The notes under the pieces are model-generated. The model worked only from the letters and a program-made list of their open reading frames with translations. It was not told where the DNA came from and made no database searches. This document shows, piece by piece, positions 1 through 64,000 of a stretch of DNA of 64,000 nt (the first letter of the stretch is position 1; every line of letters begins with the position of its first letter). The DNA lies in sequence record OP795442; one strand, written 5' to 3'. The translations under genes and the position numbers were made by a program. The DNA comes from Escherichia phage A7_1.

Positions 1-2
1 TG

Positions 3-374
3 GCTAAAAATACTAACGTTTGTGATTACGCTGATCTGGTTACTCTGAATGCAGATTCTAAAATCAACCTGTCAAACGTGGAAGCGGTGCACGTCCTGGC
101 CCGCCGCTGGTTCCAAAAGTTATATGGTAATACTTATTTCTCTTTAAGTGTAGATGTGGAGATCGCTGGTAAATTGGTAGAAGTAGTTAACGTCCCGTTT
201 ACATATGGTTATGGTGATCATTTCGATACCGTGGCACTGGAAGAATTTAGCAAGGTTATCAACATGGAAGGAAAAGAGTTTTCAGAGTATAGTTACCTTT
301 CCCGTTTTTGCCGTGACAATAACATCCCTGTTTATTCGAACGCTGTTGATGTTAAACGCAAAAAAGATATGTAA
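3..374 (+). CDS. hypothetical protein, probably 5'-partial
   Basis: Frame is open from window start to TAA 372-374; track start GTG 78 has no RBS. Confidence 0.4.
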   Translation, partial: AKNTNVCDYADLVTLNADSKINLSNVEAVHVLARRWFQKLYGNTYFSLSVDVEIAGKLVEVVNVPFTYGYGDHFDTVALEEFSKVINMEGKEFSEYSYLSRFCRDNNIPVYSNAVDVKRKKDM

Positions 375-380
375 TTATTA

Positions 381-440
381 TTGACAGTACATAGAAAACA
401 AGTAAACGGTATTACATAGAAAGCGGGAACACTTCCCGCT
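381..440 (+). promoter_or_regulatory. promoter (TTGACA 381-386) plus 5' hairpin AGCGGGAA/TTCCCGCT 422-440
   Basis: -35 consensus, 17-nt spacer, weak -10 AAACGG, perfect 8-bp GC stem before RBS of 462..713. Confidence 0.5.
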
Positions 441-461
441 TATATTCCAGGAGTAAGAGAA

Positions 462-713
462 ATGATCGAACAAATCAAAACTACGACGGCTAATGTAACG
501 GGTACAATATCGCACTTTATTAGTGATGAATCGCGGGGCGTTCCTTATTGTGCAGTACATGTAAACAAAAATGGCGACTACTGGTTAACGGCGTATGGAT
601 CTTATTCTTTCGGACGTAGTGCACACCAAAAGATCCTGGATAAAGTACAACCAACGGGTAAAAATATTACCGCTGAGATGTTTAATAAATCACTTGCAAA
701 GTTAAAAGCGTAA
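462..713 (+). CDS. hypothetical protein (83 aa)
   Basis: ORF with RBS GGAG upstream, downstream of promoter-hairpin cassette. Confidence 0.55.
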   Translation: MIEQIKTTTANVTGTISHFISDESRGVPYCAVHVNKNGDYWLTAYGSYSFGRSAHQKILDKVQPTGKNITAEMFNKSLAKLKA

Positions 714-753
714 AGTATAATACATCACATCAGGCGGGGAGTGTTTCCCCGCC
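694..753 (+). promoter_or_regulatory. promoter (TTGCAA 694-699, TATAAT 716-721) plus hairpin GGCGGGGA/TCCCCGCC 733-753
   Basis: Consensus -10, perfect 8-bp stem just after predicted start site. Confidence 0.55.
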
Positions 754-774
754 ACAAAATGAAAGGCCAACAAA

Positions 775-954
775 ATGAAATCAAGCATGATGGTAGCGAC
801 TGTAAACATTATCATTGGTAACGGAACTGGACACCACGAAATCATAAAAAACAAGGCTTACTCTATTAGCTCCCTCAAAAACGACATGCGTTTATCTTTG
901 GGCCAAATCCGCGCTTACTTTCGTGAAGGCTATCAGAAAAAAGTAGCAAATTAA
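775..954 (+). CDS. hypothetical small protein (59 aa), absent from ORF track
   Basis: ATG 775 to TAA 952-954 read codon by codon; preceded by promoter-hairpin cassette. Confidence 0.45.
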   Translation: MKSSMMVATVNIIIGNGTGHHEIIKNKAYSISSLKNDMRLSLGQIRAYFREGYQKKVAN

Positions 955-957
955 TAG

Positions 958-986
958 TTGACGCAAAGGTCATTTTAATTTAATCT
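958..986 (+). promoter_or_regulatory. sigma70-like promoter (TTGACG 958-963, TAATCT 981-986)
   Basis: 17-nt spacer; precedes RBS GAGG and ATG 1015. Confidence 0.4.
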
Positions 987-1014
987 ATAACAAATCGACA
1001 AATGAGGCATAATC

Positions 1015-1317
1015 ATGTTTACCAAAGCAAATGAGTATTTCTTTTTAGATTTACTTGATGAAAGTATCTTTGTAGCTATGGGCAAAAAGTCAATGGTCTT
1101 TAAACGCAAAAAAGATAATGGTGACTTTGAAGATAGCGAAGCCGTGCTAACAGTCAAGGAAGGTAAAGATCCTGCAACGTCTGTTTTAATCTACACCTTG
1201 ACCAACGGCGGTGAAGTTATCGCATCAGGGAGTAGCCATCCGATCCCAAAATCGGAAGTGAACACTGTAATTATTGGTTTTGTTGCAGCTTGTTTCTACG
1301 AGGAAAAAAGCAAATGA
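1015..1317 (+). CDS. hypothetical protein (100 aa)
   Basis: ORF with RBS and upstream promoter. Confidence 0.55.
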   Translation: MFTKANEYFFLDLLDESIFVAMGKKSMVFKRKKDNGDFEDSEAVLTVKEGKDPATSVLIYTLTNGGEVIASGSSHPIPKSEVNTVIIGFVAACFYEEKSK

Positions 1318-1478
1318 ATCCGCAAAATTTATCTTATGTAAACTGGCCCAATAAGGCTGAGAAGAAAGAAAACTTGAAACGTCTGGTTAACTTTTATCGT
1401 GAAGCTGGTCATAGTAAAGTAACAGCGGTTAAAATGGCAAAGCGCCACCTTAACAAGCCAAGTACTAAACTAATTTAA
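1314..1478 (+). CDS. hypothetical small protein (54 aa)
   Basis: ATG 1314 overlaps upstream stop TGA 1315-1317 (ATGA coupling); RBS-like AGGAAAAAAG. Confidence 0.4.
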   Translation: MNPQNLSYVNWPNKAEKKENLKRLVNFYREAGHSKVTAVKMAKRHLNKPSTKLI

Positions 1479-1486
1479 AAAACTTG

Positions 1487-1515
1487 TTGACGTTGGCTTG
1501 TGCCGTACCTATAAT
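1487..1515 (+). promoter_or_regulatory. sigma70-like promoter (TTGACG 1487-1492, TATAAT 1510-1515)
   Basis: Consensus -10 with 17-nt spacer. Confidence 0.6.
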
Positions 1516-1550
1516 GGACGGCATAGGCAAACGAAATAGGATTTATAGAA

Positions 1551-1757
1551 ATGAAAAAGAAAATTGTATATAATATTATTAGCTTTATCGCAACTATCCT
1601 CCTGGCTATTGCTGGTCTATCTTTGATTGTTGCAGTAGGATCTCTGTTTCCTGGGGCAATAAGTATTAGCATAGCTTTCGCCGCATTGTCTGTTTTTACA
1701 GGGTATGCAGGGATTAAAGTTACTTACTGGTCAGAAGATTACAAATATTCAAACTAA
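1551..1757 (+). CDS. hypothetical membrane protein (68 aa)
   Basis: Two hydrophobic segments; ORF behind consensus promoter. Confidence 0.55.
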   Translation: MKKKIVYNIISFIATILLAIAGLSLIVAVGSLFPGAISISIAFAALSVFTGYAGIKVTYWSEDYKYSN

Positions 1758-1770
1758 ATTGAGGTGTAAG

Positions 1771-1920
1771 ATGTACAAGCTATTAACCTGGGAAACAGAA
1801 TCATCGTCACCGATCAGCCGGACCTTTTTTGATTTGTGCACGGCTTACAGGCTGGCAAAGGGAGGATATCATAAGGCCCAAATCATTGATGAATTTAATG
1901 TTATCCTTTATGAATTTTAA
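1771..1920 (+). CDS. hypothetical small protein (49 aa)
   Basis: ATG 1771 with RBS GAGGTG, 13 nt after upstream stop; track ORF 1705..1920 starts inside upstream gene. Confidence 0.3.
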   Translation: MYKLLTWETESSSPISRTFFDLCTAYRLAKGGYHKAQIIDEFNVILYEF

Positions 1921-1967
1921 TCAATTCATACACTTAAAAGAAAGTTAGAAAAAGTTTTAAAAAGTGG

Positions 1968-2020
1968 TTGCAACAGGTATTGGATAGTAGTATAGTACTT
2001 TCAACGGGGCGAGATGGCCC
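1968..2020 (+). promoter_or_regulatory. promoter (TTGCAA 1968-1973, TATAGT 1991-1996) plus short hairpin 2007-2020
   Basis: 17-nt spacer; GGGC/GCCC stem downstream. Confidence 0.45.
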
Positions 2021-2049
2021 AAAACGAAAAAACTTGAAAGGTGATTATC

Positions 2050-2142
2050 ATGATGGCAATTTTCTTAGTTTCTCTTCTGGTTGCTGTATGTTCTGCCACT
2101 GCTGCCGCTGTACTTTATGACACTCGCTACAATGAGGAATAA
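2050..2142 (+). CDS. hydrophobic micro-protein (30 aa), absent from ORF track
   Basis: ATG 2050, RBS AGGTG, TAA 2140-2142; sequence MMAIFLVSLLVAVCSATAAAVLYDTRYNEE. Confidence 0.3.
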   Translation: MMAIFLVSLLVAVCSATAAAVLYDTRYNEE

Positions 2143-2147
2143 TAAAA

Positions 2148-2366
2148 ATGAATATTGTCAACATTACAGGTAAGACCGAGATCCTTAAGAATCTTGCACC
2201 AGGTGAGTCCACCGTATGGATCTGCAAAGATGGAGAAGTAGAAAAACAAATGAGATTGTTTACCGCTATTTGTTGTCGGTTAAATATGAAAGTTACACAA
2301 ATCCGATCGATGATTGTTAGTGTGGGAAACATTCCGACTGAATGCATAATTCTTACAAAGATTTAA
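2148..2366 (+). CDS. hypothetical protein (72 aa)
   Basis: ORF 6 nt after upstream stop. Confidence 0.5.
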   Translation: MNIVNITGKTEILKNLAPGESTVWICKDGEVEKQMRLFTAICCRLNMKVTQIRSMIVSVGNIPTECIILTKI

Positions 2367-2373
2367 AAATAGC

Positions 2374-2401
2374 TTTACAACAACGATAAAATCAGTACAA
2401 T
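2374..2401 (+). promoter_or_regulatory. sigma70-like promoter (TTTACA 2374-2379, TACAAT 2396-2401)
   Basis: 16-nt spacer. Confidence 0.45.
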
Positions 2402-2442
2402 ACAAATCAGGCAATAAAGCCAACTAAAGAAAGGTAAAGACC

Positions 2443-2682
2443 ATGCAAACTATTATCACTAAGTTTCTTCCTCCTACGAATACCCGTGGCGCTCGCATCA
2501 AAGCAAAATGTTGGTTGACAGATATCACTATCGCCTATCCGGTAGCCGAGATCAACGAAGCCCATAAACTGGCGGCAGAAGTGTTAATTACAAAATTGAA
2601 GATGACAACAGATATTGATTGGAAAATTGTTGCAAGTGGTGAAACACCGGACGGATCAGGTTATGCATTTATCATCAAATAA
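2443..2682 (+). CDS. hypothetical protein (79 aa)
   Basis: ORF with RBS AAAGGTAAAG. Confidence 0.55.
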   Translation: MQTIITKFLPPTNTRGARIKAKCWLTDITIAYPVAEINEAHKLAAEVLITKLKMTTDIDWKIVASGETPDGSGYAFIIK

Positions 2683-2685
2683 TTG

Positions 2686-2741
2686 TTGACAACAGCAAAG
2701 TAAGCGCGTAGTATTCATTTTACAGGGGCGACAAGCGCCCC
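2686..2741 (+). promoter_or_regulatory. promoter (TTGACA 2686-2691, TAGTAT 2709-2714) plus hairpin GGGGCG/CGCCCC 2725-2741
   Basis: 17-nt spacer; 6-bp GC stem after start site. Confidence 0.55.
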
Positions 2742-2750
2742 GCTTATCAG

Positions 2751-3032
2751 ATGAGACAAATCATGAAAATATCATTGGACGTTGCAATCAAGGCCATCGA
2801 ATCCGGTTACACTCTGGTTAAGGACGATAAGGCTAAAATCGTGCATCACGTTAACAAGGAAACAGGCGAAAGCATGATCACATATAAAGCCGCCTACTTT
2901 CTCCAATCAGTAGCAGATCCGCGCCTGCAACGCCAGGTTACGGCGGCTATCGCTAAAAAATTATGTGCTTTACAAGGTACAAGTTTTAACGAGATCGCCC
3001 CGTGTTTTGATTGGTCAAGCTTGAAAAAATAG
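2751..3032 (+). CDS. hypothetical protein (93 aa)
   Basis: ORF after cassette; start could be ATG 2751 or 2763. Confidence 0.55.
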   Translation: MRQIMKISLDVAIKAIESGYTLVKDDKAKIVHHVNKETGESMITYKAAYFLQSVADPRLQRQVTAAIAKKLCALQGTSFNEIAPCFDWSSLKK

Positions 3033-3033
3033 T

Positions 3034-3091
3034 TTGACAATACGCAGTTATCTGGTAAAGTGTACTACATAGCGCGGAAATACTTCCCGCC
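3034..3091 (+). promoter_or_regulatory. promoter (TTGACA 3034-3039) plus imperfect GC hairpin about 3072-3091
   Basis: Weak -10 AAAGTG at 17-nt spacing, then conserved CATAG and GC stem. Confidence 0.45.
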
Positions 3092-3109
3092 ATTAATGAG
3101 GATAATTTA

Positions 3110-3247
3110 ATGAAAACTTTCAACGCAACAGCCTCGACAATTGGTTATATTATTACAGTGCAAGCCGTAGATCTGGTAGCAGCAGCAAACAAGATTAAAA
3201 GAATGATCCCGCTAGGTAGTGAATTTTCCGTTTGGGAAGTAAAATAA
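3110..3247 (+). CDS. hypothetical small protein (45 aa), absent from ORF track
   Basis: ATG 3110, RBS GAGG, TAA 3245-3247. Confidence 0.4.
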   Translation: MKTFNATASTIGYIITVQAVDLVAAANKIKRMIPLGSEFSVWEVK

Positions 3248-3250
3248 TTC

Positions 3251-3312
3251 TTGACAATAGTTTGTTACTTGATAGAATGTATTTCGTAGGGCGGGGCAAT
3301 GGAGCAACGCCC
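3251..3312 (+). promoter_or_regulatory. promoter (TTGACA 3251-3256) plus hairpin GGGCG...CGCCC 3289-3312
   Basis: Same architecture as neighbouring cassettes. Confidence 0.45.
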
Positions 3313-3330
3313 ATTAATGAGGCTAGCATC

Positions 3331-3435
3331 ATGTTAGAGAAAATTTTCACGGTTGCAGTGGTTGGCCTGGCGTTATCGGTTGGAGTGGTTGCAACTATGG
3401 CTAATATGATCCTATCTTCCCACGGTATCGGTTAA
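3331..3435 (+). CDS. hydrophobic micro-protein (34 aa)
   Basis: ATG 3331 after hairpin; track ORF 3232..3435 starts upstream of the promoter in the same frame. Confidence 0.35.
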   Translation: MLEKIFTVAVVGLALSVGVVATMANMILSSHGIG

Positions 3436-3447
3436 GAGAGACACATC

Positions 3448-3834
3448 ATGAAAACAGAAATCATTATTGAAATCATCAACGGTTACAAAGAGGCTTTTAT
3501 CTTTGCTGAATCAGCCAGGAATCACGAAGGTGATTTTATAGATGACATGACTGATTATGATTTTTCAGATCAAGCCCAGCAACGGATCATTCGTGACGTG
3601 GCGGCTTTTTGTGACGCCAATGATGCCGCTATCTCTGAGGCAATGAGCGACGGCGCAACAGCCAACCAGATCGGGAATGATTTACATTTTACCCGTAACG
3701 GTCACAGCGTAGGCTTTTGGGATCGCCCTGAGATATACACTACTAACACGGCTAACCGTTTGACCAATGCCGCTAAATTTATGCCAAACGTGTCAGCCTA
3801 CATTGGGAAAGATAATCTGATTTATATTGAATAA
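3448..3834 (+). CDS. hypothetical acidic protein (128 aa)
   Basis: ORF with RBS AAGAGAG. Confidence 0.55.
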   Translation: MKTEIIIEIINGYKEAFIFAESARNHEGDFIDDMTDYDFSDQAQQRIIRDVAAFCDANDAAISEAMSDGATANQIGNDLHFTRNGHSVGFWDRPEIYTTNTANRLTNAAKFMPNVSAYIGKDNLIYIE

Positions 3835-3840
3835 AAAGTA

Positions 3841-3895
3841 TTGACAAGCTGAATCAACCTGACAAGATGTATCACATAGGGGCGATAAACGCCCC
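3841..3895 (+). promoter_or_regulatory. promoter (TTGACA 3841-3846) plus hairpin GGGGCG-ATAAA-CGCCCC 3879-3895
   Basis: 6-bp GC stem after conserved CATAG. Confidence 0.5.
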
Positions 3896-3915
3896 ATAAC
3901 AGAAAGGGTAATCTT

Positions 3916-4110
3916 ATGACGTTAGCAACATGTACCGGATCAAAAATTGCTTGCTTTGAGTTTATGGAAGACTACCACACGACCGCAATCACTGACCAAT
4001 ATATTACAGTGATCACGCGTGACGGTATCGCCTGGCATGTTCCGGTTTATGATGGGGATACCTATGAAGTCACCGACAGCGACGGCAATACAGCTATCTT
4101 TGTTGTCTAA
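3916..4110 (+). CDS. hypothetical protein (64 aa)
   Basis: ORF with RBS AAAGGG. Confidence 0.55.
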   Translation: MTLATCTGSKIACFEFMEDYHTTAITDQYITVITRDGIAWHVPVYDGDTYEVTDSDGNTAIFVV

Positions 4111-4121
4111 GGGGGAACACT

Positions 4122-4349
4122 ATGCACAATAACATCATTACCGATCGTGCCGCCACTATGCGCCCTGGCGATCGGGCACGTTTACAGGTTGGCGCTTATC
4201 CGTTCCCTACTTATGACTTTTGCAAGGTGACGGCAGTCGAAAACAATCCCTTTGATCCTGATACTGTGATCATATGGTACGAAGGAAGGGGAAATAAGTA
4301 TGAAGATGTTTTATGGCGGGATGAGCATATCAACATTATTCGTTACTAA
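4122..4349 (+). CDS. hypothetical protein (75 aa)
   Basis: ORF with RBS GGGGGA. Confidence 0.55.
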   Translation: MHNNIITDRAATMRPGDRARLQVGAYPFPTYDFCKVTAVENNPFDPDTVIIWYEGRGNKYEDVLWRDEHINIIRY

Positions 4350-4466
4350 TCGCCACCTAACAGCCTAAATAGTAGGAGGCAATGCAATCCCTACTCAATG
4401 AGAATGGAGCGCCCTGGCTTATGCTGGGGCGTTTTATGTTGTATGGAAATAATTTAGAAAATAAGC

Positions 4467-4525
4467 TTGACGCCGGGAATGTTAGCGCGTATAGTTTATC
4501 ACATAGGGCGGCAATAGTGCCGCTC
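4467..4525 (+). promoter_or_regulatory. promoter (TTGACG 4467-4472, TATAGT 4490-4495) plus hairpin GCGGCA/TGCCGC 4506-4525
   Basis: 17-nt spacer; lies inside track ORF 4382..4717. Confidence 0.5.
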
Positions 4526-4543
4526 ATAATTGGAGTAGAGATC

Positions 4544-4717
4544 ATGGCAATTCTGGCGAAAGATGTAAAAGTAGGTATGACCTTTAATGATTGTGAAGTT
4601 GTCTATGTTGCCGCGCACGGCGACGGTATCATTACCATTGAAACAGAACACTTTGATCGAGATTGTGGCGAGATGGAATATTTTTCTTGCGAGTATCATG
4701 AAAACGATGAGTTTTAA
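4544..4717 (+). CDS. hypothetical protein (58 aa); could extend in frame from ATG 4382
   Basis: ATG 4544 with RBS GGAG downstream of embedded cassette. Confidence 0.4.
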   Translation: MAILAKDVKVGMTFNDCEVVYVAAHGDGIITIETEHFDRDCGEMEYFSCEYHENDEF

Positions 4718-4721
4718 ACTA

Positions 4722-4778
4722 TTGACACTGTAAGTAATTGTGTTAATATTTTTGTGTAGGGCGGCAATGTTGCCGCTC
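4722..4778 (+). promoter_or_regulatory. promoter (TTGACA 4722-4727, AATATT 4745-4750) plus hairpin GCGGCA/TGCCGC 4759-4778
   Basis: Hairpin nearly identical to the one at 4506-4525. Confidence 0.55.
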
Positions 4779-4797
4779 ACTGACTGGAGCTATCACC

Positions 4798-5199
4798 ATG
4801 ACCTTTACAATCACCTCTTACACTGACGTTGCCAGCATTGCTAAAACTTTCGGCCCTGAAGCCCTTAAATATGCGGTATCCAATGGTAATCTGACAAAAG
4901 AGGAATGTTATCTGATTGGAAGCTGTAAACGTTGGGCGGTATCTCGTAACATCGAGATTGAAAACGTAAATGATGGCAACATCGAATATAGCGTTGATGC
5001 AGTATTCCAAGTTGTTGATTTAGGTGGTATCTATAATACCAATCTTAATGATGTGCGTATCGTTCGCACTGGCTTTGGGGCTTATGATGTTCCAGTTCGT
5101 GAAGCTATGGAAAAAGGTTATATTAATCCAGCCATTTTAAGCATGATCATGACTGAGGCCAAACAACGTAACGAGATACGGGCTATCCTGGGCCTGTAA
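4798..5199 (+). CDS. hypothetical protein (133 aa)
   Basis: ORF with RBS GGAG. Confidence 0.6.
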   Translation: MTFTITSYTDVASIAKTFGPEALKYAVSNGNLTKEECYLIGSCKRWAVSRNIEIENVNDGNIEYSVDAVFQVVDLGGIYNTNLNDVRIVRTGFGAYDVPVREAMEKGYINPAILSMIMTEAKQRNEIRAILGL

Positions 5200-5220
5200 T
5201 GAAATATTAATGGAAAACTA

Positions 5221-5272
5221 TTGACACGGATCGTCAATATGCTAATATTTATCACGTAGGGCGGCAACGCCC
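5221..5272 (+). promoter_or_regulatory. promoter (TTGACA 5221-5226, AATATT 5244-5249) plus hairpin GGGCG-GCAA-CGCCC 5259-5272
   Basis: 17-nt spacer; GC stem with GNRA-like loop. Confidence 0.55.
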
Positions 5273-5298
5273 CAGATTAATAAAAATAGGAAATAAAT

Positions 5299-5505
5299 AT
5301 GACTACTTCAATGATCAGATCTTCCGACATTAAAAAGGCTTTATCTGCATTGCGTTATCATCATAGAATGAAAGTAATCAACGATGAGAGCTATCTAGAT
5401 TCATCGTTAGAAAGCGATACGTTGGAAGCCATTTCAAAATTATCTGATTTGCATAAACGCATGACCGAAAGCAACCGATCCGACTTCATAGGGGGCGAAA
5501 TATGA
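5299..5505 (+). CDS. hypothetical protein (68 aa)
   Basis: ORF with RBS AGGAAA. Confidence 0.55.
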   Translation: MTTSMIRSSDIKKALSALRYHHRMKVINDESYLDSSLESDTLEAISKLSDLHKRMTESNRSDFIGGEI

Positions 5506-5762
5506 GCATTGCAATGTTAATCAATACCGTAGAAGAGGCGAAAGCATTAAAGTTACGTGTTGAACTGATTGATCAGCCAGGTGGAGATCTCCTTGTACAA
5601 ATCTATCCCCCAAAGGATGATTCTGGCGCTTATGATTGGTGCTACTCTGACACGTTCGAACAAGTAGACATTAAAGCAATAACATCATTTATCAATAGGG
5701 CTATACTTGAGCAAACGATAGAACTTAACGGGATGTTAAAAACACCCTGGCACATTTACTGA
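5502..5762 (+). CDS. hypothetical protein (86 aa)
   Basis: ATGA overlap with upstream gene. Confidence 0.55.
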   Translation: MSIAMLINTVEEAKALKLRVELIDQPGGDLLVQIYPPKDDSGAYDWCYSDTFEQVDIKAITSFINRAILEQTIELNGMLKTPWHIY

Positions 5763-5772
5763 GTTCGACAAA

Positions 5773-5800
5773 AGGGCTTGACTTGTTCAGCCCTTTTTTG
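5773..5800 (+). terminator. intrinsic terminator
   Basis: GC-rich hairpin followed by TTTTTT. Confidence 0.6.
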
Positions 5801-5939
5801 CTATTCTTATCAAACGGGCGGCACCTGGGAACAGGGGGGAGGTAATCACTGGACGACTCCGCTATATAGTGATAGTAAATAGCTATCAATAATCTCCAAA
5901 AATAAAATAAAACATATCGAATCTTTACAATTCTTTCTG

Positions 5940-5968
5940 TTGACACAACAACCGCATTACAGTATTAT
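5940..5968 (+). promoter_or_regulatory. sigma70-like promoter (TTGACA 5940-5945, TATTAT 5963-5968)
   Basis: 17-nt spacer; no ORF downstream for about 340 nt. Confidence 0.5.
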
Positions 5969-5975
5969 TTATCTC

Positions 5976-6240
5976 GTAGGGCAGCGAAGCAGTGATGTAA
6001 AGTAGTTACTCTATGATGTAAGTTCTGAGAAGTCGAATCCGATAAAGTATCAGAAAGTTTCTAAGTTTTCGAATCGTCCAGATGAAAAAGGCTGGCAAGT
6101 GTTGAGAAAGGGCACGTTGAGTAAGTCCTGAACAGGGGCGCTCCTAGACACCTTCTACTGAGATTGCGATCGAAGTGTTAAACTGTGAGAAACGATAAAG
6201 AGTACCAGGAAAGAAAGAAGTAAAAGAAGTGAAAAAGATT
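5976..6240 (+). ncRNA. candidate small non-coding RNA or long leader
   Basis: Promoter-driven segment with stops in all frames and longest ATG ORF of 7 codons; AG-rich 3' part. Confidence 0.25.
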
Positions 6241-6241
6241 G

Positions 6242-6271
6242 TTGACACGAAGGTAAGTTTTGTACTATTAT
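6242..6271 (+). promoter_or_regulatory. sigma70-like promoter (TTGACA 6242-6247, TATTAT 6266-6271)
   Basis: 18-nt spacer. Confidence 0.5.
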
Positions 6272-6315
6272 CTATCTTGTAGGGCAAACTTCAAAAACAT
6301 TAAAAAGGGTACAAA

Positions 6316-6591
6316 ATGTTACAGCTTAACGCCAAATTAGACAAAGAAATCACTGAATTTTGGGATATGGTAGTAGCTACAGATGTTGACGGTGTAGCAA
6401 GTCCTTACCTCAACAACATCGAATACCACAATGTTGCTGCAATGAATGCAGAATACGCAGAAGAAGGCGGCGCGGATAAGTTTGCTAAAAGCAACGGTTT
6501 CACTGATGCTAACGACATGATGCAATCAGTATTGTGGCAAGCCCAGGAAGATTTTCAAGAAAAAACCCTTGAATTCGCCAGACGTTCATAA
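6316..6591 (+). CDS. hypothetical acidic protein (91 aa)
   Basis: ORF with RBS AAGGG. Confidence 0.55.
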   Translation: MLQLNAKLDKEITEFWDMVVATDVDGVASPYLNNIEYHNVAAMNAEYAEEGGADKFAKSNGFTDANDMMQSVLWQAQEDFQEKTLEFARRS

Positions 6592-6643
6592 TAGAATAAT
6601 CAAACGGGCCGAAAGGCCCACTAACTAACCTAACAGGATTATC

Positions 6644-6916
6644 ATGATGAATCGCATCGACCAATTGAAAGTAGTTCAGCATATGGCCTACCGTATCCTT
6701 GAAGTTCAGAAAGGAAGCAAAAAAGAAGTATGTGAGAAAGCGTACAAGGTATTCAGCCATAAATCTGACGATTGGAAGTTGCAGAAAGTCAAAAAGGCCG
6801 ACATTCTGGGCTATCTTGAAGAAGAGATCCGACTTGCAGACCAAAAACAGATTCGTCGTGATGAGGCTGAACATAACCAGGCTTGGAAAGAATGGTTTAA
6901 AGGGTACACTAAGTAA
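6644..6916 (+). CDS. hypothetical protein (90 aa)
   Basis: ORF with RBS CAGGA. Confidence 0.5.
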   Translation: MMNRIDQLKVVQHMAYRILEVQKGSKKEVCEKAYKVFSHKSDDWKLQKVKKADILGYLEEEIRLADQKQIRRDEAEHNQAWKEWFKGYTK

Positions 6917-6925
6917 TACTAAAAC

Positions 6926-6947
6926 AGGGGTCATATGGCCCCTTTGT
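6926..6947 (+). terminator. intrinsic terminator
   Basis: Hairpin AGGGGTCATATGGCCCCT then TTTG. Confidence 0.5.
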
Positions 6948-6977
6948 AAATATCCTATTAATTTACAATTTTCCCTA

Positions 6978-7007
6978 TTGACAGAGAAGTCAGTTTTGCA
7001 CTATAGT
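6978..7007 (+). promoter_or_regulatory. sigma70-like promoter (TTGACA 6978-6983, TATAGT 7002-7007)
   Basis: 18-nt spacer. Confidence 0.5.
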
Positions 7008-7047
7008 TAAGTTCCTGGCAGCAAACAACAAAACAAAGGATAATAGC

Positions 7048-7467
7048 ATGAACATCAAATCAACTAATCCAGCATACTCTTTCGATAACGCCTTTTGTCA
7101 CGGTAGCGCCGCCAAAGGTTTTGAAATTGATGGTAAACTGGTTATCGTCAATGTTGATGGGGAAGAGGTTGCAGTTTATCCAGTAGCAGACGTTAAAAGC
7201 CGTTTACAATGCCGCATGGATGTTAACGATTATCGCCTTGATCCGGTTCGTGTAGTTGCCCTGGTTCTGGAAGAGGAAATTAAAGCAATGCAGCACAGCA
7301 ACAAATTTATCGGCGATGCACAGGACAACATGAAAGTAAGCCGCCACAAAGTTAATGAAGCACTGAAAGATTTTGGCTTTAAAGATCTAGTTATCAAACG
7401 TGATGAAAAATTCCGCTTTCGTAATGATCTGGCAAATCGCTACTATGAAATATATGAAGCACTTTAA
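7048..7467 (+). CDS. hypothetical protein (139 aa)
   Basis: ORF with RBS AAGGA. Confidence 0.6.
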   Translation: MNIKSTNPAYSFDNAFCHGSAAKGFEIDGKLVIVNVDGEEVAVYPVADVKSRLQCRMDVNDYRLDPVRVVALVLEEEIKAMQHSNKFIGDAQDNMKVSRHKVNEALKDFGFKDLVIKRDEKFRFRNDLANRYYEIYEAL

Positions 7468-7472
7468 TAAAA

Positions 7473-7494
7473 AGGCCGCAATAGCGGCCTTTGT
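7473..7494 (+). terminator. intrinsic terminator
   Basis: Hairpin AGGCCGC-AATA-GCGGCCT then TTGT. Confidence 0.55.
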
Positions 7495-7497
7495 CTA

Positions 7498-7526
7498 TTG
7501 ACACCTGGTAAGCATTTCTTTAATAT
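7498..7526 (+). promoter_or_regulatory. sigma70-like promoter (TTGACA 7498-7503, TAATAT 7521-7526)
   Basis: 17-nt spacer. Confidence 0.55.
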
Positions 7527-7578
7527 GTATCTTGTAGGGCAAGCAATAACGCAAGCCTATAAACAGGACAAACTAATC

Positions 7579-7776
7579 ATGACCATCGCTAATGAACTGA
7601 TCGCTGTACTGAATGAAGCCAAATCTAATGATATCGATGTACAGATTAAAGAGTTACCCAATGGTCTGATCGGTTGTACTTGCACTTGTGTCGGAAGTGA
7701 CTACACAGAAGTAAGCTCACTAGAATCTTTGATCCGTCACCTCAAGGCGATAGTAGAAGATTGGAGAATCATCTAA
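7579..7776 (+). CDS. hypothetical protein (65 aa), C-x-C-x-C motif
   Basis: ATG 7579 downstream of promoter; track ORF starts inside the promoter. Confidence 0.5.
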   Translation: MTIANELIAVLNEAKSNDIDVQIKELPNGLIGCTCTCVGSDYTEVSSLESLIRHLKAIVEDWRII

Positions 7777-7783
7777 TCAACAA

Positions 7784-17031: not shown

Positions 17032-17370
17032 TTATAATTCTTCAGTATTTTCCACAGCATGAGCCAGTTCACTCAAGAAATCTTTCAAGCCGATGGTGTA
17101 CGATTCAACAAGAGCCTCTGCAATTTGGCTCTTAAACTCCGAATCGGCTAACTCTTCCATCCGGCTATGTACGTTGATGTTTGTAATCAGAAACTTAACG
17201 ATATAGCTCGCCTTGTAGAGCAAAGGGAAGTAATCTTCTACCATGTTTTCAATACGGAAGTATTTTTCTGCGTTGTATTCCCACATAAAAACAGCCGTCA
17301 GTTCTTTGGCAAGTTCATGGTCTTTTTTAGCCATTGCAATCAGATGTTCTATCTCTGCTTGTTCAACCAT
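17032..17370 (-). CDS. hypothetical protein (112 aa)
   Basis: Track ORF on the operon strand. Confidence 0.45.
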   Translation of the reverse strand: MVEQAEIEHLIAMAKKDHELAKELTAVFMWEYNAEKYFRIENMVEDYFPLLYKASYIVKFLITNINVHSRMEELADSEFKSQIAEALVESYTIGLKDFLSELAHAVENTEEL

Positions 17371-17582
17371 TAAATGACCTCCTCTTTAAGAATCTCACGA
17401 TGATCTGCGCTGTACCATCCTTTCATCGTATTAACTACACCAACAGCCTCGCCGTATGTTTCAAATTTCGATTCTTCATGTGGGCCAATACGGACAGTTA
17501 CCCAAAACAAGTTAAATACTTTACGATGAACTTCGTAATGCGTTGATTCACCTTTCCGAACTTTAACGATCCGAACTTTCAT
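17370..17582 (-). CDS. hypothetical protein (about 70 aa)
   Basis: Probable start at MKVRIVKV. Confidence 0.4.
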   Translation of the reverse strand: MKVRIVKVRKGESTHYEVHRKVFNLFWVTVRIGPHEESKFETYGEAVGVVNTMKGWYSADHREILKEEVI

Positions 17583-17778
17583 TATACCACCCTCCAAAAG
17601 TCATAAATGCTTGATCAACCATATCTTTCCACTCAGGGTAGAGAGCACAAATCATGATGTAGACCTCTTCATCAATGTCTTCACACTCCTCCATTTCCAA
17701 ATACTCTACCACAGGTATGGGCAGAAGGCAATTTATTTCTTTACCCCTGAATTTCAGACCCTTAACTAATTTTAGCAT
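17563..17778 (-). CDS. hypothetical acidic protein (71 aa) with shared C-terminal module
   Basis: Contains EDIDEEVYIMICALYPEW. Confidence 0.4.
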   Translation of the reverse strand: MLKLVKGLKFRGKEINCLLPIPVVEYLEMEECEDIDEEVYIMICALYPEWKDMVDQAFMTFGGWYNESSDR

Positions 17779-17779
17779 A

Positions 17780-18019
17780 TCAATCCTTAATCACGTAGAA
17801 TCCTGATTCGTTCATCAGGACAAATGACTTGCCGAAGAAATCCTTACGATTATCCAAAACAAGGTAGAATCTTCGCTCAGACGAGAGGTGATGTGGGTCA
17901 GCCATATAGCTTACCCTCGCCGTCATGCCCTTATTCTTCCCTCTTGTAATCCTTACCCTTGTACCATTCTCATATTTAATATCCACCGAACCTCCATCGC
18001 AACTCTTTATGAATCTCAT
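17780..18019 (-). CDS. hypothetical basic protein (79 aa)
   Basis: Track ORF. Confidence 0.4.
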   Translation of the reverse strand: MRFIKSCDGGSVDIKYENGTRVRITRGKNKGMTARVSYMADPHHLSSERRFYLVLDNRKDFFGKSFVLMNESGFYVIKD

Positions 18020-18479
18020 CCAACCCTGGTTTCAGTTTTGGAAGATCTCTTATAAACTCAGGATAGAGGACATTAACGAAGTCAATCTCATCATCTGTGG
18101 GTTTTTGAATATCTTCGAAATACTCGTCAAGATTGAATATCTGCCAATCCTTACACCCTGCCTTTCGGACACCCATGAAGATTTCATTGTTACAGGTAGC
18201 CATCCAGGAGATCCTAGATCCTTTACCATTCGCATTCGGCAATGTTGAAACACAGAAGCGTGGTACTTCCTGAACCTTAAAACCCTCGTCATAGTATCCA
18301 CGACCACGTTGAAATTTAAACTTGGTCTTTCCCACTCTTTGACTAATCTTCATATCTCGGCGAAAGCTGTGGTCCCCCGTATAGATCAGTTGACGAAGAC
18401 ACTGAGTATATCTGATCTTTTTCCAATTCCAATCTCGAATGAGTATTTCATAGACTTCCTTAAATGCTTCATACGCCAT
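17976..18479 (-). CDS. hypothetical protein (167 aa) with shared C-terminal module
   Basis: Contains PTDDEIDFVNVLYPEF. Confidence 0.45.
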   Translation of the reverse strand: MAYEAFKEVYEILIRDWNWKKIRYTQCLRQLIYTGDHSFRRDMKISQRVGKTKFKFQRGRGYYDEGFKVQEVPRFCVSTLPNANGKGSRISWMATCNNEIFMGVRKAGCKDWQIFNLDEYFEDIQKPTDDEIDFVNVLYPEFIRDLPKLKPGLDEIHKELRWRFGGY

Positions 18480-18708
18480 CGGAGGATTCCTTATCTAGAG
18501 CACCAACAATCTCGAACTTTGCTACGCCTAAAACAACCACATGACCCAAGGATTGTACACCTGTCCACGGAGTACCATTCCTCTTAGGTCGCTTACCAGT
18601 TACATCGCAGAAATCATTCCGCATTTCTGTTGCATCAAACAACTCGCCTTTCGGAAAAACATCTTTGAAGTCAGCGATCACGTTAAGACATTTCAGTTTC
18701 ATATTCAA
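18469..18708 (-). CDS. hypothetical protein (79 aa)
   Basis: Track ORF. Confidence 0.4.
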   Translation of the reverse strand: MNMKLKCLNVIADFKDVFPKGELFDATEMRNDFCDVTGKRPKRNGTPWTGVQSLGHVVVLGVAKFEIVGALDKESSDGV

Positions 18709-19045
18709 ACACTCCTCTCTCTAATCTTTGTTTGGCAAGTAACTCCCTTTGTGCTCTAAGTGGCATCCTGAAAAATATCACAACATTCTCCAAATCTGCC
18801 GCCCGTTTTTTAAGCTCTTTGGTGAATTTACCTTCCCGCTTAATTGCATCGTATATCTCTCTATACTCATATTCGATAGAGTTGTCTTCAAATATCCGGT
18901 TGGCGACCATATTATCAATCTCCATACCGATAGCTTCAAAGCTATACCAGTCTACATGTTCTTCTGTAACAGGACCTCTTTCTTTGTACACTTGTCCAGT
19001 TATTTCATTAACTACGATCGTTGTCATTGGAGTATCTCCTTGCAT
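18683..19045 (-). CDS. hypothetical protein (120 aa), paralog of 19008..19352
   Basis: Shares FFRMP-x-x-A-x-R and FEDxS motifs with neighbour. Confidence 0.45.
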   Translation of the reverse strand: MQGDTPMTTIVVNEITGQVYKERGPVTEEHVDWYSFEAIGMEIDNMVANRIFEDNSIEYEYREIYDAIKREGKFTKELKKRAADLENVVIFFRMPLRAQRELLAKQRLERGVFEYETEMS

Positions 19046-19352
19046 TATACGGCATCCTGAAAAAGTTTAAAAGGTTGTAGATAGCAGCAACCCTCTCTCT
19101 TACCTTTTCGTCAGAGAAACAATCAGGACCTTCGCTGCAAAGTTTAAAATCTATATCTTCCCACTCAGCGACCACAGATTCGTCTTCGAAAACTCCCTTT
19201 TCAAACATCATCCGAATCTCCATCTCCATACCCTTGAAGATTGTAAAAGTAACATCTTCAGGATCAAGGTATGATACATTGTCTATAAAGAGGCCCCTTT
19301 CGGGATAAATGACCATATGCAAAATAATCCTCCTGTGTCCAATATAATCCAC
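19008..19352 (-). CDS. hypothetical protein (114 aa), paralog of 18683..19045
   Basis: Shares FFRMP and VFEDES motifs. Confidence 0.45.
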   Translation of the reverse strand: MDYIGHRRIILHMVIYPERGLFIDNVSYLDPEDVTFTIFKGMEMEIRMMFEKGVFEDESVVAEWEDIDFKLCSEGPDCFSDEKVRERVAAIYNLLNFFRMPYNARRYSNDNDRS

Positions 19353-19440
19353 CCAGAAGCGATTTTGACGAGGTTTTCTTAATATAATGATAAATCACCT
19401 TACCTCGTCGTAGACCTCGTTAGAATCGTTCTGAGAGCGT

Positions 19441-19695
19441 TTAAGCCATACCGAGCAAATTCATCTCTTTTAACAGACCTTCCAAGGTAGCATTAAACAA
19501 CACTGGCTTACCTTCCTCCAACTTATTGAAGAAGATTTCATGAATTTCATTATCTATCTTCTCCATCTCTTTTACCACCTCATCTGACAAAAAGATATCG
19601 CTACCTTTTAACCCAGGAAACATCAAGAGGATTGCTATTTTTGAATCAGTTGCCCAACCCCTTCCACCATCGAGACTGAATATCTTAATCATCAT
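19441..19695 (-). CDS. hypothetical protein (84 aa)
   Basis: Track ORF. Confidence 0.4.
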   Translation of the reverse strand: MMIKIFSLDGGRGWATDSKIAILLMFPGLKGSDIFLSDEVVKEMEKIDNEIHEIFFNKLEEGKPVLFNATLEGLLKEMNLLGMA

Positions 19696-19993
19696 TTACC
19701 TCCAGATTAGCCAGTGCAGTTCGGACTTGAAGAAGAGTTGCCCCTCTCGACTCATTTCTCTCTGAGAAATCACGAATCATCATCTTGCACTTCATTTCTT
19801 CTTCAGTACGGAGAATCTTCTGTTCGATCAGTTTGTAAACTTGGCCTGCTCTTTCTGGAAACAACGCTGCAAAGAGATTCCAATCTTCCAATCTACCTTC
19901 GTAAGACTCTCCAGAAGTAAAGTACCGATCTCTTTCGATACTGTCAACAAAATAGTAGCCGAATTCACCATAACGCCAAGTTTCATTTTTCAT
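19685..19993 (-). CDS. hypothetical protein (102 aa), paralog of 20155..20394
   Basis: Shares ERDRYFTS...EGR-EDW motif. Confidence 0.45.
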   Translation of the reverse strand: MKNETWRYGEFGYYFVDSIERDRYFTSGESYEGRLEDWNLFAALFPERAGQVYKLIEQKILRTEEEMKCKMMIRDFSERNESRGATLLQVRTALANLEVNDD

Positions 19994-20151
19994 TTGATGT
20001 ACCGAGCAGCAGCCGTACCGATAAGTAAACCAGCAGGAACTGCGACAATGATAGCTTCAATCATTTTGAGATCTGCTGCAACACATGCTGCACCAACAAC
20101 AACAGAACCAGCCCAGATAGCAATTACACGTTTCAAAAATTTAGTATTCAT
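19990..20151 (-). CDS. hypothetical small membrane protein (about 53 aa), absent from track
   Basis: Read by eye as MNTKFLKRVIAIWAGSVVVGAACVAADLKMIEAIIVAVPAGLLIGTAAARYIK. Confidence 0.3.
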   Translation of the reverse strand: MNTKFLKRVIAIWAGSVVVGAACVAADLKMIEAIIVAVPAGLLIGTAAARYIK

Positions 20152-20154
20152 TTG

Positions 20155-20394
20155 TTAGTCTCCTGATTTTGTTAAGTTTTCTTTTATTTTTACGTACTCG
20201 ATTAAAGATTTTGCGAGATCACCATCGATTTTCTCACAAACCATGAGTATCTCTCTTACCTTTTCGGGATGAACAGATTCATAGAATTTCCAATCCTCTG
20301 TTCTCCCTTCTGTGGTTTGGGAAGTGAAGTATTCTTCTCTGTCCCGCTCCGGTAAGAGATAATATACAAGACTTAGCTTCCTCTCGTCAAGCAT
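20155..20394 (-). CDS. hypothetical protein (79 aa), paralog of 19685..19993
   Basis: Shares ERDREEYFTS...EGRTEDW motif. Confidence 0.45.
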   Translation of the reverse strand: MLDERKLSLVYYLLPERDREEYFTSQTTEGRTEDWKFYESVHPEKVREILMVCEKIDGDLAKSLIEYVKIKENLTKSGD

Positions 20395-20403
20395 TTTATC
20401 ACC

Positions 20404-20778
20404 TTATTCGTAAAAAACCTTATCCGCTTGTTCTTTCAGCCACCCCTGTCGGAAAGCACTCTTAAGTATTTCTGCCCACTTCGGATTTGCTGCCTCTAAG
20501 AGAAGTACCTCTTCTTTCTCTATGTTCATAGGGTCAGCAAAGAAATCCAAAATCTGCTCATTGAAGACACCCTCTATCAAGATCCCTTTGTATTTCAACG
20601 TCAAACGTTTTGCCATAAAACCTTGAGATAATAAAGCCTCATCTAGATCGAGTTTCGTAGTTGGAGGGTTTGGAAAAGGAAAACCCTGCATCGGTGTTGG
20701 TGATGCACCTGTCTTCACAAAAGTGTTCCCACCAGTTTTATTGAAGAAACCTTTCATATTTTTATCGTACAATGACAT
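20404..20778 (-). CDS. hypothetical protein (124 aa)
   Basis: Track ORF. Confidence 0.45.
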   Translation of the reverse strand: MSLYDKNMKGFFNKTGGNTFVKTGASPTPMQGFPFPNPPTTKLDLDEALLSQGFMAKRLTLKYKGILIEGVFNEQILDFFADPMNIEKEEVLLLEAANPKWAEILKSAFRQGWLKEQADKVFYE

Positions 20779-21217
20779 TTTCTACCCTCTCTTGAATTTT
20801 TATCTCTGCCTCATCTAAAGCTTCCCCCATTGCAAGGAGATACCTTGAAATTTCAGGGAACAACGCTTCAAACATCTCCACCTCATCTTCAAGGATATCC
20901 GTTGGATCGAGGAAATACTCTTCAAGGACTATTCGCTTTGTCACGCTCTTGTTGCCGTAAGTAACAAAAACGAAACGATCAGGTTTCCCAATAGAATCTT
21001 TGGAGGTTCTCCATTGGAAAAGATGCCTGTTTGAACTTATGTTTATCCTTTTGTCAGCCTTGTCCAGCGGGATTCTAAAACTTACGGATGCTGACATTCC
21101 TTCGGATTGAGTCCATTTTTCACTCTTCTTAAAAATATTGTTCCGGTATCTGTTTTTACCTAAGGCATTAAAAGTCCACTGCCTGCTCAATCTCTCGATT
21201 ATCTCTTTAGTTTTCAA
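20762..21217 (-). CDS. hypothetical protein (151 aa) with shared C-terminal module
   Basis: Contains PTDILEDEVEMFEALFPE. Confidence 0.45.
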   Translation of the reverse strand: MKTKEIIERLSRQWTFNALGKNRYRNNIFKKSEKWTQSEGMSASVSFRIPLDKADKRINISSNRHLFQWRTSKDSIGKPDRFVFVTYGNKSVTKRIVLEEYFLDPTDILEDEVEMFEALFPEISRYLLAMGEALDEAEIKIQERVENVIVR

Positions 21218-21735
21218 AACGGTATGTCCTCGTCAACAATAAATTTTATAGCATTCTTTACAGCCGCTTTATTCAGATGTTGAACACGCTGGAAGAACAT
21301 TAGGTTCAAGTCAAGAAGAATATCATCATCTCCGTACAACGCCGTGAAAAGATCAAGCTCTTCATCTGTCGGATGCGTGGGATTCTCAAATAAGCCCTCA
21401 AACACCACCTGGGCCTCATTTCTTTTAGCCAGCGTGGTTGAGTCTCGATAGATATTTAATACCGTGTGTACATCATCTACGCTTAGGATTTTGACACATT
21501 CCAGATCTCCTGTGTCACCATTGAGATAAAGAGTGATCGCAGGAGTTGACCAATTTGATTCACTTATTGCATAAACGTAGATGCTTTTGCGATTACCAAC
21601 TGCAATAGACTCTTCAATTTTCTTTTCTGCCGCCTTAAAGAAAGGTTGGTGTTTGATCCAATGCTCCCAACCAATCCAACGAGCACCCTTACCATACGCA
21701 TTCAGCACATGATTCTCAATGTTACGTTTACTCAT
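21214..21735 (-). CDS. hypothetical protein (173 aa) with shared C-terminal module
   Basis: Contains PTDEELDLFTALYGDD. Confidence 0.5.
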   Translation of the reverse strand: MSKRNIENHVLNAYGKGARWIGWEHWIKHQPFFKAAEKKIEESIAVGNRKSIYVYAISESNWSTPAITLYLNGDTGDLECVKILSVDDVHTVLNIYRDSTTLAKRNEAQVVFEGLFENPTHPTDEELDLFTALYGDDDILLDLNLMFFQRVQHLNKAAVKNAIKFIVDEDIPF

Positions 21736-21787
21736 TTAAAACCCCCATAAAAGAAAAGCCAGCCACCTTTCGGTGACTGGCCTAGAG

Positions 21788-22285
21788 TTAGCTACTAATC
21801 ACCACGAATGCAGTAACTATAGCATACAGAAATCCAATTGCAACAAAAATTATCATAATGGGGTCAGAGGTTACTCGCTTAAGTTTTCCTAAGAAAGTTG
21901 ATCGGTATTTGTGTTCCTTCTCCATTTTGTTTATCAAAATGATGAAAGAGTTGATATGAATATCTTCAGCACTCTCTGCAAAAGGTGTGTACTTAAACGT
22001 ACCTTCTGTGTTTGCGACGAAGCTGCTGTGATACTTTTTACCATCATAACTTTCTATGAGAAGACCATCCTTTGTCACCCGATAACTGACCGAACGGAAC
22101 TTGTCATAAAAAACGTATGCTCTAAATCCTTCCTGATCGGGACTGGCCCTTCTGACGAATCCGTCAAAAAACTCCAATCTCTTTCCAGAATTTAGTTCCA
22201 CGTTGTCAGCTAACATAGGGAGTTGACTTACATATGTAAAGTACATAATGACCATCCTTCCACTAAGCTGAACACATTTTATCAT
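21788..22285 (-). CDS. hypothetical protein (165 aa), C-terminal membrane anchor
   Basis: C-terminal hydrophobic helix. Confidence 0.5.
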   Translation of the reverse strand: MIKCVQLSGRMVIMYFTYVSQLPMLADNVELNSGKRLEFFDGFVRRASPDQEGFRAYVFYDKFRSVSYRVTKDGLLIESYDGKKYHSSFVANTEGTFKYTPFAESAEDIHINSFIILINKMEKEHKYRSTFLGKLKRVTSDPIMIIFVAIGFLYAIVTAFVVISS

Positions 22286-22447
22286 ATTATGAAAAAATAC
22301 AACAGCGAAGATCGGTCATGAACACTATGTTGTTAATTTTTACAACAAGACTCCAAAAAAGTATTTAAATAACTTAAATCGATTTTAATACATAGAAAAT
22401 ACCTATGGACCAGATCTGACCCATAGGGTATACCTTAATGTGAAATT

Positions 22448-23026
22448 TTATTCATTTCCTCGATATTTTTGAATCGCGATCGAAGTCCTTGGTTCAGCCA
22501 GGCCAGTTCCGTATGCATACCATTTACCAGTGAGTGTTTTTCGAGCACCGTAGGACCCAATCTCCATATCGTCACAATAAACATCGTAACCGATCGGAGT
22601 CTTAATTAAAAAGAGTACGTCACGAGGAATCCCTAAGAGGGTAAACATCGATATGGCATCTTTTGCGATCTCGTGAGAAATCTTCTCTGCATTCTTTTTA
22701 CTACTGGCACTTCTAAACAGTTCCATCTTTAAGAAGATATTGAAATGAATATCATCAAGAACCATCTCATCACGAAAGCATGGGGTCACAGCCATCCAAC
22801 TGCCATCTTCCAACTTCCCCTCTTTGTCGAGTTGAAGGAATGATTGCTCTGCGGAAGCTACTGCGTATTTCCCGTTCTGGACAATGCGAAGATCAGTAAC
22901 ATCTTCGGGGCATGTATGGTCCATAGCATCATCATCCACATAGCTTGGGACAACCTTATCATTGAAACCTTTACATTTCCACCAACTATGAGCATCAATA
23001 AACAATGTGAAGTCAATGTTTGACAT
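22448..23026 (-). CDS. hypothetical protein (192 aa)
   Basis: Probable start at MSNIDF, just after upstream stop. Confidence 0.45.
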   Translation of the reverse strand: MSNIDFTLFIDAHSWWKCKGFNDKVVPSYVDDDAMDHTCPEDVTDLRIVQNGKYAVASAEQSFLQLDKEGKLEDGSWMAVTPCFRDEMVLDDIHFNIFLKMELFRSASSKKNAEKISHEIAKDAISMFTLLGIPRDVLFLIKTPIGYDVYCDDMEIGSYGARKTLTGKWYAYGTGLAEPRTSIAIQKYRGNE

Positions 23027-23027
23027 T

Positions 23028-23630
23028 TTAGCCTCGCTTACCATTCTGGAATGCACGTTTAGTGATTTTTGACATAACCATCAGGTCTTCCAGTGAAGTG
23101 CTCGGATGATGCTTATTCAAGTAGGCTTCCACAGCACCAACCAGATCAGAAAGCTCTACCAACTCCATGATCTTGCATTTTTGTTTGGCTGCATCCTTAA
23201 GTTCATCAAGTTCTTCTTGAATCTTAGTGATCTCTCCAAGTTCTCCACGAGGGAAAGTATCCAGATGATAACCTGGTTTTTGTTCTTCGATCTCTTCATG
23301 TCCGACAACACGAAATTTTCCGGCAGCGAAACGCCAAACACCTTCAAAATACACAATGTAATGTTCCGACTCTACAATGAAGATAGTGTCGAAATTTTTA
23401 AATTTGAAAAATCCTTCAACAAGATTATCTTCTGTACTGAAACTTCCTAAGAAGTTGAGTTCTTGCTCCGTATGAAATTCGATAACCATATTTTCGTTCT
23501 GGAGTTTCGTCAGCAATTTTAAAATTTTCATTTTCTCTCCTCTTATGGGCAACACCGTGGAGATCTTCCACAGAAGAATTGCCAATTGGTTTCTGAATCT
23601 TTGTGGTTTACAAAACCTATCCTTCCGCAC
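23028..23630 (-). CDS. hypothetical protein (200 aa), weak MazG-like helix
   Basis: EELDELKDA...ELVELSDL segment; too short for a firm family call. Confidence 0.4.
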   Translation of the reverse strand: MRKDRFCKPQRFRNQLAILLWKISTVLPIRGEKMKILKLLTKLQNENMVIEFHTEQELNFLGSFSTEDNLVEGFFKFKNFDTIFIVESEHYIVYFEGVWRFAAGKFRVVGHEEIEEQKPGYHLDTFPRGELGEITKIQEELDELKDAAKQKCKIMELVELSDLVGAVEAYLNKHHPSTSLEDLMVMSKITKRAFQNGKRG

Positions 23631-24031
23631 CCTTTCCCACTACAAACCGCTTCACGAGGATGATAGTCTATACTGCAAGAGTGGGGATGATCAAATGCCT
23701 CCTGTATTTCAACACAGAGTCTACTTAACCAAGCGAACATTTTTGGCATAGAAGCTTCAAGGAGTTTAAGTTCATCGACCGTAGGTTTGTCTTTCTCCAT
23801 GAAGAAGTCATTTATCTCGGAAAACAAAATCACGTTTTGAACTATACCGCTGCTTACCTTGTAAGAGAACTCCTCAGTAAGTCTCACAGTAACTTCCTCT
23901 ATCAATTCTTTTTCATTATCTTGATCTTTTGCTAATCTTTCTTCAATCCATCGGATAACGAAGAATCTTTCTCTCTGAACATCCATGTTCAAAGTATTGA
24001 TTATTTTTTCATAGATTAGGTTTCCTTCCAT
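23543..24031 (-). CDS. hypothetical protein (162 aa), Cys-rich C-terminus
   Basis: Contains KPTVDELKLLEASMPKMF and a C-terminal Cys cluster. Confidence 0.45.
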   Translation of the reverse strand: MEGNLIYEKIINTLNMDVQRERFFVIRWIEERLAKDQDNEKELIEEVTVRLTEEFSYKVSSGIVQNVILFSEINDFFMEKDKPTVDELKLLEASMPKMFAWLSRLCVEIQEAFDHPHSCSIDYHPREAVCSGKGCGRIGFVNHKDSETNWQFFCGRSPRCCP

Positions 24032-25143
24032 ACCTTGTCTTGTGCCTCCAGGATAAGTTTTTCAACAATCTTCAGATCTGTTTTCTTTGGTAAGCTCGAT
24101 TGCTTATAAAGAACATCTGTGATCATTTTATCTTTTTCTTCAGCCCACTCAACAATTTCTTCATAGCGGTATTCACCATTTCGGATTGCGAGGAGTTCTT
24201 CAGCGTCTGGTCGATTCACTAAAACTTTACCTTCTGTGAGGATTTCTTCACCCATCCGAAGAAGCCGGACCAAATGCATAGCATGTTTAGTGTCGTAACC
24301 GAACTTCTCTTCCAGTTCATGACGCTTCTCGTTACGATTCTTAACCCACTCCCAGTAGTTGTGGTGTTTCTCCTTGGCCCATTTATGATCGTCAGCACAA
24401 TACTTAACAATCATCAGAGTCTTGCCTCTTTTAACTTCCTCTGGGATTTCTTCATAGTCTAGCTTACGGATAGAACCATCTTTATTAAACATTGGTTGAA
24501 CATCTTCACTACGATCTTCTACAACACCGTAAATGTTACCACCGTAAGGAACCAAAGTACAGAAGCCTTCCATGTTTTTAAATTTACGAACAAAGTCTTC
24601 GTACTTCAACTCACCTTCTCCGAGATAGCTCTGCACCAGACGGAAATAGTCAAATTGAGTTGGTGGCTCTTTTGGTTGCGGATTATTAATGTGTTTGTTG
24701 TGACCCTTGATCCGCTTTAACTGAGACATTGCATAACCACTGAAGCGAAATGCAACTTCACGAGACAGTAAGGAGTAGAAATGTTCTTTCATCTCTTTCC
24801 AAGCTTCGTGCTCGTACAATGTGGCTTTCGGATCAGTAAAACCCAGTTCAATGATATTTGGGTTCATCTTCGAAAACAGTTGAAGGAAAGTTCCCAATTC
24901 GTAGATCTTGGCATCCTCTTCACCAGGGATGTTTAATTCAGTAACCTCTTTGAATGGGGTACGAACCACATTTGGGGTTGCAACAAAAACCCCACGGATA
25001 TCAATATCACTACCTTCGTTATTCGTACCATACGCATGAGATCCTGCCAGACTCAACATCAGTACCTTCGCTACGTCTGGATGCTTTTCCATCTTCTCTA
25101 CGATACTTTTTACCTTTCCAGCACTCACAACTGAATTTTCCAT
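24016..25143 (-). CDS. Pol-beta-superfamily nucleotidyltransferase-like protein (375 aa)
   Basis: N-terminal GSHAYG...SDIDIRG motif (GS-x-D-x-D). Confidence 0.45.
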   Translation of the reverse strand: MENSVVSAGKVKSIVEKMEKHPDVAKVLMLSLAGSHAYGTNNEGSDIDIRGVFVATPNVVRTPFKEVTELNIPGEEDAKIYELGTFLQLFSKMNPNIIELGFTDPKATLYEHEAWKEMKEHFYSLLSREVAFRFSGYAMSQLKRIKGHNKHINNPQPKEPPTQFDYFRLVQSYLGEGELKYEDFVRKFKNMEGFCTLVPYGGNIYGVVEDRSEDVQPMFNKDGSIRKLDYEEIPEEVKRGKTLMIVKYCADDHKWAKEKHHNYWEWVKNRNEKRHELEEKFGYDTKHAMHLVRLLRMGEEILTEGKVLVNRPDAEELLAIRNGEYRYEEIVEWAEEKDKMITDVLYKQSSLPKKTDLKIVEKLILEAQDKVWKET

Positions 25144-25233
25144 TTATCCTCCAATCATGTAAGTCACACAAGCCAACCCAGTTGGCCTGTTTAATCTTTA
25201 TAAAGTTTACGCAGCTTGTGCAATCTTTTTTAT

Positions 25234-25629
25234 TTATAGGCATTTCACACCATAAATGATCATCAACACAACAAGTGTCAACGTATAAAAGAAGCTCCCG
25301 TAAAGTCCATAACTGGTAATTTTAAGCTTTTTCTTAAAGCACATCATTGTACTATAAATTACACCAGTCCAGTGAATCACTAAAATCGCGGTGGCAATAT
25401 CTGAAACATTACCCGCCCAAAGCATCAGAGAGTATGAGAGGTACATTGCAAAACCTGATAGCAAGAATGTAAACAAATAACCAATTACACTTTTCTTTTT
25501 CTGATCTACGATTTTATTTTTCATGGTATCGATATTCAGATTGTAGTAGGCAACCACCACCATCTGGATAATCAACCCCAGGATAAAGAAAGAGATCAGT
25601 GTAACGTATTCAAAAATTGGTGCAGTCAT
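25234..25629 (-). CDS. hypothetical integral membrane protein (131 aa)
   Basis: Four hydrophobic segments. Confidence 0.5.
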   Translation of the reverse strand: MTAPIFEYVTLISFFILGLIIQMVVVAYYNLNIDTMKNKIVDQKKKSVIGYLFTFLLSGFAMYLSYSLMLWAGNVSDIATAILVIHWTGVIYSTMMCFKKKLKITSYGLYGSFFYTLTLVVLMIIYGVKCL

Positions 25630-26027
25630 TATAATTTCTCCTCAATAATTTCAGAAATGAGATTCGAGATCTCGAAAGTTTCTAACTCTTCGACGTGTGA
25701 CAAGCGCCGGAGGCGCTCGATAACAAAGTCTTTCTTCACAAACACATCCGACAGATGCTCAATGTCCTGCTTACCACGCATTCCGCTAACCAACTGCTTG
25801 TATCGGATGAGTTCAATATACTCTTCTTTGGACATTACTGTCAAGCGTTCATCTGCACAAATATGCAAAAATACTTGCTTGCTGTCCCAGTCGAACCCAT
25901 TGTGCACTGCTTCTACTTCACGGTGAGGTGTCCCGCCAATTGTTACATGACCAACCTCAACGGGGATAGATACCTGATCATCAGGTCGGCACTGCTGCAA
26001 CTCCTCAATCAATTCAGATACTTTCAT
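25629..26027 (-). CDS. hypothetical protein (132 aa)
   Basis: Track ORF. Confidence 0.5.
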   Translation of the reverse strand: MKVSELIEELQQCRPDDQVSIPVEVGHVTIGGTPHREVEAVHNGFDWDSKQVFLHICADERLTVMSKEEYIELIRYKQLVSGMRGKQDIEHLSDVFVKKDFVIERLRRLSHVEELETFEISNLISEIIEEKL

Positions 26028-26029
26028 AG

Positions 26030-26485
26030 TTACCCCTGTTTAAGCTTAAAAGATTTAAAGGCTTCGATAAAGTCCATTTCTTTTTGCGTGTATTTGTGGT
26101 CAATTGTATCAGCGAAAAGAGGGCAACGACCATCAACCAACTTCACATCCCACAGATGTTGAGGGAGAATAAATGCAATGGCTGTAAGTGCACCATTCAA
26201 AGAATCATTCTCCTCGCAGAAAAATGCGTAAGGAATCTTCTCTATGTTTGGAGCTAAAAATCCTTCTGCAAAATTAAGCATCTTAGATTGATAGCCTCCG
26301 TTCAACAAGATCATTGTTTGGTCTTTGCTTTGCCACTGATCTACAAGGTTGTATCTGTCATCATATCGATCGGCATAGGCAAAGCCATAATGACCTACAA
26401 GGTTTGCTGCTGCATGTGCTGCTTGGATACCTGCTTGGATTCCCATCATGTAGCTGTTTACCAATACGTACATCCGAGTTTTCAA
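26030..26485 (-). CDS. hypothetical protein, possibly peptidyl-tRNA hydrolase (Pth2)-like
   Basis: N-terminal MGIQAGIQAAHAA pattern recalled from PTH2; weak. Confidence 0.3.
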   Translation of the reverse strand: MKTRMYVLVNSYMMGIQAGIQAAHAAANLVGHYGFAYADRYDDRYNLVDQWQSKDQTMILLNGGYQSKMLNFAEGFLAPNIEKIPYAFFCEENDSLNGALTAIAFILPQHLWDVKLVDGRCPLFADTIDHKYTQKEMDFIEAFKSFKLKQG

Positions 26486-26802
26486 TTCTTACCTCCGAAA
26501 ATTCTTTTTGCAAATTTTTCATTACCTAACGTCATGTTGTAGAAAACTATAATTGAATAGACAATCCACGCAAGGACATAAAATAAAATCAAGAAAGGCC
26601 AGCCCACAAACCAAAACACTGTCATTATTAACCAGCCCGTCATAAGGAGTTTATAATTAACATTCCCGTGATTTAAAGGGTCAAGTAAGTTACTGTTCTC
26701 TGGCAGGGTGATACGAAACCCACCTTGACGAAGCTTGATCAAAAAGAACCAAGCAGCAGAACTTATAATGCAACATAAAATATATATCAGTAATCCTGTC
26801 AT
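26482..26802 (-). CDS. hypothetical membrane protein (106 aa), tandem paralog A
   Basis: FLLIKLRQGGF motif shared with neighbour; two TM segments. Confidence 0.5.
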   Translation of the reverse strand: MTGLLIYILCCIISSAAWFFLIKLRQGGFRITLPENSNLLDPLNHGNVNYKLLMTGWLIMTVFWFVGWPFLILFYVLAWIVYSIIVFYNMTLGNEKFAKRIFGGKN

Positions 26803-27128
26803 TTTTTAACTCCGAAGATCTTAGATAGTAATTTATCATTCCCGATAGTTACACCACAAAAACTTTTTACTCCGTATACTAGATACGACCCGATTGTAAC
26901 ACAGATAATGATCGGATAAACAAGATACCAAAAGAATGTTGCAAGTATCCACCCTGCCATCACCATACGTAAATTTACATTTTCGTTATTCAGTGGCTCC
27001 AGGATATAAATATCCTCACAATCTTTTGGGAAGGGGATGTTAAAACCCTTCTGTCGTAATTTGATCAGTAAGAACCAAAGCGGGCAACTGATAAAACAAC
27101 CGATCAAATAACCTTCAACCATTTTCAC
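26799..27128 (-). CDS. hypothetical membrane protein (109 aa), tandem paralog B
   Basis: FLLIKLRQKGF motif shared with neighbour. Confidence 0.5.
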   Translation of the reverse strand: MKMVEGYLIGCFISCPLWFLLIKLRQKGFNIPFPKDCEDIYILEPLNNENVNLRMVMAGWILATFFWYLVYPIIICVTIGSYLVYGVKSFCGVTIGNDKLLSKIFGVKK

Positions 27129-28413
27129 TCTCCTTCAATTTGTCAAGATATTGTGTAACGTATCTTACTTTTACATTTCGGATTCTATTCTTGATCTCTT
27201 CTGGACGTCCAGCAAATCTTTCAGAGATCTCTTTACTTTCTTTTGAGATTGCAACGCTGTTTTGAACAATCCCCGCCAGTGCTGAGAATAATACCAAAGG
27301 TTGAGTGTAGCTGTCAAACATTTTTTCAGGACCCCGACCACGAGCATCACAGATGCAAGCATCAATAAATTCAGAGAGGAATGCTTGGTCCTTTTCACCA
27401 CGTAAGGCTACTAACAAGTCATAAACTTTCTTTGGCTTCATTTCTTTGATACGGTGAAGTCGTGTATGATGCTCAGTTACAGCTAAAGCCAACTTCTTCC
27501 AATTATTGGGGACACCAAAGCGATCACAAACTTGTTCAGTTAACTTGATACCATGTTCTTCGTGACCGTGCAGTTTACCCGTTACCCAATAAATACATTT
27601 ACCTAAGTCGTGACACAGAACTGCCCACTTCACAGCTTCACTTGCACGAGTCGCCTGGGCATAATCCATGCAAAGTAAAGTGTGAACAAATGCATCACCT
27701 TCAGGATGGTGCTCCTTGGGTTGAACAACATCGTATAAATCCACAAGCTCAGGAAATTCCCCCAGTTGAGTCAACATACGGATCATTACCGAAGGTTTAT
27801 TCATTTCTGACTGATCACTAAAGCATTTCTTAATCTCTGCAAATTTACGCTCTTTTGGTAATGCACTTAAATCAACATCCTTGCACATTCCCCAAGTGTC
27901 AGGATCAATTGTAAACTCGCCTCCGTATCTGGCATGTAATCTGGCTAATCGATATACACGTAAAGGGTCTTCGATAAATGCCTTAATAGATACACAACGT
28001 AACCGACGAAGTTCAATATCAAGTGCACCACCGCAAGGGTCAATAATTTCACCCGTAGAAATATCCTTAGCGATCGCATTAATGGTCAAATCTCTTCGCA
28101 TCAGGTCTTGTTCGATTGTAACGTCTGGAGAGAACACAACTTCGAAGTCGTGATAACCAGGACCTGTTGATCTTTCTGTCCGAGCAAGAGCATACTCTTC
28201 CTTTGTCTCGGGGTGAAGGTACACAGGGAAAGCTGCACCAACCTTAGTAAATCCCTTCTCAATCATTTCTTCATGGGTCGCTCCAACTACAACGTAGTCA
28301 CGATCCTTGCTTTCAACACTCATTAGTTCATCGCGAACTGCACCACCTACCAAGTAAACTTTCATTCCTTCTTCTTCCATTCTTTCCAATTCTGCATGCC
28401 CGCTCATAGCCAT
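27115..28413 (-). CDS. cca: tRNA nucleotidyltransferase (CCA-adding enzyme) with HD domain
   Basis: LVGGAVRDELM and DRD head motifs; HHPEGD and LCHDLGK HD-domain motifs. Confidence 0.8.
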   Translation of the reverse strand: MAMSGHAELERMEEEGMKVYLVGGAVRDELMSVESKDRDYVVVGATHEEMIEKGFTKVGAAFPVYLHPETKEEYALARTERSTGPGYHDFEVVFSPDVTIEQDLMRRDLTINAIAKDISTGEIIDPCGGALDIELRRLRCVSIKAFIEDPLRVYRLARLHARYGGEFTIDPDTWGMCKDVDLSALPKERKFAEIKKCFSDQSEMNKPSVMIRMLTQLGEFPELVDLYDVVQPKEHHPEGDAFVHTLLCMDYAQATRASEAVKWAVLCHDLGKCIYWVTGKLHGHEEHGIKLTEQVCDRFGVPNNWKKLALAVTEHHTRLHRIKEMKPKKVYDLLVALRGEKDQAFLSEFIDACICDARGRGPEKMFDSYTQPLVLFSALAGIVQNSVAISKESKEISERFAGRPEEIKNRIRNVKVRYVTQYLDKLKESENG

Positions 28414-28598
28414 CCCCTTTCTTTATACCCTTTTGTAAATCCTGATTCCCAATCTTGAAATTGCTCCGGCATGGTGTTTGGATTATACGGGTTGTTTCTC
28501 TTGAACATCCCAAACTTGAATCCAGCGGCTCGGCCCTTCTCGTATGCTGAACTGCTTTTTCTTGTCATACTCTTTCTCCTCTTAAATTTAAAGACCAA
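28404..28598 (-). CDS. hypothetical basic protein (64 aa)
   Basis: Track ORF; start uncertain. Confidence 0.3.
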   Translation of the reverse strand: MVFKFKRRKSMTRKSSSAYEKGRAAGFKFGMFKRNNPYNPNTMPEQFQDWESGFTKGYKERGWL

Positions 28599-28894
28599 TC
28601 TTTTATTTCTTCTTTCCAGTTTGTATTTCTCTTAATGTCTTGCTTTTGACCGCGAAGATAGTTAATGATCTCAAGCGGGTCTTGCTTAACAAAAGAAATA
28701 TTGTCGATCGGGCACTCAACTAACTTAAGCATCCTTTCAAAACGATTATACTCATCTTCCGACTTTGGTGCAACAGGAATAACATCATAATCTTCAAGAT
28801 TATCGAGAGTTTCAAGAGTCACCTTCATCTCGTAGCCTTCTAATTTCTTTGTCTTAATACCAAATACTCTTCGAAAGTAAATGTAATATTTCAT
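28565..28894 (-). CDS. hypothetical protein (109 aa)
   Basis: Track ORF. Confidence 0.4.
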   Translation of the reverse strand: MKYYIYFRRVFGIKTKKLEGYEMKVTLETLDNLEDYDVIPVAPKSEDEYNRFERMLKLVECPIDNISFVKQDPLEIINYLRGQKQDIKRNTNWKEEIKDWSLNLRGERV

Positions 28895-28944
28895 CGTATT
28901 CTCCTAGTTGATGACTATCATTATACACATCCCCGAATTCAAGT

Positions 28945-28973
28945 CAACAAAAAAGGCCACCCGAAGGTGACCT
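28945..28973 (-). terminator. intrinsic terminator
   Basis: Hairpin with GAA loop followed by T-run on minus strand. Confidence 0.5.
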
Positions 28974-28979
28974 TTAAAT

Positions 28980-29489
28980 TTAAGGGTGAATCCAGTAAAA
29001 AGGTTTTGTTAAACCAAGCTTACCTTTCGGGTCCCAAATGAAGTAGGCATACGCCGCACCATCTGTTTTCCCATCCTCAGTAAAAGAGGGTCGCTTGGAT
29101 AGAGTAACCAAATGATCAACAGGATATTCCTTCCAGAACTCCACACGTTTGGTACTCTCAAGGAAACCTAAACGAAGCAGCATTATCACCACATCAGCAT
29201 CCTTGTGAGCCTTCTCTACAAACTCTTGAGCTAAATTATAAGGTGGGTTAGTTAACACACAATCTACCTTATTGTATTTAGTTGCAAGATAATCAACACC
29301 TTCTTGAATCTCTCCCCAAGCTGAACCAATTGGCATTTCATTATAAAAACGTCCAGAGGCTCTGCAAGGTTCCAGATAAGTCCAATCCTGACGGATTGGA
29401 ACTAAATTCAAGAAAGCATCTACTGCCCATTTCGGAGTTTCATAGCGATCATTTTCACGGCGTTCTGCTTTAGGTTTCAATGCTGCCAC
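28980..29489 (-). CDS. small DNA N6-adenine methyltransferase (Dam-like)
   Basis: NPPY catalytic motif (TNPPYN). Confidence 0.65.
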   Translation of the reverse strand: MAALKPKAERRENDRYETPKWAVDAFLNLVPIRQDWTYLEPCRASGRFYNEMPIGSAWGEIQEGVDYLATKYNKVDCVLTNPPYNLAQEFVEKAHKDADVVIMLLRLGFLESTKRVEFWKEYPVDHLVTLSKRPSFTEDGKTDGAAYAYFIWDPKGKLGLTKPFYWIHP

Positions 29490-29491
29490 TC

Positions 29492-30337
29492 TTATTTGCC
29501 CCCTTCTTTTGCCGCAGTGATGATCTGCTCAATCAATTCATCACGATAATAAACATACTGTTCAACACCGAAACATTCTGCAATCTCGTCTAACTCTTCG
29601 AGGTTGTATTCGTCAAAGTCTCGCGGGTTAAGAGTGAAGATGTTGAATTTTTTGGCGTAGCCTTCGTCAAGGACGATTTCAAATTCTCCTTCTCCGATTT
29701 CCTTCTCATCATCAACATTACTCGATTCGATTGGCTCTTCAACCTTAATCCCCCCTGTATTTTGTTGATCGGCTTCCATTTGCTTTTTAATTGCTTCATC
29801 TTCAGCGGTCAGACGGGCTTGCATCTGAGAGGAAGTAAAGTAAATTTCGCCAGCACGATCAAACAGTTCAACGAGTTCATCTTCTGTCATAACACCCTTG
29901 TACAGATCGTAGTATTTCTCTTTGAACAGGTCTTTGTAGAAATCGCTACGTTTAAATACCAGTGCCGAGTCACCGCCCATACTCATCTGAACGTTGTGGA
30001 ACATATAATGAGAACCTGGACGACAAATTCGAACATGACCGGATAAGAAGATCATTGTTGCAGCACTTGCCACTTCACCAATACCGTGTGTTACAACAGT
30101 CGCCTTTGTTTCAGAGATCGCTGTCATGTACATATCGGCGATATCACAATAACCACCACAAGAAGTAATGTATAGATTTACAATATCACCTTCGGGCGCT
30201 GAACGAATCAGGTCAACAGCCTCGATATGTGCTTCAGGTGAATTGTGCAGGTCCGTAACATAAATACGCCAATCGTTAGAAGTTACTGGAGACACCCAAA
30301 TGTTTTTTGCCGGACCATTCATTACGATTTCTTCCAT
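29492..30337 (-). CDS. ClpP-like serine protease (S14-type) with acidic C-terminal extension
   Basis: Resembles ClpP around catalytic Ser (GEVASAATMIF) and His (HYMFHN), from memory. Confidence 0.5.
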   Translation of the reverse strand: MEEIVMNGPAKNIWVSPVTSNDWRIYVTDLHNSPEAHIEAVDLIRSAPEGDIVNLYITSCGGYCDIADMYMTAISETKATVVTHGIGEVASAATMIFLSGHVRICRPGSHYMFHNVQMSMGGDSALVFKRSDFYKDLFKEKYYDLYKGVMTEDELVELFDRAGEIYFTSSQMQARLTAEDEAIKKQMEADQQNTGGIKVEEPIESSNVDDEKEIGEGEFEIVLDEGYAKKFNIFTLNPRDFDEYNLEELDEIAECFGVEQYVYYRDELIEQIITAAKEGGK

Positions 30338-30348
30338 ATTAATTCCCC

Positions 30349-30819
30349 TTAGCTAATTAAAGTACGGATGCGGGTAGCGTTTTGCAGAACCCAGTCTACT
30401 ACGACAGAATGATCAGAGTCAACAATTACTTCATGATGACGTTTGAACATATCAAGAATCTTTGCTGCTTCGGCAGTGTAAAGTGCCGCACGATCTAAAA
30501 AGATAATCTGCTCTTTAAGTTCTTCCGTGATTGGACATAACTTACTTGGGACCTCAATGGCTGATAAATGCTCTATCAACTCCGCTCTGGTAGAGAACAT
30601 AATATCAACTTCCTGATCGATACTAAGAGAGCCTAAGAATAAGCGAGAAAACCATCCACGATACTCATCGTTGTTTTTACGCAAAGTCTTAATTCCAAAT
30701 CTTAACTCTTCGAACAGGGCTGTTGCAATTTCTTCAATACGATCAGGAACAATAGCCCCACAATTTTTCAATTCCATCAGTTTACGATGATCAACTGTTG
30801 CGTACATACCCTTATCCAT
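30349..30819 (-). CDS. hypothetical protein (156 aa)
   Basis: Track ORF. Confidence 0.5.
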   Translation of the reverse strand: MDKGMYATVDHRKLMELKNCGAIVPDRIEEIATALFEELRFGIKTLRKNNDEYRGWFSRLFLGSLSIDQEVDIMFSTRAELIEHLSAIEVPSKLCPITEELKEQIIFLDRAALYTAEAAKILDMFKRHHEVIVDSDHSVVVDWVLQNATRIRTLIS

Positions 30820-30827
30820 ATCACCCC

Positions 30828-31145
30828 TTAAATTCCGATTAAATATTTAAACTTCCCGTCGTTCTCTGCGATCTTGTGGATTACATAGAACCAATTTTCA
30901 ATTCCGTCTTCATCTTCCTCTTTCACACGATCACCAGTTTTCAACTCAACCTCGGAAACGTACTCCTTACTTTCAAGGAAATACTTCCACTGAACCATGT
31001 CTTTAAAATTACAGATTAGTTTATTTTTGCCATCAGTCGTCCAAAGGTCCTGATTGACCCACATACCAACAACGAAATTCTTTTCTTTCTTAGGACGACC
31101 AAGTGCATAAGTGTTGTTTAACATCTTTGCTTTATCTAAGACCAC
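30828..31145 (-). CDS. hypothetical protein (105 aa)
   Basis: Track ORF. Confidence 0.5.
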   Translation of the reverse strand: MVLDKAKMLNNTYALGRPKKEKNFVVGMWVNQDLWTTDGKNKLICNFKDMVQWKYFLESKEYVSEVELKTGDRVKEEDEDGIENWFYVIHKIAENDGKFKYLIGI

Positions 31146-31863
31146 GTTTTGACTCCAAGTTAACTAAGAAACTCTCAAGCACTGCGATGTTGTCTTCTTT
31201 CCAAAGATTAAGTGTTCTTACACCATTCTTCTTTGCCAGATTGACTGCTGTTGCAGTGCCGCCTTTAGGATTACCCGTCTTTGTTTCCTTTGCGTAGTAT
31301 ATCACAAATTTACTTTGCATCAAGTAGGCATTTGAAAGATTTTTACCAAAAATTTGGTGTACGTTTCTTTCGTGTAATTTCCTTGCCCCTTGACTCAACT
31401 TGTCCCATCCACCATGAACTTCCTTTATCCATTCCCATCGCATTTCTGTATGTTCTGGAAATTCTTTATCAATCGTGTTCAGGGAGATATTATACAGATC
31501 TTTAAGTCCTTGTCCACCTTTAAAGTTGTCCCAAGGAACATATATCTCTGCAAGTTTGCTCGGTGATTGAGTCATATTGCAATCTTCATGAAACTTCTGC
31601 ATACCTCTTTGGAAAGCTGCATCTGCACCATCTGCACCGCCAGATCGTAATGTATATCCGACCCTTGCTAATCTCCAACCCGCATCTTCCATAATTTTTA
31701 ATACTTCTTCAGGGGCCTCCCTTGAACCTATTCCTGTATAAGCTGGCACTTTAACCTCCTTCATCTTCAGTTGACCAGTACCCATTAACTTTTTTCCAAA
31801 GTCTTTGGTTATCTGATCCCCTGAATCTTTTAGTTGTAGGTTTGTTTTCATCATACTTGCCAT
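31132..31863 (-). CDS. DprA/SLOG-like Rossmann-fold protein (243 aa)
   Basis: GIGSR...RSGGADGADAAFQRG...GGTATAVNLAKKNG pattern. Confidence 0.4.
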   Translation of the reverse strand: MASMMKTNLQLKDSGDQITKDFGKKLMGTGQLKMKEVKVPAYTGIGSREAPEEVLKIMEDAGWRLARVGYTLRSGGADGADAAFQRGMQKFHEDCNMTQSPSKLAEIYVPWDNFKGGQGLKDLYNISLNTIDKEFPEHTEMRWEWIKEVHGGWDKLSQGARKLHERNVHQIFGKNLSNAYLMQSKFVIYYAKETKTGNPKGGTATAVNLAKKNGVRTLNLWKEDNIAVLESFLVNLESKRGLR

Positions 31864-32233
31864 CCATGATTAAGTCAACGTATTTCTTTATTTCCTCATC
31901 TAAGTCTTGAAAAAGATACCCTGTCCACACCATGATATCTTTACTCTCACCAAAGCACGACTTTACTTCCTTGATAATTCTTTTTACAACATCAATATTC
32001 TCATGGTCAAGAGGTTCTCCACCCATAATTGACAATCCACTGATAAAATTTCGAGAAAGATCTTTTTTCAAACTCTCCATATCTTCATCTGTGAATTCTT
32101 TCCCATACCTATATGACCAAGCCTTTTGGTTAAAACAACCCTTACACTTATGACTGCATCCACTAACCCAGAGAGAGGTTCTTACCCCCTCTCCATTGAT
32201 GAAGTCTGTGCTTTCATATCCGCAAATGTTCAA
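31751..32233 (-). CDS. nrdG: anaerobic ribonucleotide reductase activating protein (radical SAM)
   Basis: CSHKCKGC cysteine cluster; directly downstream of nrdD. Confidence 0.7.
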   Translation of the reverse strand: MNICGYESTDFINGEGVRTSLWVSGCSHKCKGCFNQKAWSYRYGKEFTDEDMESLKKDLSRNFISGLSIMGGEPLDHENIDVVKRIIKEVKSCFGESKDIMVWTGYLFQDLDEEIKKYVDLIMDGKYDENKPTTKRFRGSDNQRLWKKVNGYWSTEDEGG

Positions 32234-34308
32234 ACGTGTTTTTCCCTTTGTAAGACCTCCTGCATCTTACCTTTGTTATAAGGTCTTGCATTTGGTGCAG
32301 ATAAATAACCAGAAACCCTTCGGATTACTGAAATTGTTCCCTCTTCTTTGTTCCCGCAACAAGGGCATTCAAAACCTTTTGCTGTTGCATGAAACTCACC
32401 ACTAAAGTTACACTTAAAGCACTGGTCCACAGGTTGATTGACACCAAAGTAAGGTATCGTATCATAACCATAGTCGATCAATGTTTCAAGCGCCTTAATG
32501 TTATTTTTCAAGTTTGGCGTTTCAACGTACCCGATATTACCACCAGAACTTATTGTTGCAAAACCTGACTCGTACTTCCATTTGCTGAAAGGATCTGAAT
32601 GTTCCCAAACAGGTGCATGAAAGGAGTTTGTAAGGTAATCCCGATCAAGCACCTCTGGATATTTTTCCTTAAGCTTAGTAGCGAAACGATAACATAAACT
32701 CTCAGCAGGTGTTCCGTAGAGGCTAAAGGAAATACGTGAGCGCTCTTTAAATTCATCACATTTTATTTTCATGTGATTGAGGATCATTACCGCCAAACCC
32801 TTATCCTTTTTCCCAACAATAATCTCAACAGTTTCAGATAATCCCACATACCCGACACTGATTGAGGCATACCCATCATAGAATAACTTACCTATCTTTT
32901 CGTTAGCTCCCAGTCTTGCCAAAGCTCCTTCCATAAAAAGCGTGGGGTTTTGAGAAGCTTTTACATTTTTAAGTCGGTTGACACGAACCATATGCGATTC
33001 ATATGCGTTTTCCATGTGCTGGTCAAGAAGTGCATAAAAATCACCACCTTTTGCTTTGTACTCTGCTGCAATCAGCGGTAAATTTATAGAGACAACACCT
33101 AAATTGAATCGACCATCATACTTCTCTCCATGTTCTGTCGTAAATTTGGAAAGGAAGCTCCTACAACCCATACTTGTAACTTTCCCATCTGAAGATCCAG
33201 TAACCTCTTTATTTAATGGCACAGAGATGAAGTCAGGATAGATCCTTTCAACACAGCACTGCATTGCCATTTGTTTAAGGTTATAATTAACATCACCAGG
33301 TTTCAGGTTTACACCATCTTGCAAAAAGAAGACAACCTTCGGAAAAACTGGAGTTACCTTATCCTTGCCAAGCCCCTCAGTATGGACCTTTAGATAGTTT
33401 TTGGTAATCATTCTACCAAACTCTGAAGTTTCAAGACCCATACTGATCGTAATGAAAGGCGATTGACCGTTAACACTCATTAAAGTATTAACCTGATAAA
33501 CCAGTGTCTGCATTGCATCATATACATCACGATCTGTCATTTCCATTGCTAAAGATTCATTAGGTTTTCCGATCTTTTCTAAAAACTCAATATTCTTTTT
33601 GTGGCTCATCTCAACATATGTTTTCAAACCCTCATCGATATGAGCACATGTTTGTCCTCCGTATTGACTGGATGCCACAGCCTGAATGATTTGAGTCAGA
33701 ACTGTTGTTGCAACACCAATCGACTTAGGTTTTTCGATCTTCGCATTTCCAATCTTAAAACCATTTTCAAGCATGTCCCGATAGTTAACAAGACAACAGT
33801 TAGTTAATGGACTAACCAAATAATCCAAGTCGTGAATGTGACCATAACCTTCATTGTGCCAAGCAGCGAGGTCTTTTGGCAAGATCTGGTTAATACTGAC
33901 ATGCTTGCTTAAAATACCTGCCAGCAAGTCCCGATGAGTATTTACCAAATTGCTAGGTTTGTTTGCATTCTCACGAGTAAATTCTTCAGCCGTCTGATCC
34001 AAAAATCCGCTAATATCTGAATAAAGTTTACCTTTGCCTTCACGAACTGAATCCCGATCATGACGGTATTCAATATAGCATCTGGCAGCATCTTGAAGAT
34101 TTTTCTGACTCATTAAGGTATTCTCAACAACCTTATGAATCTCTTCTACAGATATACGATCTTTATCTTCAATCTGACTAACGACTTCAGTAATGAGTTT
34201 ATCAACATCGGCTTTAGTGCCTGCGGATAAAAGAGCGCCCCGAAGGGCTGCTCCGATCTTATCCGTGCACAAGGTTTCTTCACGCCCGTCACGTTTTGCA
34301 ATAATCAA
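32230..34308 (-). CDS. nrdD: anaerobic ribonucleoside-triphosphate reductase
   Basis: C-terminal glycyl-radical motif RVSGYL and CPCCG zinc site; 692 aa. Confidence 0.85.
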   Translation of the reverse strand: MIIAKRDGREETLCTDKIGAALRGALLSAGTKADVDKLITEVVSQIEDKDRISVEEIHKVVENTLMSQKNLQDAARCYIEYRHDRDSVREGKGKLYSDISGFLDQTAEEFTRENANKPSNLVNTHRDLLAGILSKHVSINQILPKDLAAWHNEGYGHIHDLDYLVSPLTNCCLVNYRDMLENGFKIGNAKIEKPKSIGVATTVLTQIIQAVASSQYGGQTCAHIDEGLKTYVEMSHKKNIEFLEKIGKPNESLAMEMTDRDVYDAMQTLVYQVNTLMSVNGQSPFITISMGLETSEFGRMITKNYLKVHTEGLGKDKVTPVFPKVVFFLQDGVNLKPGDVNYNLKQMAMQCCVERIYPDFISVPLNKEVTGSSDGKVTSMGCRSFLSKFTTEHGEKYDGRFNLGVVSINLPLIAAEYKAKGGDFYALLDQHMENAYESHMVRVNRLKNVKASQNPTLFMEGALARLGANEKIGKLFYDGYASISVGYVGLSETVEIIVGKKDKGLAVMILNHMKIKCDEFKERSRISFSLYGTPAESLCYRFATKLKEKYPEVLDRDYLTNSFHAPVWEHSDPFSKWKYESGFATISSGGNIGYVETPNLKNNIKALETLIDYGYDTIPYFGVNQPVDQCFKCNFSGEFHATAKGFECPCCGNKEEGTISVIRRVSGYLSAPNARPYNKGKMQEVLQREKHV

Positions 34309-34310
34309 CC

Positions 34311-35057
34311 TTAATTACCCCCTTTAAGATCCTTTTCACGAGCCTTGACAACTGCCTTACAGAATGGACTACGAACGATTTCTTCACTAGTCGCTTCAAC
34401 ATAATCGGCAAAGTCGTAAAGTTCATGACGATCAATGAATTCGATTGCCCATTCTAATCCAGTTTCACGATTACGCATATCGTTCTGTGTGATATCGCCT
34501 AAGCAGAACAGCTTAGAACTTTCACCTTTACGAGTCATGATCGTGTAAGCCGTATCTTCATCTGTGTTCTGAAACTCATCGACAATAACAACCGCATTAT
34601 CGAAAGAACGTCCACGGATATATTCCAGAGGAACAAATTCAATGTTACCACAACCCAACTGAGTTTCAAAGAAACCGTGACCGTAGCGTTGCTGAATAAC
34701 CTGAATAAGTGCCTGAAGGAAAGGCTCGAATTTCTCACGGATAGTCCCAGGTAGTAACCCGAGGCTGTTCCCCATTCCCAATGTTGGTCGAGTAAGGACG
34801 ATCTTTTCAATCTTACCTTGCTTCAGCCAATCAATAACGGTACTCATAATGACAAATGTCTTACCTGTACCCGCCGGAGCGTTAACGAAAACAACTTCCT
34901 TCTCGTTAACCAGAGATAACAATTCCTTTTGGAATCGGTTCTTTGGAGTAATAGGTTTTTTCAACTCTTCATAGGCTTTAGGTGTTACCTGACGGCCTTT
35001 TGAACGCTTCTCTTCACGACGATCCTGACGAGATTTACGATTAGTATGACGTTGCAT
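34311..35057 (-). CDS. phoH: PhoH-like ATPase
   Basis: Walker A GTGKT; LTRP, EFVPLEYIRGRSF and DEFQN motifs. Confidence 0.8.
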   Translation of the reverse strand: MQRHTNRKSRQDRREEKRSKGRQVTPKAYEELKKPITPKNRFQKELLSLVNEKEVVFVNAPAGTGKTFVIMSTVIDWLKQGKIEKIVLTRPTLGMGNSLGLLPGTIREKFEPFLQALIQVIQQRYGHGFFETQLGCGNIEFVPLEYIRGRSFDNAVVIVDEFQNTDEDTAYTIMTRKGESSKLFCLGDITQNDMRNRETGLEWAIEFIDRHELYDFADYVEATSEEIVRSPFCKAVVKAREKDLKGGN

Positions 35058-35072
35058 AGAGTACCTCGCTTC

Positions 35073-35456
35073 TTAAGGGTAGAGTTTATGAGGGAGTTGG
35101 AAATGAGGACCATCTTTAAATGAAGTCCAATCACCGCCCCACTCAATCGGGATGTTTAATTCTTTTGCTGCATCCTTAACAGCTTCTGCCATCGGGTAAT
35201 AATATTTCCAGTCCCAAGTAACCGATCCGTTAACCAAAGGCCACAAATCTACAGCATGTCCGGTCAGATGACGACTATTCATCGTTTTACTCTTACCTTC
35301 TGCAACATACTTACGTTGGGTTTCTATTGTACGTAGACCTTCACCAACAGTAAAGTCAATCGCACTCTTTTTGATTGCCAGTTTCACAACTTCAACCAAG
35401 TCGGGATGAACGCCCTTAAGACGTTCAATACTCCGTTTACCTAATACAAATCCCAT
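35073..35456 (-). CDS. L-alanyl-D-glutamate peptidase (M15 endolysin)
   Basis: SRHLTGHAVDL and GPHFQL zinc-site motifs; resembles T5 endolysin from memory. Confidence 0.75.
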   Translation of the reverse strand: MGFVLGKRSIERLKGVHPDLVEVVKLAIKKSAIDFTVGEGLRTIETQRKYVAEGKSKTMNSRHLTGHAVDLWPLVNGSVTWDWKYYYPMAEAVKDAAKELNIPIEWGGDWTSFKDGPHFQLPHKLYP

Positions 35457-35464
35457 TAAGTCTC

Positions 35465-35875
35465 CTAGTGAGTAACTTCAGTTTTTACATACCCCAAGAT
35501 CAAATCATCTTGGATCTCTTTCATCGCCACAGACATTTTCAACTGAACTTCAGCGATAGCTTCTGAATATTCAATTTCGTCTAGAAAGCGTTGAAGATGT
35601 TCAGTGGATAACGAATCCATATTTTCCACGATCGCATTCTGCATTACCTTTTCGTAATTTTCAGAAGTCATCGCTTCAACGATCTTCTGTTGATTTCGGA
35701 CCTTAATGATATCTTCTTCTGTCTTATCTTCAATACCTTTCAGGAAGTCCAGCGTCATCACTGCCACTTCAAGATTTGCGTCAATCGCCTTGCCAACAAC
35801 GTACTTTGCAATTTTATGAAGCAGACGCTCACGATCAGTCAGTTCTTTTTCAATTTTATCAACGGTATTAGTCAT
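35465..35875 (-). CDS. hypothetical coiled-coil protein (136 aa)
   Basis: Track ORF, charged helical composition. Confidence 0.5.
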   Translation of the reverse strand: MTNTVDKIEKELTDRERLLHKIAKYVVGKAIDANLEVAVMTLDFLKGIEDKTEEDIIKVRNQQKIVEAMTSENYEKVMQNAIVENMDSLSTEHLQRFLDEIEYSEAIAEVQLKMSVAMKEIQDDLILGYVKTEVTH

Positions 35876-36168
35876 TACAGATCTCCCAGGTCATCGTTAT
35901 TGAAGTCAAGTTCTACTTTGCTCGGCAAATTCTTTGCTACCAGTTCAGTGTAGCCTCCAACGTACTCGCTGTCAATAAAAATCTGAGGAACTGTACGTGG
36001 AACATAACCAACAGCATCGCTTACCTTTTTAACCATCTCTTGCAGATTGCCAGAGTTTGCACCCACGTCAATATACTCATACTCATAACCTTTCTGATCA
36101 AGGAGGGTTTTTGCATTGTCACAGAACGGGCAGTTTACTTTACCAAAAATCACATTACTCATTATCAA
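35875..36168 (-). CDS. nrdC: glutaredoxin-like protein (NrdC-like)
   Basis: CPFCDNAK active site; resembles T4 NrdC from memory. Confidence 0.7.
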   Translation of the reverse strand: MIMSNVIFGKVNCPFCDNAKTLLDQKGYEYEYIDVGANSGNLQEMVKKVSDAVGYVPRTVPQIFIDSEYVGGYTELVAKNLPSKVELDFNNDDLGDL

Positions 36169-36199
36169 TCTCCCTTATACAGAAAACAAAACTATTTAA

Positions 36200-36427
36200 T
36201 CATGCTTCTTTGAACGTTGCAAGCACTGTTGATTCAATTTCGTAATAATTTTCACGAACTTTAATATCTTCATTCAATGCCCAAGGTACACCAAGATCAG
36301 TGCTCACATATTGGAGATCATCTGATCCCTCATAAACAGAATTCTGTTCAAACACAAAACCTTCCACTGCAAAAGTACAAATCAGCTTTTTCACTTTTAT
36401 AATCTCCAGGTTAAGGGCCTTTCGGCC
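36200..36427 (-). CDS. hypothetical protein (about 75 aa)
   Basis: Internal ATG chosen to avoid overlap with nrdB. Confidence 0.4.
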   Translation of the reverse strand, partial: GRKALNLEIIKVKKLICTFAVEGFVFEQNSVYEGSDDLQYVSTDLGVPWALNEDIKVRENYYEIESTVLATFKEA

Positions 36428-36434
36428 CATTTTA

Positions 36435-37532
36435 TTAAAGTTCGAAATCGAAGTCAGATGCACTCACTGAAGAGTCAACCTGACCCGACAGATATTGACC
36501 ATTTTCTAGTTCCTGTGGGGTTACCTGAACGTTTTTGGTATTCAGGTGGCTATTGATCCAAGGAATAGGGTTCTTCAGCGGTTTATCAATGAAACTATCT
36601 AAACCAACTGCTCGCATACGTTGATCAGCCATATAATCTACGTATTGCCACAGAATCTCTTTATTCAGTCCAACCATCGAACCATCTTTGAACAGGTATT
36701 CTGCCCAATCACGTTCTTGCTGTCGTGCCTGCAAGAACAATTCACGAGCCTCATCTTTGCAATCTTCTGCAACTCGTGCAATAAGGTCACCTTCACGACC
36801 ACTTTGCATTTCATTAAGAATATACTGAGTACCAGACAAATGCAAGGCTTCATCACGGGCGATCAGTTCAATAATGTTGGTGTTACCAGTCATGATACTA
36901 CGCTCACCAAATGCAAACGAACATGCAAAGCTCACATAGAAACGAATTGCTTCCAGAGCATTAATACTGTGCATACACAGGTACAGTGCTCGTGCATGTG
37001 CATAACGATCAACTGGCAGGTTCAAAGCGTAACGACTATTCAACTGGAATAAATCGTCATACAACTTCGTAACCGCATCAGCACGTTCCAGAATTTCTGG
37101 AGTTTTCATGATCTCATCAAGAATTGCAGAAGGATCACTAAATACATTTCGAATAATGTGTGTATATGAACGACTGTGGATTGTTTCACTGAAACCCCAA
37201 GTCTCAATCCAAGTTTCCAAAGCTGGATCGGAAACGATTGGAAGTAATACTGCATTCGGACCACGCCCTTGAACGGAATCAAGCAACGTTTGATACTTAA
37301 GATTACTAATGAAAATATGTTTTTCATGGTCAGGCAATCCCATAAAGTCAATTCGATCACGGGTTACATCGATCTCTTCCGGTCGCCAGAAGAATGCCAA
37401 CTGCTTTTCTGTCAGCTTTTCAAATTTGTTATGTTTTTGCTTGTCGTAACGAGAAACGTTAACAGACTCACCAAAGAACATCGGTTGTTCCATGAAATCA
37501 AACTGGTTTTTATTAAAAGTCGTGTAGCTCAC
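36435..37532 (-). CDS. nrdB: ribonucleotide reductase class I beta subunit
   Basis: 365 aa; position and ferritin-like helical composition. Confidence 0.75.
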
Positions 37533-37587
37533 TTATTATCTCCTCTTCGTTAATCTGAAAACCATTATACCTGAACTTACCAAGAAA

Positions 37588-37929
37588 TCAATAGTTATTT
37601 CTTAAAATTTCAATCCCATACCGCTTAAAGACTTCCTTTGCTGCCATAAACTTTTGTGCTGCACTTGGATTTGAAGTGTGAACAAACAGAACAGCAGGAT
37701 ACAGGATCGGTTTGCCAAACACAAGTTTTTCTTCTAACATTTCTAAGCAGCGGTAACCTTCTTTTGAATCTTCACCAAGGTCATTGTCGAAGTGCCATTC
37801 TGTTACCCGACGATACATTTTATTGGGGTCATCAAGGAACTCGATAAACTGGTCAGAATTTTTAAACCAGATGGCATCATCATGCCCGTAATCTTTTGGA
37901 TCTCTCAAATCATCAAGCCAAATCTTCAT
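37588..37929 (-). CDS. hypothetical protein (113 aa)
   Basis: Track ORF. Confidence 0.5.
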   Translation of the reverse strand: MKIWLDDLRDPKDYGHDDAIWFKNSDQFIEFLDDPNKMYRRVTEWHFDNDLGEDSKEGYRCLEMLEEKLVFGKPILYPAVLFVHTSNPSAAQKFMAAKEVFKRYGIEILRNNY

Positions 37930-37983
37930 CTTTTCCTCCTGTCTCGTTTATGTGGTTTATTATACGGATTACCTTACCAAAGT

Positions 37984-38011
37984 CAATAAAAAACCGCCCC
38001 GAAGGGCGGTT
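37984..38011 (-). terminator. intrinsic terminator (AAAAAACCGCCCCGAAGGGCGGTT family)
   Basis: GC stem with GAA loop, then T-run on minus strand. Confidence 0.6.
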
Positions 38012-38015
38012 AATT

Positions 38016-38204
38016 TTAATTGTACTTGTTGAGAATGTTAAACATATCTTTTGCAATATATTTATTGTCTCGACAACCAGCAAGGTTGTTACGAAGTGCA
38101 GCCACATAGATCTCTGTGCCGCAACCTGGGTAGGATGTGCCGAATCTTTTTGCCTGTCTTTTAAATGTCCAACGATCAATAAAGAACCAAGAGATAAATT
38201 TCAT
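38016..38204 (-). CDS. hypothetical small protein (62 aa) between two identical hairpins
   Basis: Strong RBS GAGGAGG 5 nt before ATG. Confidence 0.45.
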   Translation of the reverse strand: MKFISWFFIDRWTFKRQAKRFGTSYPGCGTEIYVAALRNNLAGCRDNKYIAKDMFNILNKYN

Positions 38205-38217
38205 ATTCCTCCTCAGA

Positions 38218-38236
38218 ACCGCCCCGAAGGGCGGTT
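38218..38236 (-). promoter_or_regulatory. GC hairpin ACCGCCCCGAAGGGCGGT without T-run
   Basis: Same stem as the terminator family but followed by an RBS on the minus strand. Confidence 0.4.
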
Positions 38237-38244
38237 ATTTATTG

Positions 38245-40503
38245 TCACAGTTTACAAGCGCCAGATTCGCAGCCTTCATCCTCTTCATCTTCACCATCGC
38301 GAGTTTCTTGATAGTAAACAGTCTTCAGGCCAATCTTGTAAGCATACATCAGGTCACGCAGCACAATCTTAATCGGCAGTTTGCCACCTGGATAATCCCA
38401 AGGTTTGTAGAAGGTATTGGTCGAGATCGATTGGTCAATAAACTTCTGGATGATAGCCATCAGGTTAAGATAAGCTGTCGGTCCATTCATATCCCATTTG
38501 TACTCGTACACCACACCTTCCTCACCAACACCAGGAACCAGCGTCGGAAGCATACCCGCAGGTGACTTCTTAAACGTCACTGGACCACGAGGAGGTTCAA
38601 TGCCGTTGGTAGAGTTAGTAATCTGGCTTGATGTTTCACAAGGCATCATTGTGGACAACGTTGAGTTACGTAATCCGTGCAATGCGATATCCAGACGCAA
38701 ACTTTCCCAATCTTGTTGCAATTCTGCGGTATGCAACTGATCAACTTCTTTCTTGTAGCGATCGATAGGTAAGATGCCACGAGAATAAGATGTTTGATCG
38801 TACCACTCACAAGAACCACGCTCTTTCGCTAACTGAACAGAAGCTTTCAGCAGGTAGAACTGGAATGCTTCCGCAAGTTTATGAACTTCATTGGCAGCTT
38901 CCGGTGAACTATATTTAAGTCCACGTTTAGCTAAGTAATACGCCAAGTTAGTCCAGCCAATACCCAAGGTACGACGCAGTAACGTTTTCTCTGCTGCAAG
39001 AACAGGGTAGTTCTGATAATCAAGCAGGTTATCAAGAGCACGTACCGTGATCATAACAGGTTCTTCTAAATCTTCAAGCTTCTCAATCTTCCCGAGGTTG
39101 ATTGCTGATAAAGTACACAGTGCAACTTCACCAGAATCTTTCGGGTCCTTAATGTTATTGATCGGAGCCGTAGGTAATGCAATTTCCATACACAGGTTAG
39201 ATTGCTTAATCGGAGCCACTTCAGGAAGGAACGGACTGTTGCTGTTGCAATGGTCAACGTTCTGAATATAAATACGACCTGTCTGGCTACGTTCTTGAGC
39301 TAAACGAGTGAAAGCATCAGTCGCTTCAAGCTCTTTGCGAGGAATGGAAGGGTCTGCTTCCAATTTCTCATACAGTTCTGCAAATGCTTCTTGATCCGAG
39401 AAGAAGTATTTATACAGATCACCGTTTGCTACGTTTGGATGGAAGAAACTGATCTTGCCACCTTTCTGTAAGCGAGTATAGAAGAACTTGTTGATCTGAA
39501 CACCATAATCAACATGTCGTGCACGGGTGCTTTCAGTACCACGGTTGTTCTTCATTACGATCAGGTTTTCAAAGTCCCAGTGCCAAATCGGGTAGAAGTA
39601 GTTAGCTGAAGCTTTACGCAGACCACCTTGAGATGCCCAACCTAAAGATTCTTGATACATTCGAACAATGCCAACCGTACCTGCATGTTTAACTTCCCCG
39701 CCGCGAATAGGAGCGTCCTGTCCACGAATAGCACCAAAGTTCAAACCGATACCTGCTCGCTGTGCTGCATACTTACCTTGTGCTTCAACTGCTGCAAAGA
39801 TCTGGTTAATATCATCACCGGACTCAATCAGTACACAAGAACTGAATTGTCGAGTCGGAGTTCGTACACCACCCATAATCGGAGTAGGCAGAGAAACCTT
39901 CATGGTAGAAACCATATTGTACAGATCAATCACTTTTTGTAGACGCTTCTTAGGATCTTCTTTACTCATCAAGCACATTGCGATCAGCATCAGTGCTGTC
40001 TGAGGAGATTCAAAGATTTCACCTGTTACACGATCCTTGACTAGATATTTATCTTCGTACTGACGCATAGCTGCGTAAGTGTAATCAAAATCACGGTCAT
40101 GATCGATAACTGTATCTAAAAATTCAATCTCTTCTTTCGTGTAATCTGAAATAAGATGTTCATCGTATTTACCGCGAGCTACAGTCATAAGAATGTGAGC
40201 GTACAGTGGACGAGGTTCAAAACCACCATAAGCCTGCTTACGCAGTTTAAACAGAAGCAGACGTGCTGCTGGATACTGATAGTTTGGACTTTCTACACTA
40301 ATTAGGTCCGCTGCGGACTTGATCAGGGTATCGTGAATCGCGTCGGTTTCTACACCATCATACATCTGAATCTGAGATTTCATCAGGATATCAGAAGGAC
40401 TTACATCATTAACCCCTTCACAAGACCAAACTACAACACGGTTGATCTTCTCAGCTTCGAATTTCTCTACAGAACCATTACGCTTACGAACAGTAATACC
40501 CAA
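38245..40503 (-). CDS. nrdA: ribonucleotide reductase class I alpha subunit
   Basis: 752 aa; C-terminal CESGACKL redox tail; typical NrdA length. Confidence 0.85.
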   Translation of the reverse strand: MGITVRKRNGSVEKFEAEKINRVVVWSCEGVNDVSPSDILMKSQIQMYDGVETDAIHDTLIKSAADLISVESPNYQYPAARLLLFKLRKQAYGGFEPRPLYAHILMTVARGKYDEHLISDYTKEEIEFLDTVIDHDRDFDYTYAAMRQYEDKYLVKDRVTGEIFESPQTALMLIAMCLMSKEDPKKRLQKVIDLYNMVSTMKVSLPTPIMGGVRTPTRQFSSCVLIESGDDINQIFAAVEAQGKYAAQRAGIGLNFGAIRGQDAPIRGGEVKHAGTVGIVRMYQESLGWASQGGLRKASANYFYPIWHWDFENLIVMKNNRGTESTRARHVDYGVQINKFFYTRLQKGGKISFFHPNVANGDLYKYFFSDQEAFAELYEKLEADPSIPRKELEATDAFTRLAQERSQTGRIYIQNVDHCNSNSPFLPEVAPIKQSNLCMEIALPTAPINNIKDPKDSGEVALCTLSAINLGKIEKLEDLEEPVMITVRALDNLLDYQNYPVLAAEKTLLRRTLGIGWTNLAYYLAKRGLKYSSPEAANEVHKLAEAFQFYLLKASVQLAKERGSCEWYDQTSYSRGILPIDRYKKEVDQLHTAELQQDWESLRLDIALHGLRNSTLSTMMPCETSSQITNSTNGIEPPRGPVTFKKSPAGMLPTLVPGVGEEGVVYEYKWDMNGPTAYLNLMAIIQKFIDQSISTNTFYKPWDYPGGKLPIKIVLRDLMYAYKIGLKTVYYQETRDGEDEEDEGCESGACKL

Positions 40504-40514
40504 TTTATTTCTCC

Positions 40515-40763
40515 TTATTTAGTTTCAGTTTTAGTTGCAGACTTGTTGATCAGGGTATCATATTTATCGACATTTTCAAGTGTCGGTTCACCTAATCGAA
40601 CAGTCAATCCAGAATACTGATCGTGGTAAGTATCGTCATAACCAAACGAATCATCAACCAGATCATTAAACTGCAACCAACCTAAGTATTCATGCTTACT
40701 TGCAAAACCACGCTGGAACCATTTAGTTTGCTCAACCGGAACTGTCAATTTAGCTTTACCCAT
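40515..40763 (-). CDS. hypothetical protein (82 aa)
   Basis: Track ORF. Confidence 0.45.
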   Translation of the reverse strand: MGKAKLTVPVEQTKWFQRGFASKHEYLGWLQFNDLVDDSFGYDDTYHDQYSGLTVRLGEPTLENVDKYDTLINKSATKTETK

Positions 40764-40777
40764 AATATTTCTCCTTA

Positions 40778-41251
40778 TTATTTAATCAGTGTCTCAGAAA
40801 ACTCAGGAAGATCCATAACGATTGTTTCGGAACGATCTTCTTTTCGTGTGTATTTACGGGTATTCACTTTTTCAACAACCGGAATATCAAAATCCAAAGA
40901 ATTAACAAAAGCCGTCGCTTTAGAACTACTAACATCTAGGATATCCATCTTTTCGTAGATATCTACAAGTGGGAATTCTGATTTGTCACGTAGACGTCCA
41001 GAAAACACTGTTGTTTCACGACAAAGGTACGGCTTATCGATACAACGTACATTCACTCGATTAATTCGATCAATCTGACAAGGCTTATACTCTCCAGTTT
41101 CTTCATTAAGAATAGATACTTGAAATCCGATTAGGTGAAGAACTTTACGAAGCGTTTTATCATCCTTTGGATCAAACTTCATGATTTTTGCACATTCCAG
41201 AATGAAATCCAGAGTTACTGCACCGTATTTGACTTCTTTCTTAAAACCCAT
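40778..41251 (-). CDS. hypothetical protein (157 aa)
   Basis: Track ORF. Confidence 0.5.
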   Translation of the reverse strand: MGFKKEVKYGAVTLDFILECAKIMKFDPKDDKTLRKVLHLIGFQVSILNEETGEYKPCQIDRINRVNVRCIDKPYLCRETTVFSGRLRDKSEFPLVDIYEKMDILDVSSSKATAFVNSLDFDIPVVEKVNTRKYTRKEDRSETIVMDLPEFSETLIK

Positions 41252-41338
41252 AATTTTCTCCTCGACAACTCTTTAAAAGAGGGAGCTAATTGCTCCCATT
41301 CCTCGTATAATATAAAATTAACTAACCAATGTCAAACA

Positions 41339-42376
41339 TTATTTTGCAACATTTCCAGGAATTAGTTGTCGATGCTGGACAAAACCTTTCAAGTTACCAC
41401 TCCAGAAATTACCATCACGATCTACATGAGTAATTCCTTCTTCCCAACTGGTAGGGTCCCAAGCCACATTCACCATTGGAACATTAGGGATAAAATCTTC
41501 CTCTGTTTCAGCGATCTCTTTAGCTTGGTGTTCAAAAGGGGACGCGTGTACCTTTTTACCACCCACAAGTCGAGAATAAATATCTAAAGCTTTATCTTTT
41601 GTACTGTCAAGTCGGCGATAACTTACCTGACCGCAGCAAGAAGAGGAAATTCGTAAAGCCTCTTCTTCACTGAGCATAACAGGCTTGCCATCTTCATCCT
41701 CTACATAATAACCAAAGAATACGAAAAAGTCATCACCAAACAATCCAATATTTTCGTAAGCATGTTCAACATAGGGAGTATGCCAAACCCCAGGCTCCAA
41801 TTTTTCTGGATGAGAAGCATCATACGCTTCTTTCATTTTCTTTGCAAGCACTTCGATTGTTGGATCTGCATCTGCATCTACACGCAACCAGAAGAAATTT
41901 TCAAACTCGGTTGCTGTGACTACCGTCTTCATCATTTGGAAAGGTTCAATCAGGCGGTTGGCAATTTGCTTATGATACCCTGCCGTCTCAAATCGTTCAG
42001 CCCATTCAGATGCAGACTCTGCCGCTTTAACCCAAGCTTCTCGGCCTGTACAGAAAAGATTGTGAGCCAGACCATCTTCACCATCAACCCAATCATACCA
42101 AACTTTACCGTCGTGTTCCACACCATGATCTTGCATACCTGGTTTGTTAGCCCCAAATCGAACAGGCATTGCTGTGTTATTACGAACAAGCTCAATCATC
42201 TTCTTGATCGGAACTGCACGAGAAGACATTGCGTTTCGACTAAACAGTCGATGGGTCATCAACTCAGAATGAATAAAACGAGGATACGTCAATTCAAAAG
42301 TTGTGATTCGAGAATTTGTTACCGTACCAATAGAGTCTGCAATAATTTTAACTTCAATTTGATTCAGCTTGTCCAC
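41339..42376 (-). CDS. thyX: ThyX-like flavin-dependent thymidylate synthase (tentative)
   Basis: THRLFSRNAMSSR segment resembles the RHR-x7-S ThyX motif; 345 aa is long for ThyX. Confidence 0.45.
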   Translation of the reverse strand: MDKLNQIEVKIIADSIGTVTNSRITTFELTYPRFIHSELMTHRLFSRNAMSSRAVPIKKMIELVRNNTAMPVRFGANKPGMQDHGVEHDGKVWYDWVDGEDGLAHNLFCTGREAWVKAAESASEWAERFETAGYHKQIANRLIEPFQMMKTVVTATEFENFFWLRVDADADPTIEVLAKKMKEAYDASHPEKLEPGVWHTPYVEHAYENIGLFGDDFFVFFGYYVEDEDGKPVMLSEEEALRISSSCCGQVSYRRLDSTKDKALDIYSRLVGGKKVHASPFEHQAKEIAETEEDFIPNVPMVNVAWDPTSWEEGITHVDRDGNFWSGNLKGFVQHRQLIPGNVAK

Positions 42377-42379
42377 TTA

Positions 42380-42607
42380 TTACTCCTTATTCTTTTCTTT
42401 AAGTACATTCAAATTATATGGTAGATAGCCTTCTAATTCTAACCAATCACCTTTTTCATTAATATATTCTAAAGATTCAATCTTGTCACCCTTTTTCTTT
42501 AGAACATTTAAAACTTGATCAACATCAAGAGAGTTATCGGAAAGCTGAAGTTTATCATCAACATACATACCTTCCCAATCATATCCTCGGAATATTACAA
42601 TTTTCAT
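42380..42607 (-). CDS. hypothetical protein (75 aa)
   Basis: Track ORF. Confidence 0.4.
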   Translation of the reverse strand: MKIVIFRGYDWEGMYVDDKLQLSDNSLDVDQVLNVLKKKGDKIESLEYINEKGDWLELEGYLPYNLNVLKEKNKE

Positions 42608-42789
42608 TTTATTTTCCTGATTTTGTAATCAACACGAACATCATACATAACGTGAAGATACATGTCAAACATTTCTTTGCACATATCGCTTTTTACTTTG
42701 AAGGAAGCCAAAAGGCTTCCATTTTCTTTAGAAAGGATCTCTACATAATCCCCTTCCCTAACTACCCACCTTCCTTTACCACATCTCAA
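42604..42789 (-). CDS. hypothetical protein (61 aa)
   Basis: Track ORF. Confidence 0.4.
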   Translation of the reverse strand: MRCGKGRWVVREGDYVEILSKENGSLLASFKVKSDMCKEMFDMYLHVMYDVRVDYKIRKIK

Positions 42790-43391
42790 GATTCTCTCTC
42801 CAAAATAAATTCAGCAATCGATGCCCAATCGCTAGTTACCAAGTCGTAACATCCGATCTCTTCTTCATCTTGACTGAAGGGTGTATCATACTTGATTTTT
42901 ACTACCTTGTCACTAAATTGATTCAAAAATTTATTACGATCATCAATGATGTAATCACCCGAAACTCCAGCCTTGTACTTTGTAGCATAAAAACCACACC
43001 CGTCTGTTCCATTTTCAAGGTCCAGGTTAGGGAAGTGTCGCTTCAAGAAACGAACCTTACTGCTAAAATGACCTTTCTTGCAATAAGAAACAAACCGAAT
43101 AGGGAATCCTGCGGCATGTAACTTGTTGATTGCATCTACCGCTCCCGCAATAGGGAACATCTTATCATACAAGAAAGGATCTTCCCAATAATCATAAGGA
43201 GGGATAGCCTTCTTACAGCGATCAGGGAAGTACCGAGAAAGATTGTAATCAAAATACCCATTCTCGCTAATGTCCTTGTCCATAAGGTCAGAATCAGCCT
43301 CCATATTATAGATGCTTTCCATCCAGTGCAACCAAGGCCATCCAGAATCAACGATAGTTAAGTCAACATCCACAATGATCGCTTTTTTCAT
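42786..43391 (-). CDS. HAD-family hydrolase (possible nucleotidase)
   Basis: N-terminal VDVDLT (DxD) motif. Confidence 0.45.
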   Translation of the reverse strand: MKKAIIVDVDLTIVDSGWPWLHWMESIYNMEADSDLMDKDISENGYFDYNLSRYFPDRCKKAIPPYDYWEDPFLYDKMFPIAGAVDAINKLHAAGFPIRFVSYCKKGHFSSKVRFLKRHFPNLDLENGTDGCGFYATKYKAGVSGDYIIDDRNKFLNQFSDKVVKIKYDTPFSQDEEEIGCYDLVTSDWASIAEFILERES

Positions 43392-44030
43392 TTACTCTTT
43401 CCCCTCTGAGAGTTTGATAATTAATTTTGCAGTTTCAGTTAGCTTACCATTAACGTTTTCAACGTCGAAATCTCTAGGTCGTGCACTTTCAGGGAAATTC
43501 TCAGAGTAAATATAATTACGAGAATCACCTTCAAAAGTTAATTTATTACCTGTTCGTGGATCAGTACGATGTAAACGGATCAGGGTGTAATCACCATTTA
43601 CCGCTTTAACTACCGGAACACTTTCATGAATAAATCCACCATCAGAGCTAATAAATGTACAAGTATAACCATCCATTTCCATACTTTTCGCAATATCTTT
43701 AACACGCTTGGCAAGAGCAACACCGAAGTATTCTTCCCCGAAGAGAGGCTTCGCAACATTCTCCGAGATGTGGATCAGCCAGTTACGTGGGGACACTTGT
43801 TTACCTGCAACATTAAAATATGGTTGAGGTACTTCTTTATAATCACGGTGGTAAAGTGCATCCCACAGTTCACGATTAATACCTGCAATACGAATAGCTA
43901 GATCGATAAGGGAACCTTTAAACTCCACATGAATACCCACGTTGTTGCCTACGGTAACTAACTGAGCGATCTCACCAGCAAGAGCATCTTTACCAGAAAA
44001 AGCAGGACCATTCAAATTGATAAATTTCAT
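43392..44030 (-). CDS. deoxynucleoside monophosphate kinase-like protein
   Basis: P-loop GPAFSGKD near N-terminus. Confidence 0.45.
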   Translation of the reverse strand: MKFINLNGPAFSGKDALAGEIAQLVTVGNNVGIHVEFKGSLIDLAIRIAGINRELWDALYHRDYKEVPQPYFNVAGKQVSPRNWLIHISENVAKPLFGEEYFGVALAKRVKDIAKSMEMDGYTCTFISSDGGFIHESVPVVKAVNGDYTLIRLHRTDPRTGNKLTFEGDSRNYIYSENFPESARPRDFDVENVNGKLTETAKLIIKLSEGKE

Positions 44031-44052
44031 ATTAATCTCCTCTCAGTTTCAC

Positions 44053-44079
44053 AATAAAAAACCGCCCCGAAGGGCGGTT
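44053..44079 (-). terminator. intrinsic terminator (same hairpin family)
   Basis: ACCGCCCCGAAGGGCGGT then T-run on minus strand. Confidence 0.6.
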
Positions 44080-44088
44080 AAATCAAAA

Positions 44089-45183
44089 TTACAGAATGTT
44101 TGCCAGCGTTTTCTTCATCGCTGCCTTCTCGCGAACATTCTGACGATCTCGTGCACAAGAACCACATTCTTGACAACGATAAATCTTGAACTTAGACAAG
44201 AACGTTACTGCTGACTTACCTTCCTCAATAACCAGGTCGTCACTACCACAACGAACACAACGCATTGCCGTCTGATCTTTGTGGAACAATGCAATGTTCG
44301 GATGTTTACGCATGAAAGGTCGTACAGTCAGATACAGTTCTTCCAGCGTTGGAATATCACCAATGTTATATTCTTCCATCTCTTCAAATGCGGTTGGGTC
44401 ACCTTCAACACAACGTCGCCACAGACTGAAACCTTCGTGCGACAGCTTACGACTATCAAGTTCAAAATAGTTACATGCGGCTTCAAGTGCATTTGAAGGA
44501 AGAGAGAAAGCTTCTTTCAGTGCAGCCAATGTATCGATCGTAATGTAAGGACTTGGTGGTTGCATACCGTAATATGCGAAACGCTGATTTGCCCAACCAC
44601 GGTCAAAGCGAGCATTATGTGCGATGAAGATATCACATTCATCCAGAACTTTCCACAGGTCTTCGATCAACTTACGATCTGACTGGTGATCTCGTGCAAA
44701 CTCTTCTGGATAATCCGTCAGCTTGCGGCTGAAGATCGACGGGTTGTGCAACCACTTACCAGCGAATGTCAGCATGTACGGTTCCATAATTACCTGCTTC
44801 GGTGCAATGAACTGTTTAAATCGTCCAAACGAATATGCAACAGAAGGAGATGTTTCAACGTCACCAAGGAAAACTTTAGCACCTGGGTTCTGCTCTTTGA
44901 TCTTTTCAATGAAATCTTTTTGAATCTTAGCAACAGGTTCACCACCCGACTCTTTCTGCTGCATATATTCTGCATAGTTTTCGTAATCTTCATACGCCGG
45001 AGTCATTTCAAGGAGTTCTTTAACACTTGAAACATCATTCTTTTCAATTTCACGACGGATCATATTACGAACCGTGGATTCCTGAGACTCTTTACCCAAT
45101 TGGCGAGCTACTTCGCGCTGAGACAGACCGTGTTTCATCAGTTGCAGAACTTGTTCAACAGTAAAAGTTACTTTATTAGTCAC
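44089..45183 (-). CDS. DEDDh-type 3'-5' exonuclease with N-terminal HTH-like region and C-terminal Cys4 cluster
   Basis: DVETS (Exo I) and HNARFD (Exo III) motifs; CVRCG...CQECG cluster. Confidence 0.5.
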   Translation of the reverse strand: MTNKVTFTVEQVLQLMKHGLSQREVARQLGKESQESTVRNMIRREIEKNDVSSVKELLEMTPAYEDYENYAEYMQQKESGGEPVAKIQKDFIEKIKEQNPGAKVFLGDVETSPSVAYSFGRFKQFIAPKQVIMEPYMLTFAGKWLHNPSIFSRKLTDYPEEFARDHQSDRKLIEDLWKVLDECDIFIAHNARFDRGWANQRFAYYGMQPPSPYITIDTLAALKEAFSLPSNALEAACNYFELDSRKLSHEGFSLWRRCVEGDPTAFEEMEEYNIGDIPTLEELYLTVRPFMRKHPNIALFHKDQTAMRCVRCGSDDLVIEEGKSAVTFLSKFKIYRCQECGSCARDRQNVREKAAMKKTLANIL

Positions 45184-45193
45184 TAAAAACTCC

Positions 45194-45439
45194 TTATTTA
45201 AAAAATTCGATTACATCGGCAACAGCAAAGTCACGGATATCTTGTTTATCTACATCATACGCTTTCATAAACCACTGTTCGCCACGATGATACGGCGATT
45301 CACCATACCACATCACTGGCGTTCCAGTTACAGTACGATAACCACACTCACCTTTCCAATTGCGATAATAAAACCGCAGGGTTGGTAAACCGTAGGTGTT
45401 ATGGTCAACTTCTTGACTCATACAAATAACCCTCCTCAA
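45194..45439 (-). CDS. hypothetical protein (81 aa)
   Basis: Track ORF. Confidence 0.45.
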   Translation of the reverse strand: MRRVICMSQEVDHNTYGLPTLRFYYRNWKGECGYRTVTGTPVMWYGESPYHRGEQWFMKAYDVDKQDIRDFAVADVIEFFK

Positions 45440-45983
45440 GTTTATCGATAAACGCTTTTACATAAAGAGTTATCATCTCCCCTTTATCCAAGCTCTCATC
45501 GATAACTACATTGTATCTCAATAAAGCGTTCGTTGCAATTGTTTCTTTCTTTAATCTCTTCAAATATTTTTTCAGGTCAGCAACAATCTCACCATGAAAT
45601 TTCCTTGAAGAGTAATCCCTTTCGAGATAGTCAGCCATTCTACGCAGAACTTCACTCATTGTCAAGTCTGTTTTATCTTCCATATGTTTAGACCAAAGTT
45701 TTTGTACACCACCTTCGAAAAGGTTAAGAGTGCTTCCAATAACGCCCCTTACCTTTCCGTCGAAGTGGTCATGGTCCAAACAAGGCTTCTCCATAACTTC
45801 ACCCAGTATAGCACAAACTCCTTGTTGGTCAAGCAATATTTCATCACGATATTTTGCTATTTCTTTTGACCCACTTACCCAAAGATCCTTATTTAGTTTC
45901 ACACGGATAGGTGTAGTCGCCTTATCCTTTGCTGTGAATAGAGGCCTCTTTGACCGCCGCTTCCTCACTCTCGGTACTCGCAT
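45405..45983 (-). CDS. endonuclease VII-like Holliday junction resolvase (T4 gp49-like)
   Basis: CLDHDHFDGKVRGVIGSTLN matches the endo VII zinc/HNH core from memory. Confidence 0.7.
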   Translation of the reverse strand: MRVPRVRKRRSKRPLFTAKDKATTPIRVKLNKDLWVSGSKEIAKYRDEILLDQQGVCAILGEVMEKPCLDHDHFDGKVRGVIGSTLNLFEGGVQKLWSKHMEDKTDLTMSEVLRRMADYLERDYSSRKFHGEIVADLKKYLKRLKKETIATNALLRYNVVIDESLDKGEMITLYVKAFIDKLEEGYLYESRS

Positions 45984-46590
45984 GTACTCCCTCCAAGGCT
46001 AAAGCCATTAATAACTCACCATGTGTTGGTTCAAGAGGGTTTTCAAAATACTCTTCCATTCCGAAACGATAAAGTGACATTGGGAAGTTTATACTACTAA
46101 ACAAGCTGTTGTCAACATTATTTTTAAATTCCGGTGGAACGTTCGTATCAAATTCCCTAAAGAATTCAGATCGACTAGAGTTTATAAAAACCCTTAGAGC
46201 ATTATCAAAAATTGGATTACCTTTTTGCTTAGTCAGATAAAGCAATTCTTTTAGCGAAGCCTTATCAGAAACAGACTTAAAAGAATATCCACTAATGATG
46301 ATCTCGTCAAAACACATACCTCTAACTTTTTGCCAAAAAGACCACTGTGCAGAACTGATCGTCTGAATATGCATGTTCAGCTTAGATCGTTCATTAAACA
46401 GGTTTATATCGTAACCACTACGATCTTTCTGATAAGAACCAAACCCCAAGCTATTTGCAGTGTGCTTCAGTTTAGCAATGAAATCCCCCCTTTCGAGGGT
46501 ATTCCAACAGATCACTAATTTCTTACTCTGGTAAAACTCTTCAGATTCATAGCGTTCAATAACCGTTTCGTTCAAGGTAGCATCTCCCAA
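45922..46590 (-). CDS. hypothetical protein (222 aa)
   Basis: Track ORF. Confidence 0.45.
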   Translation of the reverse strand: MGDATLNETVIERYESEEFYQSKKLVICWNTLERGDFIAKLKHTANSLGFGSYQKDRSGYDINLFNERSKLNMHIQTISSAQWSFWQKVRGMCFDEIIISGYSFKSVSDKASLKELLYLTKQKGNPIFDNALRVFINSSRSEFFREFDTNVPPEFKNNVDNSLFSSINFPMSLYRFGMEEYFENPLEPTHGELLMALALEGVHASTESEEAAVKEASIHSKG

Positions 46591-47134
46591 TTAAGTAGGC
46601 ATCTGCAAGATCTGTAGACCCGCCGTTCTTACCTGTCTTTGAATATCCAGCTAAAAACCCAGGTTCCATCAACTCGCAAACCTTCATCATTTGATCTTTA
46701 TCCATTTTAATTTTTTCCATCTTCGTACCTTTTGCATTCATCACTTCTTGTTCTTCACCAGGTAACTTACCTCGTGCCCAAGATTTAACGGATGTTGGTG
46801 CAATTGTGTGTATGTTGTCCATACTATACCCATCTCGAAGCAGTGTCAACTGAATACAGAAAAATAATCCTGCAAGATCCCTTGTCGCATTACCAGCAGA
46901 GCCGAAACTCAAAGACTCCAATACGATCTTCTCAACCTTAAAAGATTCACAAATATCTGCAATGTGTCTAGAGATGTATGCCATCTGCTCGACAGGGTTG
47001 TCAAATCGAATCTGCCAGTCCTTGGCATTTGCAGATCCGGTGGTTTTTAATACCTCTTTAAAGATCGGTTCATTACCGTCAAAAACTACACATGCACAAG
47101 AAGCCATACTCTGATCGATGGATAAAATTTTCAC
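46556..47134 (-). CDS. RuvC-like (RNase H-fold) resolvase candidate
   Basis: N-terminal ILSIDQS and C-terminal DLADAYLIG resemble RuvC catalytic segments. Confidence 0.4.
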   Translation of the reverse strand: MKILSIDQSMASCACVVFDGNEPIFKEVLKTTGSANAKDWQIRFDNPVEQMAYISRHIADICESFKVEKIVLESLSFGSAGNATRDLAGLFFCIQLTLLRDGYSMDNIHTIAPTSVKSWARGKLPGEEQEVMNAKGTKMEKIKMDKDQMMKVCELMEPGFLAGYSKTGKNGGSTDLADAYLIGRCYLERNGY

Positions 47135-47442
47135 GCTGATTCCCCTTCTTCGGTATTATCAAGATAATGATACTGGTCGATTAAGAACACATAGTTCTTT
47201 ACTTCTCCGTCCATGTAAACCATAAAAGTTACATATTTCTCATCATAGAACGGATCACCAACAACATAGATCTGGCAGATAGAATCAACACGTTTGTCAA
47301 ACCACTGGATTCGCCAAGGCTCCTCAAGCATAGTCCAAGGTTCTTCAATCTTGTAGACCTGGCGCTTTGCGCCAGGAACGAGTGCTGCACGAATTTCGTC
47401 AGCGATCATAACATCATCAAAACTCTCAGAAAAACCCGACAT
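47131..47442 (-). CDS. hypothetical protein (103 aa)
   Basis: Track ORF. Confidence 0.45.
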   Translation of the reverse strand: MSGFSESFDDVMIADEIRAALVPGAKRQVYKIEEPWTMLEEPWRIQWFDKRVDSICQIYVVGDPFYDEKYVTFMVYMDGEVKNYVFLIDQYHYLDNTEEGESA

Positions 47443-48551
47443 TAAATACCTACCCGTTTTAAAGTTGAGGCTAATGTTGTCTTATCATTTTCTGTACGCT
47501 TCATATAAACACACTGGAAAATGACAGAAGCCCACTGACCCGCCGAAAACTTACGATGATTCCCTAAGTGGTCTGTATATTCAACACCCTCAGGAAACCA
47601 CTTCTTATACTGATCAATAATAGCTAACCACATACTCTTCTCGTCTGCACAAGGGGAGATGACCTGGAAAGCCGATGTTTCACCAAAGCGAAGACCCTCG
47701 AAGGTTTGATATGGTTTAACGTTATCCGCTGCATCACCAAATAGCATTTGGTAACCGAAGAATTTCTTACCCCAACCTTTTACCTTACCAGACTCCATCC
47801 AGATCTCACCCATAGAATCATCGATCAACCAAAGTTCAGGATGTTTCCATGTACGCTCTGTTGAGTCACGCATTGTGTTAAACAACAAAGAAGGAACCTG
47901 GACCTGATCCTTATCGAATGATGCCACAATATGACTAAACTTTCCAGTCTTCCGATAATTTAAATATCCTTTATATCCAAGGATCGATAAATAATCATCA
48001 GCCTCAATCCCATCAACAACGATCGCACCATATTTCTGCTGAACGTAACGGCGAGTCTCTCCAAGCAATAAAGGACGTAAAGTGTCTTCACGGTTACCTT
48101 TATAGATCTCGGGAGTTGGGAGTGCAAGACGGAAGTTACCACTCCCACCTAAAACACCAAGCCCGTTTGCTGATCCTACGTGCTCAAGAATAGCATTGAT
48201 CTTAATCTTCAATAAGTGAAGACAGTTCTCAACTGGTTCTGGAGTTTGCTTTTCAATGATCTCGAAATCATCACGAGTCCACGGAGTAAATTCTTTTCCG
48301 CGAGCAACCGCTTTTGCTTCCATATTGATGTTTTGGTCTTTTAACCATCCACCAACAACATTCTTTTGGCGACCCCAAAACTCTGTTTTGTTGCGAAATT
48401 CTTTTTCCCTTCCAGTCTCCTTGTGTCGAGCGATGATCGTTCTTTTTTCTGCACCCGCAGCAGCTACATAGCAAGTTTGATCGAGGTCAAGTGCAATAAC
48501 CACGTTGTCTTCGACAATACCTGACCAATCTTCAATTACTGGATAACCCAT
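47442..48551 (-). CDS. 5'-3' exonuclease / flap endonuclease (T4 RNase H-like)
   Basis: VIALDLDQ, GIEADDYLSI and VASFDKDQ acidic motifs of FEN-family nucleases. Confidence 0.6.
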   Translation of the reverse strand: MGYPVIEDWSGIVEDNVVIALDLDQTCYVAAAGAEKRTIIARHKETGREKEFRNKTEFWGRQKNVVGGWLKDQNINMEAKAVARGKEFTPWTRDDFEIIEKQTPEPVENCLHLLKIKINAILEHVGSANGLGVLGGSGNFRLALPTPEIYKGNREDTLRPLLLGETRRYVQQKYGAIVVDGIEADDYLSILGYKGYLNYRKTGKFSHIVASFDKDQVQVPSLLFNTMRDSTERTWKHPELWLIDDSMGEIWMESGKVKGWGKKFFGYQMLFGDAADNVKPYQTFEGLRFGETSAFQVISPCADEKSMWLAIIDQYKKWFPEGVEYTDHLGNHRKFSAGQWASVIFQCVYMKRTENDKTTLASTLKRVGI

Positions 48552-48730
48552 TTAATCCTCCTTAAGAAATTTTTGCAATACCTTGATAATTTTTTCGCAG
48601 CAATCTTTTTCACTAACAATGATCACTTCTGTTGAATCACCATCGTTTTGTAGGATGCTGACATACTTATGACCATTCGGACTTTTTCTTATTTCAATTC
48701 GAGTATCACCATAATCTTCATATTCAAACA

Positions 48731-49231
48731 TTAAAACGCCCCCCCATAATCTTCATCATCTTGTTTAGCCTCTGGACGCTTAAATTTAAAATCTTGACCC
48801 ATATATTCATACAGATAATCAATATTCAAAGACCATTCTTGCTTACTTCTTTGTCGCCACAATGCCGCAGCTTGCATAATGTATTCTTCAGCAGCCTTCT
48901 TGTCAACACCGTTAACTTTCATAAAGTGTCGTATTGCACGAGCCATGTTACCAGTTGCTTGAGCACGACCGATGTGTTTTACTTCATGGCAAGGAGGGCA
49001 TAAAGCAATCACTCCTCGTAACACAACTTCACCATCAACAAAGTCCCATATTTCATGAGCTTCCACAGCATGTTTACGACCATTACCTCCTTGGCCCCCA
49101 CATACTTCACAGTGATAGTTAGCCTCTTGATAGCATTTACGACGAACTTTGTCCCATCCCGCTTGGGTGAGATAAGACCGAAGGTTGTTGTCCCAAGCTG
49201 TGCTTGGGATTAATTCGATAGTTAATTTCAT
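48731..49231 (-). CDS. HNH-like zinc-binding nuclease candidate
   Basis: CEVCGG...HAVEAHE...CPPCHEVKH pattern. Confidence 0.4.
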   Translation of the reverse strand: MKLTIELIPSTAWDNNLRSYLTQAGWDKVRRKCYQEANYHCEVCGGQGGNGRKHAVEAHEIWDFVDGEVVLRGVIALCPPCHEVKHIGRAQATGNMARAIRHFMKVNGVDKKAAEEYIMQAAALWRQRSKQEWSLNIDYLYEYMGQDFKFKRPEAKQDDEDYGGAF

Positions 49232-49782
49232 TTAGTATGCCTCACATTTACCAATCATATTCATAGCTTCAGAAACATCGATAATCATATCGGTTGCTTC
49301 GTCCCAAGCTTTCCCCAAGAGATTCTCACCATACCAGAAACTTTCATCATCCACCATAGGGTGATTCTCATCCATACCGATCCCCCATACACGATCTCTC
49401 GGAGAGGCTTCTACAAACTTCAAACCCTTTTTACGGTAACCTACCGCAAGTTCACGGAGATTACCATTATCACACATACGACTATACACTAAACGGTTAC
49501 GATGTTAAATTTATTTTCATCCCAAACTGCCTGATCAAAATCCTTAACTTTACGACCTGGCCTTTTAGCACCTTGTGGAGTTACAGATTTAAGGATTCTT
49601 TCCGCTGAAGCTTTGTCACCGAAAAGCATAGCCTTTTCATACATCATGTAATGCTCACCAGTGTGGAAATAAATCCCCTTCATCTTCTGGTCGAAGTTTG
49701 AAAACGGAGAGATCTCCTGGTAATGATTACTAAAAACATCACGATAAGAATAAAAGAACACATGTTTATCAGTGACTCGCAT
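49232..49782 (-). pseudogene. NADAR-domain protein split into two overlapping frames
   Basis: N-part has FFYSYRDVFSNHY...SPFSNF...TGEHYMMYEKA; C-part (GTG 49489) has WGIG...ENLLGKAW; frames differ by 1 nt; RBS AGGAG before ATG 49782. Confidence 0.5.
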
Positions 49783-49918
49783 AAAAACTCCTATAGATCC
49801 AATGCAGATATTGAAATTAAGAATAGCACTACCGAAAGTAATCCATCCGGCGTACTGAAAAATCCAATCCAGCACGCTCTTGTGAACAGGTAGAATGCCA
49901 GTATTAAAACGATAACCC

Positions 49919-50155
49919 CTAAGAATGTTTCGATTTTTCTAACTCCCGAGCCATGATCTTAGTAATGTCAGCAAACGCAACATAAGCATGTTTGTAACAA
50001 CCAACGTCAACCTTAAGGGATTTGATCTCTTCTTCCAGCACATTTATTGCATGGAGTGTTTGACGAATAAGATCAACATCCTTAGTCGTTACATTAGGAG
50101 AATCCGTCATCAATTTTAGTCTTTCTTTAATCGTTTCGATATCTTGATTATACAT
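49919..50155 (-). CDS. hypothetical protein (78 aa)
   Basis: Track ORF. Confidence 0.4.
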   Translation of the reverse strand: MYNQDIETIKERLKLMTDSPNVTTKDVDLIRQTLHAINVLEEEIKSLKVDVGCYKHAYVAFADITKIMARELEKSKHS

Positions 50156-50480
50156 TTACAATCTCCAGTAAAGATCCAGGAATTGAAACAGAACAGTTTT
50201 CTGCCATTGGGAATTTAGCAATCCAATCTGAAAGGCTGCAATAGGCAGACCAATCAAAGTCTTCGTCGAAAACGACAATATTATTAAATTCCACACCATC
50301 AAGATTAACAATCTTTTTAATAATCAGGTCTTCGATCTGACTTGCCTTAAAAAGACCACAGATTTTGGATGGCAAGTTAAGTCCCCACCGTTCACGAAAT
50401 TCAGAATCTTCAAACTTGAAGAAACCAACTGCCTTTGCCAAGTCTGCTGCACGGACCTCTAAAATAATCAATTTACTCAT
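50148..50480 (-). CDS. hypothetical protein (110 aa)
   Basis: Track ORF. Confidence 0.45.
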   Translation of the reverse strand: MSKLIILEVRAADLAKAVGFFKFEDSEFRERWGLNLPSKICGLFKASQIEDLIIKKIVNLDGVEFNNIVVFDEDFDWSAYCSLSDWIAKFPMAENCSVSIPGSLLEIVNV

Positions 50481-50729
50481 TTAATTTCCTCCTCGATCTG
50501 TGTAGTGCTGTATAATCTCATTTAAACACTTACTTGTCAACGAAAATTTCTTAGCTACGTAGCATTCGACAATATGCTCTTTCAAGTCTTTAGAGTCAGT
50601 GTATCCCATCTCTACAATGAAGTGACGAATCTTAGCCTTGTCCTTATCATTTAAAGAATTGAAATAATCACTTTTAGAATCAATTATTCTCATTTTCAAG
50701 TTTCCTGATCTGATAGTAAAGGGAGTCAA
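50481..50729 (-). CDS. hypothetical protein (82 aa)
   Basis: Track ORF. Confidence 0.4.
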   Translation of the reverse strand: MTPFTIRSGNLKMRIIDSKSDYFNSLNDKDKAKIRHFIVEMGYTDSKDLKEHIVECYVAKKFSLTSKCLNEIIQHYTDRGGN

Positions 50730-50961
50730 TGATCTCCTCGTTCATCTTAATATGCATGTCACGCAAGAAAGGTTTCAGCCCATCACGAATAATTGCTAAT
50801 CTGTCACCTTTGCACAAATTAACCAGATAAGGGTGATCCATAGCCTCCCAGGCAGGTTGATTGGTATAAGTGCCCCAGCCTTGATTCATCATCTGGTTAA
50901 GGTGCTCGATTTGTTTTATCTTAAGCTGCAAAGCTTCAATAGTAATCTGTTTAATATCCAT
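50680..50961 (-). CDS. hypothetical protein (93 aa)
   Basis: Track ORF; start uncertain. Confidence 0.4.
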   Translation of the reverse strand: MDIKQITIEALQLKIKQIEHLNQMMNQGWGTYTNQPAWEAMDHPYLVNLCKGDRLAIIRDGLKPFLRDMHIKMNEEIIDSLYYQIRKLENENN

Positions 50962-51425
50962 CAGTAAAGATCCTCGCTGTATAATTCTTTCTCACTTCCA
51001 CCACGTTCAATACGAACTTGTCCGGCATGGGTTGCAATGATCATTGCTTCTTCACGATTCCAATAATTACCGTATTGGTCGATAAACCCTTGATCATCCC
51101 CACAAACTTGCTGGGATACTAATTGCGGCCCCACCACATCAAGCACTTCTGCCATATCCTTAGAGTAATGACGAGAGCCAGGAATAATCAGAGTTCCACC
51201 ATCCTTTAATTTAAAACGATTAGCTGCACATACTATAGTACGCTGAACCTTTTGGTCATTATTCCAATAGCAAGTTTGCCAACAGATCTCAGGAATCTCG
51301 TCCATCATATCATCGAAAGAGTAATCAGCATTCCCATAGGACTGTAGTTTTTCAAACAAACTCTCTGGAGTTTCACGAGACAAAGCTTTATCTAATAATT
51401 CCAGACGTTCTTTAAAAGTTTTCAA
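50961..51425 (-). CDS. hypothetical protein (154 aa)
   Basis: Track ORF. Confidence 0.45.
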
Positions 51426-51429
51426 TTGA

Positions 51430-51618
51430 TCACTCCTTTGCAGTAGAATCTTGCTTGGTCATTTCACGAAGAATAAGTGCTCCAATATTTTCAAGAAGTG
51501 TTACGAGAGTGTCAACTTCAGGTAACTCAATACTCTTAGATTCTTTACTCATCCCATCGCGAACTGACGAAATTTGCATAAACACGGCGATCATTTCTTT
51601 TGTAAGCTTAATATTCAT
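51430..51618 (-). CDS. hypothetical protein (62 aa)
   Basis: Track ORF. Confidence 0.4.
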
Positions 51619-51693
51619 TTTATCCTCTTTAGTTAGTAGATGAATCGTTGATCATGGTTGTGGCCCAAGTTGAACAATCTGAAGTAATTTATA

Positions 51694-51915
51694 TCAATTT
51701 CTCTTGATGTGTTTACTAGGACAGGCTCCCGCACCGTCTTTATATACCACAGCAGACGATCGACCGTTGCTATAAACGCAGACAGTTTGGCTACCGTCGC
51801 GGTATGAATCTTCTAAGTCTAACGTCTGACTGGCGTGAGCCTCGGGGAAGTTCAGTACACTCGTAATTAGGCAACCGAGTGCAAAACCCATAACCAGTGC
51901 TCTATTTTTGCTCAT
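51694..51915 (-). CDS. small secreted or lipoprotein-like protein (73 aa)
   Basis: N-terminal hydrophobic signal with ALGC lipobox-like site; four Cys. Confidence 0.45.
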   Translation of the reverse strand: MSKNRALVMGFALGCLITSVLNFPEAHASQTLDLEDSYRDGSQTVCVYSNGRSSAVVYKDGAGACPSKHIKRN

Positions 51916-51986
51916 CGTTTCATATCCTCTTCGTTGGTTGATATAAGGATTATACAGGATTTGTGGTGGGTGTCAACAGGCAGATA

Positions 51987-52012
51987 AAGAAAAACCGCCC
52001 CTAAGGGCGGCT
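51987..52012 (-). terminator. intrinsic terminator
   Basis: CCGCCCCTAAGGGCGG then T-run on minus strand. Confidence 0.55.
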
Positions 52013-52021
52013 TAAAAATTT

Positions 52022-52264
52022 TTACCAATTCGCATAACCATCTTGTTCATCAGTATCACGATCTACGATTCGTGGCTTTGGAGTAAGATCCATATGAGCA
52101 AGAGGTGTACCTTCTGGAATATCATTCAGTGAATATTCAACATTAACCAGTTGACCTGTGAGTTCATCCATCTTTTGGGAGATATACGCTGCAACTGATC
52201 GGCCTTCCAGAGTAGCCAGGTATTTCAGTTTTTCGTAAGTCGCGTCATTAAAATTAATATTCAT
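52022..52264 (-). CDS. hypothetical protein (80 aa)
   Basis: Track ORF. Confidence 0.45.
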   Translation of the reverse strand: MNINFNDATYEKLKYLATLEGRSVAAYISQKMDELTGQLVNVEYSLNDIPEGTPLAHMDLTPKPRIVDRDTDEQDGYANW

Positions 52265-52326
52265 ATTTGTATCTCCTTTTTGTATTTTTCATTATAAGGG
52301 CCACACTAACGTGGCCCGATCGTTAC

Positions 52327-52548
52327 TTAAGCTACCAGTTCTAAATCTTCAGCTTCTGCGTAGAAACCATCGACGATAACACCGTCCTGACGTGTGAATG
52401 CAACAATAATATCTTTACATTCTTCATCAACGAATTCAACAACACCTGTATCTCCAACTTGAACACCTGACAAACTGTAGCGATCCTCATAATTGCCCAG
52501 TGGATTGAACTTAACTGTCTGACCTGGATTAACTTCTTTGATATTCAC
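52327..52548 (-). CDS. hypothetical protein (73 aa)
   Basis: Track ORF. Confidence 0.45.
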   Translation of the reverse strand: MNIKEVNPGQTVKFNPLGNYEDRYSLSGVQVGDTGVVEFVDEECKDIIVAFTRQDGVIVDGFYAEAEDLELVA

Positions 52549-52588
52549 AGAATTTCTCCTTATACAAATTTAAGATATTAACTTTATA

Positions 52589-52972
52589 TTATTCTTCACC
52601 AACTTCACGGCCCATCAAGATATCAAGTTCGTTCAGTTGTTCAATCTGGCTTTCAAGCGCTGCACGTTTCTTCTCTGCTGCATCTTGCTTATCGTACTCA
52701 CCGTTAATCAAGGTACGCAGGAATTTAGGATCGATGTTCAGGTCTTCTTTAGTGATCGCTAGGATGCTTTTCAGATCTTCAGCAGCATCTTTCTGACGAC
52801 GAACAGCTTCAACACCTTCCTGAACAATGTTAGCCAGACGCTTACGAACTTCCAGGTCAGAAGGCAGGGTAGTGATCAGTTCGATTTTAGATTTAGCCAT
52901 TTTGTATTTCTCCTCTTTAATGTTTAAATAGTAAGTTAACTTCTTTGCTTCGATGGGGTAAGAATACCCCAT
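52589..52972 (-). CDS. hypothetical coiled-coil protein (127 aa)
   Basis: Track ORF. Confidence 0.5.
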   Translation of the reverse strand: MGYSYPIEAKKLTYYLNIKEEKYKMAKSKIELITTLPSDLEVRKRLANIVQEGVEAVRRQKDAAEDLKSILAITKEDLNIDPKFLRTLINGEYDKQDAAEKKRAALESQIEQLNELDILMGREVGEE

Positions 52973-52985
52973 TCAATATCTTATG

Positions 52986-53330
52986 TCAAGCAGGATTTTT
53001 AAGTTCTTTAAAAACAACCTGAAAGACTGGGATTTCATCACTGATCTCTGACACAAGCAGAGCTACAGTTTCACAAGGTAAAGTACACGTTGCAAATGTT
53101 TCATAACCCGTATGGATCTTCAAGGTTAAATTACCTTTTAGTCCAATTTGGAACTGACGGACAAAAGGACTTAATGCACTGACATAGATCTCATGATAAC
53201 CGTTTGGACGACGAGCATATTTTTTACCACTCGCAAGACCTGTAATAACTAAACCATCAAAAGAAATTTTAGTCTGAGAACCATCATACACAGGTAAGCC
53301 AGGTTTTTCAACATCTTTTTCTTGATTCAT
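52986..53330 (-). CDS. hypothetical protein (114 aa)
   Basis: ATG with RBS GGGGGA. Confidence 0.5.
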   Translation of the reverse strand: MNQEKDVEKPGLPVYDGSQTKISFDGLVITGLASGKKYARRPNGYHEIYVSALSPFVRQFQIGLKGNLTLKIHTGYETFATCTLPCETVALLVSEISDEIPVFQVVFKELKNPA

Positions 53331-53515
53331 AATTCCCCCTATCGTACAAACATTTTACCCTGGTCACAATAACCGTTTTTAATTCCTCGTGGAGCAGACA
53401 AACATTTTACTGCAATCTCTCCACACTTGCAAGGAGCATTTTCACGTTCTGCAATCTTTCGGTTCTGATCGAAAACTTCACCACATTTTTCACATTTGTA
53501 AGAATACAACGGCAT
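53309..53515 (-). CDS. zinc-ribbon small protein (68 aa), absent from ORF track
   Basis: Read codon by codon: MPLYSYKCEKCGEVF...CKCGE; overlaps next gene start by 22 nt. Confidence 0.4.
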
Positions 53516-53518
53516 TAA

Positions 53519-54256
53519 TTACATACCCTCCAGGTTTGCTTCAAAATAAGTGATTGGCTTCATGATCTTGCCATTCTTATCTTTAAATACTACACGATCC
53601 ATACCATCACCACCTTTTACGATGCTTCCCTTTACACCTTGATAACGGTTACGGTTACGCAGTTCAATCTGTTCAGCTTCCAAACGCAACATGGCATCAA
53701 GATCAAAATCAGCTTCTGCAAAAAAGTAATACGTCTTGTAGAAACATTCCGTAAATTCTTTCACGGTTGGGATCTTGGAATCATTTGAATCCAAAACCTC
53801 ATTTAAAGCACGACGAGCATTAAAGTTGGAGTTCTGCATGATTGCAACAACCGCCATAACGATCCCGTTTGTATTGTCACTCTCGATAAATTGATCAAGA
53901 GTTCGATAAAGCGAAGTCAGATTATACGTACCAACATTGTCAGCAGGACAGATGTTTTCAGAACCACCTTTCAGGAAGTTGTAATATGATCCAACTACAA
54001 ACAAGTCGCAAAGTGCATCTATGATTTCCTTACGATTCTTTTTAGTTAAACCAAGATCATAAAGTTCATTGTACTCTTCCATAACAAGAGTTTTTTGGAA
54101 TTTTGAAACATCTTCAGAGAAGTCATGAAAACCACGAGCAACAAAATTCCAATTTTTTACTCGCTCTGCTGCTTCCCGAAAGAAGCTATTGCCCTTAACA
54201 TCAATCATCTCGGAAATAAAGGTTTTTTGATCAGTACTCAATTCATTGTATTTCAA
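53519..54256 (-). CDS. hypothetical protein (245 aa)
   Basis: Track ORF. Confidence 0.5.
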   Translation of the reverse strand: MKYNELSTDQKTFISEMIDVKGNSFFREAAERVKNWNFVARGFHDFSEDVSKFQKTLVMEEYNELYDLGLTKKNRKEIIDALCDLFVVGSYYNFLKGGSENICPADNVGTYNLTSLYRTLDQFIESDNTNGIVMAVVAIMQNSNFNARRALNEVLDSNDSKIPTVKEFTECFYKTYYFFAEADFDLDAMLRLEAEQIELRNRNRYQGVKGSIVKGGDGMDRVVFKDKNGKIMKPITYFEANLEGM

Positions 54257-54309
54257 TTTAATCTCCTTTCGTTTAACTTGGGGCCATTATACATGACCCC
54301 TTATCATTG

Positions 54310-54771
54310 TCAACAGTCTTTATAAGTTTCTAGTGCAACTTTACGTGCTTCATCCTTTTCAATCTCAAACTTAGATCGCTTGTCCTTTCTTGAAGCCTTG
54401 TTACGGCGTTTAATGATCCGACGGCAAGCATGATAAAGGCGTGTACCTTCGTAATCATTCATCCAGAACAGATCGCCATTTACAAAAAGGCTGTCGGAGA
54501 AAATACCACAAACCTTTTCAATGTAAGTAACCTTGCCTGTGACCGTATCAACAATTGTATAATCAACATACCAAAGATCATCATTGTCTTCACAAGGGTC
54601 TTCATGACCTTCAGGAACAAAAACTCCAGAATGTATCTCAAACCGAGGAGATCCTTTACGAATCAACTTCAAGATCTTACCTGCTGGCTTACGAGTCATC
54701 AGCACAGGAGCGCCCAAAATTAAAGAAAGGTAAAGCGCAATCCCCACAACAGCGATAATTAAAGCTTCCAC
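54310..54771 (-). CDS. hypothetical membrane-anchored protein (153 aa)
   Basis: N-terminal TM helix. Confidence 0.5.
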   Translation of the reverse strand: MEALIIAVVGIALYLSLILGAPVLMTRKPAGKILKLIRKGSPRFEIHSGVFVPEGHEDPCEDNDDLWYVDYTIVDTVTGKVTYIEKVCGIFSDSLFVNGDLFWMNDYEGTRLYHACRRIIKRRNKASRKDKRSKFEIEKDEARKVALETYKDC

Positions 54772-54773
54772 TA

Positions 54774-56153
54774 TTAAACCTCCTCTGCAATTTTACGAAG
54801 AAGATCCAGAAGAGAGTTCGATGCTTCGATCACTTCTTCCAGGCTGTTGGCTACGCTCTTATCAAAGCGAAGTTCAACAAACTTATAATTTAAACGAGGC
54901 AAAAACAGAGATTTCAGATCTTTGTTCTCTGCATCAGTAATGTCATTAGCCTTGATCGTAATAATCTGCCCAATGAAATACTCACTCGGTTTTTTACGAA
55001 GAGCATCAGTAAGTCCAGATCCTGCACCAACTTCAAGAAGTCCATCACGAGTACGGCAGATCAGAGATCCAATAAGCCCAGGCTTCTTTTTGTGAGGCGT
55101 TGTCGCCACAACTTCAAGATCAACATCGAACTCATTTTTAAGTTTTATCCCTTTCTTAGTTTTGTTATCTCCCCAAGGCATATTCGCCTCTTTAAGAACC
55201 GTACCCTCTTTCTTCTGCAAACGCATTTCAATAAAGTGGTCGATTGCCTCTTTGAGGGTATTGATCTCACGGCCCTTGATAAAGTCAAAATGCTCGCGGT
55301 CTTCTACCAACAAAGCCAATCCTTGTGCAGACATACGACGATCTTTGTAAGGTGTTTTGGATTTGCGCTCAATGTACTCACCCATTGTAACTCGGTCCCA
55401 AATAACGATTCGTACACGATCACGGTCGATATCTTCAGGATCTTGGTTCAGATAACCATTGCCTTCCGCACGTTCCATAACACCATGCAAACCATTCGGA
55501 TCAATTACCAAACCTTCGCCGTGGACAACATACGGCTGTGGAATCCCATCGTCATCTACAGCAGCTTTCATCAGGGCATTCTCAACATGTTCTGGAGATC
55601 GGAAGTTAAGTTCTTTACCGGAGCGAGAACGATACACAACCTGATCAGGCCAAACCATAATGTCAGCATACAGACCATCCATCTTTTCGTCAGAGAAAGC
55701 ACCTTCATAGTTGAAATTACGAAGGAGATCCTCTTTGAAAAGGGTATAGCTCTGGTAAGGTGGCTCTGTAACCAGATCCTTCCAAACCTTGTTGGTCAGA
55801 GTAGTCTGAATACCACATTCAAGATCGCGGTTGATGATCTTCAGCAGTGTTTCTGGTTCTTCACACAGTCGAACGGCATTCGTAAGAACATCACGACCTT
55901 CATGCCCAGTGTACATACGACTCGCAACATCGTTTACGATAAGATCAATACTCTCTTGTAGATTGCGACTTCCTTGATGGAACGTTGCAGGATCAACCTT
56001 GAAATTACGAACAAAAAAGTTTAGCTCTTTGCTGTATGTAACTCGAAACACCTCTCGCAAACCATCATTATCCGCATGACTACGTAAGATCGCTTCTTTT
56101 TCTTTTGTTGAACCAGTGGATGCCAGTTGTTCGATAATCTTAGTTACGCTCAC
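54774..56153 (-). CDS. ATP-dependent DNA ligase (T4 gp30-like)
   Basis: Adenylation motif KMDGL; N-terminal IEQLASTGSTKEKEAIL and DLECGIQTTLTNKVW resemble T4 ligase from memory. Confidence 0.8.
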   Translation of the reverse strand: MSVTKIIEQLASTGSTKEKEAILRSHADNDGLREVFRVTYSKELNFFVRNFKVDPATFHQGSRNLQESIDLIVNDVASRMYTGHEGRDVLTNAVRLCEEPETLLKIINRDLECGIQTTLTNKVWKDLVTEPPYQSYTLFKEDLLRNFNYEGAFSDEKMDGLYADIMVWPDQVVYRSRSGKELNFRSPEHVENALMKAAVDDDGIPQPYVVHGEGLVIDPNGLHGVMERAEGNGYLNQDPEDIDRDRVRIVIWDRVTMGEYIERKSKTPYKDRRMSAQGLALLVEDREHFDFIKGREINTLKEAIDHFIEMRLQKKEGTVLKEANMPWGDNKTKKGIKLKNEFDVDLEVVATTPHKKKPGLIGSLICRTRDGLLEVGAGSGLTDALRKKPSEYFIGQIITIKANDITDAENKDLKSLFLPRLNYKFVELRFDKSVANSLEEVIEASNSLLDLLRKIAEEV

Positions 56154-56162
56154 AGTTTCTCC

Positions 56163-56501
56163 TTAGTTTGCTTTGATTTCTAATGTGTATTTTGCCAGAC
56201 CAAGACCAGTCTTGTCAAGATCTTCTAGGGATTTTTTAACCCCTTCAAAGACCTCTTTAGTTACATTCTTACCACTAATAATATACTGGATATCAGGAAT
56301 TCCATCATCCGTAACAACTTCGAAATCATAGTCCTTAAAAAATACGATCACTCCGGCTGCACCATTCTCGTCACTACCGGACAGCATGATTCCCTCTTCA
56401 TTAGCAACTTCAAAAATTCGATCTTTGAAATCATATACCTTACCAACAACAAACTTAAGAGAGTTAAATTTAGTCTTGTAGCCTTTAAATCGGTATTTCA
56501 T
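56163..56501 (-). CDS. hypothetical protein (112 aa)
   Basis: Track ORF. Confidence 0.5.
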   Translation of the reverse strand: MKYRFKGYKTKFNSLKFVVGKVYDFKDRIFEVANEEGIMLSGSDENGAAGVIVFFKDYDFEVVTDDGIPDIQYIISGKNVTKEVFEGVKKSLEDLDKTGLGLAKYTLEIKAN

Positions 56502-56719
56502 TTAGTCTCCTTTAGTTTTCCACAAAGAGCACCTTCAACATAATCAGGATTCTCTTTAAAGAACTGATCATTCTTTTTAATGAAACCACCAATGTTCCGA
56601 CGGAGAAATGCGAATGCTTTGATCCCTCGATACCAAGCATCAAAGCTTGATTTCTTCAGTTCCCCACCCATATAGACATTGGTGAAATAAAACGGATGAG
56701 TCTTCTTACTTATCCTCAT
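56498..56719 (-). CDS. hypothetical protein (73 aa)
   Basis: Track ORF. Confidence 0.4.
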   Translation of the reverse strand: MRISKKTHPFYFTNVYMGGELKKSSFDAWYRGIKAFAFLRRNIGGFIKKNDQFFKENPDYVEGALCGKLKETK

Positions 56720-56728
56720 TGTTTCCTC

Positions 56729-57082
56729 CTAAACAGAGAAAAGAACCTCTTCTTTCTCCACATGAAACTCAAAACCGTCCACAAGATTAGATTCTCGATC
56801 CTTACTTTCATGATAACTACACGTCCAACGGTAAACACCAGGGCCAGAATCTGAATCAGGTGGAAGACCAATATACTCCGCTTCAGGACCCTCGTCAAGC
56901 AATGCAGGATGAATATTTGGTGCTTTAAGGACGGTTACCCGTCCACTGTAATCAACAGCCACAATCCAAACACTTCCATTCGGAGATTCGAAAACTTCCT
57001 CTTTTGGATCTTCTTTGATAAGAGCTTTGTTTGGCTTTTTCAAGCAGGTTGCCAATCCAGAATCAATCCACTGGTTTGACAT
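56729..57082 (-). CDS. hypothetical protein (117 aa)
   Basis: Internal ATG 57082 chosen just after upstream stop. Confidence 0.4.
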   Translation of the reverse strand: MSNQWIDSGLATCLKKPNKALIKEDPKEEVFESPNGSVWIVAVDYSGRVTVLKAPNIHPALLDEGPEAEYIGLPPDSDSGPGVYRWTCSYHESKDRESNLVDGFEFHVEKEEVLFSV

Positions 57083-57101
57083 TCCTGCATTAAGCCATGT
57101 T

Positions 57102-57470
57102 TCAGACAGACTTTTTCTTTTTGACGGCACGTTTCTTCTCCTTAACCTGTTCAACAGGTTTTCTCTTAGGCTTAGGTTTTGGTTTGTACGGTTCCTCAGG
57201 CTTCTGGTAAAGCCCAAGAACAACTCTTTCTATTGCACTCATAGGTACGGTAGTCATCTTACGCCTTTCTGCGTCAGGAAGCTGTAATTCCCACACACCC
57301 AACCAATAAGTTAAATCATCTATACGTTCCTGAACCCAAGGATCTGGTTTCGGAATAGTTAAGAGTCTAACCAACTCTTCTTCGCATGTCAATAGACATT
57401 CTTTAAGTTTTTCAACTGGCGTATTAAAAACAAAGGCCGTCTTGTCAAAAGGCTTCTTCTCTGTCGTCAT
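57102..57470 (-). CDS. hypothetical protein with Lys/Pro-rich basic C-terminal tail
   Basis: C-terminus KPKPKPKRKPVEQVKEKKRAVKKKKSV. Confidence 0.45.
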   Translation of the reverse strand: MTTEKKPFDKTAFVFNTPVEKLKECLLTCEEELVRLLTIPKPDPWVQERIDDLTYWLGVWELQLPDAERRKMTTVPMSAIERVVLGLYQKPEEPYKPKPKPKRKPVEQVKEKKRAVKKKKSV

Positions 57471-57474
57471 AGCG

Positions 57475-57669
57475 TCACTCTTCAGTATCGTAGGTGTTAT
57501 TCTTGATTGCTTCCAGTAATACGTCCAAAGGTACAGTGAAAGACTCTACAGTGTCCATACCACCAACCTTATAGCCGTGAACAATCTCACCACCTTCGCG
57601 ATTACACACCAGAAGAGAATATCCACCAGCAATGTTTTCACTGATCTCGATATCAACAACTTTCATCAT
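57475..57669 (-). CDS. hypothetical protein (64 aa)
   Basis: Track ORF. Confidence 0.4.
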   Translation of the reverse strand: MMKVVDIEISENIAGGYSLLVCNREGGEIVHGYKVGGMDTVESFTVPLDVLLEAIKNNTYDTEE

Positions 57670-57991
57670 TAGTCTCCTTTTTGTCCTCTACCCAACCATA
57701 AGCCTTCATACACCCCTGGTAATTAGGCCACCTTTTATTTACAACGTTGTCAAGCCACTCAAGATCTGTGCTTACATGGATGTATTCGCTGTACAGTTCA
57801 TCAAGAGTGTCAATAAGATCAGGACGCTCTTTCAAATACTCTCGAACGTCACCGATCCTTTTTCCAAGTTCACAATTTTCACATTTACACACTGCTAGAT
57901 ACCTCCTCCAGAACGCGTAATCTTTCTGCCAATACCCAAGTCCCACCTTGAGACTCAGGCCTTTGAAAATTAACAATGCCTTGAACTTCAA
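57653..57991 (-). CDS. hypothetical protein with CxCxxC motif; N-terminus uncertain
   Basis: Overlaps 57885..58223 by about 107 nt, so real start is probably downstream. Confidence 0.3.
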   Translation of the reverse strand: MKFKALLIFKGLSLKVGLGYWQKDYAFWRRYLAVCKCENCELGKRIGDVREYLKERPDLIDTLDELYSEYIHVSTDLEWLDNVVNKRWPNYQGCMKAYGWVEDKKETNDESC

Positions 57992-58223
57992 CCTTGAACC
58001 ACTTACGGATCTCTCCCGATTTAAGGTTTGTCTTGAGATGAGGAGCTTCAGGTTTAAGTGTACAATGCCAACCTGGTCGTACAGAAAATCCCCGAGTAGG
58101 ATGATTTTCAGCTTCCATCCACTTATTCTTTTCTACGACCAAAGATCTATTGATAAATAGGGGACCTATTGTACCGTCTTTCCTGACTCTAAACAACTTG
58201 TACGCCACAATAGACTTTTTCAT
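57885..58223 (-). CDS. hypothetical protein (112 aa)
   Basis: Track ORF. Confidence 0.45.
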   Translation of the reverse strand: MKKSIVAYKLFRVRKDGTIGPLFINRSLVVEKNKWMEAENHPTRGFSVRPGWHCTLKPEAPHLKTNLKSGEIRKWFKVEVQGIVNFQRPESQGGTWVLAERLRVLEEVSSSV

Positions 58224-58519
58224 TCCATATGCTCCAAAACAAGAAGGTGCTTATAACGATGATTATGTGCATAGACCAATAGGGCCATATCCATCCAAGC
58301 AACCTCGTCAGCGTCACCAATCACAGAGAGGCATAAGTTGTCACAGTTCTGTCTTACTTTCGCCACAGTGAGTTCTACACCCCTTCCTTCGAGGATTTCT
58401 TCGAGATATTTAAACTGGTCATTCAGTTCTGTACACCACAAGTAGAACCGAGGCTTTTCCTGTGCACGAAAGATATTTTCCAACTGTTCACTTAATTCAT
58501 CACTAAAGATCAATTTCAT
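58220..58519 (-). CDS. hypothetical protein (99 aa)
   Basis: Track ORF. Confidence 0.45.
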   Translation of the reverse strand: MKLIFSDELSEQLENIFRAQEKPRFYLWCTELNDQFKYLEEILEGRGVELTVAKVRQNCDNLCLSVIGDADEVAWMDMALLVYAHNHRYKHLLVLEHME

Positions 58520-58659
58520 GATTTATTTTTCCTCTCTCCAATACCTTTGTTAAGATACTTAACCAAACTGATACCAAATGCTATTAGCATCAGAAACCAC
58601 ACTGTTCCAAACTCAACAATGTTCAATCCAAAAGCTACAACATCGTTACACTCTTTCAT
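58516..58659 (-). CDS. hypothetical small membrane protein (47 aa), absent from track
   Basis: ATG overlaps upstream stop; TGA overlaps downstream ATG. Confidence 0.35.
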   Translation of the reverse strand: MKECNDVVAFGLNIVEFGTVWFLMLIAFGISLVKYLNKGIGERKNKS

Positions 58660-58940
58660 CAGATCATCTCCAAAGTTATTAGTACATTATCCAAATCTTC
58701 AGCCACAAGCTGTAAGTCAGGCTTCATACTATCTTCCACACGATGATAAATCAAGCCTTTTTCCACATACTGATTCATTACTCCGTAATAGTTCCCCAAA
58801 ATGGTGTACCAGTCACATTCGTAAACAGTAACAACACATACTTTCAGTCCAGCTTTTGCTGAATGCCAAGCTTCTCTCGTAGCTTGAAGATGACTTAATT
58901 CATTTTCTGATAACTTTTTACATTTATTATTCAAAATCAT
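58659..58940 (-). CDS. hypothetical protein (93 aa), first gene of the minus-strand block
   Basis: Track ORF just downstream of the minus-strand promoter. Confidence 0.45.
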   Translation of the reverse strand: MILNNKCKKLSENELSHLQATREAWHSAKAGLKVCVVTVYECDWYTILGNYYGVMNQYVEKGLIYHRVEDSMKPDLQLVAEDLDNVLITLEMI

Positions 58941-58975
58941 TATAAAGATAACCTGTTGTTTGTTAAAGTAGAGTC

Positions 58976-59004
58976 ACTATACCTATGTAAAAACTCCATG
59001 TCAA
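58976..59004 (-). promoter_or_regulatory. sigma70-like promoter for the minus-strand block
   Basis: On minus strand: TTGACA, 17 nt, TATAGT. Confidence 0.55.
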
Positions 59005-59117
59005 GACTTTAAATTTAAAAAATTTAGTATAAAATCTATAAAAGATCCTTTAAGATCTGTAGATCATATATAAAAAGATCTTATAAAAGATCTTGTTTTT
59101 ATTGTTTTTAATAATAA

Positions 59118-59167
59118 TTATGAATGAAATGAATAATTATTATATAATTTATGAATGAAATGAATAA
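59118..59167. repeat. 19-bp perfect direct repeat TTATGAATGAAATGAATAA, 2 copies
   Basis: Copies at 59118-59136 and 59149-59167. Confidence 0.85.
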
Positions 59168-59251
59168 ATTATAATGATAAAGGGTTTGGCGAGAGGCTTC
59201 GAGCCAGGGAAATCTAATATAGTATTGTATGCCTAAACGGGCATAAAGGGT

Positions 59252-59280
59252 TTGACATGTTGGGATAGTCATGTAAGATA
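59252..59280 (+). promoter_or_regulatory. candidate promoter for the plus-strand block
   Basis: TTGACA 59252-59257 with weak -10 AAGATA. Confidence 0.35.
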
Positions 59281-59307
59281 GCGAAGGTAAGGTTAAGAGG
59301 AGGGATT

Positions 59308-59694
59308 ATGTTTGAGATAAACACCTCTGTTGGGAAGAAGACTTTTGAAGACGATGCGTTCGCCATGCTTCCTCTTCGTTGGGTTACTGAAATGTCCGGC
59401 GAGGATTTAAAGAGGATGATACTTTTGAGGTGGAGATTTTCATTCTTTGCGGAGTTTGCTTCTCGACAGGGCGAATCAGTGGAAACGTGTTTCTATGAAT
59501 CGCAGGTGGCATTGTGTGAGTTGTTTCAAATGTCACCGACCAGTCAAGCCAAGGTAAGTGCATTCCTTAAGAAGATGGAGACTGGTGGTTACATCAGGAT
59601 TTACAGAGATAAAGTGATAATCAACGGGAAGTCGAAACCACGTCATTACATTGTGGTTAACGACCCAATACTTAAAGAGAAGTACGGATATTGA
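59308..59694 (+). CDS. hypothetical protein (128 aa)
   Basis: ORF with RBS GAGGAGGG. Confidence 0.5.
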   Translation: MFEINTSVGKKTFEDDAFAMLPLRWVTEMSGEDLKRMILLRWRFSFFAEFASRQGESVETCFYESQVALCELFQMSPTSQAKVSAFLKKMETGGYIRIYRDKVIINGKSKPRHYIVVNDPILKEKYGY

Positions 59695-59936
59695 TGGAGG
59701 TAATCGTGAATCAGGTTTCAGAATGTCGTTTAAACGCAATAGGAAGCTCTCTCACGAAAGAAACAGATGAAGTTATGTCTTTTCTTGACTGGAGTGCAAT
59801 GAACGCTCAAATCGTTTCTGAGAGGGTTTATGCCGATATTGCATCTCAGTTTATGATACCTTGTAAGGAGATTCAGGTTGAATCTAAGCTTGAAGAAGAA
59901 ATATCTGGACTTCTTCAATCGTTTGAGTTACATTGA
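59691..59936 (+). CDS. hypothetical protein (81 aa)
   Basis: ATGA overlap with upstream gene. Confidence 0.45.
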   Translation: MMEVIVNQVSECRLNAIGSSLTKETDEVMSFLDWSAMNAQIVSERVYADIASQFMIPCKEIQVESKLEEEISGLLQSFELH

Positions 59937-59994
59937 CTATCATTGGTTATGCCAGTAAAATGGAGGTATACTTTTATTTGACTGGTTAACTAAT

Positions 59995-60243
59995 ATGAAA
60001 AACTTTAAACTTGCACTGGAATACGGTGCTGCTGGATACGTAACGGAAGAGTATATCGATACCTTTAACAGCTATGATGAAGCTTTCGATGAGGGTAACG
60101 ACATTGCTTTTGAGACTACAGGGTTTTCTCTGGAGTGTTGGAAAAAGATTGACTTTGGGAAAGGAAATCGAATATACTTCTTCTACCCCAACGAGGGTGA
60201 CTTAACTTCTCGTTACAAGATGACTTTTATGGAGGCAAAATGA
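59995..60243 (+). CDS. hypothetical protein (82 aa)
   Basis: Track ORF. Confidence 0.5.
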   Translation: MKNFKLALEYGAAGYVTEEYIDTFNSYDEAFDEGNDIAFETTGFSLECWKKIDFGKGNRIYFFYPNEGDLTSRYKMTFMEAK

Positions 60244-60464
60244 AATTTAGCATTACATTGAACTTTACCGTAGATAAGACTAATGAAGCTCTTAGCAAAG
60301 AAATGAAAGAAGCTTCTGAGCGTCAAGGTATTACAGTTGAAGAACTCTACAAGACATTCCCGCAGCAATTTCTTGAGGGGTTTGTAGAACAGTTCCCCAA
60401 TGATGATTCAGAATTCCCTGGGTTAACTACTGAAGTTACCGTTTCGGAGATCACCAATGACTAA
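60240..60464 (+). CDS. hypothetical acidic protein (74 aa), paralog of 60457..60675
   Basis: Similar acidic pattern to neighbour. Confidence 0.5.
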   Translation: MKFSITLNFTVDKTNEALSKEMKEASERQGITVEELYKTFPQQFLEGFVEQFPNDDSEFPGLTTEVTVSEITND

Positions 60465-60675
60465 ACAGGTTGTAGAACTCAAGGTTACTTATGAAATCGA
60501 CTACACTAACGAAGATATGGCAGAGATGTTAAAAGCTAAGATGGAAAAGTCCGGCTTGAGCATCGAAGAGATTTTCGAAGCTGTAGAAAAAGAACTTGTT
60601 GAAGGAACTCTTGAATCGATGGAGTTGGAGTGCAAAACTCTACCTGGTTTCAGTGTCGGCGTTGTTAAACTGTAA
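60457..60675 (+). CDS. hypothetical acidic protein (72 aa), paralog of 60240..60464
   Basis: Similar acidic pattern to neighbour. Confidence 0.5.
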   Translation: MTKQVVELKVTYEIDYTNEDMAEMLKAKMEKSGLSIEEIFEAVEKELVEGTLESMELECKTLPGFSVGVVKL

Positions 60676-60796
60676 TAGGAGCAAGATATATGATCGGATA
60701 CACTGGCGGTTGATGAAATATGAAAGATGAATTCGACGGTTTCGTAGGATGGGGAGAAGGTTAATGGGAGAAGAAAATTGGGACGTTTAGAAAAAA

Positions 60797-61009
60797 TTGA
60801 AGATTGGTTCTACGGCGGGATCTCTGGATGCTTTGAAGATGAACACCCAGACTTCTAATTATTTTCCTCTGGAGGATAATCCTCGTAATCATGATTGTAA
60901 AGATTATGATTGTCTATGTTATTGCTGCGGTCATCGATTTGCAGGGCCAAAGAGAAGCATAATGTGTAATCTTTGTCTTAACAAGAAGAAACCTGTTGAC
61001 AATAGCTGA
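60797..61009 (+). CDS. hypothetical Cys-rich protein (70 aa)
   Basis: CKDYDCLCYCCGH...CNLC. Confidence 0.4.
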   Translation: MKIGSTAGSLDALKMNTQTSNYFPLEDNPRNHDCKDYDCLCYCCGHRFAGPKRSIMCNLCLNKKKPVDNS

Positions 61010-61320
61010 TTAAATATGTAAGATTATTTTGTTGCCTGAGAGATTAGTCATCTTGAAGGCTGGGTGGGCAAATATAAGTTGGAACCATTATACCACCGAC
61101 GCGATTTACGCTTTTGGTTGACTGTGACTAAATGGGATGCCCAGTCCATCCTTCTTTAAAACGGGGAGCCGTCGAAGATTGTCTGATTAGTGATTTACGG
61201 ATCACTATAGTTTTACTACCACGACAATCTTTTACGGTGTACCCCTTGTCATGATGACGAGGTTTAAGGTTATCCTGTCGTTAAATATCCAAAACCTGTT
61301 ACCACCCACAAGAGAATTTA

Positions 61321-61403
61321 GCGCGGGTGTATCTCAACGGTCTTCTAAACCGTCGTTAATCGAGTAATTGGAGTATGAAGGTTCGAGTCCTTTCTCCCGC
61401 GCT
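61321..61403 (+). ncRNA. tRNA-like element, cloverleaf unresolved
   Basis: Perfect GGTTCGAGTCC T-arm and GCGCGGG/CCCGCGC ends but no consistent D or anticodon arm. Confidence 0.25.
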
Positions 61404-61420
61404 AAGTTCTTTTGAATATA

Positions 61421-61492
61421 GGCCCTGTAGCTGGACGGTTCAAGCAAGCGACTCATAATCGCCAGACGGTGGTTCGATTCCACCCAGGGCCA
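61421..61492 (+). tRNA. tRNA with CAU anticodon (Met, or Ile2-type)
   Basis: 7-bp acceptor GGCCCTG/CAGGGCC, loop CTCATAA, T-arm GGTGGTTCGATTCCACC, encoded CCA. Confidence 0.8.
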
Positions 61493-61628
61493 CCATATGA
61501 AGTCGGGTCGCTCCCGATAAGTCGTCGGACTGATGTTCCCTGACTACGAGTTCCCTCAACGATAACGACGTAGATCACAGCAGAAACGGCGCACCCTATT
61601 TCATTTCTTAATACATTTCAATAAGTTC

Positions 61629-61657
61629 TTGACATAATCCTATTATACTGCTAATAT
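61629..61657 (+). promoter_or_regulatory. sigma70-like promoter (TTGACA 61629-61634, TAATAT 61652-61657)
   Basis: 17-nt spacer. Confidence 0.55.
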
Positions 61658-61678
61658 AGTTATATCGACTGAATTGAG

Positions 61679-62059
61679 GTGTTTATGGCTAAAGCTGAAA
61701 TCGTTACTCGAAAACGCGGTCGGCCTACTACAGAGGAAAGCATTGCAATCAATACTGAGAGAGCAATTCTTCATGCTCGTTCCGAGTTTGCAAGACTTAC
61801 TCCTCAAGCAATTAAAACTCTGGAAGGTCTACTGACTTCCGGTACAGAGAAAGTTAAAGAAACTACTGCGAAGTATATTCTTGAGCAAGCTGAAAAGGCA
61901 AACAATCTGTACACGATGGAAGATAATGAAGAGGATCTGGCAGGAGGAACTACTTCTGCAAATTCAGAAACTCATCAAGGCCCTTCTGATGCATTTAAAG
62001 ATGCTATTCCATTAACTACTCAGATTCGTGAGTATAAAATGGCAGAAGGTGAAGATTAA
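61679..62059 (+). CDS. hypothetical protein (126 aa) with N-terminal RKRGRP basic motif
   Basis: ORF with RBS GAGGTG. Confidence 0.5.
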   Translation: MFMAKAEIVTRKRGRPTTEESIAINTERAILHARSEFARLTPQAIKTLEGLLTSGTEKVKETTAKYILEQAEKANNLYTMEDNEEDLAGGTTSANSETHQGPSDAFKDAIPLTTQIREYKMAEGED

Positions 62060-62297
62060 GGCTCGCAAGGGCCTTTACTAAGAAGTTCTCTTTAAGGTAG
62101 TTGCTTGGTGTAATTTTTCGGCAGATGGCTGCAACCATCCTATCGATAACTTATAGTTAGTGCTGCAAACACTGGCTACCTTAAAGAGAATTTAACTCGT
62201 CGAATAAGGAAGATGCTGATCTCAAAGTGAGGTCACTTACCGCAAGGGGTGTGCATAGACTCCCGCTTCCGAATAGACTATGTGGCGAGATGTATTT

Positions 62298-62376
62298 GGG
62301 GACGTGGCAGAGCGGTCGAATGCGCCTGACTGTAAATTAGGTATCCCACACGGTGGTTCGAATCCATCCGGCCCCA
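62298..62376 (+). tRNA. tRNA-Tyr (GUA), class II
   Basis: Loop CTGTAAA, D-loop GAGCGG-type, T-arm GGTGGTTCGAATCCATC, encoded CCA; one A-G mismatch in acceptor stem. Confidence 0.65.
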
Positions 62377-62382
62377 CCAAAT

Positions 62383-62455
62383 TTTCCGTTAGGCTTACAG
62401 GATAAGATTCCCACAACGTATCGTTGTGATACTGGTTCGAATCCAGTACGGAAAC
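62383..62455 (+). ncRNA. tRNA-like element with non-canonical anticodon arm
   Basis: Perfect acceptor and T-arm, but central 7-bp hairpin CACAACG-TAT-CGTTGTG replaces a canonical anticodon loop. Confidence 0.3.
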
Positions 62456-62582
62456 CAAATTAAGCCGTGATGTGATGTAATCACTGACCTCTTTGAAGGA
62501 TCATGGCATTTTATACAAAAACCTGAATAATTTAGGTTTTAATTCCTGGGGTTCGTAGCCCTATTACTAAGAGGACTTAACT

Positions 62583-62792
62583 ATGTTTACTATTAAAATT
62601 ATTGATATCGATGGAAATGAGACTGGTGTTTCAACAAGGCACTATAGATGGTACTCAAAAATGAATATTTTTGATCTGGATGGTGGTGAATCTGTTTCTG
62701 TACCACCAAAAAGTCGTGCTTATGTAATGAATGACAAAGGAATAACCATCGGTAGATACACAAATACAGCGGATCAACGCGTTCTTAATTAA
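62583..62792 (+). CDS. hypothetical protein (69 aa)
   Basis: ORF with RBS AAGAGGA; ends 1 nt before tRNA-Gly. Confidence 0.45.
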   Translation: MFTIKIIDIDGNETGVSTRHYRWYSKMNIFDLDGGESVSVPPKSRAYVMNDKGITIGRYTNTADQRVLN

Positions 62793-62793
62793 A

Positions 62794-62865
<72 letters not shown>

Positions 62866-62967
62866 CCAAACCTCTATCCATCTGACGCGTTTATGGGGTT
62901 GACCTGATCACTCTTCTCCTAATCTCGTGTGAAGACACCATGATTGTTGGGATGGATAAACTTCTTT

Positions 62968-63039
62968 TGGGGATTAGCCAAGCGGTAAGGCATCGGATTT
63001 TGATTCCGACATTCACTGGTTCGATTCCAGTATCCCCAG
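62968..63039 (+). tRNA. tRNA-Gln (UUG)
   Basis: Perfect stems; loop TTTTGAT; U1-A72 start as in E. coli tRNA-Gln (from memory); encoded CCA. Confidence 0.9.
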
Positions 63040-63047
63040 CCAATTAA

Positions 63048-63121
<74 letters not shown>

Positions 63122-63170
63122 CCAATTTACCCTCATATAATAACAATAATATAATCTCCTCTCCTTCGCC

Positions 63171-63200
63171 TCAGCCTCCCTCATTTGGGAGGCTTTTTTA
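63171..63200 (+). terminator. intrinsic terminator after the tRNA cluster
   Basis: Hairpin AGCCTCCC-TCATTT-GGGAGGCT then TTTTTTA. Confidence 0.7.
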
Positions 63201-63241
63201 TTTGTGCTTTCGGTGATAAAATATCCAAAAGGAGGATTTAT

Positions 63242-63601
63242 ATGTTACCCGCTAAAAAATATTTCATTTACGCAATGTTCGGCGTTGCGTTATTTACGTC
63301 TGGAAAACTGTATCTCGGACACGTAGAGTCTGTTGGATATGACAAAGGCTACGATGCTGCAAACACGGCTTGGATAAAGAAAGCTACTGAGTACAAAGGA
63401 AAGCTTGACTCTACATTGGAAGAGAATAAGAGGTTGAATGAAGAACTTTCTTATGCAAATGCAAAACGGATCATCGCTGAGGAAAAATTACGTGATGAAG
63501 TAGAGGCAATGAGAATCGACTATGCAAAATCTAAAAAGGGACAAGAAATATTTATGGATGATGAGATAGTTGATATCTATAACAAATCACTGGGGGAATA
63601 A
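63242..63601 (+). CDS. i-spanin-like protein (N-terminal TM helix, coiled coil)
   Basis: ATG 63242 with strong RBS AAAAGGAGG; TM segment then charged helical region. Confidence 0.4.
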   Translation: MLPAKKYFIYAMFGVALFTSGKLYLGHVESVGYDKGYDAANTAWIKKATEYKGKLDSTLEENKRLNEELSYANAKRIIAEEKLRDEVEAMRIDYAKSKKGQEIFMDDEIVDIYNKSLGE

Positions 63602-63900
63602 TGAAGAAGATTATCGCCGGAATTGTCCTTTGTTTTGGTCTTGTTGGTTGTCAGAGTAAAGAAATTTGTGGGCCTACTGAAGAAGTTAAGATAGAAAAGC
63701 TGATCGAAAAGCCGGATCTTGAACTTATGAAGAAAGAAGAACCTAAAATGACTCTGGAAAAACGCTCTGCAAAGACAACTGTTGCTGACGTTCTTAGTCA
63801 TAACAATCTTCGTGCTGCAAGAATAGAAAGACGTGCTGAAGGATTACAGACCTACGTTTGTAATATTTTTAAAGAAAATCCACCAGAGTTCTGCAAATAA
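63601..63900 (+). CDS. o-spanin-like lipoprotein
   Basis: Signal peptide with lipobox LVGC; start overlaps upstream stop. Confidence 0.45.
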   Translation: MKKIIAGIVLCFGLVGCQSKEICGPTEEVKIEKLIEKPDLELMKKEEPKMTLEKRSAKTTVADVLSHNNLRAARIERRAEGLQTYVCNIFKENPPEFCK

Positions 63901-64000
63901 TGTTGACAAGGTCAGTGCTTTTATGCATTGGCCTTTATTTTTTATCCTTTTTATGGTAATATACCTTTTATCGGTTCAAGTCAAGAACTAAAGGAGAATT

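What the first reader, a model, noticed from the sequence alone, without database searches (positions are those of the whole stretch)
58941..59307. Divergent control region with back-to-back promoters, a 19-bp direct repeat and a dense GATC cluster
The region holds a good minus-strand promoter (58976-59004) and a weaker plus-strand candidate (59252-59280), the exact repeat TTATGAATGAAATGAATAA at 59118 and 59149, a repeated ATAAAGGGTTTG motif, and five GATC sites within 49 bp (59044-59092) inside an AAAGATCTT-like reiterated unit. Five GATC in 49 bp is far above chance for AT-rich DNA and recalls Dam-regulated origins or promoters; the phage encodes its own Dam-like enzyme.
Basis: partly seen in the sequence, partly recalled or inferred. 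Interest (0 to 1): 0.5.

Follow-up and report, generated by a model that had tools for sequence, protein, structure and literature searches.

The report
Conserved phage early-promoter and origin-like hub
This 367-bp gap between two oppositely oriented phage gene blocks is a real control region, conserved across the phage subfamily, that holds strong back-to-back host-type promoters, a row of GATC-containing boxes and the most easily melted DNA in the genome, next to a small DNA-binding protein gene, so it is a good but unproven candidate for the phage's still unmapped replication origin.

Summary
The window is a Septuagintavirus-like member of the Vequintavirinae. The region is the spacer between a leftward early block and a rightward operon whose first gene (59308-59694) encodes a 128-aa winged-helix protein.

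The same module order recurs across the subfamily and in remote metagenomic relatives:
- a leftward promoter;
- AAGATCTT-type boxes;
- a T-tract;
- two A/T-only palindromes, replaced by other repeats in some clades;
- a GC block;
- an inverted repeat next to the rightward -35;
- the winged-helix gene.

The GATC cluster is the core of these reiterated boxes. Some orthologous boxes read GGTC, AGTC or AATC, so the box is conserved and Dam methylation is not shown to be the selected feature. The phage methyltransferase is not demonstrably Dam.

Positions 59060-59179 (12% GC) are the least stable duplex of the whole ~145-kb genome. The palindrome arms co-vary. The protein's closest structural matches include replication-initiator DNA-binding domains.

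My best reading, at about 0.42, is an early divergent-promoter hub that is also a replication origin, with the winged-helix protein as binder and autoregulator. A purely transcriptional switch is nearly as likely. Nothing here was tested functionally.

The parts
58659..58940 (-). First gene of the leftward block (93 aa, phrog_12865, rv5_gp018-like, function unknown)
58976..59004 (-). P_left: sigma-70-type promoter TTGACA-17-TATAGT. The -35 is conserved in Certrevirus, SSBI34, PVP-SE1, KB57 and Hena1.
59005..59040 (.). A/T tract upstream of P_left, UP-element-like. It also holds a weak rightward promoter candidate, TTTAAA-16-TAAAAT at 59008-59035 (9/12). Its positional equivalent is a strong promoter in KB57 (11/12), PVP-SE1 (10/12) and TH18 (10/12).
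59031..59094 (.). Array of six AAGATCTT-type boxes: AAAATCTA, AAGATCCT, AAGATCTG, TAGATCAT, AAGATCTT, AAGATCTT. It carries the five GATC sites (59044, 59054, 59062, 59077, 59089). The last box continues into an oriC-13-mer-like GATCTTGTTTTTA.
59093..59110 (+). T-tract direct repeat TTGTTTTTA x2. This is the conserved TTGTTTT(A)TTGTTTT module, also present in PVP-SE1, KB57, Hena1 and L025.
59111..59143 (.). A/T-only palindrome 1: arms 59111-59121 and 59133-59143 (11 bp, perfect) around the asymmetric core GAATGAAATGA. It contains the first 19-bp repeat.
59143..59173 (.). A/T-only palindrome 2: arms 59143-59152 and 59164-59173 (10 bp, perfect) around the same core. It contains the second 19-bp repeat.
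59060..59179 (.). Least stable 120 bp of duplex in the window and in the rest of the A5-4 genome (12% GC). This is the candidate DNA-unwinding element.
59177..59188 (+). First copy of ATAAAGGGTTTG
59188..59205 (.). GC-rich block GGCGAGAGGCTTCGAGCC, with CGAG repeats and a short hairpin. A GC block holds the same position in Certrevirus, SSBI34, Kashira and L027.
59212..59249 (+). 38-nt element ATCTAATATAGTATTGTATGCCTAAACGGGCATAAAGG. It contains the inverted repeat ATGCC/GGCAT (59229-59233 and 59240-59244) just upstream of the P_right -35. It is the candidate operator of the winged-helix protein. A second copy, 37/38 identical, lies at about 70.3 kb of the A5-4 genome.
59243..59254 (+). Second copy of ATAAAGGGTTTG, overlapping the -35 of P_right
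59252..59279 (+). P_right: TTGACA-16-TAAGAT. The -35 is conserved across genera.
59308..59694 (+). 128-aa winged-helix protein (phrog_8453), always the first gene to the right of this junction. Its fold is closest to replication-initiator DNA-binding domains.

Best explanation
The spacer is the conserved early-control hub of this Vequintavirinae phage, and most likely also its replication origin.

**Shown from sequence and comparison.**
- Two strong host sigma-70 promoters fire outward.
- Between them lie, in a fixed order kept across genera: a row of AAGATCTT-type boxes about one helical turn apart, a T-tract, two A/T-only palindromes with a conserved 11-nt core, a GC block, and an inverted repeat next to the rightward -35.
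- The first rightward gene encodes a small winged-helix DNA-binding protein.

**Inferred mechanism.**
- The winged-helix protein binds the inverted repeat, and possibly the boxes. This would autoregulate P_right and mark the site.
- Divergent transcription would drive negative supercoiling into the 12%-GC core. In other clades a promoter also reads into the A/T tract.
- The core would then melt or extrude its palindromes, giving the phage's T7-like primase-helicase and polymerase an entry point.
- The GATC sites are part of the boxes. Dam methylation and SeqA binding could modulate the site in enterobacterial hosts, but this is not required by the data.
For: **Anatomy and promoters.**

**Conservation.**
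- The non-coding core 58994-59174 is 73-76% identical in 22 Certrevirus records. In the protein search the neighbouring winged-helix protein is only 51-57% identical in those Certrevirus phages.
- The same module order is seen in SSBI34, Kashira, PVP-SE1, KB57, Ro1 and Hena1.
- It is also seen upstream of remote homologues of about 24-31% identity in metagenomic contigs L015, L025, L026 and L027. In L025, L026 and L027 the gene is the first gene at a divergent junction with a 357-834-bp spacer.

**Melting.** Positions 59060-59179 have a summed nearest-neighbour energy of -118.5 kcal/mol, against a mean of -156.3 (sd 6.5). The next lowest is -134.8 in the window and -130.9 in A5-4 positions 1-90000.

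**Palindromes.**
- Nine arm pairs are complementary in 100% of 14 units.
- Five pairs change on both sides (A:T to T:A, and one G:C).
- 0 of 500 shuffles reach the observed covariation.
- Both strands are predicted to form hairpins as single-stranded DNA, z = -2.5 to -3.4.

**Boxes.** They are enriched in most clades. UPEC06 has a 10-bp insertion that adds a sixth GATC. Matches to the oriC 13-mer GATCTnTTnTTTT number 26 against 9.6 expected over 14 spacers, including one perfect match in L026.

**Protein.**
- The AlphaFold2 model has mean pLDDT 86.
- The Foldseek PDB top hit is 4pql_B, deposited as 'N-terminal domain of DNA binding protein' (E = 3.5e-3). From memory, not checked here, this is the related RepA N-terminal domain.
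- Among named viral structural neighbours, four are 'replication/replicon initiation' proteins against one 'transcription repressor'.
- Long family members end in acidic ...VPF or ...PPF tails that resemble the SSB C-terminus.

**Promoter reading into the A/T tract.** KB57 11/12, PVP-SE1 10/12, TH18 10/12, the last followed by about 95 bp of pure A/T.

**Skew and literature.** The cumulative GC-skew minimum of the window lies here. No origin has been defined for rV5-like phages (PMC3606486). The Septuagintavirus paper has no mention of promoters and discusses no replication origin (PMC11370258).
Against: - There is no functional evidence of any kind.
- The GC-skew switch coincides with the switch in gene orientation, as the rV5 authors already noted, so skew does not discriminate.
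- The 128-aa protein lacks the C-terminal recruiting domain of true initiators.
- The protein's neighbours are small early genes and tRNAs here, and NAD-salvage genes in other genera.
- The DNA polymerase and primase-helicase genes sit in the leftward block that ends at the other divergent junction, about 75 kb away, not beside this spacer.
- There are only two 19-bp repeats, they are palindromic, and they are replaced by unrelated repeats in clades B and C.
- No DnaA or IHF sites are present.
- In this phage the promoter that reads into the A/T core is weak (9/12).
- The 38-nt inverted-repeat element has a second copy elsewhere in the genome, which fits a transcription factor with a small regulon.
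Confidence: 0.42

Rival explanations
1. The spacer is a purely transcriptional switch. It would be the operator region of two divergent early promoters. The winged-helix protein, as the first product of P_right, would bind the inverted repeat and/or the boxes to shut off or re-time early transcription, as with lambda Cro at OR or phi29 p4 between A2c/A2b and A3. The A/T tract, T-tracts and palindromes would act as UP elements, bent DNA or sites for nucleoid proteins.
For: - The promoters are the best-supported parts.
- A small DNA-binding protein gene sits first in the operon at every junction examined.
- An inverted repeat abuts the -35 in this window. In L026 it overlaps the -35 and spacer of TTGACC-16-TATAAT, which is a classical autoregulatory layout.
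- A second copy of the 38-nt element in another intergenic region suggests a regulon.
- The boxes lie about 40-95 bp upstream of the P_left -35, where upstream activators usually sit.
- The replication genes are elsewhere.
Against: - It does not explain why the core is the genome-wide stability minimum.
- It does not explain why the palindrome arms are kept A/T-only and self-complementary while their sequence drifts.
- It does not explain why the protein's best structural matches are initiator domains.
- The recognition helix is nearly invariant across the family while the inverted-repeat sequence varies, which is awkward for a simple one-protein, one-operator model.
Confidence: 0.36
2. The key function is epigenetic control by Dam and SeqA. 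The GATC cluster would be there to be methylated. SeqA, or a methylation-sensitive binder, would then time origin firing or promoter activity, as at oriC, P1 oriR or Vibrio oriII. This could be true together with either of the two main models.
For: - There are 5 GATC sites at 8-15-bp spacing in A/T-rich DNA.
- Two to four GATC sites are kept in the same module in most enterobacterial-host relatives and in L025.
- One relative gained a sixth.
- No substitution among the four close relatives aligned falls inside a GATC.
- All known hosts are Dam-positive Enterobacterales (established knowledge).
- There is a precedent of initiator sites that need GATC methylation (PMC2865523).
Against: - Orthologous boxes lose the GATC while keeping their flanks: GGTC in Ro1 and Hena1, AGTC in Hena1, AATC in this window and in Certrevirus.
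- TH18 and Kashira have only one or two scattered sites.
- The phage methyltransferase cannot be assigned GATC specificity.
- GATC is generally over-represented in this genome.
Confidence: 0.15
3. The spacer is a structured RNA leader. A distal rightward promoter would transcribe the whole spacer, and the A/U hairpins, GC block and inverted repeat would act as RNA elements controlling the winged-helix operon.
For: - Strong distal rightward promoters exist in KB57, PVP-SE1 and TH18.
- The 268-nt RNA folds with z = -2.3.
- By inspection of the sequences, some GC-block stems would need G-T pairs, which are tolerated only in RNA.
Against: - There is no Rfam match.
- The distal promoter is weak here (9/12) and falls below the scan threshold in CR9.
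- The hairpins are replaced by non-palindromic direct repeats in clade B.
- Dyad covariation fits a DNA cruciform or a dimer-binding site equally well.
Confidence: 0.07

Closest known systems
E. coli oriC unwinding region and the P1 plasmid oriR core (GATC-rich A/T repeats bound by SeqA); Vibrio cholerae oriII iterons that contain GATC (PMC2865523). The oriC and P1 details are from memory.
   Same: - A dense GATC cluster in very A/T-rich DNA, next to repeats and to a gene for a winged-helix protein.
- One box runs into a GATCT-T-rich 13-mer-like sequence.
- The hosts have Dam and SeqA.
   Different: - No DnaA boxes.
- 13-mer matches are partial, 9/11 specified bases in this window.
- GATC is not invariant in orthologous boxes.
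- There are only two 19-bp repeats and they are palindromic.
- The element belongs to a lytic myovirus.
- There is no sequence homology to plasmids.
Origin plus adjacent initiator of the lambda O, DnaD-type 'replisome organizer' or RepA_N type. Structures 4pta and 4pql; that these are the staphylococcal RepA N-terminal domains is from memory.
   Same: - A small winged-helix domain with an N-terminal extension and a C-terminal helix.
- Dyad-symmetric sites next to an A/T-rich tract.
- The protein gene is adjacent to the sites.
   Different: - No Pfam, NCBIfam or PDB sequence match.
- The protein has no helicase- or primase-recruiting domain.
- The sites lie outside the gene.
Transcription-activated phage origins: the T7 primary origin and T4 oriF/oriG, each a promoter followed by an unwinding element (from memory).
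   Same: - Strong promoters flank or read into an easily melted tract.
- The phage encodes a T7-like primase-helicase.
   Different: - In this phage the strong promoters fire away from the A/T core, and the inward one is weak.
- R-loop priming is untested.
Divergent-promoter genetic switches: lambda OR with Cro/CI, and phi29 p4 at A2c/A2b-A3 (from memory).
   Same: - Back-to-back promoters.
- Reiterated dyad sites between and next to them.
- A small DNA-binding protein is encoded first in one operon.
   Different: - The spacer is much longer.
- The core is extreme in A/T content, with co-varying A/T-only palindromes.
- The protein fold is nearest to initiators.
Herpes simplex virus oriS and oriL: an A/T palindrome between divergent promoters (from memory).
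   Same: An A/T-rich palindrome that can extrude, lying between divergently transcribed early genes and flanked by binding sites.
   Different: It is an unrelated virus with unrelated proteins. This is an analogy only.

Membership tests
Dam/SeqA-controlled origin (oriC / P1 oriR type) | Cluster of GATC sites in an A/T-rich unwinding region | tested here: met
   There are 5 GATC sites in 49 bp, inside or next to the 12%-GC genome-wide stability minimum.
Dam/SeqA-controlled origin (oriC / P1 oriR type) | DnaA boxes (TTWTNCACA) adjacent | tested here: not met
   No exact box is present. The single 1-mismatch hits are not conserved between relatives.
Dam/SeqA-controlled origin (oriC / P1 oriR type) | Three or more 13-mers GATCTnTTnTTTT | tested here: inconclusive
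   This window has two hits with 2 mismatches. PVP-SE1 and KB57 each have one with 1 mismatch, and L026 has one perfect match. Over 14 spacers there are 26 hits against 9.6 expected, but the sequences are related to each other and T-rich.
Dam/SeqA-controlled origin (oriC / P1 oriR type) | The GATC sites themselves are conserved among relatives | tested here: not met
   Orthologous boxes read GGTC, AGTC or AATC in Ro1, Hena1, Certrevirus and this window. GATC counts in the whole spacer range from 1-2 to 5-6.
Dam/SeqA-controlled origin (oriC / P1 oriR type) | Function depends on methylation or SeqA | not testable with these tools
   This needs dam and seqA hosts and 6mA mapping.
Iteron origin with adjacent rep gene (P1, pSC101, F, RepA_N plasmids; lambda ori) | Three or more direct repeats of about 17-22 bp in helical phase | tested here: not met
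   There are only two 19-bp repeats, 31 bp apart here and about 39 bp apart in Certrevirus. Each lies inside a palindrome, and they are absent in clades B and C.
Iteron origin with adjacent rep gene (P1, pSC101, F, RepA_N plasmids; lambda ori) | The adjacent gene encodes a member of a known initiator family | tested here: not met
   There is no Pfam, NCBIfam or PDB sequence match. There is structural resemblance only.
Iteron origin with adjacent rep gene (P1, pSC101, F, RepA_N plasmids; lambda ori) | A/T-rich unwinding element next to the binding sites | tested here: met
Transcription-primed phage origin (T7 primary origin, T4 oriF/oriG) | A promoter reading into an unwinding element | tested here: inconclusive
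   Such a promoter is strong in KB57, PVP-SE1 and TH18 (10-11/12). It is only 9/12 here, and below the scan threshold in CR9.
Transcription-primed phage origin (T7 primary origin, T4 oriF/oriG) | A persistent R-loop or RNA primer at the site | not testable with these tools
   This needs in vivo mapping.
Divergent-promoter switch with autoregulator (lambda OR, phi29 p4) | Back-to-back promoters, with a DNA-binding protein gene first in one operon | tested here: met
   The same layout is seen in every relative examined.
Divergent-promoter switch with autoregulator (lambda OR, phi29 p4) | Dyad operators at or overlapping the core promoters | tested here: inconclusive
   The inverted repeat ends 8 bp before the -35 in this window. 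It overlaps the -35 and spacer in L026. No dyad lies over P_left.
Divergent-promoter switch with autoregulator (lambda OR, phi29 p4) | The protein binds these sites and changes transcription | not testable with these tools
   This needs EMSA, footprinting and reporter assays.
phiTE pseudo-ToxI antitoxin-mimic repeat locus | Same locus or ToxI-like 36-nt repeat | tested here: not met
   The phiTE escape locus is at 106,714-106,772. The orthologue of this spacer is at about 99,267-99,536.

The most novel reading that the evidence does not exclude
This spacer is the primary replication origin of the Vequintavirinae. It would be a structure-based origin in which two A/T-only palindromes with a conserved 11-nt core extrude or melt under divergent early transcription. 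It would be organised by a minimal, single-domain DnaD/RepA_N-like winged-helix protein. Its firing would be tuned by host Dam and SeqA through the GATC boxes. That would be a lytic-phage origin type not described before.
Probability: 0.15. Interest if true: 0.7.

Novelty: new variant of a known kind. Interest (0 to 1): 0.45.

Why it matters
- No origin of replication and no early regulatory circuit has been defined for rV5-like phages, a subfamily used in phage therapy and biocontrol.
- This spacer is unannotated, or carries only doubtful 'hypothetical protein' calls, in the records examined.
- It is more conserved than its flanking genes and now has a defined anatomy that can be tested directly by deletion, footprinting and marker-frequency sequencing.
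- If it is the origin, it gives a handle for engineering these phages and a new example of how a lytic phage couples early transcription, and possibly host methylation, to initiation.
- If it is only a promoter switch, it is still the main early control point, but ordinary in kind.

Tried and rejected
- **phiTE pseudo-ToxI locus.** The ~31-39-nt tandem repeats suggested the phiTE antitoxin-mimic locus. That locus is 7 kb away, so this is rejected.
- **Known RNA family.** Rfam gives only one sub-threshold chance hit.
- **Small ORFs in the spacer.** One reading frame, 59108-59272 on the minus strand, is annotated in UPEC06, and others are annotated in F1M1E. Indels of 7, 8, 10 and 13 bp between relatives rule out coding.
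- **Plasmid-origin homology.** The DNA search gives only chance hits (E about 0.3-0.9), and the protein search finds nothing.
- **DnaA and IHF sites.** Nothing is conserved.
- **A repeat family across the window.** The spacer's motifs are unique in the 64 kb. Genome-wide, only the 38-nt element recurs.
- **Context of long homologues with SSB-like tails.** The contigs are too short or uninformative.
- **Degenerate hairpin pattern in IMG/VR.** It returned only single chance hits in unrelated contigs, so it was useless.
- **AlphaFold database fold search.** The library was not available.
- **pac site or injection-stop signal.** I considered these but found no support. The terminase large subunit gene starts about 4.7 kb downstream, and no terminase-linked features were found.
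Full report
**What the window is.**
- The 1.1 kb around the finding is 97.5-98.9% identical to Escherichia phages A5-4, UPEC06, vB_EcoM-LTH01, A73 and W70.
- These are Vequintavirinae of the proposed genus Septuagintavirus (PMC11370258).
- The finding covers exactly the 367-bp spacer between the minus-strand ORF 58659-58940 (93 aa, phrog_12865) and the plus-strand ORF 59308-59694 (128 aa, phrog_8453).
- In the A5-4 genome this is one of two divergent junctions.
- To its left runs a ~49-kb leftward block that includes DNA ligase.
- To its right run the winged-helix gene, small genes, five tRNA genes and then the terminase and structural genes.

**Check of the observation.** All listed features are present.
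- P_left is TTGACA-17-TATAGT at 59004->58976 (11/12). P_right is TTGACA-16-TAAGAT at 59252->59279 (10/12).
- The exact 19-mer lies at 59118 and 59149. ATAAAGGGTTTG lies at 59177 and 59243.
- GATC starts at 59044, 59054, 59062, 59077 and 59089.
- GATC is over-represented genome-wide, 396 sites against 254 +/- 15. By uniform placement the cluster is therefore only marginal (P about 0.06), although the next densest 5-site cluster spans 153 bp.
- Against local composition, 0.9 sites are expected in the spacer and 0.38 in the 64-bp core.
- AAGATCTT with at most 1 mismatch occurs 4 times against 0.35 expected (P = 0.001).

**Finer anatomy.**
- The GATC sites are the cores of six 8-bp boxes between 59031 and 59094: AAAATCTA, AAGATCCT, AAGATCTG, TAGATCAT, AAGATCTT and AAGATCTT.
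- They are followed by TTGTTTTTA x2 at 59093-59110.
- Each 19-bp repeat sits inside a perfect A/T-only inverted repeat. The arms are 59111-21/59133-43 and 59143-52/59164-73, around the asymmetric core GAATGAAATGA.
- Then come a GC block (59188-59205) and a 38-nt element (59212-59249) whose inverted repeat ATGCC/GGCAT ends 8 bp before the P_right -35.
- Positions 59090-59179 are 10-13% GC.

**Conservation.**
- A sensitive DNA search finds the core 58994-59174 at 73-76% identity in 22 Certrevirus records from Cronobacter, Pectobacterium, Enterobacter, Klebsiella and Pantoea hosts.
- The alignment keeps both -35 hexamers, the A/T tract, the boxes, the T-tract, both palindromes and the element upstream of P_right.
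- The winged-helix gene has homologues in 73 phage records. In each junction I fetched, it is the first gene to the right of a 270-600-bp divergent spacer.
- In PVP-SE1, KB57, Ro1 and Hena1 the boxes and the TTATGTTTTATTGTTTT tract persist. The A/T palindromes are replaced by ATAAGTTAGT x2, and the single inverted repeat by two or three ATTCC-N5-GGGAAT(AATTAG) dyads.
- rV5-like TH18 has TTCGAA-type palindromes and about 95 bp of pure A/T.
- The protein family is tiny: 19 representatives among 1.8 billion proteins.
- Even so, four remote members in metagenomic contigs show AAGATCT boxes and T-rich or A/T tracts upstream of the gene. Three of them (L015, L025, L026) also show clear dyads such as TTGTTCC-N6-GGGAACAATTAG or TGACCATTTGGTCA. 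In L025, L026 and L027 the gene is first at a divergent junction.
- In L026 the dyad overlaps the -35 and spacer of TTGACC-16-TATAAT.

**What this says about the GATC cluster.**
- The reiterated box is what is conserved.
- Orthologous boxes read AAGGTCTT and AAAGTCTT (Hena1), TAGGTCTT (Ro1), GAAATCTT (Certrevirus) and AAAATCTA (this window).
- GATC counts in the whole spacer range from 1-2 to 5-6.
- Among the four close relatives aligned, no substitution falls within a GATC. UPEC06 carries a 10-bp insertion that adds a sixth site.
- The data therefore allow a role for methylation but do not require one.
- The phage's 'Dam-like' enzyme is a 169-aa NPPY methyltransferase (28980-29489). It has only sub-threshold similarity to phage Dam models, and its specificity is unknown.

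**Evidence bearing on an origin.**
- Positions 59060-59179 are the least stable 120 bp of duplex in the window: -118.5 kcal/mol against a mean of -156.3 (sd 6.5), with the next lowest at -134.8. They are also less stable than anything in A5-4 positions 1-90000, where the best is -130.9. This makes the stretch the genome-wide minimum.
- The palindrome arms stay complementary while their sequence changes. Nine pairs are paired in 100% of 14 units, five pairs change on both sides, and 0 of 500 shuffles reach the observed covariation.
- That pattern points to a structural or dyad constraint with a conserved core, GAnTGnA(A/T)nGA. The number of independent changes is small, because the units fall into two paralogous types.
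- A73 changes the same core position in both units, which is concerted change.
- The cumulative GC-skew minimum of the window lies here. It coincides with the switch in gene orientation, the same caveat the rV5 authors raised when they failed to define an origin (PMC3606486).
- In KB57, PVP-SE1 and TH18 a strong rightward promoter sits back-to-back with P_left and reads into the repeats and A/T tract. Here the equivalent promoter is weak, TTTAAA-16-TAAAAT at 9/12.

**The protein.**
- AlphaFold2 gives mean pLDDT 86 and a winged helix with an N-terminal extension and a C-terminal helix.
- Sequence searches give only sub-threshold winged-helix hits.
- The Foldseek PDB top hit is 4pql_B (E = 3.5e-3).
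- Among named viral structural neighbours, four are replication or replicon initiators and one is a repressor.
- Long homologues carry acidic tails ending in VPF or PPF, reminiscent of the SSB C-terminus.
- This leans towards an initiator-type DNA-binding domain, but it is a resemblance and not membership.
- The recognition helix S-(R/Q)-x-K-V-S-x-F-L is almost invariant across the family, while the dyads vary. Which site it binds therefore remains open.

**Evidence for the rival, a purely transcriptional switch.**
- The layout is that of a classic autoregulated divergent-promoter switch.
- The dyad abuts or overlaps P_right.
- The 38-nt element has a second copy, 37/38 identical, in another intergenic region at about 70.3 kb of A5-4, near a different promoter. 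This suggests a small regulon.
- The DNA polymerase and primase-helicase genes lie in the leftward block that ends at the other divergent junction, whose 120-bp spacer is unremarkable.

**Verdict.**
- The 'divergent control region' reading is supported.
- The 'Dam-regulated' part is neither supported nor excluded.
- I rate 'early promoter hub that is also the replication origin, with the winged-helix protein as binder and autoregulator' at about 0.42.
- I rate 'transcriptional switch only' at about 0.36.
- A Dam/SeqA role is possible as an overlay on either model, at about 0.15.
- The element belongs to known kinds of control region but fits none of the defined origin families: no DnaA boxes, no classical iterons and no recognised initiator family.
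- It is unannotated in public records, or carries only doubtful 'hypothetical protein' calls. It is worth a wet-lab test.

Noticed in passing
window 59212-59249; A5-4 (OP744025) about 70,283-70,320, minus strand (L024 29283-29320): The 38-nt element holding the inverted repeat upstream of P_right has a second copy, 37/38 identical, in another intergenic region outside this window. There it is preceded by a GC hairpin (AAACCCC...GGGGTTT) and an A/T tract, but it lacks the promoter, the boxes and the palindromes. It may be a second binding site for the same factor.
   Followed up: partly
L021 (UPEC06), aligned to window 59066: UPEC06 has a 10-bp insertion, TATAGATCAT, that adds a sixth GATC box to the array. 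LTH01 shows the same 374-bp match length. So box copy number varies between phages that are about 97% identical.
   Followed up: yes
L022 (A73), aligned to window 59127 and 59158: A73 changes the same core position (GAATGAAATGA to GAATGTAATGA) in both palindromes. W70 has the same match length and identity in the BLAST search but was not fetched or aligned. This is concerted evolution or gene conversion of the two 19-bp repeats.
   Followed up: partly
whole window: GATC is over-represented about 1.55-fold: 396 sites against 254 +/- 15 expected from dinucleotide shuffles.
   Followed up: no
window 28980-29489 (-): This ORF encodes a 169-aa NPPY-motif DNA methyltransferase (phrog_799). It gives only sub-threshold matches to phage Dam models, so its target sequence is unknown.
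   Followed up: partly
window 61421-63124 (+): A cluster of five tRNA genes (Met, Tyr, Gly, Gln, Pro) lies downstream of the winged-helix operon.
   Followed up: no
proteins P0025, P0027, P0028 (remote homologues of window 59308-59694): Family members of 233-253 aa carry an acidic C-terminal extension ending ...DTVPF, ...DWVPF or ...DPPF. This resembles the protein-interaction tip of bacterial SSB.
   Followed up: partly
window 58939-58966 (-): A second near-consensus promoter match, TTAACA-16-TATAAT, has its -10 overlapping the ATG of the 93-aa gene. It is probably not a promoter for that gene.
   Followed up: no
L002-L007, Certrevirus orthologues of window about 58976-59004: In Certrevirus the spacer of P_left itself carries two GATC sites (GGATCATTGGATCA). 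They are absent in this phage.
   Followed up: no
L015 1098-1220: A small ORF that was not called as a gene (MKLLLPKDLIMWLDEHRGSLSRQAFIIQTLL...) lies between the dyads and the remote winged-helix homologue. It looks like a small DNA-binding protein.
   Followed up: no

What the first reader, a model, noticed from the sequence alone, without database searches (positions are those of the whole stretch)
61321..61403. Second tRNA-like element with consensus T-arm but unresolved cloverleaf
GCGCGGG...GGTTCGAGTCC...CCCGCGC has a textbook T-loop and complementary termini, but spacing leaves 2 unpaired nt between T-stem and acceptor, and no D-arm is evident. An internal stem-loop ACGGT-CTTCTAA-ACCGT would give a UCU anticodon loop, but it is out of register with the acceptor.
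Basis: seen in the sequence. Interest (0 to 1): 0.4.

Follow-up and report, generated by a model that had tools for sequence, protein, structure and literature searches.

The report
Phage arginine tRNA with rearranged D-arm
The flagged stretch is a real, strongly conserved phage tRNA-like gene with an arginine (UCU) anticodon whose D-arm is wired differently from the universal cloverleaf, and I found no published description of it.

Summary
Window 61323-61401 (+) has a 7-bp acceptor stem (one U.U), a 5-bp anticodon stem with loop CUUCUAA (anticodon UCU), a canonical T arm and discriminator G, but no D hairpin. ARAGORN misses it. The Rfam tRNA model scores 33.9 bits (cut-off 29) only by deleting the D arm.

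It belongs to a family: 66 distinct sequences from viral contigs and 269 isolate-phage records, including Felix O1. The family is almost absent from bacterial genomes.

Covariation supports all three known stems and a new 3-bp helix, CUC 61333-35 with GAG 61362-64. This helix encloses the anticodon arm and is 100% paired, with nine different pair combinations. It is followed by a near-invariant UAAYUGGAGUAU, which resembles a D loop (A14, R15, G18, G19, A20).

All anticodons are arginine: 62 UCU, 2 CCU, 1 ACG, 1 UCG. The discriminator is A or G in 63 of 66. Forty-one of 66 encode CCA. Phage tRNA clusters carrying the element almost never hold a canonical tRNA-Arg with the same anticodon.

Best reading (0.7): a functional, non-cloverleaf tRNA-Arg(UCU). 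The window copy lacks CCA and sits in a 14-bp leader-trailer duplex. The phage encodes its own CCA-adding enzyme. Expression and charging are untested.

The parts
61309..61322 (+). 5' leader strand (CAAGAGAAUUUAGC) of a 14-bp leader-trailer duplex that extends the acceptor helix
   Evidence: It pairs base for base with 61401-61414 in the precursor fold. Eleven of the 25 family members that lack an encoded CCA have 11-12 of 12 flank positions paired, although the flank sequences differ. The null mean is 4.75 and P(>=10) = 0.008.
61323..61329 (+). Acceptor stem, 5' strand (GCGGGUG)
   Evidence: It pairs with 61394-61400. All 7 pairs show compensatory changes across 66 sequences, and 98.9% of cells are paired.
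61330..61332 (+). Invariant linker UAU; the first two bases are aligned to U8 and A9 of tRNA
   Evidence: It is invariant in 66 of 66 sequences. Rfam aligns the UA to model positions 8-9.
61333..61335 (+). New helix, 5' strand (CUC). It plays the part of the D-stem strand that leads into the anticodon stem.
   Evidence: It pairs with 61362-64. Cells are 100% paired and 3 of 3 pairs show double changes: CUC/GAG, CGG/CCG, CGC/GCG, CAU/AUG, CAC/GUG, CAG/CUG, UCC/GGA, CGU/ACG, CUU/AAG. The mutual information of these pairs ranks with the other stems.
61336..61336 (+). A at the helix/anticodon-stem junction (position-26-like); a probable non-Watson-Crick partner of C61361
   Evidence: Columns 14 and 39 covary as A.C, C.A, C-G, A-U and U.G. 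This is the highest mutual information outside the proposed pairs.
61337..61353 (+). Anticodon arm: stem ACGGU/ACCGU and loop CUUCUAA, with anticodon UCU at 61344-61346
   Evidence: All 5 stem pairs covary. The loop has U33 and A37. Family anticodons are 62 UCU, 2 CCU, 1 ACG and 1 UCG.
61354..61361 (+). Conserved 8-nt segment CGUUAAUC between the anticodon stem and the 3' strand of the new helix. It forms a bulge of about 7 nt.
   Evidence: C, U, A and A are invariant or nearly so. One divergent member has only UCA here. Its role is unknown.
61362..61364 (+). New helix, 3' strand (GAG)
   Evidence: See 61333-61335.
61365..61376 (+). D-loop-like single strand UAAUUGGAGUAU, lying where the variable region normally is. 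It is read as A14 A15 Y16 Y17 G18 G19 A20 ... U48.
   Evidence: UAA, GGAGUAU and the G that opens the T stem are invariant in 66 of 66 sequences. Only the one or two bases before GG vary, as positions 16 and 17 do in tRNAs. The equivalence to the D loop is inferred from the tRNA consensus, not tested.
61377..61393 (+). T arm: stem GAAGG/CCUUU and loop UUCGAGU
   Evidence: Stem cells are 99.1% paired and 3 pairs show double changes. The loop bases UUCGA are invariant.
61394..61400 (+). Acceptor stem, 3' strand (CUCCCGC)
61401..61401 (+). Discriminator base G
   Evidence: The family discriminator is G in 33, A in 30, U in 2 and C in 1.
61401..61414 (+). 3' trailer strand (GCUAAGUUCUUUUG) of the leader-trailer duplex. 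No CCA is encoded.
   Evidence: The five canonical tRNAs of the window all encode CCA.
60996..61024 (+). Sigma-70-like promoter match (TTGACA, 17 nt, TAAGAT) upstream of the element and of tRNA-Met
   Evidence: It matches 10 of 12 consensus positions. This is a consensus match only.

Best explanation
This is a gene for a structurally non-canonical arginine tRNA (anticodon UCU, reading AGA), one member of a phage-borne family.

Shown by comparison: the RNA has a normal 7-bp acceptor stem, a 5-bp T stem with a UUCGA T loop, and a 5-bp anticodon stem with a 7-nt loop. It has no D hairpin. Instead, three bases just after U8-A9-U (CUC) pair with three bases that lie after the anticodon arm (GAG). 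The anticodon arm is therefore nested inside this short helix.

Inferred: the short helix stacks on the anticodon stem as the D stem does in a normal tRNA. The near-invariant AAYUGGA that follows its 3' strand acts as the D loop, with G18 and G19 docking on the T loop and A20 presented to ArgRS. U61376 takes the place of U48. On this reading the normal L-shaped core is kept with a different backbone order: the segment holding positions 10-21 has moved from before the anticodon arm to after it.

Inferred: the RNA is cut from a precursor, charged by host ArgRS (A20-like A, C35, U36, G73) and used to read AGA. AGA makes up 16.5% of Arg codons in the long ORFs of the window, which I recall is several times higher than in E. 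coli.

The window copy lacks an encoded CCA and sits in a 21-bp helix (14-bp leader-trailer duplex plus acceptor). It probably needs a double-strand cut (RNase III is the candidate), then RNase P, 3' trimming and CCA addition. The phage encodes a CCA-adding enzyme at 27115-28413 (-). Why the fold was rearranged is unknown. One guess is escape from host factors that recognise the standard D arm.
For: Structure:
- 66 distinct members have 98% of cells paired, and 18 of 20 pairs show changes on both sides. The covariation score is 0.815 against 0.20 for shuffles (0 of 500 reach it), and slid controls pair at 35-47%.
- The new helix was not used to select sequences, yet it is 100% paired with nine different pair combinations.
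- The 13 column pairs with the highest mutual information are all proposed base pairs.

tRNA character:
- The Rfam tRNA model scores above its gathering score.
- 41 of 66 members encode CCA directly after the discriminator.
- The genes sit inside phage tRNA arrays.

Arginine identity:
- Anticodons are UCU (62), CCU (2), ACG (1) and UCG (1), and the search pattern used did not constrain the anticodon. A divergent member carries ACG.
- C35 is invariant and the discriminator is A or G in 63 of 66.
- GGA is invariant. A20, C35, U/G36 and A/G73 are the E. coli arginine identity set (PMC9976931).

Use in decoding:
- Of 44 element-bearing loci with at least 8 canonical tRNAs, only one has a true canonical Arg(UCU).
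- Of 25 loci with both kinds of Arg tRNA, 23 have non-overlapping anticodons.
- The complete genome of the close relative LTH01 has five canonical tRNAs, no canonical tRNA-Arg, and one copy of the element.
- AGA is 8.4 per 1000 codons in the window.
- The E. coli translation machinery accepts even a tRNA with no D arm at all (PMC11551756).
Against: - There is no expression, processing, aminoacylation or decoding data of any kind.
- The equivalence of AAYUGGA to the D loop, and the L-shaped fold, are inferred from sequence. These bases are invariant, so covariation cannot test them.
- RNAalifold does not predict the 3-bp helix on energy grounds. The proposed fold of the window copy (-17.7 kcal/mol) is slightly less stable than its minimum-free-energy fold (-20.1).
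- Two loci (L018, L117) carry a canonical tRNA-Arg(UCU) as well, so the element is not always the only AGA decoder.
- The window copy has a U.U mismatch in the acceptor stem, a weak T stem and no CCA.
- The loci compared are not phylogenetically independent.
- There were too few element-free tRNA clusters (3) for a proper control of the 'missing Arg(UCU)' pattern.
Confidence: 0.7

Rival explanations
1. It is a tRNA mimic that is made but not used in translation. For example, it could be a decoy or sponge that protects host or phage arginine tRNAs from a nuclease that targets the arginine anticodon loop (colicin D type), or that titrates another tRNA-binding host factor.
For: The anticodon loop CUUCUAA is reported for both phage Sf14 and its Shigella host, which would suit a decoy. 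The element coexists with a canonical Arg(UCU) tRNA in L018 and L117. The unusual core could block normal use. Phage tRNAs are known to counter tRNA-targeting defences (PMC10264068, PMC11464382 and PMC11555353, listed).
Against: A decoy for an anticodon nuclease would not need a purine discriminator, an encoded CCA (41 of 66), an invariant GGA or a perfect acceptor/T helix. The near-complementary distribution with canonical Arg anticodons fits a decoding role better. I found no defence system specific for tRNA-Arg(UCU) in the literature searches.
Confidence: 0.17
2. It is an RNA processing or DNA-level signal rather than a product. It could be a tRNA-shaped RNase P/RNase III punctuation site for the transcript that carries the upstream conserved element and tRNA-Met, or the footprint or target of a mobile element (an HNH endonuclease gene lies next to it in some phages).
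For: The window copy sits in a 21-bp helix suited to a double-strand RNase. HNH endonuclease genes adjoin or overlap the element in Bas93 and several Felix O1-like phages. The element is shared at 77-93% identity by unrelated phage groups, which implies horizontal transfer.
Against: A punctuation site would not need a conserved anticodon loop restricted to arginine anticodons, nor CCA in most copies. The flanks are not conserved in sequence and only pair in a subset. The conserved unit ends exactly at the tRNA boundaries.
Confidence: 0.08
3. It is a decayed tRNA pseudogene, or an ordinary class II tRNA that the finders mis-fold, as in the tRNA-Leu(UAA) annotation of the 121Q copy.
For: ARAGORN fails on it. 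Annotators have called copies tRNA-Leu(taa), tRNA-OTHER, tRNA-Undet or nothing.
Against: A pseudogene would not keep 28 invariant columns and compensatory changes in four helices across unrelated phage groups. No hairpin forms within the long 'variable' region. That region pairs with the 5' linker instead. Reading UAA as the anticodon would need a 9-nt loop out of register with the covarying stem.
Confidence: 0.03

Closest known systems
Canonical bacterial and phage tRNA-Arg(UCU) (E. coli argU; the tRNA-Arg of T4 and of Shigella phage Sf14)
   Same: It shares the anticodon loop CUUCUAA that one search reports for Sf14 and its host. It also shares the 7/5 acceptor/T helix, the UUCGA T loop, a purine discriminator, a GGA motif like G18-G19-A20, and a position in phage tRNA arrays.
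   Different: There is no D hairpin between the acceptor and anticodon stems. The D-stem-like helix is formed by strands on either side of the anticodon arm, and the D-loop-like sequence lies in the variable-region position. ARAGORN does not detect the element.
D-arm-lacking mitochondrial tRNAs (for example mt-tRNA-Ser(AGY/UCU)) and the synthetic 'mini HisT'
   Same: A short connector replaces the D hairpin between the acceptor and anticodon stems. Mini HisT shows that E. coli synthetase, EF-Tu and ribosome can use a tRNA without a D arm (PMC7609411, PMC11551756).
   Different: Those tRNAs lose the D/T-loop contact and are short (about 60 nt) and flexible. This family is longer than normal (about 78 nt plus CCA). 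It keeps an invariant GG motif and a canonical T loop, and adds a covarying helix. This suggests the core is kept rather than lost.
Circularly permuted and split tRNA genes (Cyanidioschyzon merolae, some archaea)
   Same: The order of tRNA segments in the gene differs from the standard order (PMC3978253, listed).
   Different: From what I recall, in those cases processing restores a standard cloverleaf in the mature tRNA. Here the 5' and 3' ends are in the normal place, and the internal order itself is changed in the mature RNA.
tRNA-Sec and allo-tRNAs (8/5, 9/4, 8/4 and 9/3 acceptor/T configurations with long variable arms)
   Same: They are non-standard tRNAs found by metagenome mining. The window copy superficially looks as if it had a 9-bp acceptor stem and a long variable region.
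   Different: Family comparison shows a standard 7/5 configuration. The extra pairs in the window belong to the precursor duplex. tRNA-Sec and allo-tRNAs keep a normal D hairpin and have a self-contained variable hairpin (PMC5389517, PMC7609411).

Membership tests
tRNA (canonical cloverleaf; Rfam RF00005) | 7-bp acceptor stem closing the molecule, followed by a discriminator base and a CCA that is either encoded or added | tested here: met
   61323-29 pairs with 61394-400 and all 7 pairs covary. 41 of 66 family members encode CCA; the window copy does not.
tRNA (canonical cloverleaf; Rfam RF00005) | T arm: a 5-bp stem and a 7-nt loop with the T54-Psi55-C56-R57-A58 consensus, abutting the acceptor stem | tested here: met
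   GAAGG-UUCGAGU-CCUUU at 61377-93. UUCGA is invariant in 66 of 66.
tRNA (canonical cloverleaf; Rfam RF00005) | Anticodon arm: a 5-bp stem and a 7-nt loop with U33 and a purine at position 37 | tested here: met
   ACGGU-CUUCUAA-ACCGU at 61337-53. All 5 pairs covary.
tRNA (canonical cloverleaf; Rfam RF00005) | D arm: a hairpin (positions 10-25) between position 9 and the anticodon stem | tested here: not met
   Only 7 nt separate the acceptor and anticodon stems. Rfam aligns 4 nt against 15 model positions. ARAGORN makes no call. The covarying partner of the 5' strand lies after the anticodon arm.
tRNA (canonical cloverleaf; Rfam RF00005) | Score at or above the Rfam gathering threshold | tested here: met
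   33.9 bits against 29.
tRNA-Arg (E. coli-type arginine identity) | C35 and U36 or G36 in the anticodon | tested here: met
   The window has UCU. The family has UCU, CCU, ACG and UCG only. The identity set is taken from PMC9976931.
tRNA-Arg (E. coli-type arginine identity) | Discriminator A73 or G73 | tested here: met
   G61401 in the window. The family has 33 G and 30 A out of 66.
tRNA-Arg (E. coli-type arginine identity) | A20 in the D loop, the main determinant for E. coli ArgRS | tested here: inconclusive
   An invariant A (61372) follows the invariant GG (61370-71), as A20 follows G18-G19. It lies in a segment at a different place in the chain. Whether ArgRS sees it as A20 needs a structure or kinetics.
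tRNA-Arg (E. coli-type arginine identity) | Aminoacylation with arginine and decoding of AGA | not testable with these tools
   The support is indirect only: complementarity with canonical Arg anticodons in tRNA clusters.
Class II tRNA (long variable arm: Leu, Ser, bacterial Tyr) | A self-contained hairpin in the variable region, plus a normal D arm | tested here: not met
   No covarying pairs occur within 61354-61376. That region pairs with 61333-35 instead. There is no D arm.
tRNA-Sec / allo-tRNA | Acceptor stem longer than 7 bp (8/5, 9/4, 8/4 or 9/3) | tested here: not met
   Homologues with encoded CCA fix the acceptor at 7 bp and the T stem at 5 bp. The apparent 9-bp stem in the window is leader-trailer pairing.
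D-armless mitochondrial-type tRNA | Loss of the D arm together with loss of the D-loop/T-loop contact elements | tested here: not met
   The D hairpin is absent. However, an invariant GG-containing motif and a fully canonical T loop are kept, and a replacement helix covaries.

The most novel reading that the evidence does not exclude
A natural, widespread and so far undescribed class of tRNA that is not a cloverleaf. These are phage arginine tRNAs in which the D-stem strands lie on either side of the anticodon arm and the D loop sits in the variable-region position. They would still build an L-shaped core and would be charged by bacterial ArgRS and used by bacterial ribosomes. This would be the first non-cloverleaf tRNA known to work in bacterial cytoplasmic translation. 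The changed wiring may have been selected to escape host factors that recognise the standard D arm.
Probability: 0.55. Interest if true: 0.88.

Novelty: new variant of a known kind. Interest (0 to 1): 0.8.

Why it matters
[quoted passage not shown] A 2020 review of non-canonical tRNAs lists nothing like this family and does not mention phage (PMC7609411). If this family is functional, several things follow.

- The tRNA core can be built with a different strand order, which bears on how tRNA folds and evolved.
- It offers a natural test of how ArgRS, RNase P, EF-Tu, modification enzymes and the ribosome read shape rather than connectivity.
- It gives a possible scaffold for orthogonal tRNAs.
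- Well-studied phages such as Felix O1, rV5-like, phi92-like, 121Q-like and Klebsiella myoviruses would have an unannotated AGA-decoding tRNA. Standard tRNA finders miss or mislabel it, which affects codon-usage and tRNA-complement analyses of phages.

Tried and rejected
- **ARAGORN** on the window and on four homologous loci made no call at the element. It did call one divergent member (L090) as a 98-nt tRNA-Arg(tct).
- **Single-sequence folding** gave a non-tRNA minimum-free-energy fold with z = -2 and was uninformative.
- **RNAalifold** recovered only the three classical stems.
- **9-bp acceptor stem (tRNA-Sec-like).** Rejected, because homologues with CCA fix the stem at 7 bp.
- **Pairing of the 5' linker with the second GAGUA (61371-75).** Rejected in favour of the first GAG, because only that one covaries.
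- **Pairing of UUA (61356-58) with UAA (61365-67).** No compensation for the U-to-C change at column 35.
- **Possible pairs UAU (61330-32) with GUA (61373-75).** These cannot be tested because all the bases are invariant.
- **Viral-contig scan anchored on the 5' half.** Almost all hits were chance matches; only one new member was found.
- **Weak model hit at 34423-34499 (-).** It lies in coding sequence and is not tRNA-like.
- **Eight literature searches** found no description of this family. The library lacks most subscription journals, so absence is not proof.
- **Not used:** the metagenome scan, protein searches and structure prediction tools. No RNA 3D tool was available.

Full report
**1. 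The observation**

ARAGORN finds five ordinary tRNA genes nearby: Met 61421-95, Tyr 62298-379, Gly 62794-868, Gln 62968-3042 and Pro 63048-124. It finds nothing at 61321-61403.

The Rfam tRNA model does match 61323-61401 at 33.9 bits, above its gathering score of 29. It does so only by replacing the 15 D-arm positions with 4 nt and inserting 20 nt before the T arm.

**2. Context**

The window is from an E. coli myovirus close to UPEC06 (98.7% identity), A5-4 and vB_EcoM-LTH01, which belongs to the Vequintavirinae.

A sigma-70-like promoter match lies at 60996-61024. A terminator-like hairpin follows tRNA-Pro at 63173-94.

**3. The element is a family**

The 82-nt element alone matches 269 isolate-phage records at 77-99% identity. 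These come from unrelated groups:
- Vequintavirinae and phi92-like phages
- Felix O1 itself, wV8 and other Felixounavirus
- Klebsiella and Proteus myoviruses
- the 121Q/PBECO4 jumbo phages
- N4-like phages Bas93 and Bas94
- a Streptomyces phage

Most records leave it unannotated. A few call it tRNA-OTHER, tRNA-Undet, tRNA, or tRNA-Leu(taa) in 121Q.

From all loci I extracted 66 distinct full-length members.

A scan of one genome for each of 185,579 bacterial and archaeal species found only four true copies. All four are on metagenome-assembled contigs with tRNA clusters. The family is therefore essentially phage-borne.

**4. Structure**

Homologues that encode CCA fix the ends: a 7-bp acceptor stem abutting a 5-bp T stem, then a discriminator, then CCA.

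I tested the following structure on the 66-sequence alignment: acceptor, UAU, 3-bp helix strand, one base, anticodon arm, 8 nt, 3-bp helix strand, 12 nt, T arm, acceptor. The results were:
- 98.0% of cells form standard pairs, against 66.6% for shuffles and 35-47% for slid controls.
- 18 of 20 pairs show changes on both sides.
- The covariation score is 0.815, against 0.20 for shuffles; none of 500 shuffles reaches it.

The new helix (window 61333-35 CUC with 61362-64 GAG) was not used to pick the sequences. It is nevertheless paired in 66 of 66 members, with nine different combinations: CUC/GAG, CUU/AAG, CGG/CCG, CGC/GCG, CAU/AUG, CAC/GUG, CAG/CUG, UCC/GGA and CGU/ACG. CCC/GGG appears in a further metagenome copy.

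An unbiased mutual-information ranking puts 13 of the proposed pairs in the top 13 places. The next pair joins A61336 with C61361 (A.C, C.A, C-G, A-U, U.G) and is probably a fourth, non-Watson-Crick layer of the helix.

RNAalifold recovers the three classical stems but not the short helix. Single-sequence folding is uninformative.

**5. Reading the fold (inference)**

The 5' strand runs without a break from the short helix into the anticodon stem (61333-61341). This is how the 3' strand of a normal D stem runs through position 26 into the anticodon stem.

After the 3' strand of the short helix comes UAAYUGGAGUAU, then the T stem. This segment is invariant except for the one or two bases before GG. 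It matches the D-loop consensus A14-R15-Y16-Y17-G18-G19, followed by A20. The last U occupies the place of U48, the usual partner of A15. The linker after the acceptor begins with U-A, like U8-A9.

So every conserved element of the tRNA core is present, but the segment equivalent to positions 10-21 lies after the anticodon arm instead of before it. The short helix, the A.C layer and the 5-bp anticodon stem together give about the same stack height as a normal D stem plus anticodon stem.

None of this tertiary reading can be tested by covariation, because the bases are invariant. It needs probing or a solved structure.

**6. Arginine identity and use**

*Identity.* The scan did not constrain the anticodon. 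Even so, the 66 members carry only UCU (62), CCU (2), ACG (1) and UCG (1). Two divergent members found with the family model carry ACG and UCU. C35 is invariant, and the discriminator is G or A in 63 of 66. These features, together with A20, make up the E. coli arginine identity set (PMC9976931).

*Distribution in tRNA clusters.* Of 44 element-bearing loci with at least 8 canonical tRNAs (some have up to 26 or more), only L117 has a true canonical tRNA-Arg(UCU). The small locus L018 also has one. The call in L090 is the divergent family member itself. Of 25 loci holding both a family member and a canonical tRNA-Arg, 23 have non-overlapping anticodons. For example, L090 has the rearranged type with CCU and UCU and the canonical type with ACG and CCG.

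*Individual genomes.* Felix O1 has an annotated tRNA-Arg for CGU only, and this unannotated element lies in its tRNA cluster. The complete genome of LTH01 holds five canonical tRNAs, no tRNA-Arg, and one copy of the element.

*Codon usage.* AGA makes up 16.5% of arginine codons (8.4 per 1000) in the long ORFs of the window. From general knowledge, this is several times higher than in E. coli.

*Caveat.* The loci are not independent, and I had too few element-free clusters for a control.

**7. Two kinds of flank**

Forty-one of 66 members encode CCA and show no flank pairing. Of the 25 without CCA, 11 have 11-12 of 12 leader and trailer positions paired, although the flank sequences differ between lineages. 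The null mean is 4.75 and P(>=10) = 0.008.

The window copy is of this second kind. 61309-61322 pairs with 61401-61414, which together with the acceptor stem gives a 21-bp helix with one U.U mismatch.

All five canonical tRNAs of the window encode CCA. The phage encodes a CCA-adding enzyme at 27115-28413 (-), with a poly(A) polymerase head domain and an HD domain.

I infer a maturation route through a double-strand cut, RNase P, 3' trimming and CCA addition. This route is not shown.

**8. Rivals**

- *Uncharged decoy for an arginine-anticodon nuclease or another tRNA-binding factor.* This remains possible, at about 0.17. It does not explain the purine discriminator, the encoded CCA, the invariant GGA or the complementary anticodon sets.
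- *Processing signal or mobile-element footprint.* This fits the duplex and the neighbouring HNH genes. It does not fit the arginine-only anticodons.
- *Pseudogene or mis-folded class II tRNA.* The conservation and covariation exclude both.

**9. Novelty**

Eight full-text searches found no description of this family. A 2020 review of non-canonical tRNAs does not list it. A 2024 paper states that all known bacterial tRNAs are cloverleaves. The library lacks most subscription journals, so an earlier report cannot be ruled out.

I class the element as a new structural variant of a known kind, tRNA. It fails the D-arm criterion of the canonical family while meeting the others.

**10. Verdict**

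My confidence that the secondary structure, including the new helix, is right is about 0.9. My confidence that it is a functional tRNA-Arg is about 0.7. My confidence that the core mimics the standard L shape as described is about 0.55.

Noticed in passing
window 61156-61297 (+): A stretch of about 140 nt just upstream of the element, on the same strand and downstream of the same promoter match, is 80-89% identical to an unannotated intergenic stretch in 772 phage records, nearly all T4-like phages. In T4 that stretch lies between rIII and gene 30.9. It contains nested inverted repeats (AAGATTGTC...GACAATCTT and CCTTGTCAT/ATGACGAGG) and has no Rfam match. It may be a conserved structured RNA or regulatory element shared by two unrelated phage groups.
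   Followed up: partly
window 27115-28413 (-): This 432-aa ORF has a poly(A) polymerase head domain and an HD domain, and its homologue in the related phage LTH01 is annotated as CCA tRNA nucleotidyltransferase. The phage therefore carries its own CCA-adding enzyme. Among the window's six tRNA-type genes, only the rearranged arginine one lacks an encoded CCA.
   Followed up: partly
L034 2689-2766 and L090 13348-13429 (viral contigs): These are divergent members of the same family. L034 has anticodon ACG, only a 3-nt bulge (UCA) and the D-loop-like segment UAAUUGGAAUGAU. L090 has anticodon UCU and a longer segment UAAUUGGAUAGAACAU, which resembles the D loop and 3' D-stem strand of canonical tRNA-Arg. 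They may be evolutionary intermediates.
   Followed up: partly
L004 1053-1502 (Bas93), and Felix O1-like records: HNH homing-endonuclease genes lie directly next to, or are annotated over, the element in several phages. This could help explain its spread between unrelated phage groups.
   Followed up: no
L003 1063-1137 and L035 10447-10521 (Klebsiella phage Iguana_ER37), also L006, L008 and L028: ARAGORN reports a 'tRNA-???' with a two-base anticodon (ga) in several of these phage tRNA clusters. The record annotates it as a pseudo tRNA-Ser. It is another odd tRNA-like gene that I did not examine.
   Followed up: no

What the first reader, a model, noticed from the sequence alone, without database searches (positions are those of the whole stretch)
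62086..62190. Perfect 15-bp inverted repeat enclosing a 75-nt loop upstream of tRNA-Tyr
TTCTCTTTAAGGTAG (62086-62100) pairs exactly with CTACCTTAAAGAGAA (62176-62190); the loop contains a further small hairpin GCAG-ATGG-CTGC. It lies 27 nt after the stop of ORF 61679..62059 and about 110 nt before tRNA-Tyr. It could be a structured RNA (processing site or regulatory element) or a recombination site.
Basis: seen in the sequence. Interest (0 to 1): 0.35.

Follow-up and report, generated by a model that had tools for sequence, protein, structure and literature searches.

The report
Phage RNA antisense to plasmid abi
The inverted repeat is the closing stem of a conserved, roughly 111-nt folded RNA in the phage's tRNA operon, and its core is the exact antisense of the 3' end of abi, the plasmid gene (carried by ColIb-P9) named for aborting phage infection, so it is probably an RNA counter-defence.

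Summary
The 15-bp perfect inverted repeat is real. It extends to 18 bp with one G·U pair, and arms this long are rare by chance.

It is helix P1 of a ~111-nt four-way-junction RNA (62083-62193, + strand, same strand as the tRNAs). The RNA occurs in 163 phage records (T5-like phages, Stephanstirmvirinae, Vequintavirinae). It is always in a tRNA cluster and usually lies flush against neighbouring tRNAs. Covariation is strong: 97.7% of cells pair, 9 pairs show double changes, and G·U outnumber A·C cells 84 to 4. No Rfam family matches it.

The central ~55 nt (hairpins P2-P4) are homologous, in antisense, to the last ~20 codons and stop codon of a 114-aa membrane-protein gene that NCBI names 'abortive infection protein'. 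This gene is on ColIb-P9 and about 460 plasmids. Different phages carry cassettes identical to different abi alleles (58/58, 54/54), independently of their scaffold. Phages never carry the rest of abi. T5 and BF23, which ColIb restricts, lack the element.

Best reading: a stable RNA processed from the tRNA operon that pairs with abi mRNA and blocks abortive infection. The structure and the homology are shown. Expression, processing and the anti-Abi function are inferred.

The parts
62083..62193 (+). The whole structured RNA element (111 nt): four-way junction of P1 closing three hairpins (P2, P3/P4, P5).
   Evidence: The covariance model R1 scores 105.8 bits on the + strand and 36.4 bits on the - strand. 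Homologues were found in 163 phage records. The comparative structure has an energy of -34.6 to -34.9 kcal/mol, against an MFE of -38.6.
62083..62100 (+). P1 5' arm.
   Evidence: It pairs with 62176-62193 over 18 bp with one G·U. Three P1 pairs show compensatory changes: alignment pair 6/135 is C-G, A-U, G-C or U-G; pair 8/133 is C-G or U-A; pair 15/126 is G-C or A-U.
62176..62193 (+). P1 3' arm. Its last bases, AAUUU, lie directly 5' of a tRNA in most relatives.
   Evidence: Bases 62176-62178 (CUA) can pair either with 62098-62100 (P1) or with 62154-62156 (P5). The two versions differ by only 0.3 kcal/mol.
62101..62113 (+). P2 hairpin (UUGC-UUGGU-GUAA). This is the 'window/p548a-type' version; most relatives have CUUACUU-UAGCA-GAGUAAG at this position.
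   Evidence: The same two P2 versions occur in abi alleles.
62118..62146 (+). P3/P4 extended hairpin: UCGG-CA-GAUGG[CUGCAA]CCAUC-CUA-UCGA.
   Evidence: P3 and P4 carry compensatory changes: UCGG/CCGA to UCAG/CUGA, and GAUGG/CCAUC to AGUGG/CCACU or GAUGA/UCAUC. The P4 loop varies in both length and sequence.
62154..62178 (+). P5 hairpin: UAGUUAGUG[CUGCAAA]CACUGGCUA. It is part of the phage-specific scaffold.
   Evidence: All P5 cells pair (100%). The closing pair changes from G-C to A-U in 4 sequences, and the loop is variable.
62098..62146 (+). Cassette that is antisense to the stop codon and last ~16 codons of the plasmid abi gene.
   Evidence: 46 of 49 nt are identical to the strand opposite the abi CDS of plasmid p548a. 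Other phages match other abi alleles over 52/53 to 58/58 nt.
61629..61657 (+). Sigma-70 promoter-like site (TTGACA-17-TAATAT, preceded by TG) that would drive ORF 61685-62059, the element and the downstream tRNAs.
   Evidence: This is a consensus match only, and transcription is inferred.
62060..62079 (+). Small GC hairpin (GGCUC-GCAA-GGGCC) followed by UUUACU, between the ORF stop and the element. It is at most a weak terminator.
   Evidence: Read directly from the sequence. The terminator scan does not call it. An equivalent hairpin is present in PBES02, LTH01 and UPEC06.
62298..62379 (+). tRNA-Tyr(GTA), the usual downstream partner of the element. Here a clade-specific spacer separates it from the element.
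   Evidence: In T5-like phages, PBES02, PsgM04F and phiWec179/190 the element ends 0-2 nt before tRNA-Tyr. The 104-nt spacer occurs in only 5 records, and its fold z-score is -0.9.
63173..63194 (+). Terminator-like hairpin with a T-run after tRNA-Pro. This is the likely end of the transcription unit.

Best explanation
The inverted repeat is the closing helix (P1) of a ~111-nt non-coding RNA on the + strand. The RNA is co-transcribed with the phage's tRNA genes.

The RNA folds into a four-way junction. It has a phage-specific scaffold (P1 and hairpin P5) that holds a ~55-nt cassette (hairpins P2 and P3/P4). The cassette is the exact antisense of the stop codon and last ~20 codons of abi. abi encodes a 114-aa membrane protein that NCBI names 'abortive infection protein' and is carried by ColIb-P9 and hundreds of other enterobacterial plasmids.

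Inferred mechanism. The normal tRNA-processing enzymes cut the RNA out of the tRNA precursor: RNase P acting at the 5' end of the next tRNA, and 3' processing of the preceding tRNA. P1 seals both ends of the RNA, so it accumulates. Its two hairpin loops and then the whole cassette pair with abi mRNA. This mimics, or replaces, a cis-antisense RNA of the abi locus. The abi message is then silenced or destroyed, and infection is not aborted.

Specificity lies in the cassette, which phages exchange by homologous recombination to match the abi allele they meet.

Shown here: the structure, the strand, the distribution, the homology and orientation relative to abi, and the cassette exchange. Inferred: transcription, processing, stability, pairing in vivo, and the anti-Abi effect.
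For: Structure.
- 19 distinct sequences give 97.7% paired cells and 9 pairs with double changes. When the 3' partners are slid by 1-3 columns, only 37-53% of cells pair and 0-1 pairs show double changes.
- RNAalifold recovers the same helices.
- G·U cells outnumber A·C cells 84 to 4, which fixes the folded strand as +. R1 scores 105.8 bits on + and 36.4 on -.

Context.
- The element was always in a tRNA cluster and on the tRNA strand in all 20 GenBank loci examined.
- It starts at the CCA end of tRNA-Ser(GCU) in Stephanstirmvirinae, or just after a TTGACT..TATAAT promoter in T5-like phages.
- It ends 0-2 nt before tRNA-Tyr, tRNA-Lys or tRNA-Arg.

Link to abi.
- Window bases 62098-62146 match the strand opposite the abi CDS at 46/49.
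- Matches in other phages: PaulScherrer 58/58 and UPEC06 60/62 to the ColIb-P9 allele, Eos 54/54, 'alia' 55/56, tuntematon 52/53, PBES02 67/72, each to a different allele.
- R1 scores 43-59 bits on the antisense strand of all 9 abi loci tested.
- A search with the ColIb-P9 abi locus finds 138 phage records. All of them cover only positions -17 to +87 around the stop codon, never the rest of the gene. 75 of them are at least 95% identical.
- Scaffold and cassette evolve independently: phi92 versus PaulScherrer is 100% in the scaffold and 84% in the cassette, while UPEC06 versus PaulScherrer is 69% and 100%. W70, a near-identical relative of this window, carries the ColIb-type cassette.
- 'alia' carries two cassettes of different type in one scaffold.

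abi and ColIb.
- ColIb-P9 carries the ORF 3.2 kb from the colicin Ib gene.
- ColIb aborts T5 and BF23 infection with loss of membrane potential, and the mechanism is unknown (PMC10644984).
- T5 and BF23 give no match to R1 and have an unrelated leader in the same slot.
- Predicted duplex energies are allele-specific: -141 to -147 kcal/mol for cognate pairs, -80 to -120 for non-cognate pairs, about -60 for shuffled RNA, and background for the T5 leader.

Precedent. Phage PhiTE escapes the plasmid-borne ToxIN system with RNA mimics of its antitoxin (PMC3594212).
Against: - There is no expression data. Transcription, processing and stability are all inferred.
- The identification of this ORF with the classical ColIb abi/ibf determinant rests on its presence on ColIb-P9 and on the NCBI/UniRef name. 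I could not read the 1988 abi sequence paper.
- A native cis-antisense RNA of abi is only a candidate. The TTGACA is invariant, but the -10 element (TAGCKT) is weak and the scan does not call it. The TTGACA also sits in the loop of a covarying hairpin.
- The ColIb trigger is the T5 A2 protein, even when A2 is carried by lambda. A simple 'antitoxin decays after host shut-off' model is therefore insufficient.
- The Abi C-terminus is not more variable than the rest of the protein: mean entropy 0.86 versus 0.43-1.06 elsewhere. There is no extra signal of an arms race in abi itself.
- The window's own cassette has no perfect abi match in the collections searched; the best is 46/49.
- Orientation is not independent evidence if all copies descend from a single capture event.
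- Whether ColIb-type Abi acts on the myoviruses that carry the element is unknown.
Confidence: 0.5

Rival explanations
1. The element is an ordinary structured spacer or stable by-product RNA of the tRNA operon, like T4 RNA C/D or T5 RNA I/III/IV. It would insulate and protect the tRNA precursor and give a good RNase P leader. On this view the similarity to abi is a historical accident kept alive by recombination, with no anti-defence role.
For: - The element lies flush against tRNAs, and its invariant 3' end AAUUU fits an RNase P leader with U at -1 and A at -4 (the leader preference is from my own knowledge).
- T5 and BF23 fill the same slot with an unrelated ~107-nt leader whose ends also pair.
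- T5's annotated stable RNAs are of similar size, have paired termini and sit flush with tRNAs.
- The functions of T4 RNA C and D are still unknown.
Against: This view does not explain three observations:
- Only the antisense segment of abi is ever found in phages: 138 records, none covering the rest of the gene.
- Unrelated scaffolds carry cassettes 100% identical to particular abi alleles.
- One phage carries two cassettes in tandem.

In this window the element is 104 nt away from the tRNA, so a position flush with the tRNA is not required.
Confidence: 0.27
2. The phage RNA is the trigger rather than the antidote. On this view abi mRNA, or its antisense regulator, senses the phage RNA by base pairing, and Abi is activated.
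For: The extensive complementarity between the phage RNA and abi mRNA would allow sensing as well as silencing.
Against: - The classical ColIb-restricted phages T5 and BF23 lack the element.
- Genetically, their trigger is the A2 protein.
- A trigger should be selected to diverge from abi, yet many phages carry perfect matches and appear to re-acquire them.
Confidence: 0.08
3. The element is a non-functional relic: the decaying 3' end of an abi-like gene once captured by a phage.
For: - Avunavirus 19-1-2 (L019) retains a longer fragment, with ~33 codons readable on the - strand (...LTPVKSGLLWGIGKMVAAIYRKITPSN*).
- The window's - strand still reads MVAAICRKITPSN (and my own translation).
Against: - The element is kept in 163 records across three or more phage groups.
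- Covariation is present in P1 and P5, which are not derived from abi coding sequence.
- The P4 loop varies in length by steps that are not multiples of 3, and no ORF is present in most members.
- G·U pairs lie on the strand antisense to abi.
Confidence: 0.08
4. The repeat acts at the DNA level: a recombination site, cruciform, MITE-like mobile element, replication origin or transcription terminator.
For: The terminal inverted repeat is perfect. The cassette region is recombinogenic.
Against: - There is a single copy in the window, and arm-like motifs occur at chance frequency.
- No target-site duplication is visible.
- The pairing tolerates G·U but not A·C, so selection acts on RNA of one strand.
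- The internal hairpins covary.
- No T-run follows P1, and the terminator scan does not call it.
Confidence: 0.03

Closest known systems
Pseudo-ToxI of Pectobacterium phage PhiTE, an RNA mimic of the ToxI antitoxin of the plasmid-borne ToxIN abortive-infection system (Blower et al. 2012; addendum PMC3594212)
   Same: Both are phage-encoded non-coding RNAs homologous to part of a plasmid-borne Abi locus. In PhiTE the mimic neutralises the system, and escape phages can capture the host sequence by recombination. The cassette exchange seen here is analogous.
   Different: ToxI is a tandem 36-nt repeat that binds the ToxN protein (type III). Here there is no repeat array, and the homology is antisense to the coding 3' end of the effector gene, so the expected mode is RNA-RNA pairing (type I-like). 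The RNA is built into a tRNA operon with its own scaffold. It is a standing feature of many wild phages rather than a laboratory escape mutation. Its function is untested.
Type I toxin-antitoxin systems in which the antisense RNA overlaps the 3' end of a membrane-toxin mRNA (for example B. subtilis txpA/RatA and bsrG/SR4). Their mechanism is cited from my own knowledge.
   Same: The RNA is complementary to the 3' end of an mRNA for a small hydrophobic protein. It has structured hairpins with variable loops, which could start pairing by loop-loop contacts. The abi loci carry a conserved TTGACA pointing antisense into the gene just beyond the stop codon.
   Different: The phage copy acts in trans from another replicon. 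Abi is 114 aa, longer than typical type I toxins. A native antisense transcript and Abi toxicity have not been shown here, and the -10 element is weak.
Small stable RNAs of phage tRNA clusters: T4 RNA C and D (species 1 and 2), and T5 RNA I, III and IV ('stable RNA with unknown functions')
   Same: They are about 100-140 nt, lie on the tRNA strand inside the tRNA cluster, sit flush with tRNAs, and have paired 5' and 3' ends. T5 RNA III also folds as a closing stem with three hairpins. Their functions are unknown.
   Different: There is no sequence or covariance-model similarity: R1 finds nothing in the T5 or T4 tRNA regions, and BLAST finds nothing. None of them is known to match a host defence gene.
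RNA anti-CRISPRs (Racr), phage RNAs that mimic CRISPR repeats (Camara-Wilpert et al. 2023; cited from my own knowledge)
   Same: Both are phage-encoded, non-coding mimics of an RNA component of a host immune system.
   Different: Racr RNAs mimic crRNA repeats and sequester Cas proteins. Nothing here resembles a CRISPR repeat, and the target is an mRNA.

Membership tests
tRNA / tRNA-like RNA (Rfam RF00005, clan CL00001) | Cloverleaf with a 7-bp acceptor stem, a T-arm carrying the GTTCRANYC loop and an anticodon arm, detectable by ARAGORN or the Rfam model | tested here: not met
   ARAGORN calls nothing at 62083-62193. Rfam has no match at E<=1 in the window or at E<=5 in 7 relatives. The four-way topology is shared with tRNA, but no T-loop sequence is present.
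Any described RNA family (Rfam 15, 4227 models) | Match to a curated covariance model | tested here: not met
   No match overlaps the element in the window, in 7 relatives or in the abi locus of ColIb-P9.
Stable RNAs of phage tRNA clusters (T4 RNA C/D, T5 RNA I/III/IV) | Encoded within a tRNA cluster on the tRNA strand, flanked by tRNAs | tested here: met
Stable RNAs of phage tRNA clusters (T4 RNA C/D, T5 RNA I/III/IV) | 5' and 3' ends paired in a terminal helix; about 100-140 nt | tested here: met
   P1 is 15-18 bp and the element is 111-133 nt. T5 RNA III and IV and T4 RNA C fold the same way.
Stable RNAs of phage tRNA clusters (T4 RNA C/D, T5 RNA I/III/IV) | Sequence or structure homology to one of the described RNAs | tested here: not met
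   R1 gives no hit in the T5 (L008) or T4 (L021) tRNA regions. blastn of the T5 and T4 RNAs against the window finds only the rnaD homologue at 61504-61595.
Stable RNAs of phage tRNA clusters (T4 RNA C/D, T5 RNA I/III/IV) | Accumulates as a discrete stable RNA in infected cells | not testable with these tools
   Needs a Northern blot or RNA-seq.
Type I TA / cis-antisense regulator of a membrane-toxin gene | Extended complementarity to the toxin mRNA | tested here: met
   Complementarity runs from 46/49 (window) up to 58/58 (PaulScherrer versus ColIb-P9) against the abi mRNA strand, covering the stop codon.
Type I TA / cis-antisense regulator of a membrane-toxin gene | The target encodes a small hydrophobic membrane protein | tested here: inconclusive
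   The protein is 114 aa with long hydrophobic stretches. It has no Pfam, NCBIfam or PHROG family and only a weak PycTM match (E 0.0015). It is longer than classical type I toxins.
Type I TA / cis-antisense regulator of a membrane-toxin gene | The antisense RNA is transcribed from the locus itself | tested here: inconclusive
   TGTTGACATTC is invariant in 9 of 9 alleles, about 30 nt beyond the stop and pointing into abi. The -10 element is weak and the scan does not call it. The phage copy is encoded in trans.
Type I TA / cis-antisense regulator of a membrane-toxin gene | The RNA represses toxin expression or toxicity | not testable with these tools
   Needs genetics.
Type III antitoxin mimic (PhiTE pseudo-ToxI) | Tandem repeats homologous to the ToxI 36-nt unit | tested here: not met
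   There is no tandem or direct repeat in or near the element. The homology is to abi, not to toxI.
MITE / transposon with terminal inverted repeats | Multiple dispersed copies, target-site duplication, terminal repeats conserved with a variable interior | tested here: not met
   There is one copy in 64 kb. Arm motifs occur at chance frequency. The interior is conserved and covaries.
Intrinsic terminator | GC-rich hairpin immediately followed by a U-run | tested here: not met
   P1 is AU-rich and is followed by AACUCG. The scan does not call it.

The most novel reading that the evidence does not exclude
Large virulent enterobacterial phages (T5-like phages, phi92/phAPEC8-like phages and rV5 relatives) carry, inside their tRNA operons, a modular anti-defence RNA. 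It has a constant scaffold (P1 and P5) that is excised by the tRNA-processing machinery. It also has an exchangeable ~55-nt antisense cassette that silences the ColIb-type abi gene in an allele-specific way. If so, the abi system, whose mechanism is still unknown decades after its discovery, would be a membrane effector controlled by a cis-antisense RNA (type I TA-like). Phages and plasmids would then trade the specificity cassette by recombination in an ongoing arms race.
Probability: 0.4. Interest if true: 0.85.

Novelty: new variant of a known kind. Interest (0 to 1): 0.72.

Why it matters
Abortive infection of T5 and BF23 by ColIb plasmids has been known since the 1970s. A 2023 paper still states that the products and mechanism of ibf/abi are unidentified.

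This analysis points to a specific region of the abi locus as functionally important: the stop codon and last ~20 codons on the strand opposite abi. More than 130 wild phages have copied exactly that region, in the orientation that makes antisense RNA, and have placed it in a highly expressed, self-processing context.

That turns two open questions into simple experiments with phages and plasmids already in collections:
- What do the small RNAs of phage tRNA clusters do?
- How is ColIb Abi controlled and evaded?

If confirmed, the element would be an RNA counter-defence that works by antisense pairing to a defence-gene mRNA and has a swappable specificity module. It would also matter practically for predicting the host range of therapeutic T5-like, phi92-like and rV5-like phages on strains carrying IncI plasmids.

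If the anti-Abi function is wrong, the finding is still a well-supported new family of structured phage RNAs that is absent from Rfam.

Tried and rejected
- **Known RNA families.** Rfam was searched at permissive thresholds on the window, on 7 relatives and on the abi locus. Only tRNAs and noise were found.
- **tRNA or tRNA-like identity.** Rejected.
- **Homology to T5 RNA I, III, IV, 1, 2, 2H and 3, the T5 tRNA-Tyr leader, or T4 RNA C/D.** None for the element. This search did reveal an rnaD homologue elsewhere in the window.
- **Dispersed repeat or 'processing motif' idea for the arms.** Matches to AAGTTNTYTTTAA and TTAAARANAATTT occur at chance frequency. One arm-like pair does flank the tRNA-like gene at 61323-61401.
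- **Loop-loop (P4-P5) kissing within the RNA.** The window's UGCA/UGCA pairing is not kept in relatives (by eye).
Neither is conserved.
- **The 104-nt spacer before tRNA-Tyr as a second structured RNA.** Its z-score is -0.9 and it occurs in only 5 records.
- **Pattern scans of other collections.** IMG/VR, metagenome and GTDB genome scans added only 4 true copies (L012, L024, L034, L041). Every bacterial-genome hit was a chance match.
- **Abi C-terminus as hypervariable (arms-race signal).** Not supported.
- **Strict promoter scan for a native abi antisense promoter.** Negative.
- **Literature searches.** No description of this RNA or of an abi antisense RNA was found. The older ColIb abi papers are not in the library.
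Full report
**1. The observation**

TTCTCTTTAAGGTAG (62086-62100) is the perfect reverse complement of CTACCTTAAAGAGAA (62176-62190), with 75 nt between the arms. The pairing extends to 18 bp (62083-62100 / 62176-62193) with one G·U pair.

It is one of only two perfect inverted repeats of 12 bp or more with a loop of 150 nt or less in the window. Only 3 of 200 Markov simulations of the window reached an arm of 15 bp or more. As RNA, the segment folds with a z-score of -5.0.

The stop codon of the upstream ORF is at 62057-62059, and tRNA-Tyr is at 62298-62379.

**2. What the thing is**

The window is from a Vequintavirinae-like coliphage. Its nearest records are A73, W70, A5-4, LTH01 and UPEC06.

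The 111-nt segment 62083-62193 is far more widely conserved than its flanks. blastn finds it in 163 phage records. These include:
- T5-like Tequintavirus: HildyBeyeler, phiLLS, Eos and others.
- Stephanstirmvirinae: phi92, PaulScherrer, phAPEC8-like phages.
- Certrevirus PBES02.
- A phage listed as infecting Pseudomonas.

By contrast, the 104-nt spacer that follows the element occurs in only 5 records.

In every locus I fetched, the element lies in a tRNA cluster on the tRNA strand.
- In Stephanstirmvirinae it begins at the CCA end of tRNA-Ser(GCU).
- In T5-like phages it begins about 15 nt after a TTGACT-17-TATAAT promoter. This is the slot of T5 promoter P14a.
- It ends 0-2 nt before tRNA-Tyr, tRNA-Lys or tRNA-Arg.

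No annotation covers it in any record. No Rfam 15 family matches it, in the window or in seven relatives.

**3. Structure**

Nineteen distinct sequences align to a four-way junction. The window coordinates of the helices are:
- P2: a small hairpin, 62101-62113.
- P3/P4: an extended hairpin, 62118-62146.
- P5: a hairpin, 62154-62178, directly abutting the 3' strand of P1.

RNAalifold recovers these helices.

Counting pairs on my structure gives 97.7% paired cells, 9 pairs with compensatory double changes and 33 such cells. No shuffle out of 500 reaches these values. When the 3' partners are slid by 1-3 columns, only 37-53% of cells pair and 0-1 compensatory pairs remain.

Examples of compensatory change:
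- P1 position 6 is C-G, A-U, G-C or U-G.
- P3 changes from UCGG/CCGA to UCAG/CUGA.
- P4 changes from GAUGG/CCAUC to AGUGG/CCACU.
- The closing pair of P5 changes from G-C to A-U.

G·U cells outnumber A·C cells 84 to 4. The selected fold is therefore on the + strand, which points to RNA rather than duplex DNA. A covariance model (R1) scores the window copy at 105.8 bits on the + strand and 36.4 on the - strand, and finds no second copy in the window.

For the window sequence, the comparative structure has an energy of -34.6 to -34.9 kcal/mol against an MFE of -38.6. The three bases CUA (62176-62178) can close either P1 or P5.

**4. Comparison with known tRNA-cluster RNAs**

The T5 record annotates several ~105-nt 'stable RNAs with unknown functions' (RNA I, III, IV and others), flush with tRNAs. 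T4 has RNA C and RNA D, whose roles are still unknown. They share the architecture of paired termini and multibranch interior; T5 RNA III also has a closing stem and three hairpins.

None is homologous to this element.

T5 and BF23 fill the P14a-tRNA-Tyr slot with an unrelated ~107-nt leader whose ends also pair.

**5. The unexpected link**

A search of complete E. coli genomes found no chromosomal match. It did find ten plasmids in which 49 nt (window 62098-62146, covering P2 and P3/P4) match at 94%.

The match lies on the strand opposite a 114-aa CDS and covers its stop codon and last ~16 codons. The CDS is annotated 'abortive infection protein' or 'hypothetical protein'. It sits convergent with a DUF4238 gene.

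The protein is hydrophobic. It has no Pfam, NCBIfam or PHROG family and only a weak PycTM match. It belongs to a family of 75 or more clusters in Enterobacteriaceae that sources name 'abortive infection protein'. The locus is present in 460 PLSDB plasmids, mostly conjugative.

ColIb-P9 itself carries the ORF at 13401-13745, 3.2 kb from the colicin Ib gene. That exact protein is seen on 1000 or more contigs.

ColIb plasmids are the classical cause of abortive infection of T5 and BF23. The trigger is the pre-early A2 protein and the outcome is membrane depolarisation. [quoted passage not shown]

A DUF4238 protein from a P2 hotspot protects against T7. This fits old reports that ColIb inhibits both T5 and T7.

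**6. Allele matching**

I compared the antisense strand of nine abi alleles with twenty phage elements.

| Phage | Match | abi allele |
|---|---|---|
| PaulScherrer | 58/58 | ColIb-P9 |
| UPEC06 | 60/62 | ColIb-P9 |
| Eos | 54/54 | P0059 |
| 'alia', second cassette | 55/56 | pTB201 |
| tuntematon | 52/53 | pTB201 |
| PBES02 | 67/72 | P0052 |
| phi92 | 66/71, starting 14 nt beyond the stop | P0059 |
| this window | 46/49 | p548a |

R1 scores 43-59 bits on the antisense strand of every abi locus.

The reciprocal search, ColIb-P9 abi locus against all phages, hits 138 records. Every hit is confined to positions -17 to +87 around the stop codon. None contains the rest of the gene, and 75 are at least 95% identical.

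Scaffold and cassette have different histories:
- phi92 versus PaulScherrer: scaffold 100%, cassette 84%.
- UPEC06 versus PaulScherrer: scaffold 69%, cassette 100%.
- PHB05 versus JLBYU50: scaffold 99%, cassette 78%.

W70, 96.6% identical to this window over 1 kb, carries the ColIb-type cassette. One Justusliebigvirus carries two cassettes of different type in tandem within one scaffold. An Avunavirus keeps a longer abi 3' fragment, and another phage has an internal deletion.

The variable P4 loop corresponds to the variable residues of the Abi C-terminus: KMVAAI, KMVGAI, KMAATI and KVVTAT.

**7. Mechanism (inferred)**

The phage RNA is made on the tRNA strand, so it is complementary to abi mRNA.

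I propose the following sequence of events.
1. The RNA is transcribed from the promoter-like site at 61629-61657, through ORF 61685-62059 (phrog_3330, unknown function), and on to the tRNAs. The unit probably ends at the terminator-like site at 63173-63194.
2. The tRNA-processing enzymes release it, and P1 seals both of its ends.
3. It pairs with abi mRNA across the stop codon, probably starting from the P2 and P4 loops. This prevents production of Abi.

Predicted duplex energies are allele-specific. Cognate pairs give -141 to -147 kcal/mol, non-cognate pairs -80 to -120, shuffled RNA about -60, and the T5 leader is at background.

The abi loci also have an invariant TGTTGACATTC about 30 nt beyond the stop, pointing antisense. 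In addition, the antisense strand folds into closing stem, P2 and P3/P4, with covarying closing stems. The locus may therefore make its own cis-antisense RNA, which the phage RNA would mimic. The closest precedent is PhiTE pseudo-ToxI.

T5 and BF23, the phages known to be restricted by ColIb, lack the element. This is consistent with the model but does not prove it.

**8. Caveats**

- No expression or phenotype data exist.
- The native antisense promoter has a weak -10 element, fails the scan, and lies in the loop of a covarying hairpin.
- The A2 protein alone triggers ColIb Abi, so the control logic of abi is unclear.
- The Abi C-terminus is not unusually variable.
- The equation of this ORF with the genetically defined abi/ibf rests on its location on ColIb-P9 and on database names.
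- The window's cassette has no perfect partner among the alleles sampled.

**9. Verdict**

- The repeat is real. It is the closing helix of a new, well-supported family of structured phage RNAs (confidence about 0.9).
- Its core is antisense-homologous to the 3' end of the plasmid abi gene, and it is exchanged as a cassette (observed directly, about 0.95).
- That it works as an anti-Abi RNA is the best available explanation (about 0.5).
- The main rival is a functionless or purely structural spacer kept similar to abi by recombination.

Noticed in passing
window 61497-61595 (+): There is a homologue of T4 RNA D (species 2 stable RNA) immediately after tRNA-Met. blastn gives 90.9% over 44 nt and 96% over 25 nt against T4 rnaD. 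Rfam does not detect it.
   Followed up: partly
window 61309-61414 (+): A second inverted repeat (19 nt, 89% complementary) flanks a weak tRNA-like gene at 61323-61401 (Rfam 33.9 bits; ARAGORN does not call it). Its flanks, AAGAGAATTT upstream and AAGTTCTTTT downstream, resemble the 3' and 5' arms of P1 in swapped order. It looks as if a tRNA once sat between two copies of the element, or as if leader and trailer extend the acceptor stem.
   Followed up: partly
window 62384-62460 (+): There is an uncalled tRNA-like RNA directly after tRNA-Tyr. It has the acceptor-like stem UUCCGU/ACGGAA, the T-arm CUGGUUCGAAUCCAG and an ACCA end. Its fold z-score is -3.0.
   Followed up: partly
window 8048-8063 / 8137-8152: The only other long perfect inverted repeat in the window has 16-bp arms (GACACTATAAAACGAG) separated by 73 nt, in a region that looks non-coding.
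   Followed up: no
L012 9853-10021 (-) and L024 3875-4043 (-) (Justusliebigvirus 'alia'-like contigs): This 169-nt variant carries two P2-P4 cassettes in tandem inside one P1/P5 scaffold, one of window/p548a type and one of pTB201 type. It may have dual specificity.
   Followed up: partly
L019 577-~805 (Avunavirus 19-1-2) and L020 578-641 (EP57): L019 has P5 replaced by ~150 nt that include a longer relic of the abi 3' end (about 33 codons on the - strand). L020 is a 64-nt internal-deletion derivative that keeps P1 and P5.
   Followed up: partly
L058 (ColIb-P9) 13226-13400 and the same region of 8 other abi loci: Downstream of abi there are two conserved hairpins with covariation. One (GCGGCAGTGGTC...GACCACCGCCG) could be a shared terminator for the convergent abi and DUF4238 genes. 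The other (GATGGTGA...TCACCATC) presents the invariant TGTTGACAT in its loop. abi also has a TTGACA-17-TAACAT promoter-like site about 320 nt upstream of its start codon.
   Followed up: partly
L008 9429-9535 (-) (T5) and L063 10576-~10685 (-) (BF23): T5 and BF23 have an unannotated ~107-nt leader with paired ends between promoter P14a and tRNA-Tyr, in the slot where other T5-like phages carry the abi-antisense element. This slot is polymorphic among T5-like phages.
   Followed up: partly
L001 3860-3960 (LTH01) versus window 62290-62380: LTH01 shares the window's sequence up to GGGGACG at the start of tRNA-Tyr. It then has different sequence before a different tRNA-Tyr, which suggests replacement of the tRNA gene.
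   Followed up: no

Follow-up and report, generated by a model that had tools for sequence, protein, structure and literature searches.

Introduction

Phage tRNA arrays are usually read as sets of decoders, which correct codon usage or replace tRNAs that have been destroyed by host defences. Non-decoding products of such arrays are known as well: phage T4 encodes in its tRNA cluster the small stable RNAs C and D (species 1 and 2), which do not decode and are matured by the tRNA-processing machinery. Furthermore, MALAT1 carries a tRNA-like 3'-end signal (mascRNA), which is cut in the same way as the t-elements of plant mitochondria. The parts of a tRNA that RNase P recognizes are the stack of acceptor stem and T-arm and the elbow formed by the D-loop and the T-loop; CC at positions 74/75 is a known contact with the E. 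coli enzyme.

The t-elements of plant mitochondria are tRNA-like processing signals that are cut at the border of another RNA (PMC1920247). In t-elements, mascRNA and its MEN-beta counterpart, an intact acceptor stem and T-arm (GGTTCRANYCC motif) are combined with a non-canonical, non-decoding remainder. In t-elements and mascRNA, the cut by RNase P or RNase Z makes the end of the adjoining RNA and frees a small tRNA-like by-product. Non-tRNA substrates that mimic the acceptor/T stack and elbow part of tRNA are known for RNase P, and the review describing them also cites a catalogue of tRNA-like molecules of T-even phages (PMC11143913). A structured RNA of another kind is found 3' of phage tRNAs in the form of the theta (HDV-like) ribozymes, for which a role in the processing of tRNA 3' trailers has been proposed (PMC10879173).

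Results and Discussion

A tRNA-like element directly behind a tRNA-Tyr gene

The stretch of DNA analysed here, referred to as the window, comprises 64,000 nt of Escherichia phage A7_1 (OP795442). It contains a gene cluster in the order tRNA-Met, ORF, tRNA-Tyr, tRNA-like element, ORF, tRNA-Gly, tRNA-Gln, tRNA-Pro. The element (62383–62455, + strand) is present in a single copy, as judged with a covariance model of its family (see below). It starts 3 nt past the CCA of tRNA-Tyr, and the next real ORF lies 128 nt beyond it. Its segments and immediate surroundings read as follows.

62298–62379, + strand: tRNA-Tyr(GTA) with encoded ACCA, upstream of the element (ARAGORN; 54.8 bits with the Rfam tRNA model)
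62380–62382, + strand: AAT, the spacer separating the element from the CCA of tRNA-Tyr, with U at −1 of the presumed RNase P site (sequence)
62383–62389, + strand: 5' strand of the acceptor stem, TTTCCGT (positions 1–7), pairing with 62448–62454
62390–62391, + strand: TA, the U8 + A9 linker, invariant across the family alignment
62392–62411, + strand: D-like arm GG-CTTA-CAGGA-TAAG-ATTCC, made up of G10 G11, the hairpin CUUA-CAGGA-UAAG with G18 G19, and A25 U26 U27 C28 C29 (inner hairpin invariant and predicted by RNAalifold)
62412–62428, + strand: central hairpin CACAACG-TAT-CGTTGTG, 7 bp with a 3-nt loop (sequence, fold)
62429–62430, + strand: variable region AU, 2 nt (alignment; AU in all clades, AC in some Phapecoctavirus copies)
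62431–62447, + strand: T-arm ACTGG-TTCGAAT-CCAGT with a canonical T-loop (sequence, fold; pairs 49:65 and 51:63 covary)
62448–62454, + strand: 3' strand of the acceptor stem, ACGGAAA (positions 66–72; sequence, fold, covariation)
62455–62457, + strand: C at the discriminator position (62455), then CA, which is non-canonical compared with N73-CCA (sequence)

The original prediction, made from the sequence alone, had described a perfect 7-bp acceptor stem, a perfect T-arm and, as the middle part, a 7-bp stem with a 3-nt loop. All three are present in the sequence and appear in both the minimum-free-energy and the centroid fold. The fold of the element has a z-score of −3.3, and none of 200 dinucleotide shuffles was as stable. 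With 17 nt, the central hairpin has the same length as a standard anticodon arm. The further claim that there is no regular D-arm held only in part: U8 and A9 are followed by a D-like hairpin with GG at positions 18/19, although this arm is atypical, has a 5-nt loop and is followed by 3–4 extra nucleotides. RNAalifold, given the alignment as its sole input, returned a four-arm cloverleaf that includes the D-like hairpin but lacks the outer D-stem pairs. These pairs (G10-C29 and G11-C28) are tentatively predicted on the basis of one covariation event (11:28, G-C to A-U in Phapecoctavirus). A search of the window for a second copy of the central hairpin, as a repeated DNA site, revealed no meaningful one.

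Two real ORFs (phrog_3330 and phrog_3909) are interleaved with the tRNA genes of the cluster, and spanin genes follow. The 69-aa ORF ends 1 nt ahead of tRNA-Gly, and the sole terminator-like hairpin of the cluster is found after tRNA-Pro. Interleaving, tight spacing and a single terminator at the end suggest a mixed tRNA/mRNA transcript that needs cutting; tRNA-Tyr, the element and the downstream ORF would thus be co-transcribed. The whole region is 96–98% identical to that of Escherichia phages A73, W70, A5-4, vB_EcoM-LTH01 and UPEC06 (hereafter, together with the window, the A73 group), which are myoviruses of ~140 kb filed under Vequintavirinae. The records of these five phages carry no annotation of the element, and in that of UPEC06 a spurious antisense "hypothetical protein" covers it.

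Comparison with described RNAs

By analogy, the element appears to be most like a t-element or a mascRNA-type signal. It shares two features with this type: stack and elbow are kept together with an odd remainder, and it sits at the boundary of another functional RNA, presumably within one transcript. However, t-elements and mascRNA occur in organelles or eukaryotes, where they adjoin mRNAs or long non-coding RNAs, whereas the element belongs to virulent coliphages and flanks a tRNA (in one phage clade it lies between two). There is also no sequence homology between them and the element, whose cleavage is a prediction.

With the canonical phage tRNAs (RF00005) the element shares array location, strand and spacing, as well as the 7-bp acceptor stem, the 5-bp T-stem, the UUCGAAU loop, U8 and G18 G19. 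It differs from them in having no 7-nt anticodon loop (with U33 and R37) and no N73-CCA, and in its 2-nt variable region and atypical D-arm. The theta ribozymes are, like the element, structured cis RNAs within a few nucleotides of a phage tRNA 3' end. They are, however, self-cleaving, form a double pseudoknot, and are found in gut phages of Bacteroidota and Bacillota beside tRNAs that mostly lack CCA, whereas the element is tRNA-shaped, would need host RNase P and follows tRNAs with encoded CCA. None of the Rfam ribozyme families (theta/HDV-like, hammerhead, twister and others) gave a match at E ≤ 10 in 61000–64000.

The tRNA-like domain of tmRNA also consists of an acceptor stem and a T-arm without an anticodon, but tmRNA possesses the G3-U70 alanine identity pair, an internal tag reading frame and pseudoknots. 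A tmRNA was rejected as an identity for the element, as the pair 3:70 is U-A or C-G, the RNA has only 73 nt and the tmRNA search of ARAGORN was empty. The T4 RNAs C and D are longer (about 120–140 nt) and can be likened to the element by description; in BLAST, the element had no T-even matches beyond ordinary T-arm similarity. Membership in a known RNA family was likewise rejected, since no Rfam family matches the element at E ≤ 10. The literature searched contained no prior description of this RNA for these phages and no transcriptome of them.

The element has lost its decoding parts

The original prediction had proposed to check the locus with tRNA finders and Rfam scans. With default settings, ARAGORN called the five neighbouring tRNAs but not the element, and the Rfam tRNA model (gathering threshold 29 bits) did not match it even at E ≤ 10 in the 3-kb search of 61000–64000. 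When the ARAGORN threshold was lowered to 80%, the sole call was an odd "tRNA-?", whose anticodon would have 4 bases and which has two mismatches in a stem. A canonical cloverleaf that had been overlooked by eye is thus rejected. Among the homologues described below, the Rfam tRNA model gives 33.3 bits for the SonariX copy (just over the threshold) and 24.6 bits for that of phiEB49, compared with no match for the window copy and 55–66 bits for real tRNAs.

The 3' end is altered as well. N73-CCA is encoded by all of the 27 tRNAs that ARAGORN called in these arrays; in the element, it is present only in phiEB49 (ACCA) and SonariX/SABI. The window copy ends with ACGGAAA-C-CAA, and the Phapecoctavirus copies with A-CCT, A-CCC or A-CAT. 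Both clades without a usable loop therefore also lack N73-CCA, so that the loss of the anticodon loop and that of the canonical 3' end coincide. The element keeps the upper body of a tRNA and cannot decode.

For the window copy, decoding would require the central stem to breathe to 5 bp with a 7-nt loop, which would turn the element into a tRNA-Ile(UAU) reading AUA, a rare codon in E. coli. The exact length of the arm and its central triplet would suit this, and ARAGORN finds no other tRNA-Ile in the A73 group. However, opening the window hairpin in this way gives the loop C-G-UAU-C-G, in which the near-universal U33 and purine 37 are replaced by G33 and C37, and the two G-C pairs C32-G38 and G33-C37 shut the loop in both the minimum-free-energy and the centroid fold. 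Moreover, the central triplet is UAU in the window but UCU in UPEC06 and LTH01, although the phages are otherwise ~97% identical, and the arms of the Phapecoctavirus homologues (13–14 nt) are too short for a 5-bp stem and a 7-nt loop. With the 2-nt variable region, the missing N73-CCA and the silence of Rfam and ARAGORN added, a working decoder is highly improbable.

A small family in four phage clades

Relatives were searched for by BLAST with the element alone as the query, which produced full-length matches in three groups beyond the A73 group. The family is thus found in four clades of enterobacterial phages: the A73 group, ~71 Phapecoctavirus genomes, phiEB49, and SABI/SonariX. The Phapecoctavirus (Stephanstirmvirinae) copies, with ~84% identity in roughly 70 genomes according to BLAST, fill a 78-nt slot that has been left without annotation, with tRNA-Ile(GAT) on one side and a 79-nt Met-like tRNA on the other. 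All 71 Phapecoctavirus-type records that have these Ile and Met flanks keep the element, with no deletion variants. The copy of phiEB49 (a 47-kb siphovirus) is more distant and is annotated as tRNA-Val, whereas Enterobacter phages SonariX and SABI possess an unannotated copy directly 3' of tRNA-Gln. No database record annotates the element correctly. In all four clades, the CCA of the upstream tRNA (Tyr, Ile, Arg or Gln) lies 1–3 nt from the element.

A family covariance model (R1) was built from 15 distinct sequences. Members score 79–93 bits with it, ordinary tRNAs at most 36, and the best non-members, bacterial tRNAs sharing the search motif, 48. The score of the window copy lies far above chance. 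Pattern scans of IMG/VR, GTDB genomes and metagenomes for further clades returned only more copies of the same four. The other matches were rejected as chance 14-mers, ordinary tRNAs of CPR bacteria or an intron-containing tRNA-Thr (all at most 48 bits with R1). A host or prophage origin was looked for in 5,426 E. coli genomes, which contain no match to the element. No neighbouring protein is common to the clades either, the sole ORF match across clades being a spurious antisense ORF over the element; it is therefore the RNA that is conserved.

Conservation and covariation

Several parts are invariant or nearly so in all clades: U8, A9 and G10; A25 and, in front of it, the CUUA-N5-UAAG hairpin with its GG; the 2-nt variable region (AU); C4 C5 G6 paired with C67 G68 G69; and the T-arm with its UUCGAAU loop. 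In the family alignment, 96.5% of the pair cells are standard, compared with 35–44% in controls in which the partners were slid. Compensatory double changes occur in 9 of the 23 pairs, namely acceptor pairs 1, 2, 3 and 7, T-stem pairs 49:65 and 51:63, two pairs of the central hairpin and, tentatively, 11:28; this covariation comes from four independent clades.

Of 66 alignable positions, 9 are different between the window copy and the Phapecoctavirus copy. Three compensated pairs account for six of the differences, and only one difference breaks a pair; at least three compensated pairs would be expected under random substitution with P = 1.6e-4. Among 12 Phapecoctavirus loci, which belong to closely related genomes (96–100% identical in this region), 1 of 50 core sites (acceptor stem, D hairpin, T-arm) is variable, compared with 8 of the 24 sites outside the core, which comprise the linker, the hairpin, the variable region, position 72 and the 3' trailer, a difference with a Fisher p of 3e-4 for a small sample and a partition set post hoc. 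The neighbouring tRNA-Ile has 1 variable site in 74, i.e., the body of the element is equally invariable. Furthermore, the identity between the A73 group and Phapecoctavirus is ~84–86% for the element and 56–71% for real tRNAs with the same anticodon. The body of the element is under purifying selection, although the compensatory changes may predate the loss of the loop.

The central hairpin is the most variable segment. Its stem is kept while all else varies, with loops of 3, 4, 5, 7 or 9 nt across the family; the 12 Phapecoctavirus loci show four loop variants, and the A73 group has three. The central arms are as follows.

Window: 7 bp, loop UAU
A73: 6 bp, 5-nt loop
UPEC06/LTH01: 7 bp, loop UCU
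Phapecoctavirus: 5 bp, loop CUUA, UUUA, CUA or UUU
phiEB49: 5 bp with one mismatch, loop UUAACAA
SonariX/SABI: 5 bp, 9-nt loop AACUUAAGA

A cassette swap in A5-4 and other tRNA-like sequences

In phage A5-4, the flanks are identical to those in the window, but an unrelated sequence of ~125 nt (module X) takes the exact place of the element, from one boundary to the other. The slot directly 3' of tRNA-Tyr can thus be filled by different structured RNA cassettes, and a phage that lacks the tRNA-like one is viable. The sequence that directly follows tRNA-Met in the window (61496 to about 61605) is a paralogue of module X, and another paralogue lies 3' of a tRNA-like relic in some Phapecoctaviruses. 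Module X appears to be structured, as predicted from double changes in 10 of 24 modelled pairs (four sequences). It was rejected as a known ribozyme: Rfam gave no match, and its CUGA..GAAA motifs do not show the conservation expected of a hammerhead.

The arrays contain further tRNA-like sequences that are more degenerate than the element, so that gene decay is part of the picture. These include a D-armless Arg(UCU)-like gene in the window (61323–61401), a relic in the Asn-Thr gap of phAPEC8, a marginal Arg(CCT) in SABI and a "tRNA-Pseudo-CAT".

Possible functions of the element

The element is, with high probability, a tRNA-derived, non-decoding and presumably transcribed RNA gene that belongs to a small unannotated family in the tRNA arrays of the four clades; stack and elbow have been kept, the anticodon arm has collapsed and CCA has been lost. 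It probably serves as an RNA-processing signal or as a stable tRNA mimic. The conserved parts are those recognized by RNase P (a 12-bp stack of 7 + 5 bp, G18 G19, the UUCGAAU T-loop and, in three clades, U at −1), and the dispensable ones are those required for decoding and charging, which makes an RNA that is folded and cut like a tRNA the most economical reading. The explanation that we favour, though tentatively, is that a tRNA-like module is kept beside tRNAs and cut by RNase P at its 5' end. The element would be co-transcribed with tRNA-Tyr and the downstream ORF, and its part of the transcript would fold into a tRNA-like L-shape. Host RNase P would then cut its 5' end at 62382/62383, leaving tRNA-Tyr as CCA + 3 nt, detached from the downstream mRNA, with a stable RNA of ~73 nt as the by-product. 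In this way, the phage might benefit from the element.

A processing signal was also among the roles named in the original prediction, and of these putative roles it fits anatomy and position best. In Phapecoctavirus, however, the element is flanked on either side by a tRNA gene that is itself an RNase P substrate; it would therefore be redundant for cutting, and yet its core is conserved, which leaves room for a trans role of the released RNA. Some Phapecoctavirus copies (those with A-CAT) have lost CC at 74/75, which speaks against processing, as does the viability of A5-4 without the element. On the other side, A5-4 has another structured RNA in the same slot, and this cassette is also found directly 3' of tRNA-Met.

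A trans-acting mimic would be a processed RNA of ~73 nt that accumulates and titrates a host factor reading the acceptor stem, the T-arm or the elbow rather than the anticodon, e.g., a defence toxin directed at tRNAs or an enzyme of tRNA processing or modification, so that the real tRNAs are protected or the host is disturbed. Purifying selection on the body even in Phapecoctavirus, where processing is redundant, would be explained in this way, as would the higher identity of the element than of same-anticodon tRNAs between the A73 group and Phapecoctavirus; the hypervariable central hairpin could mean an arms race or simply absent constraint. Defences that target tRNAs and phage tRNAs that counter them are documented (PMC13096335). 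However, an RNA without an anticodon loop cannot imitate the targets of anticodon nucleases such as PrrC, RloC and PARIS, and the original suggestion of a decoy is disfavoured for such nucleases, for this reason and because conservation is lowest in the central arm; a decoy directed at factors that recognize the acceptor stem, T-arm or elbow may still be compatible with the data. As the window and Phapecoctavirus copies have no encoded CCA, they would also be poor decoys for 3'-end toxins unless the host CCA-adding enzyme repairs them. Besides, the clades have no partner protein gene in common, A5-4 lacks the element, and no such RNA is described in the searched literature. We regard a trans-acting mimic as unlikely, and its more specific form, a "top-half" tRNA mimic that sequesters an immune effector or a processing enzyme, with the hairpin in an arms race and module X as another of several interchangeable anti-host RNA cassettes 3' of phage tRNAs, as quite unlikely.

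The element might alternatively be a non-functional relic, i.e., a tRNA pseudogene that has lost its loop and CCA and persists through young lineages and cassette shuffling, with compensations that predate the loss. Several further degenerate tRNA-like sequences do occur in the same arrays, the element is lost or replaced in A5-4, the phiEB49 copy with its canonical-looking 7-nt loop and ACCA may represent the working ancestor type, and the near identity of the Phapecoctavirus genomes in this region leaves little time for decay. Nevertheless, the variable sites of Phapecoctavirus avoid the tRNA body, which is as invariable as tRNA-Ile, three pairs are compensated and only one is broken between the two loop-less clades, and every Phapecoctavirus-type record with the flanking tRNAs keeps the element. 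A neutral relic fits this distribution of substitutions poorly and seems doubtful to us. The proposal of a degenerate tRNA is right in that the element is tRNA-derived and non-decoding, whereas simple decay is at odds with compensatory changes in four clades and the few variable body sites in Phapecoctavirus.

Punctuation by RNase P, our preferred explanation, would make the element a bacterial-virus counterpart of the organellar t-elements and of the theta ribozymes, with host RNase P acting on mixed tRNA/mRNA transcripts of virulent phages; a trans-acting RNA would represent an RNA-based counter-defence of a new kind. Both the structure and the family are well supported, and the element can be regarded, by analogy, as the phage version of a tRNA-like processing element or of a non-decoding tRNA mimic, a concept that has precedents. 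In either case, a tRNA-sized slot in ~80 sequenced coliphage genomes is occupied by a conserved non-decoding gene that has been overlooked by tRNA finders and annotation. The swap in A5-4 offers a natural comparison. The family covariance model works and can be used in annotation pipelines; in the window, it gives 91.9 bits for the element and at most 30.6 bits for the real tRNAs.

A second tRNA-like gene and relics in other tRNA arrays

The tRNA array of the window contains a further cryptic tRNA-like gene, and unannotated tRNA-like sequences are also found in 90-nt gaps between the tRNA genes of other phages that carry the element:

61323-61401, + strand, window: cryptic tRNA-like gene (Rfam tRNA, 33.9 bits)
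520-609, phAPEC8 locus (L138): tRNA-like relic between tRNA-Asn and tRNA-Thr
1338-1427, SABI (L144) and SonariX (L131) loci: marginal tRNA-Arg(CCT)-like sequence between tRNA-Tyr and tRNA-Gln

The gene at 61323-61401 was called by ARAGORN as tRNA-Arg(TCT), at a lowered threshold only. It possesses a canonical anticodon arm (ACGGT-CTTCTAA-ACCGT), a T-arm and a long variable arm, whereas its D-arm is shrunk to ~5 nt, a defect that is the reverse of that of the element at 62383-62455. The tRNA-Met gene starts 19 nt downstream of it. In the phAPEC8 relic, the acceptor stem (GGACTTG/CGAGTCC) and the T-arm (GCAGG-TATCGAAT-CCTGC, with a loop of 8 nt) can be recognized, and the anticodon arm is replaced by a long hairpin (CCAG-TC-GCC-AAGA-GGC-TT-CTGG). 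The SABI/SonariX sequence ends with TCCA at its 3' end; it was called by ARAGORN at the 85% threshold only and was not reported by Rfam at E<=1.

A conserved non-coding module

Every copy of a conserved non-coding sequence of ~110-125 nt (module X) has a gene for a tRNA or tRNA-like RNA immediately 5' of it:

61496 to ~61605, + strand, window: module X
~1390-1515, A5-4 locus (L160): module X
~205-330, phiWec188 locus (L007): module X

Its hairpin covaries between copies (CGGG-TCGCT-CCCG, CAGG-TCGCTA-CCTG or CAGGG-TCGCT-CCCTG) and is followed by AAGTCGTC[GC][GA]ACTGA; the module also has a long-range helix. Double changes occur at 10 of the 24 pairs predicted for the module. No match to module X was found in Rfam. 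In A5-4, the module stands exactly in place of the tRNA-like element.

Variant copies and flanks of the element

The element itself and the sequence immediately 3' of it vary between the phages:

399-469, ESCO25 locus (L140): element copy whose T-loop (ATTCGAAT) is one A longer
1582-1675, UPEC06 locus (L004): remnant resembling a T-arm (GGAG-TTCGACT-CTTC), enclosed by a weak helix of acceptor type
1577-1655, phAPEC8 locus, and the equivalent site in all Phapecoctavirus loci: 'tRNA-Met' of 79 nt

The extra A in ESCO25, the sole change in the core among the 12 Phapecoctavirus loci, stems either from a sequencing error or from a deleterious mutation. UPEC06 and LTH01 share the T-arm-like remnant, in the stretch that directly follows the element, and the window sequence differs there. 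In Phapecoctavirus, this place is occupied by the 'tRNA-Met', which has its anticodon at position 37 and is labelled tRNA-Pseudo-CAT or tRNA-OTHER in the phAPEC8 and Mt1B1_P17 records. This gene also occurs in phi92-like Justusliebigvirus phages, where both the element and tRNA-Ile are missing from this site.

Reading frames and non-coding sequence around the element

62083-62193, + strand, window: non-coding stretch upstream of tRNA-Tyr, similar to T5-like phages
62237-62458, - strand, window: spurious antisense ORF over tRNA-Tyr and the element
1521-1667, - strand, UPEC06 locus: its counterpart (QUL77260.1)
62583-62794, + strand, window: 69-aa ORF (phrog_3909)

The sole case of cross-clade protein similarity near the element proved to be an artefact of the antisense ORF, which is annotated across the element as a 'hypothetical protein' in UPEC06 and in WPEC phages. 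In T5-like phages (HildyBeyeler, vB_EcoS_HZ_ZJUN2, Salmonella phage Tennessee), regions without annotation share 79-80% identity with the stretch upstream of tRNA-Tyr. As the stop codon of the 69-aa ORF lies 1 nt ahead of where tRNA-Gly begins, the 3' end of the ORF's mRNA would be set by RNase P cleavage at this tRNA.
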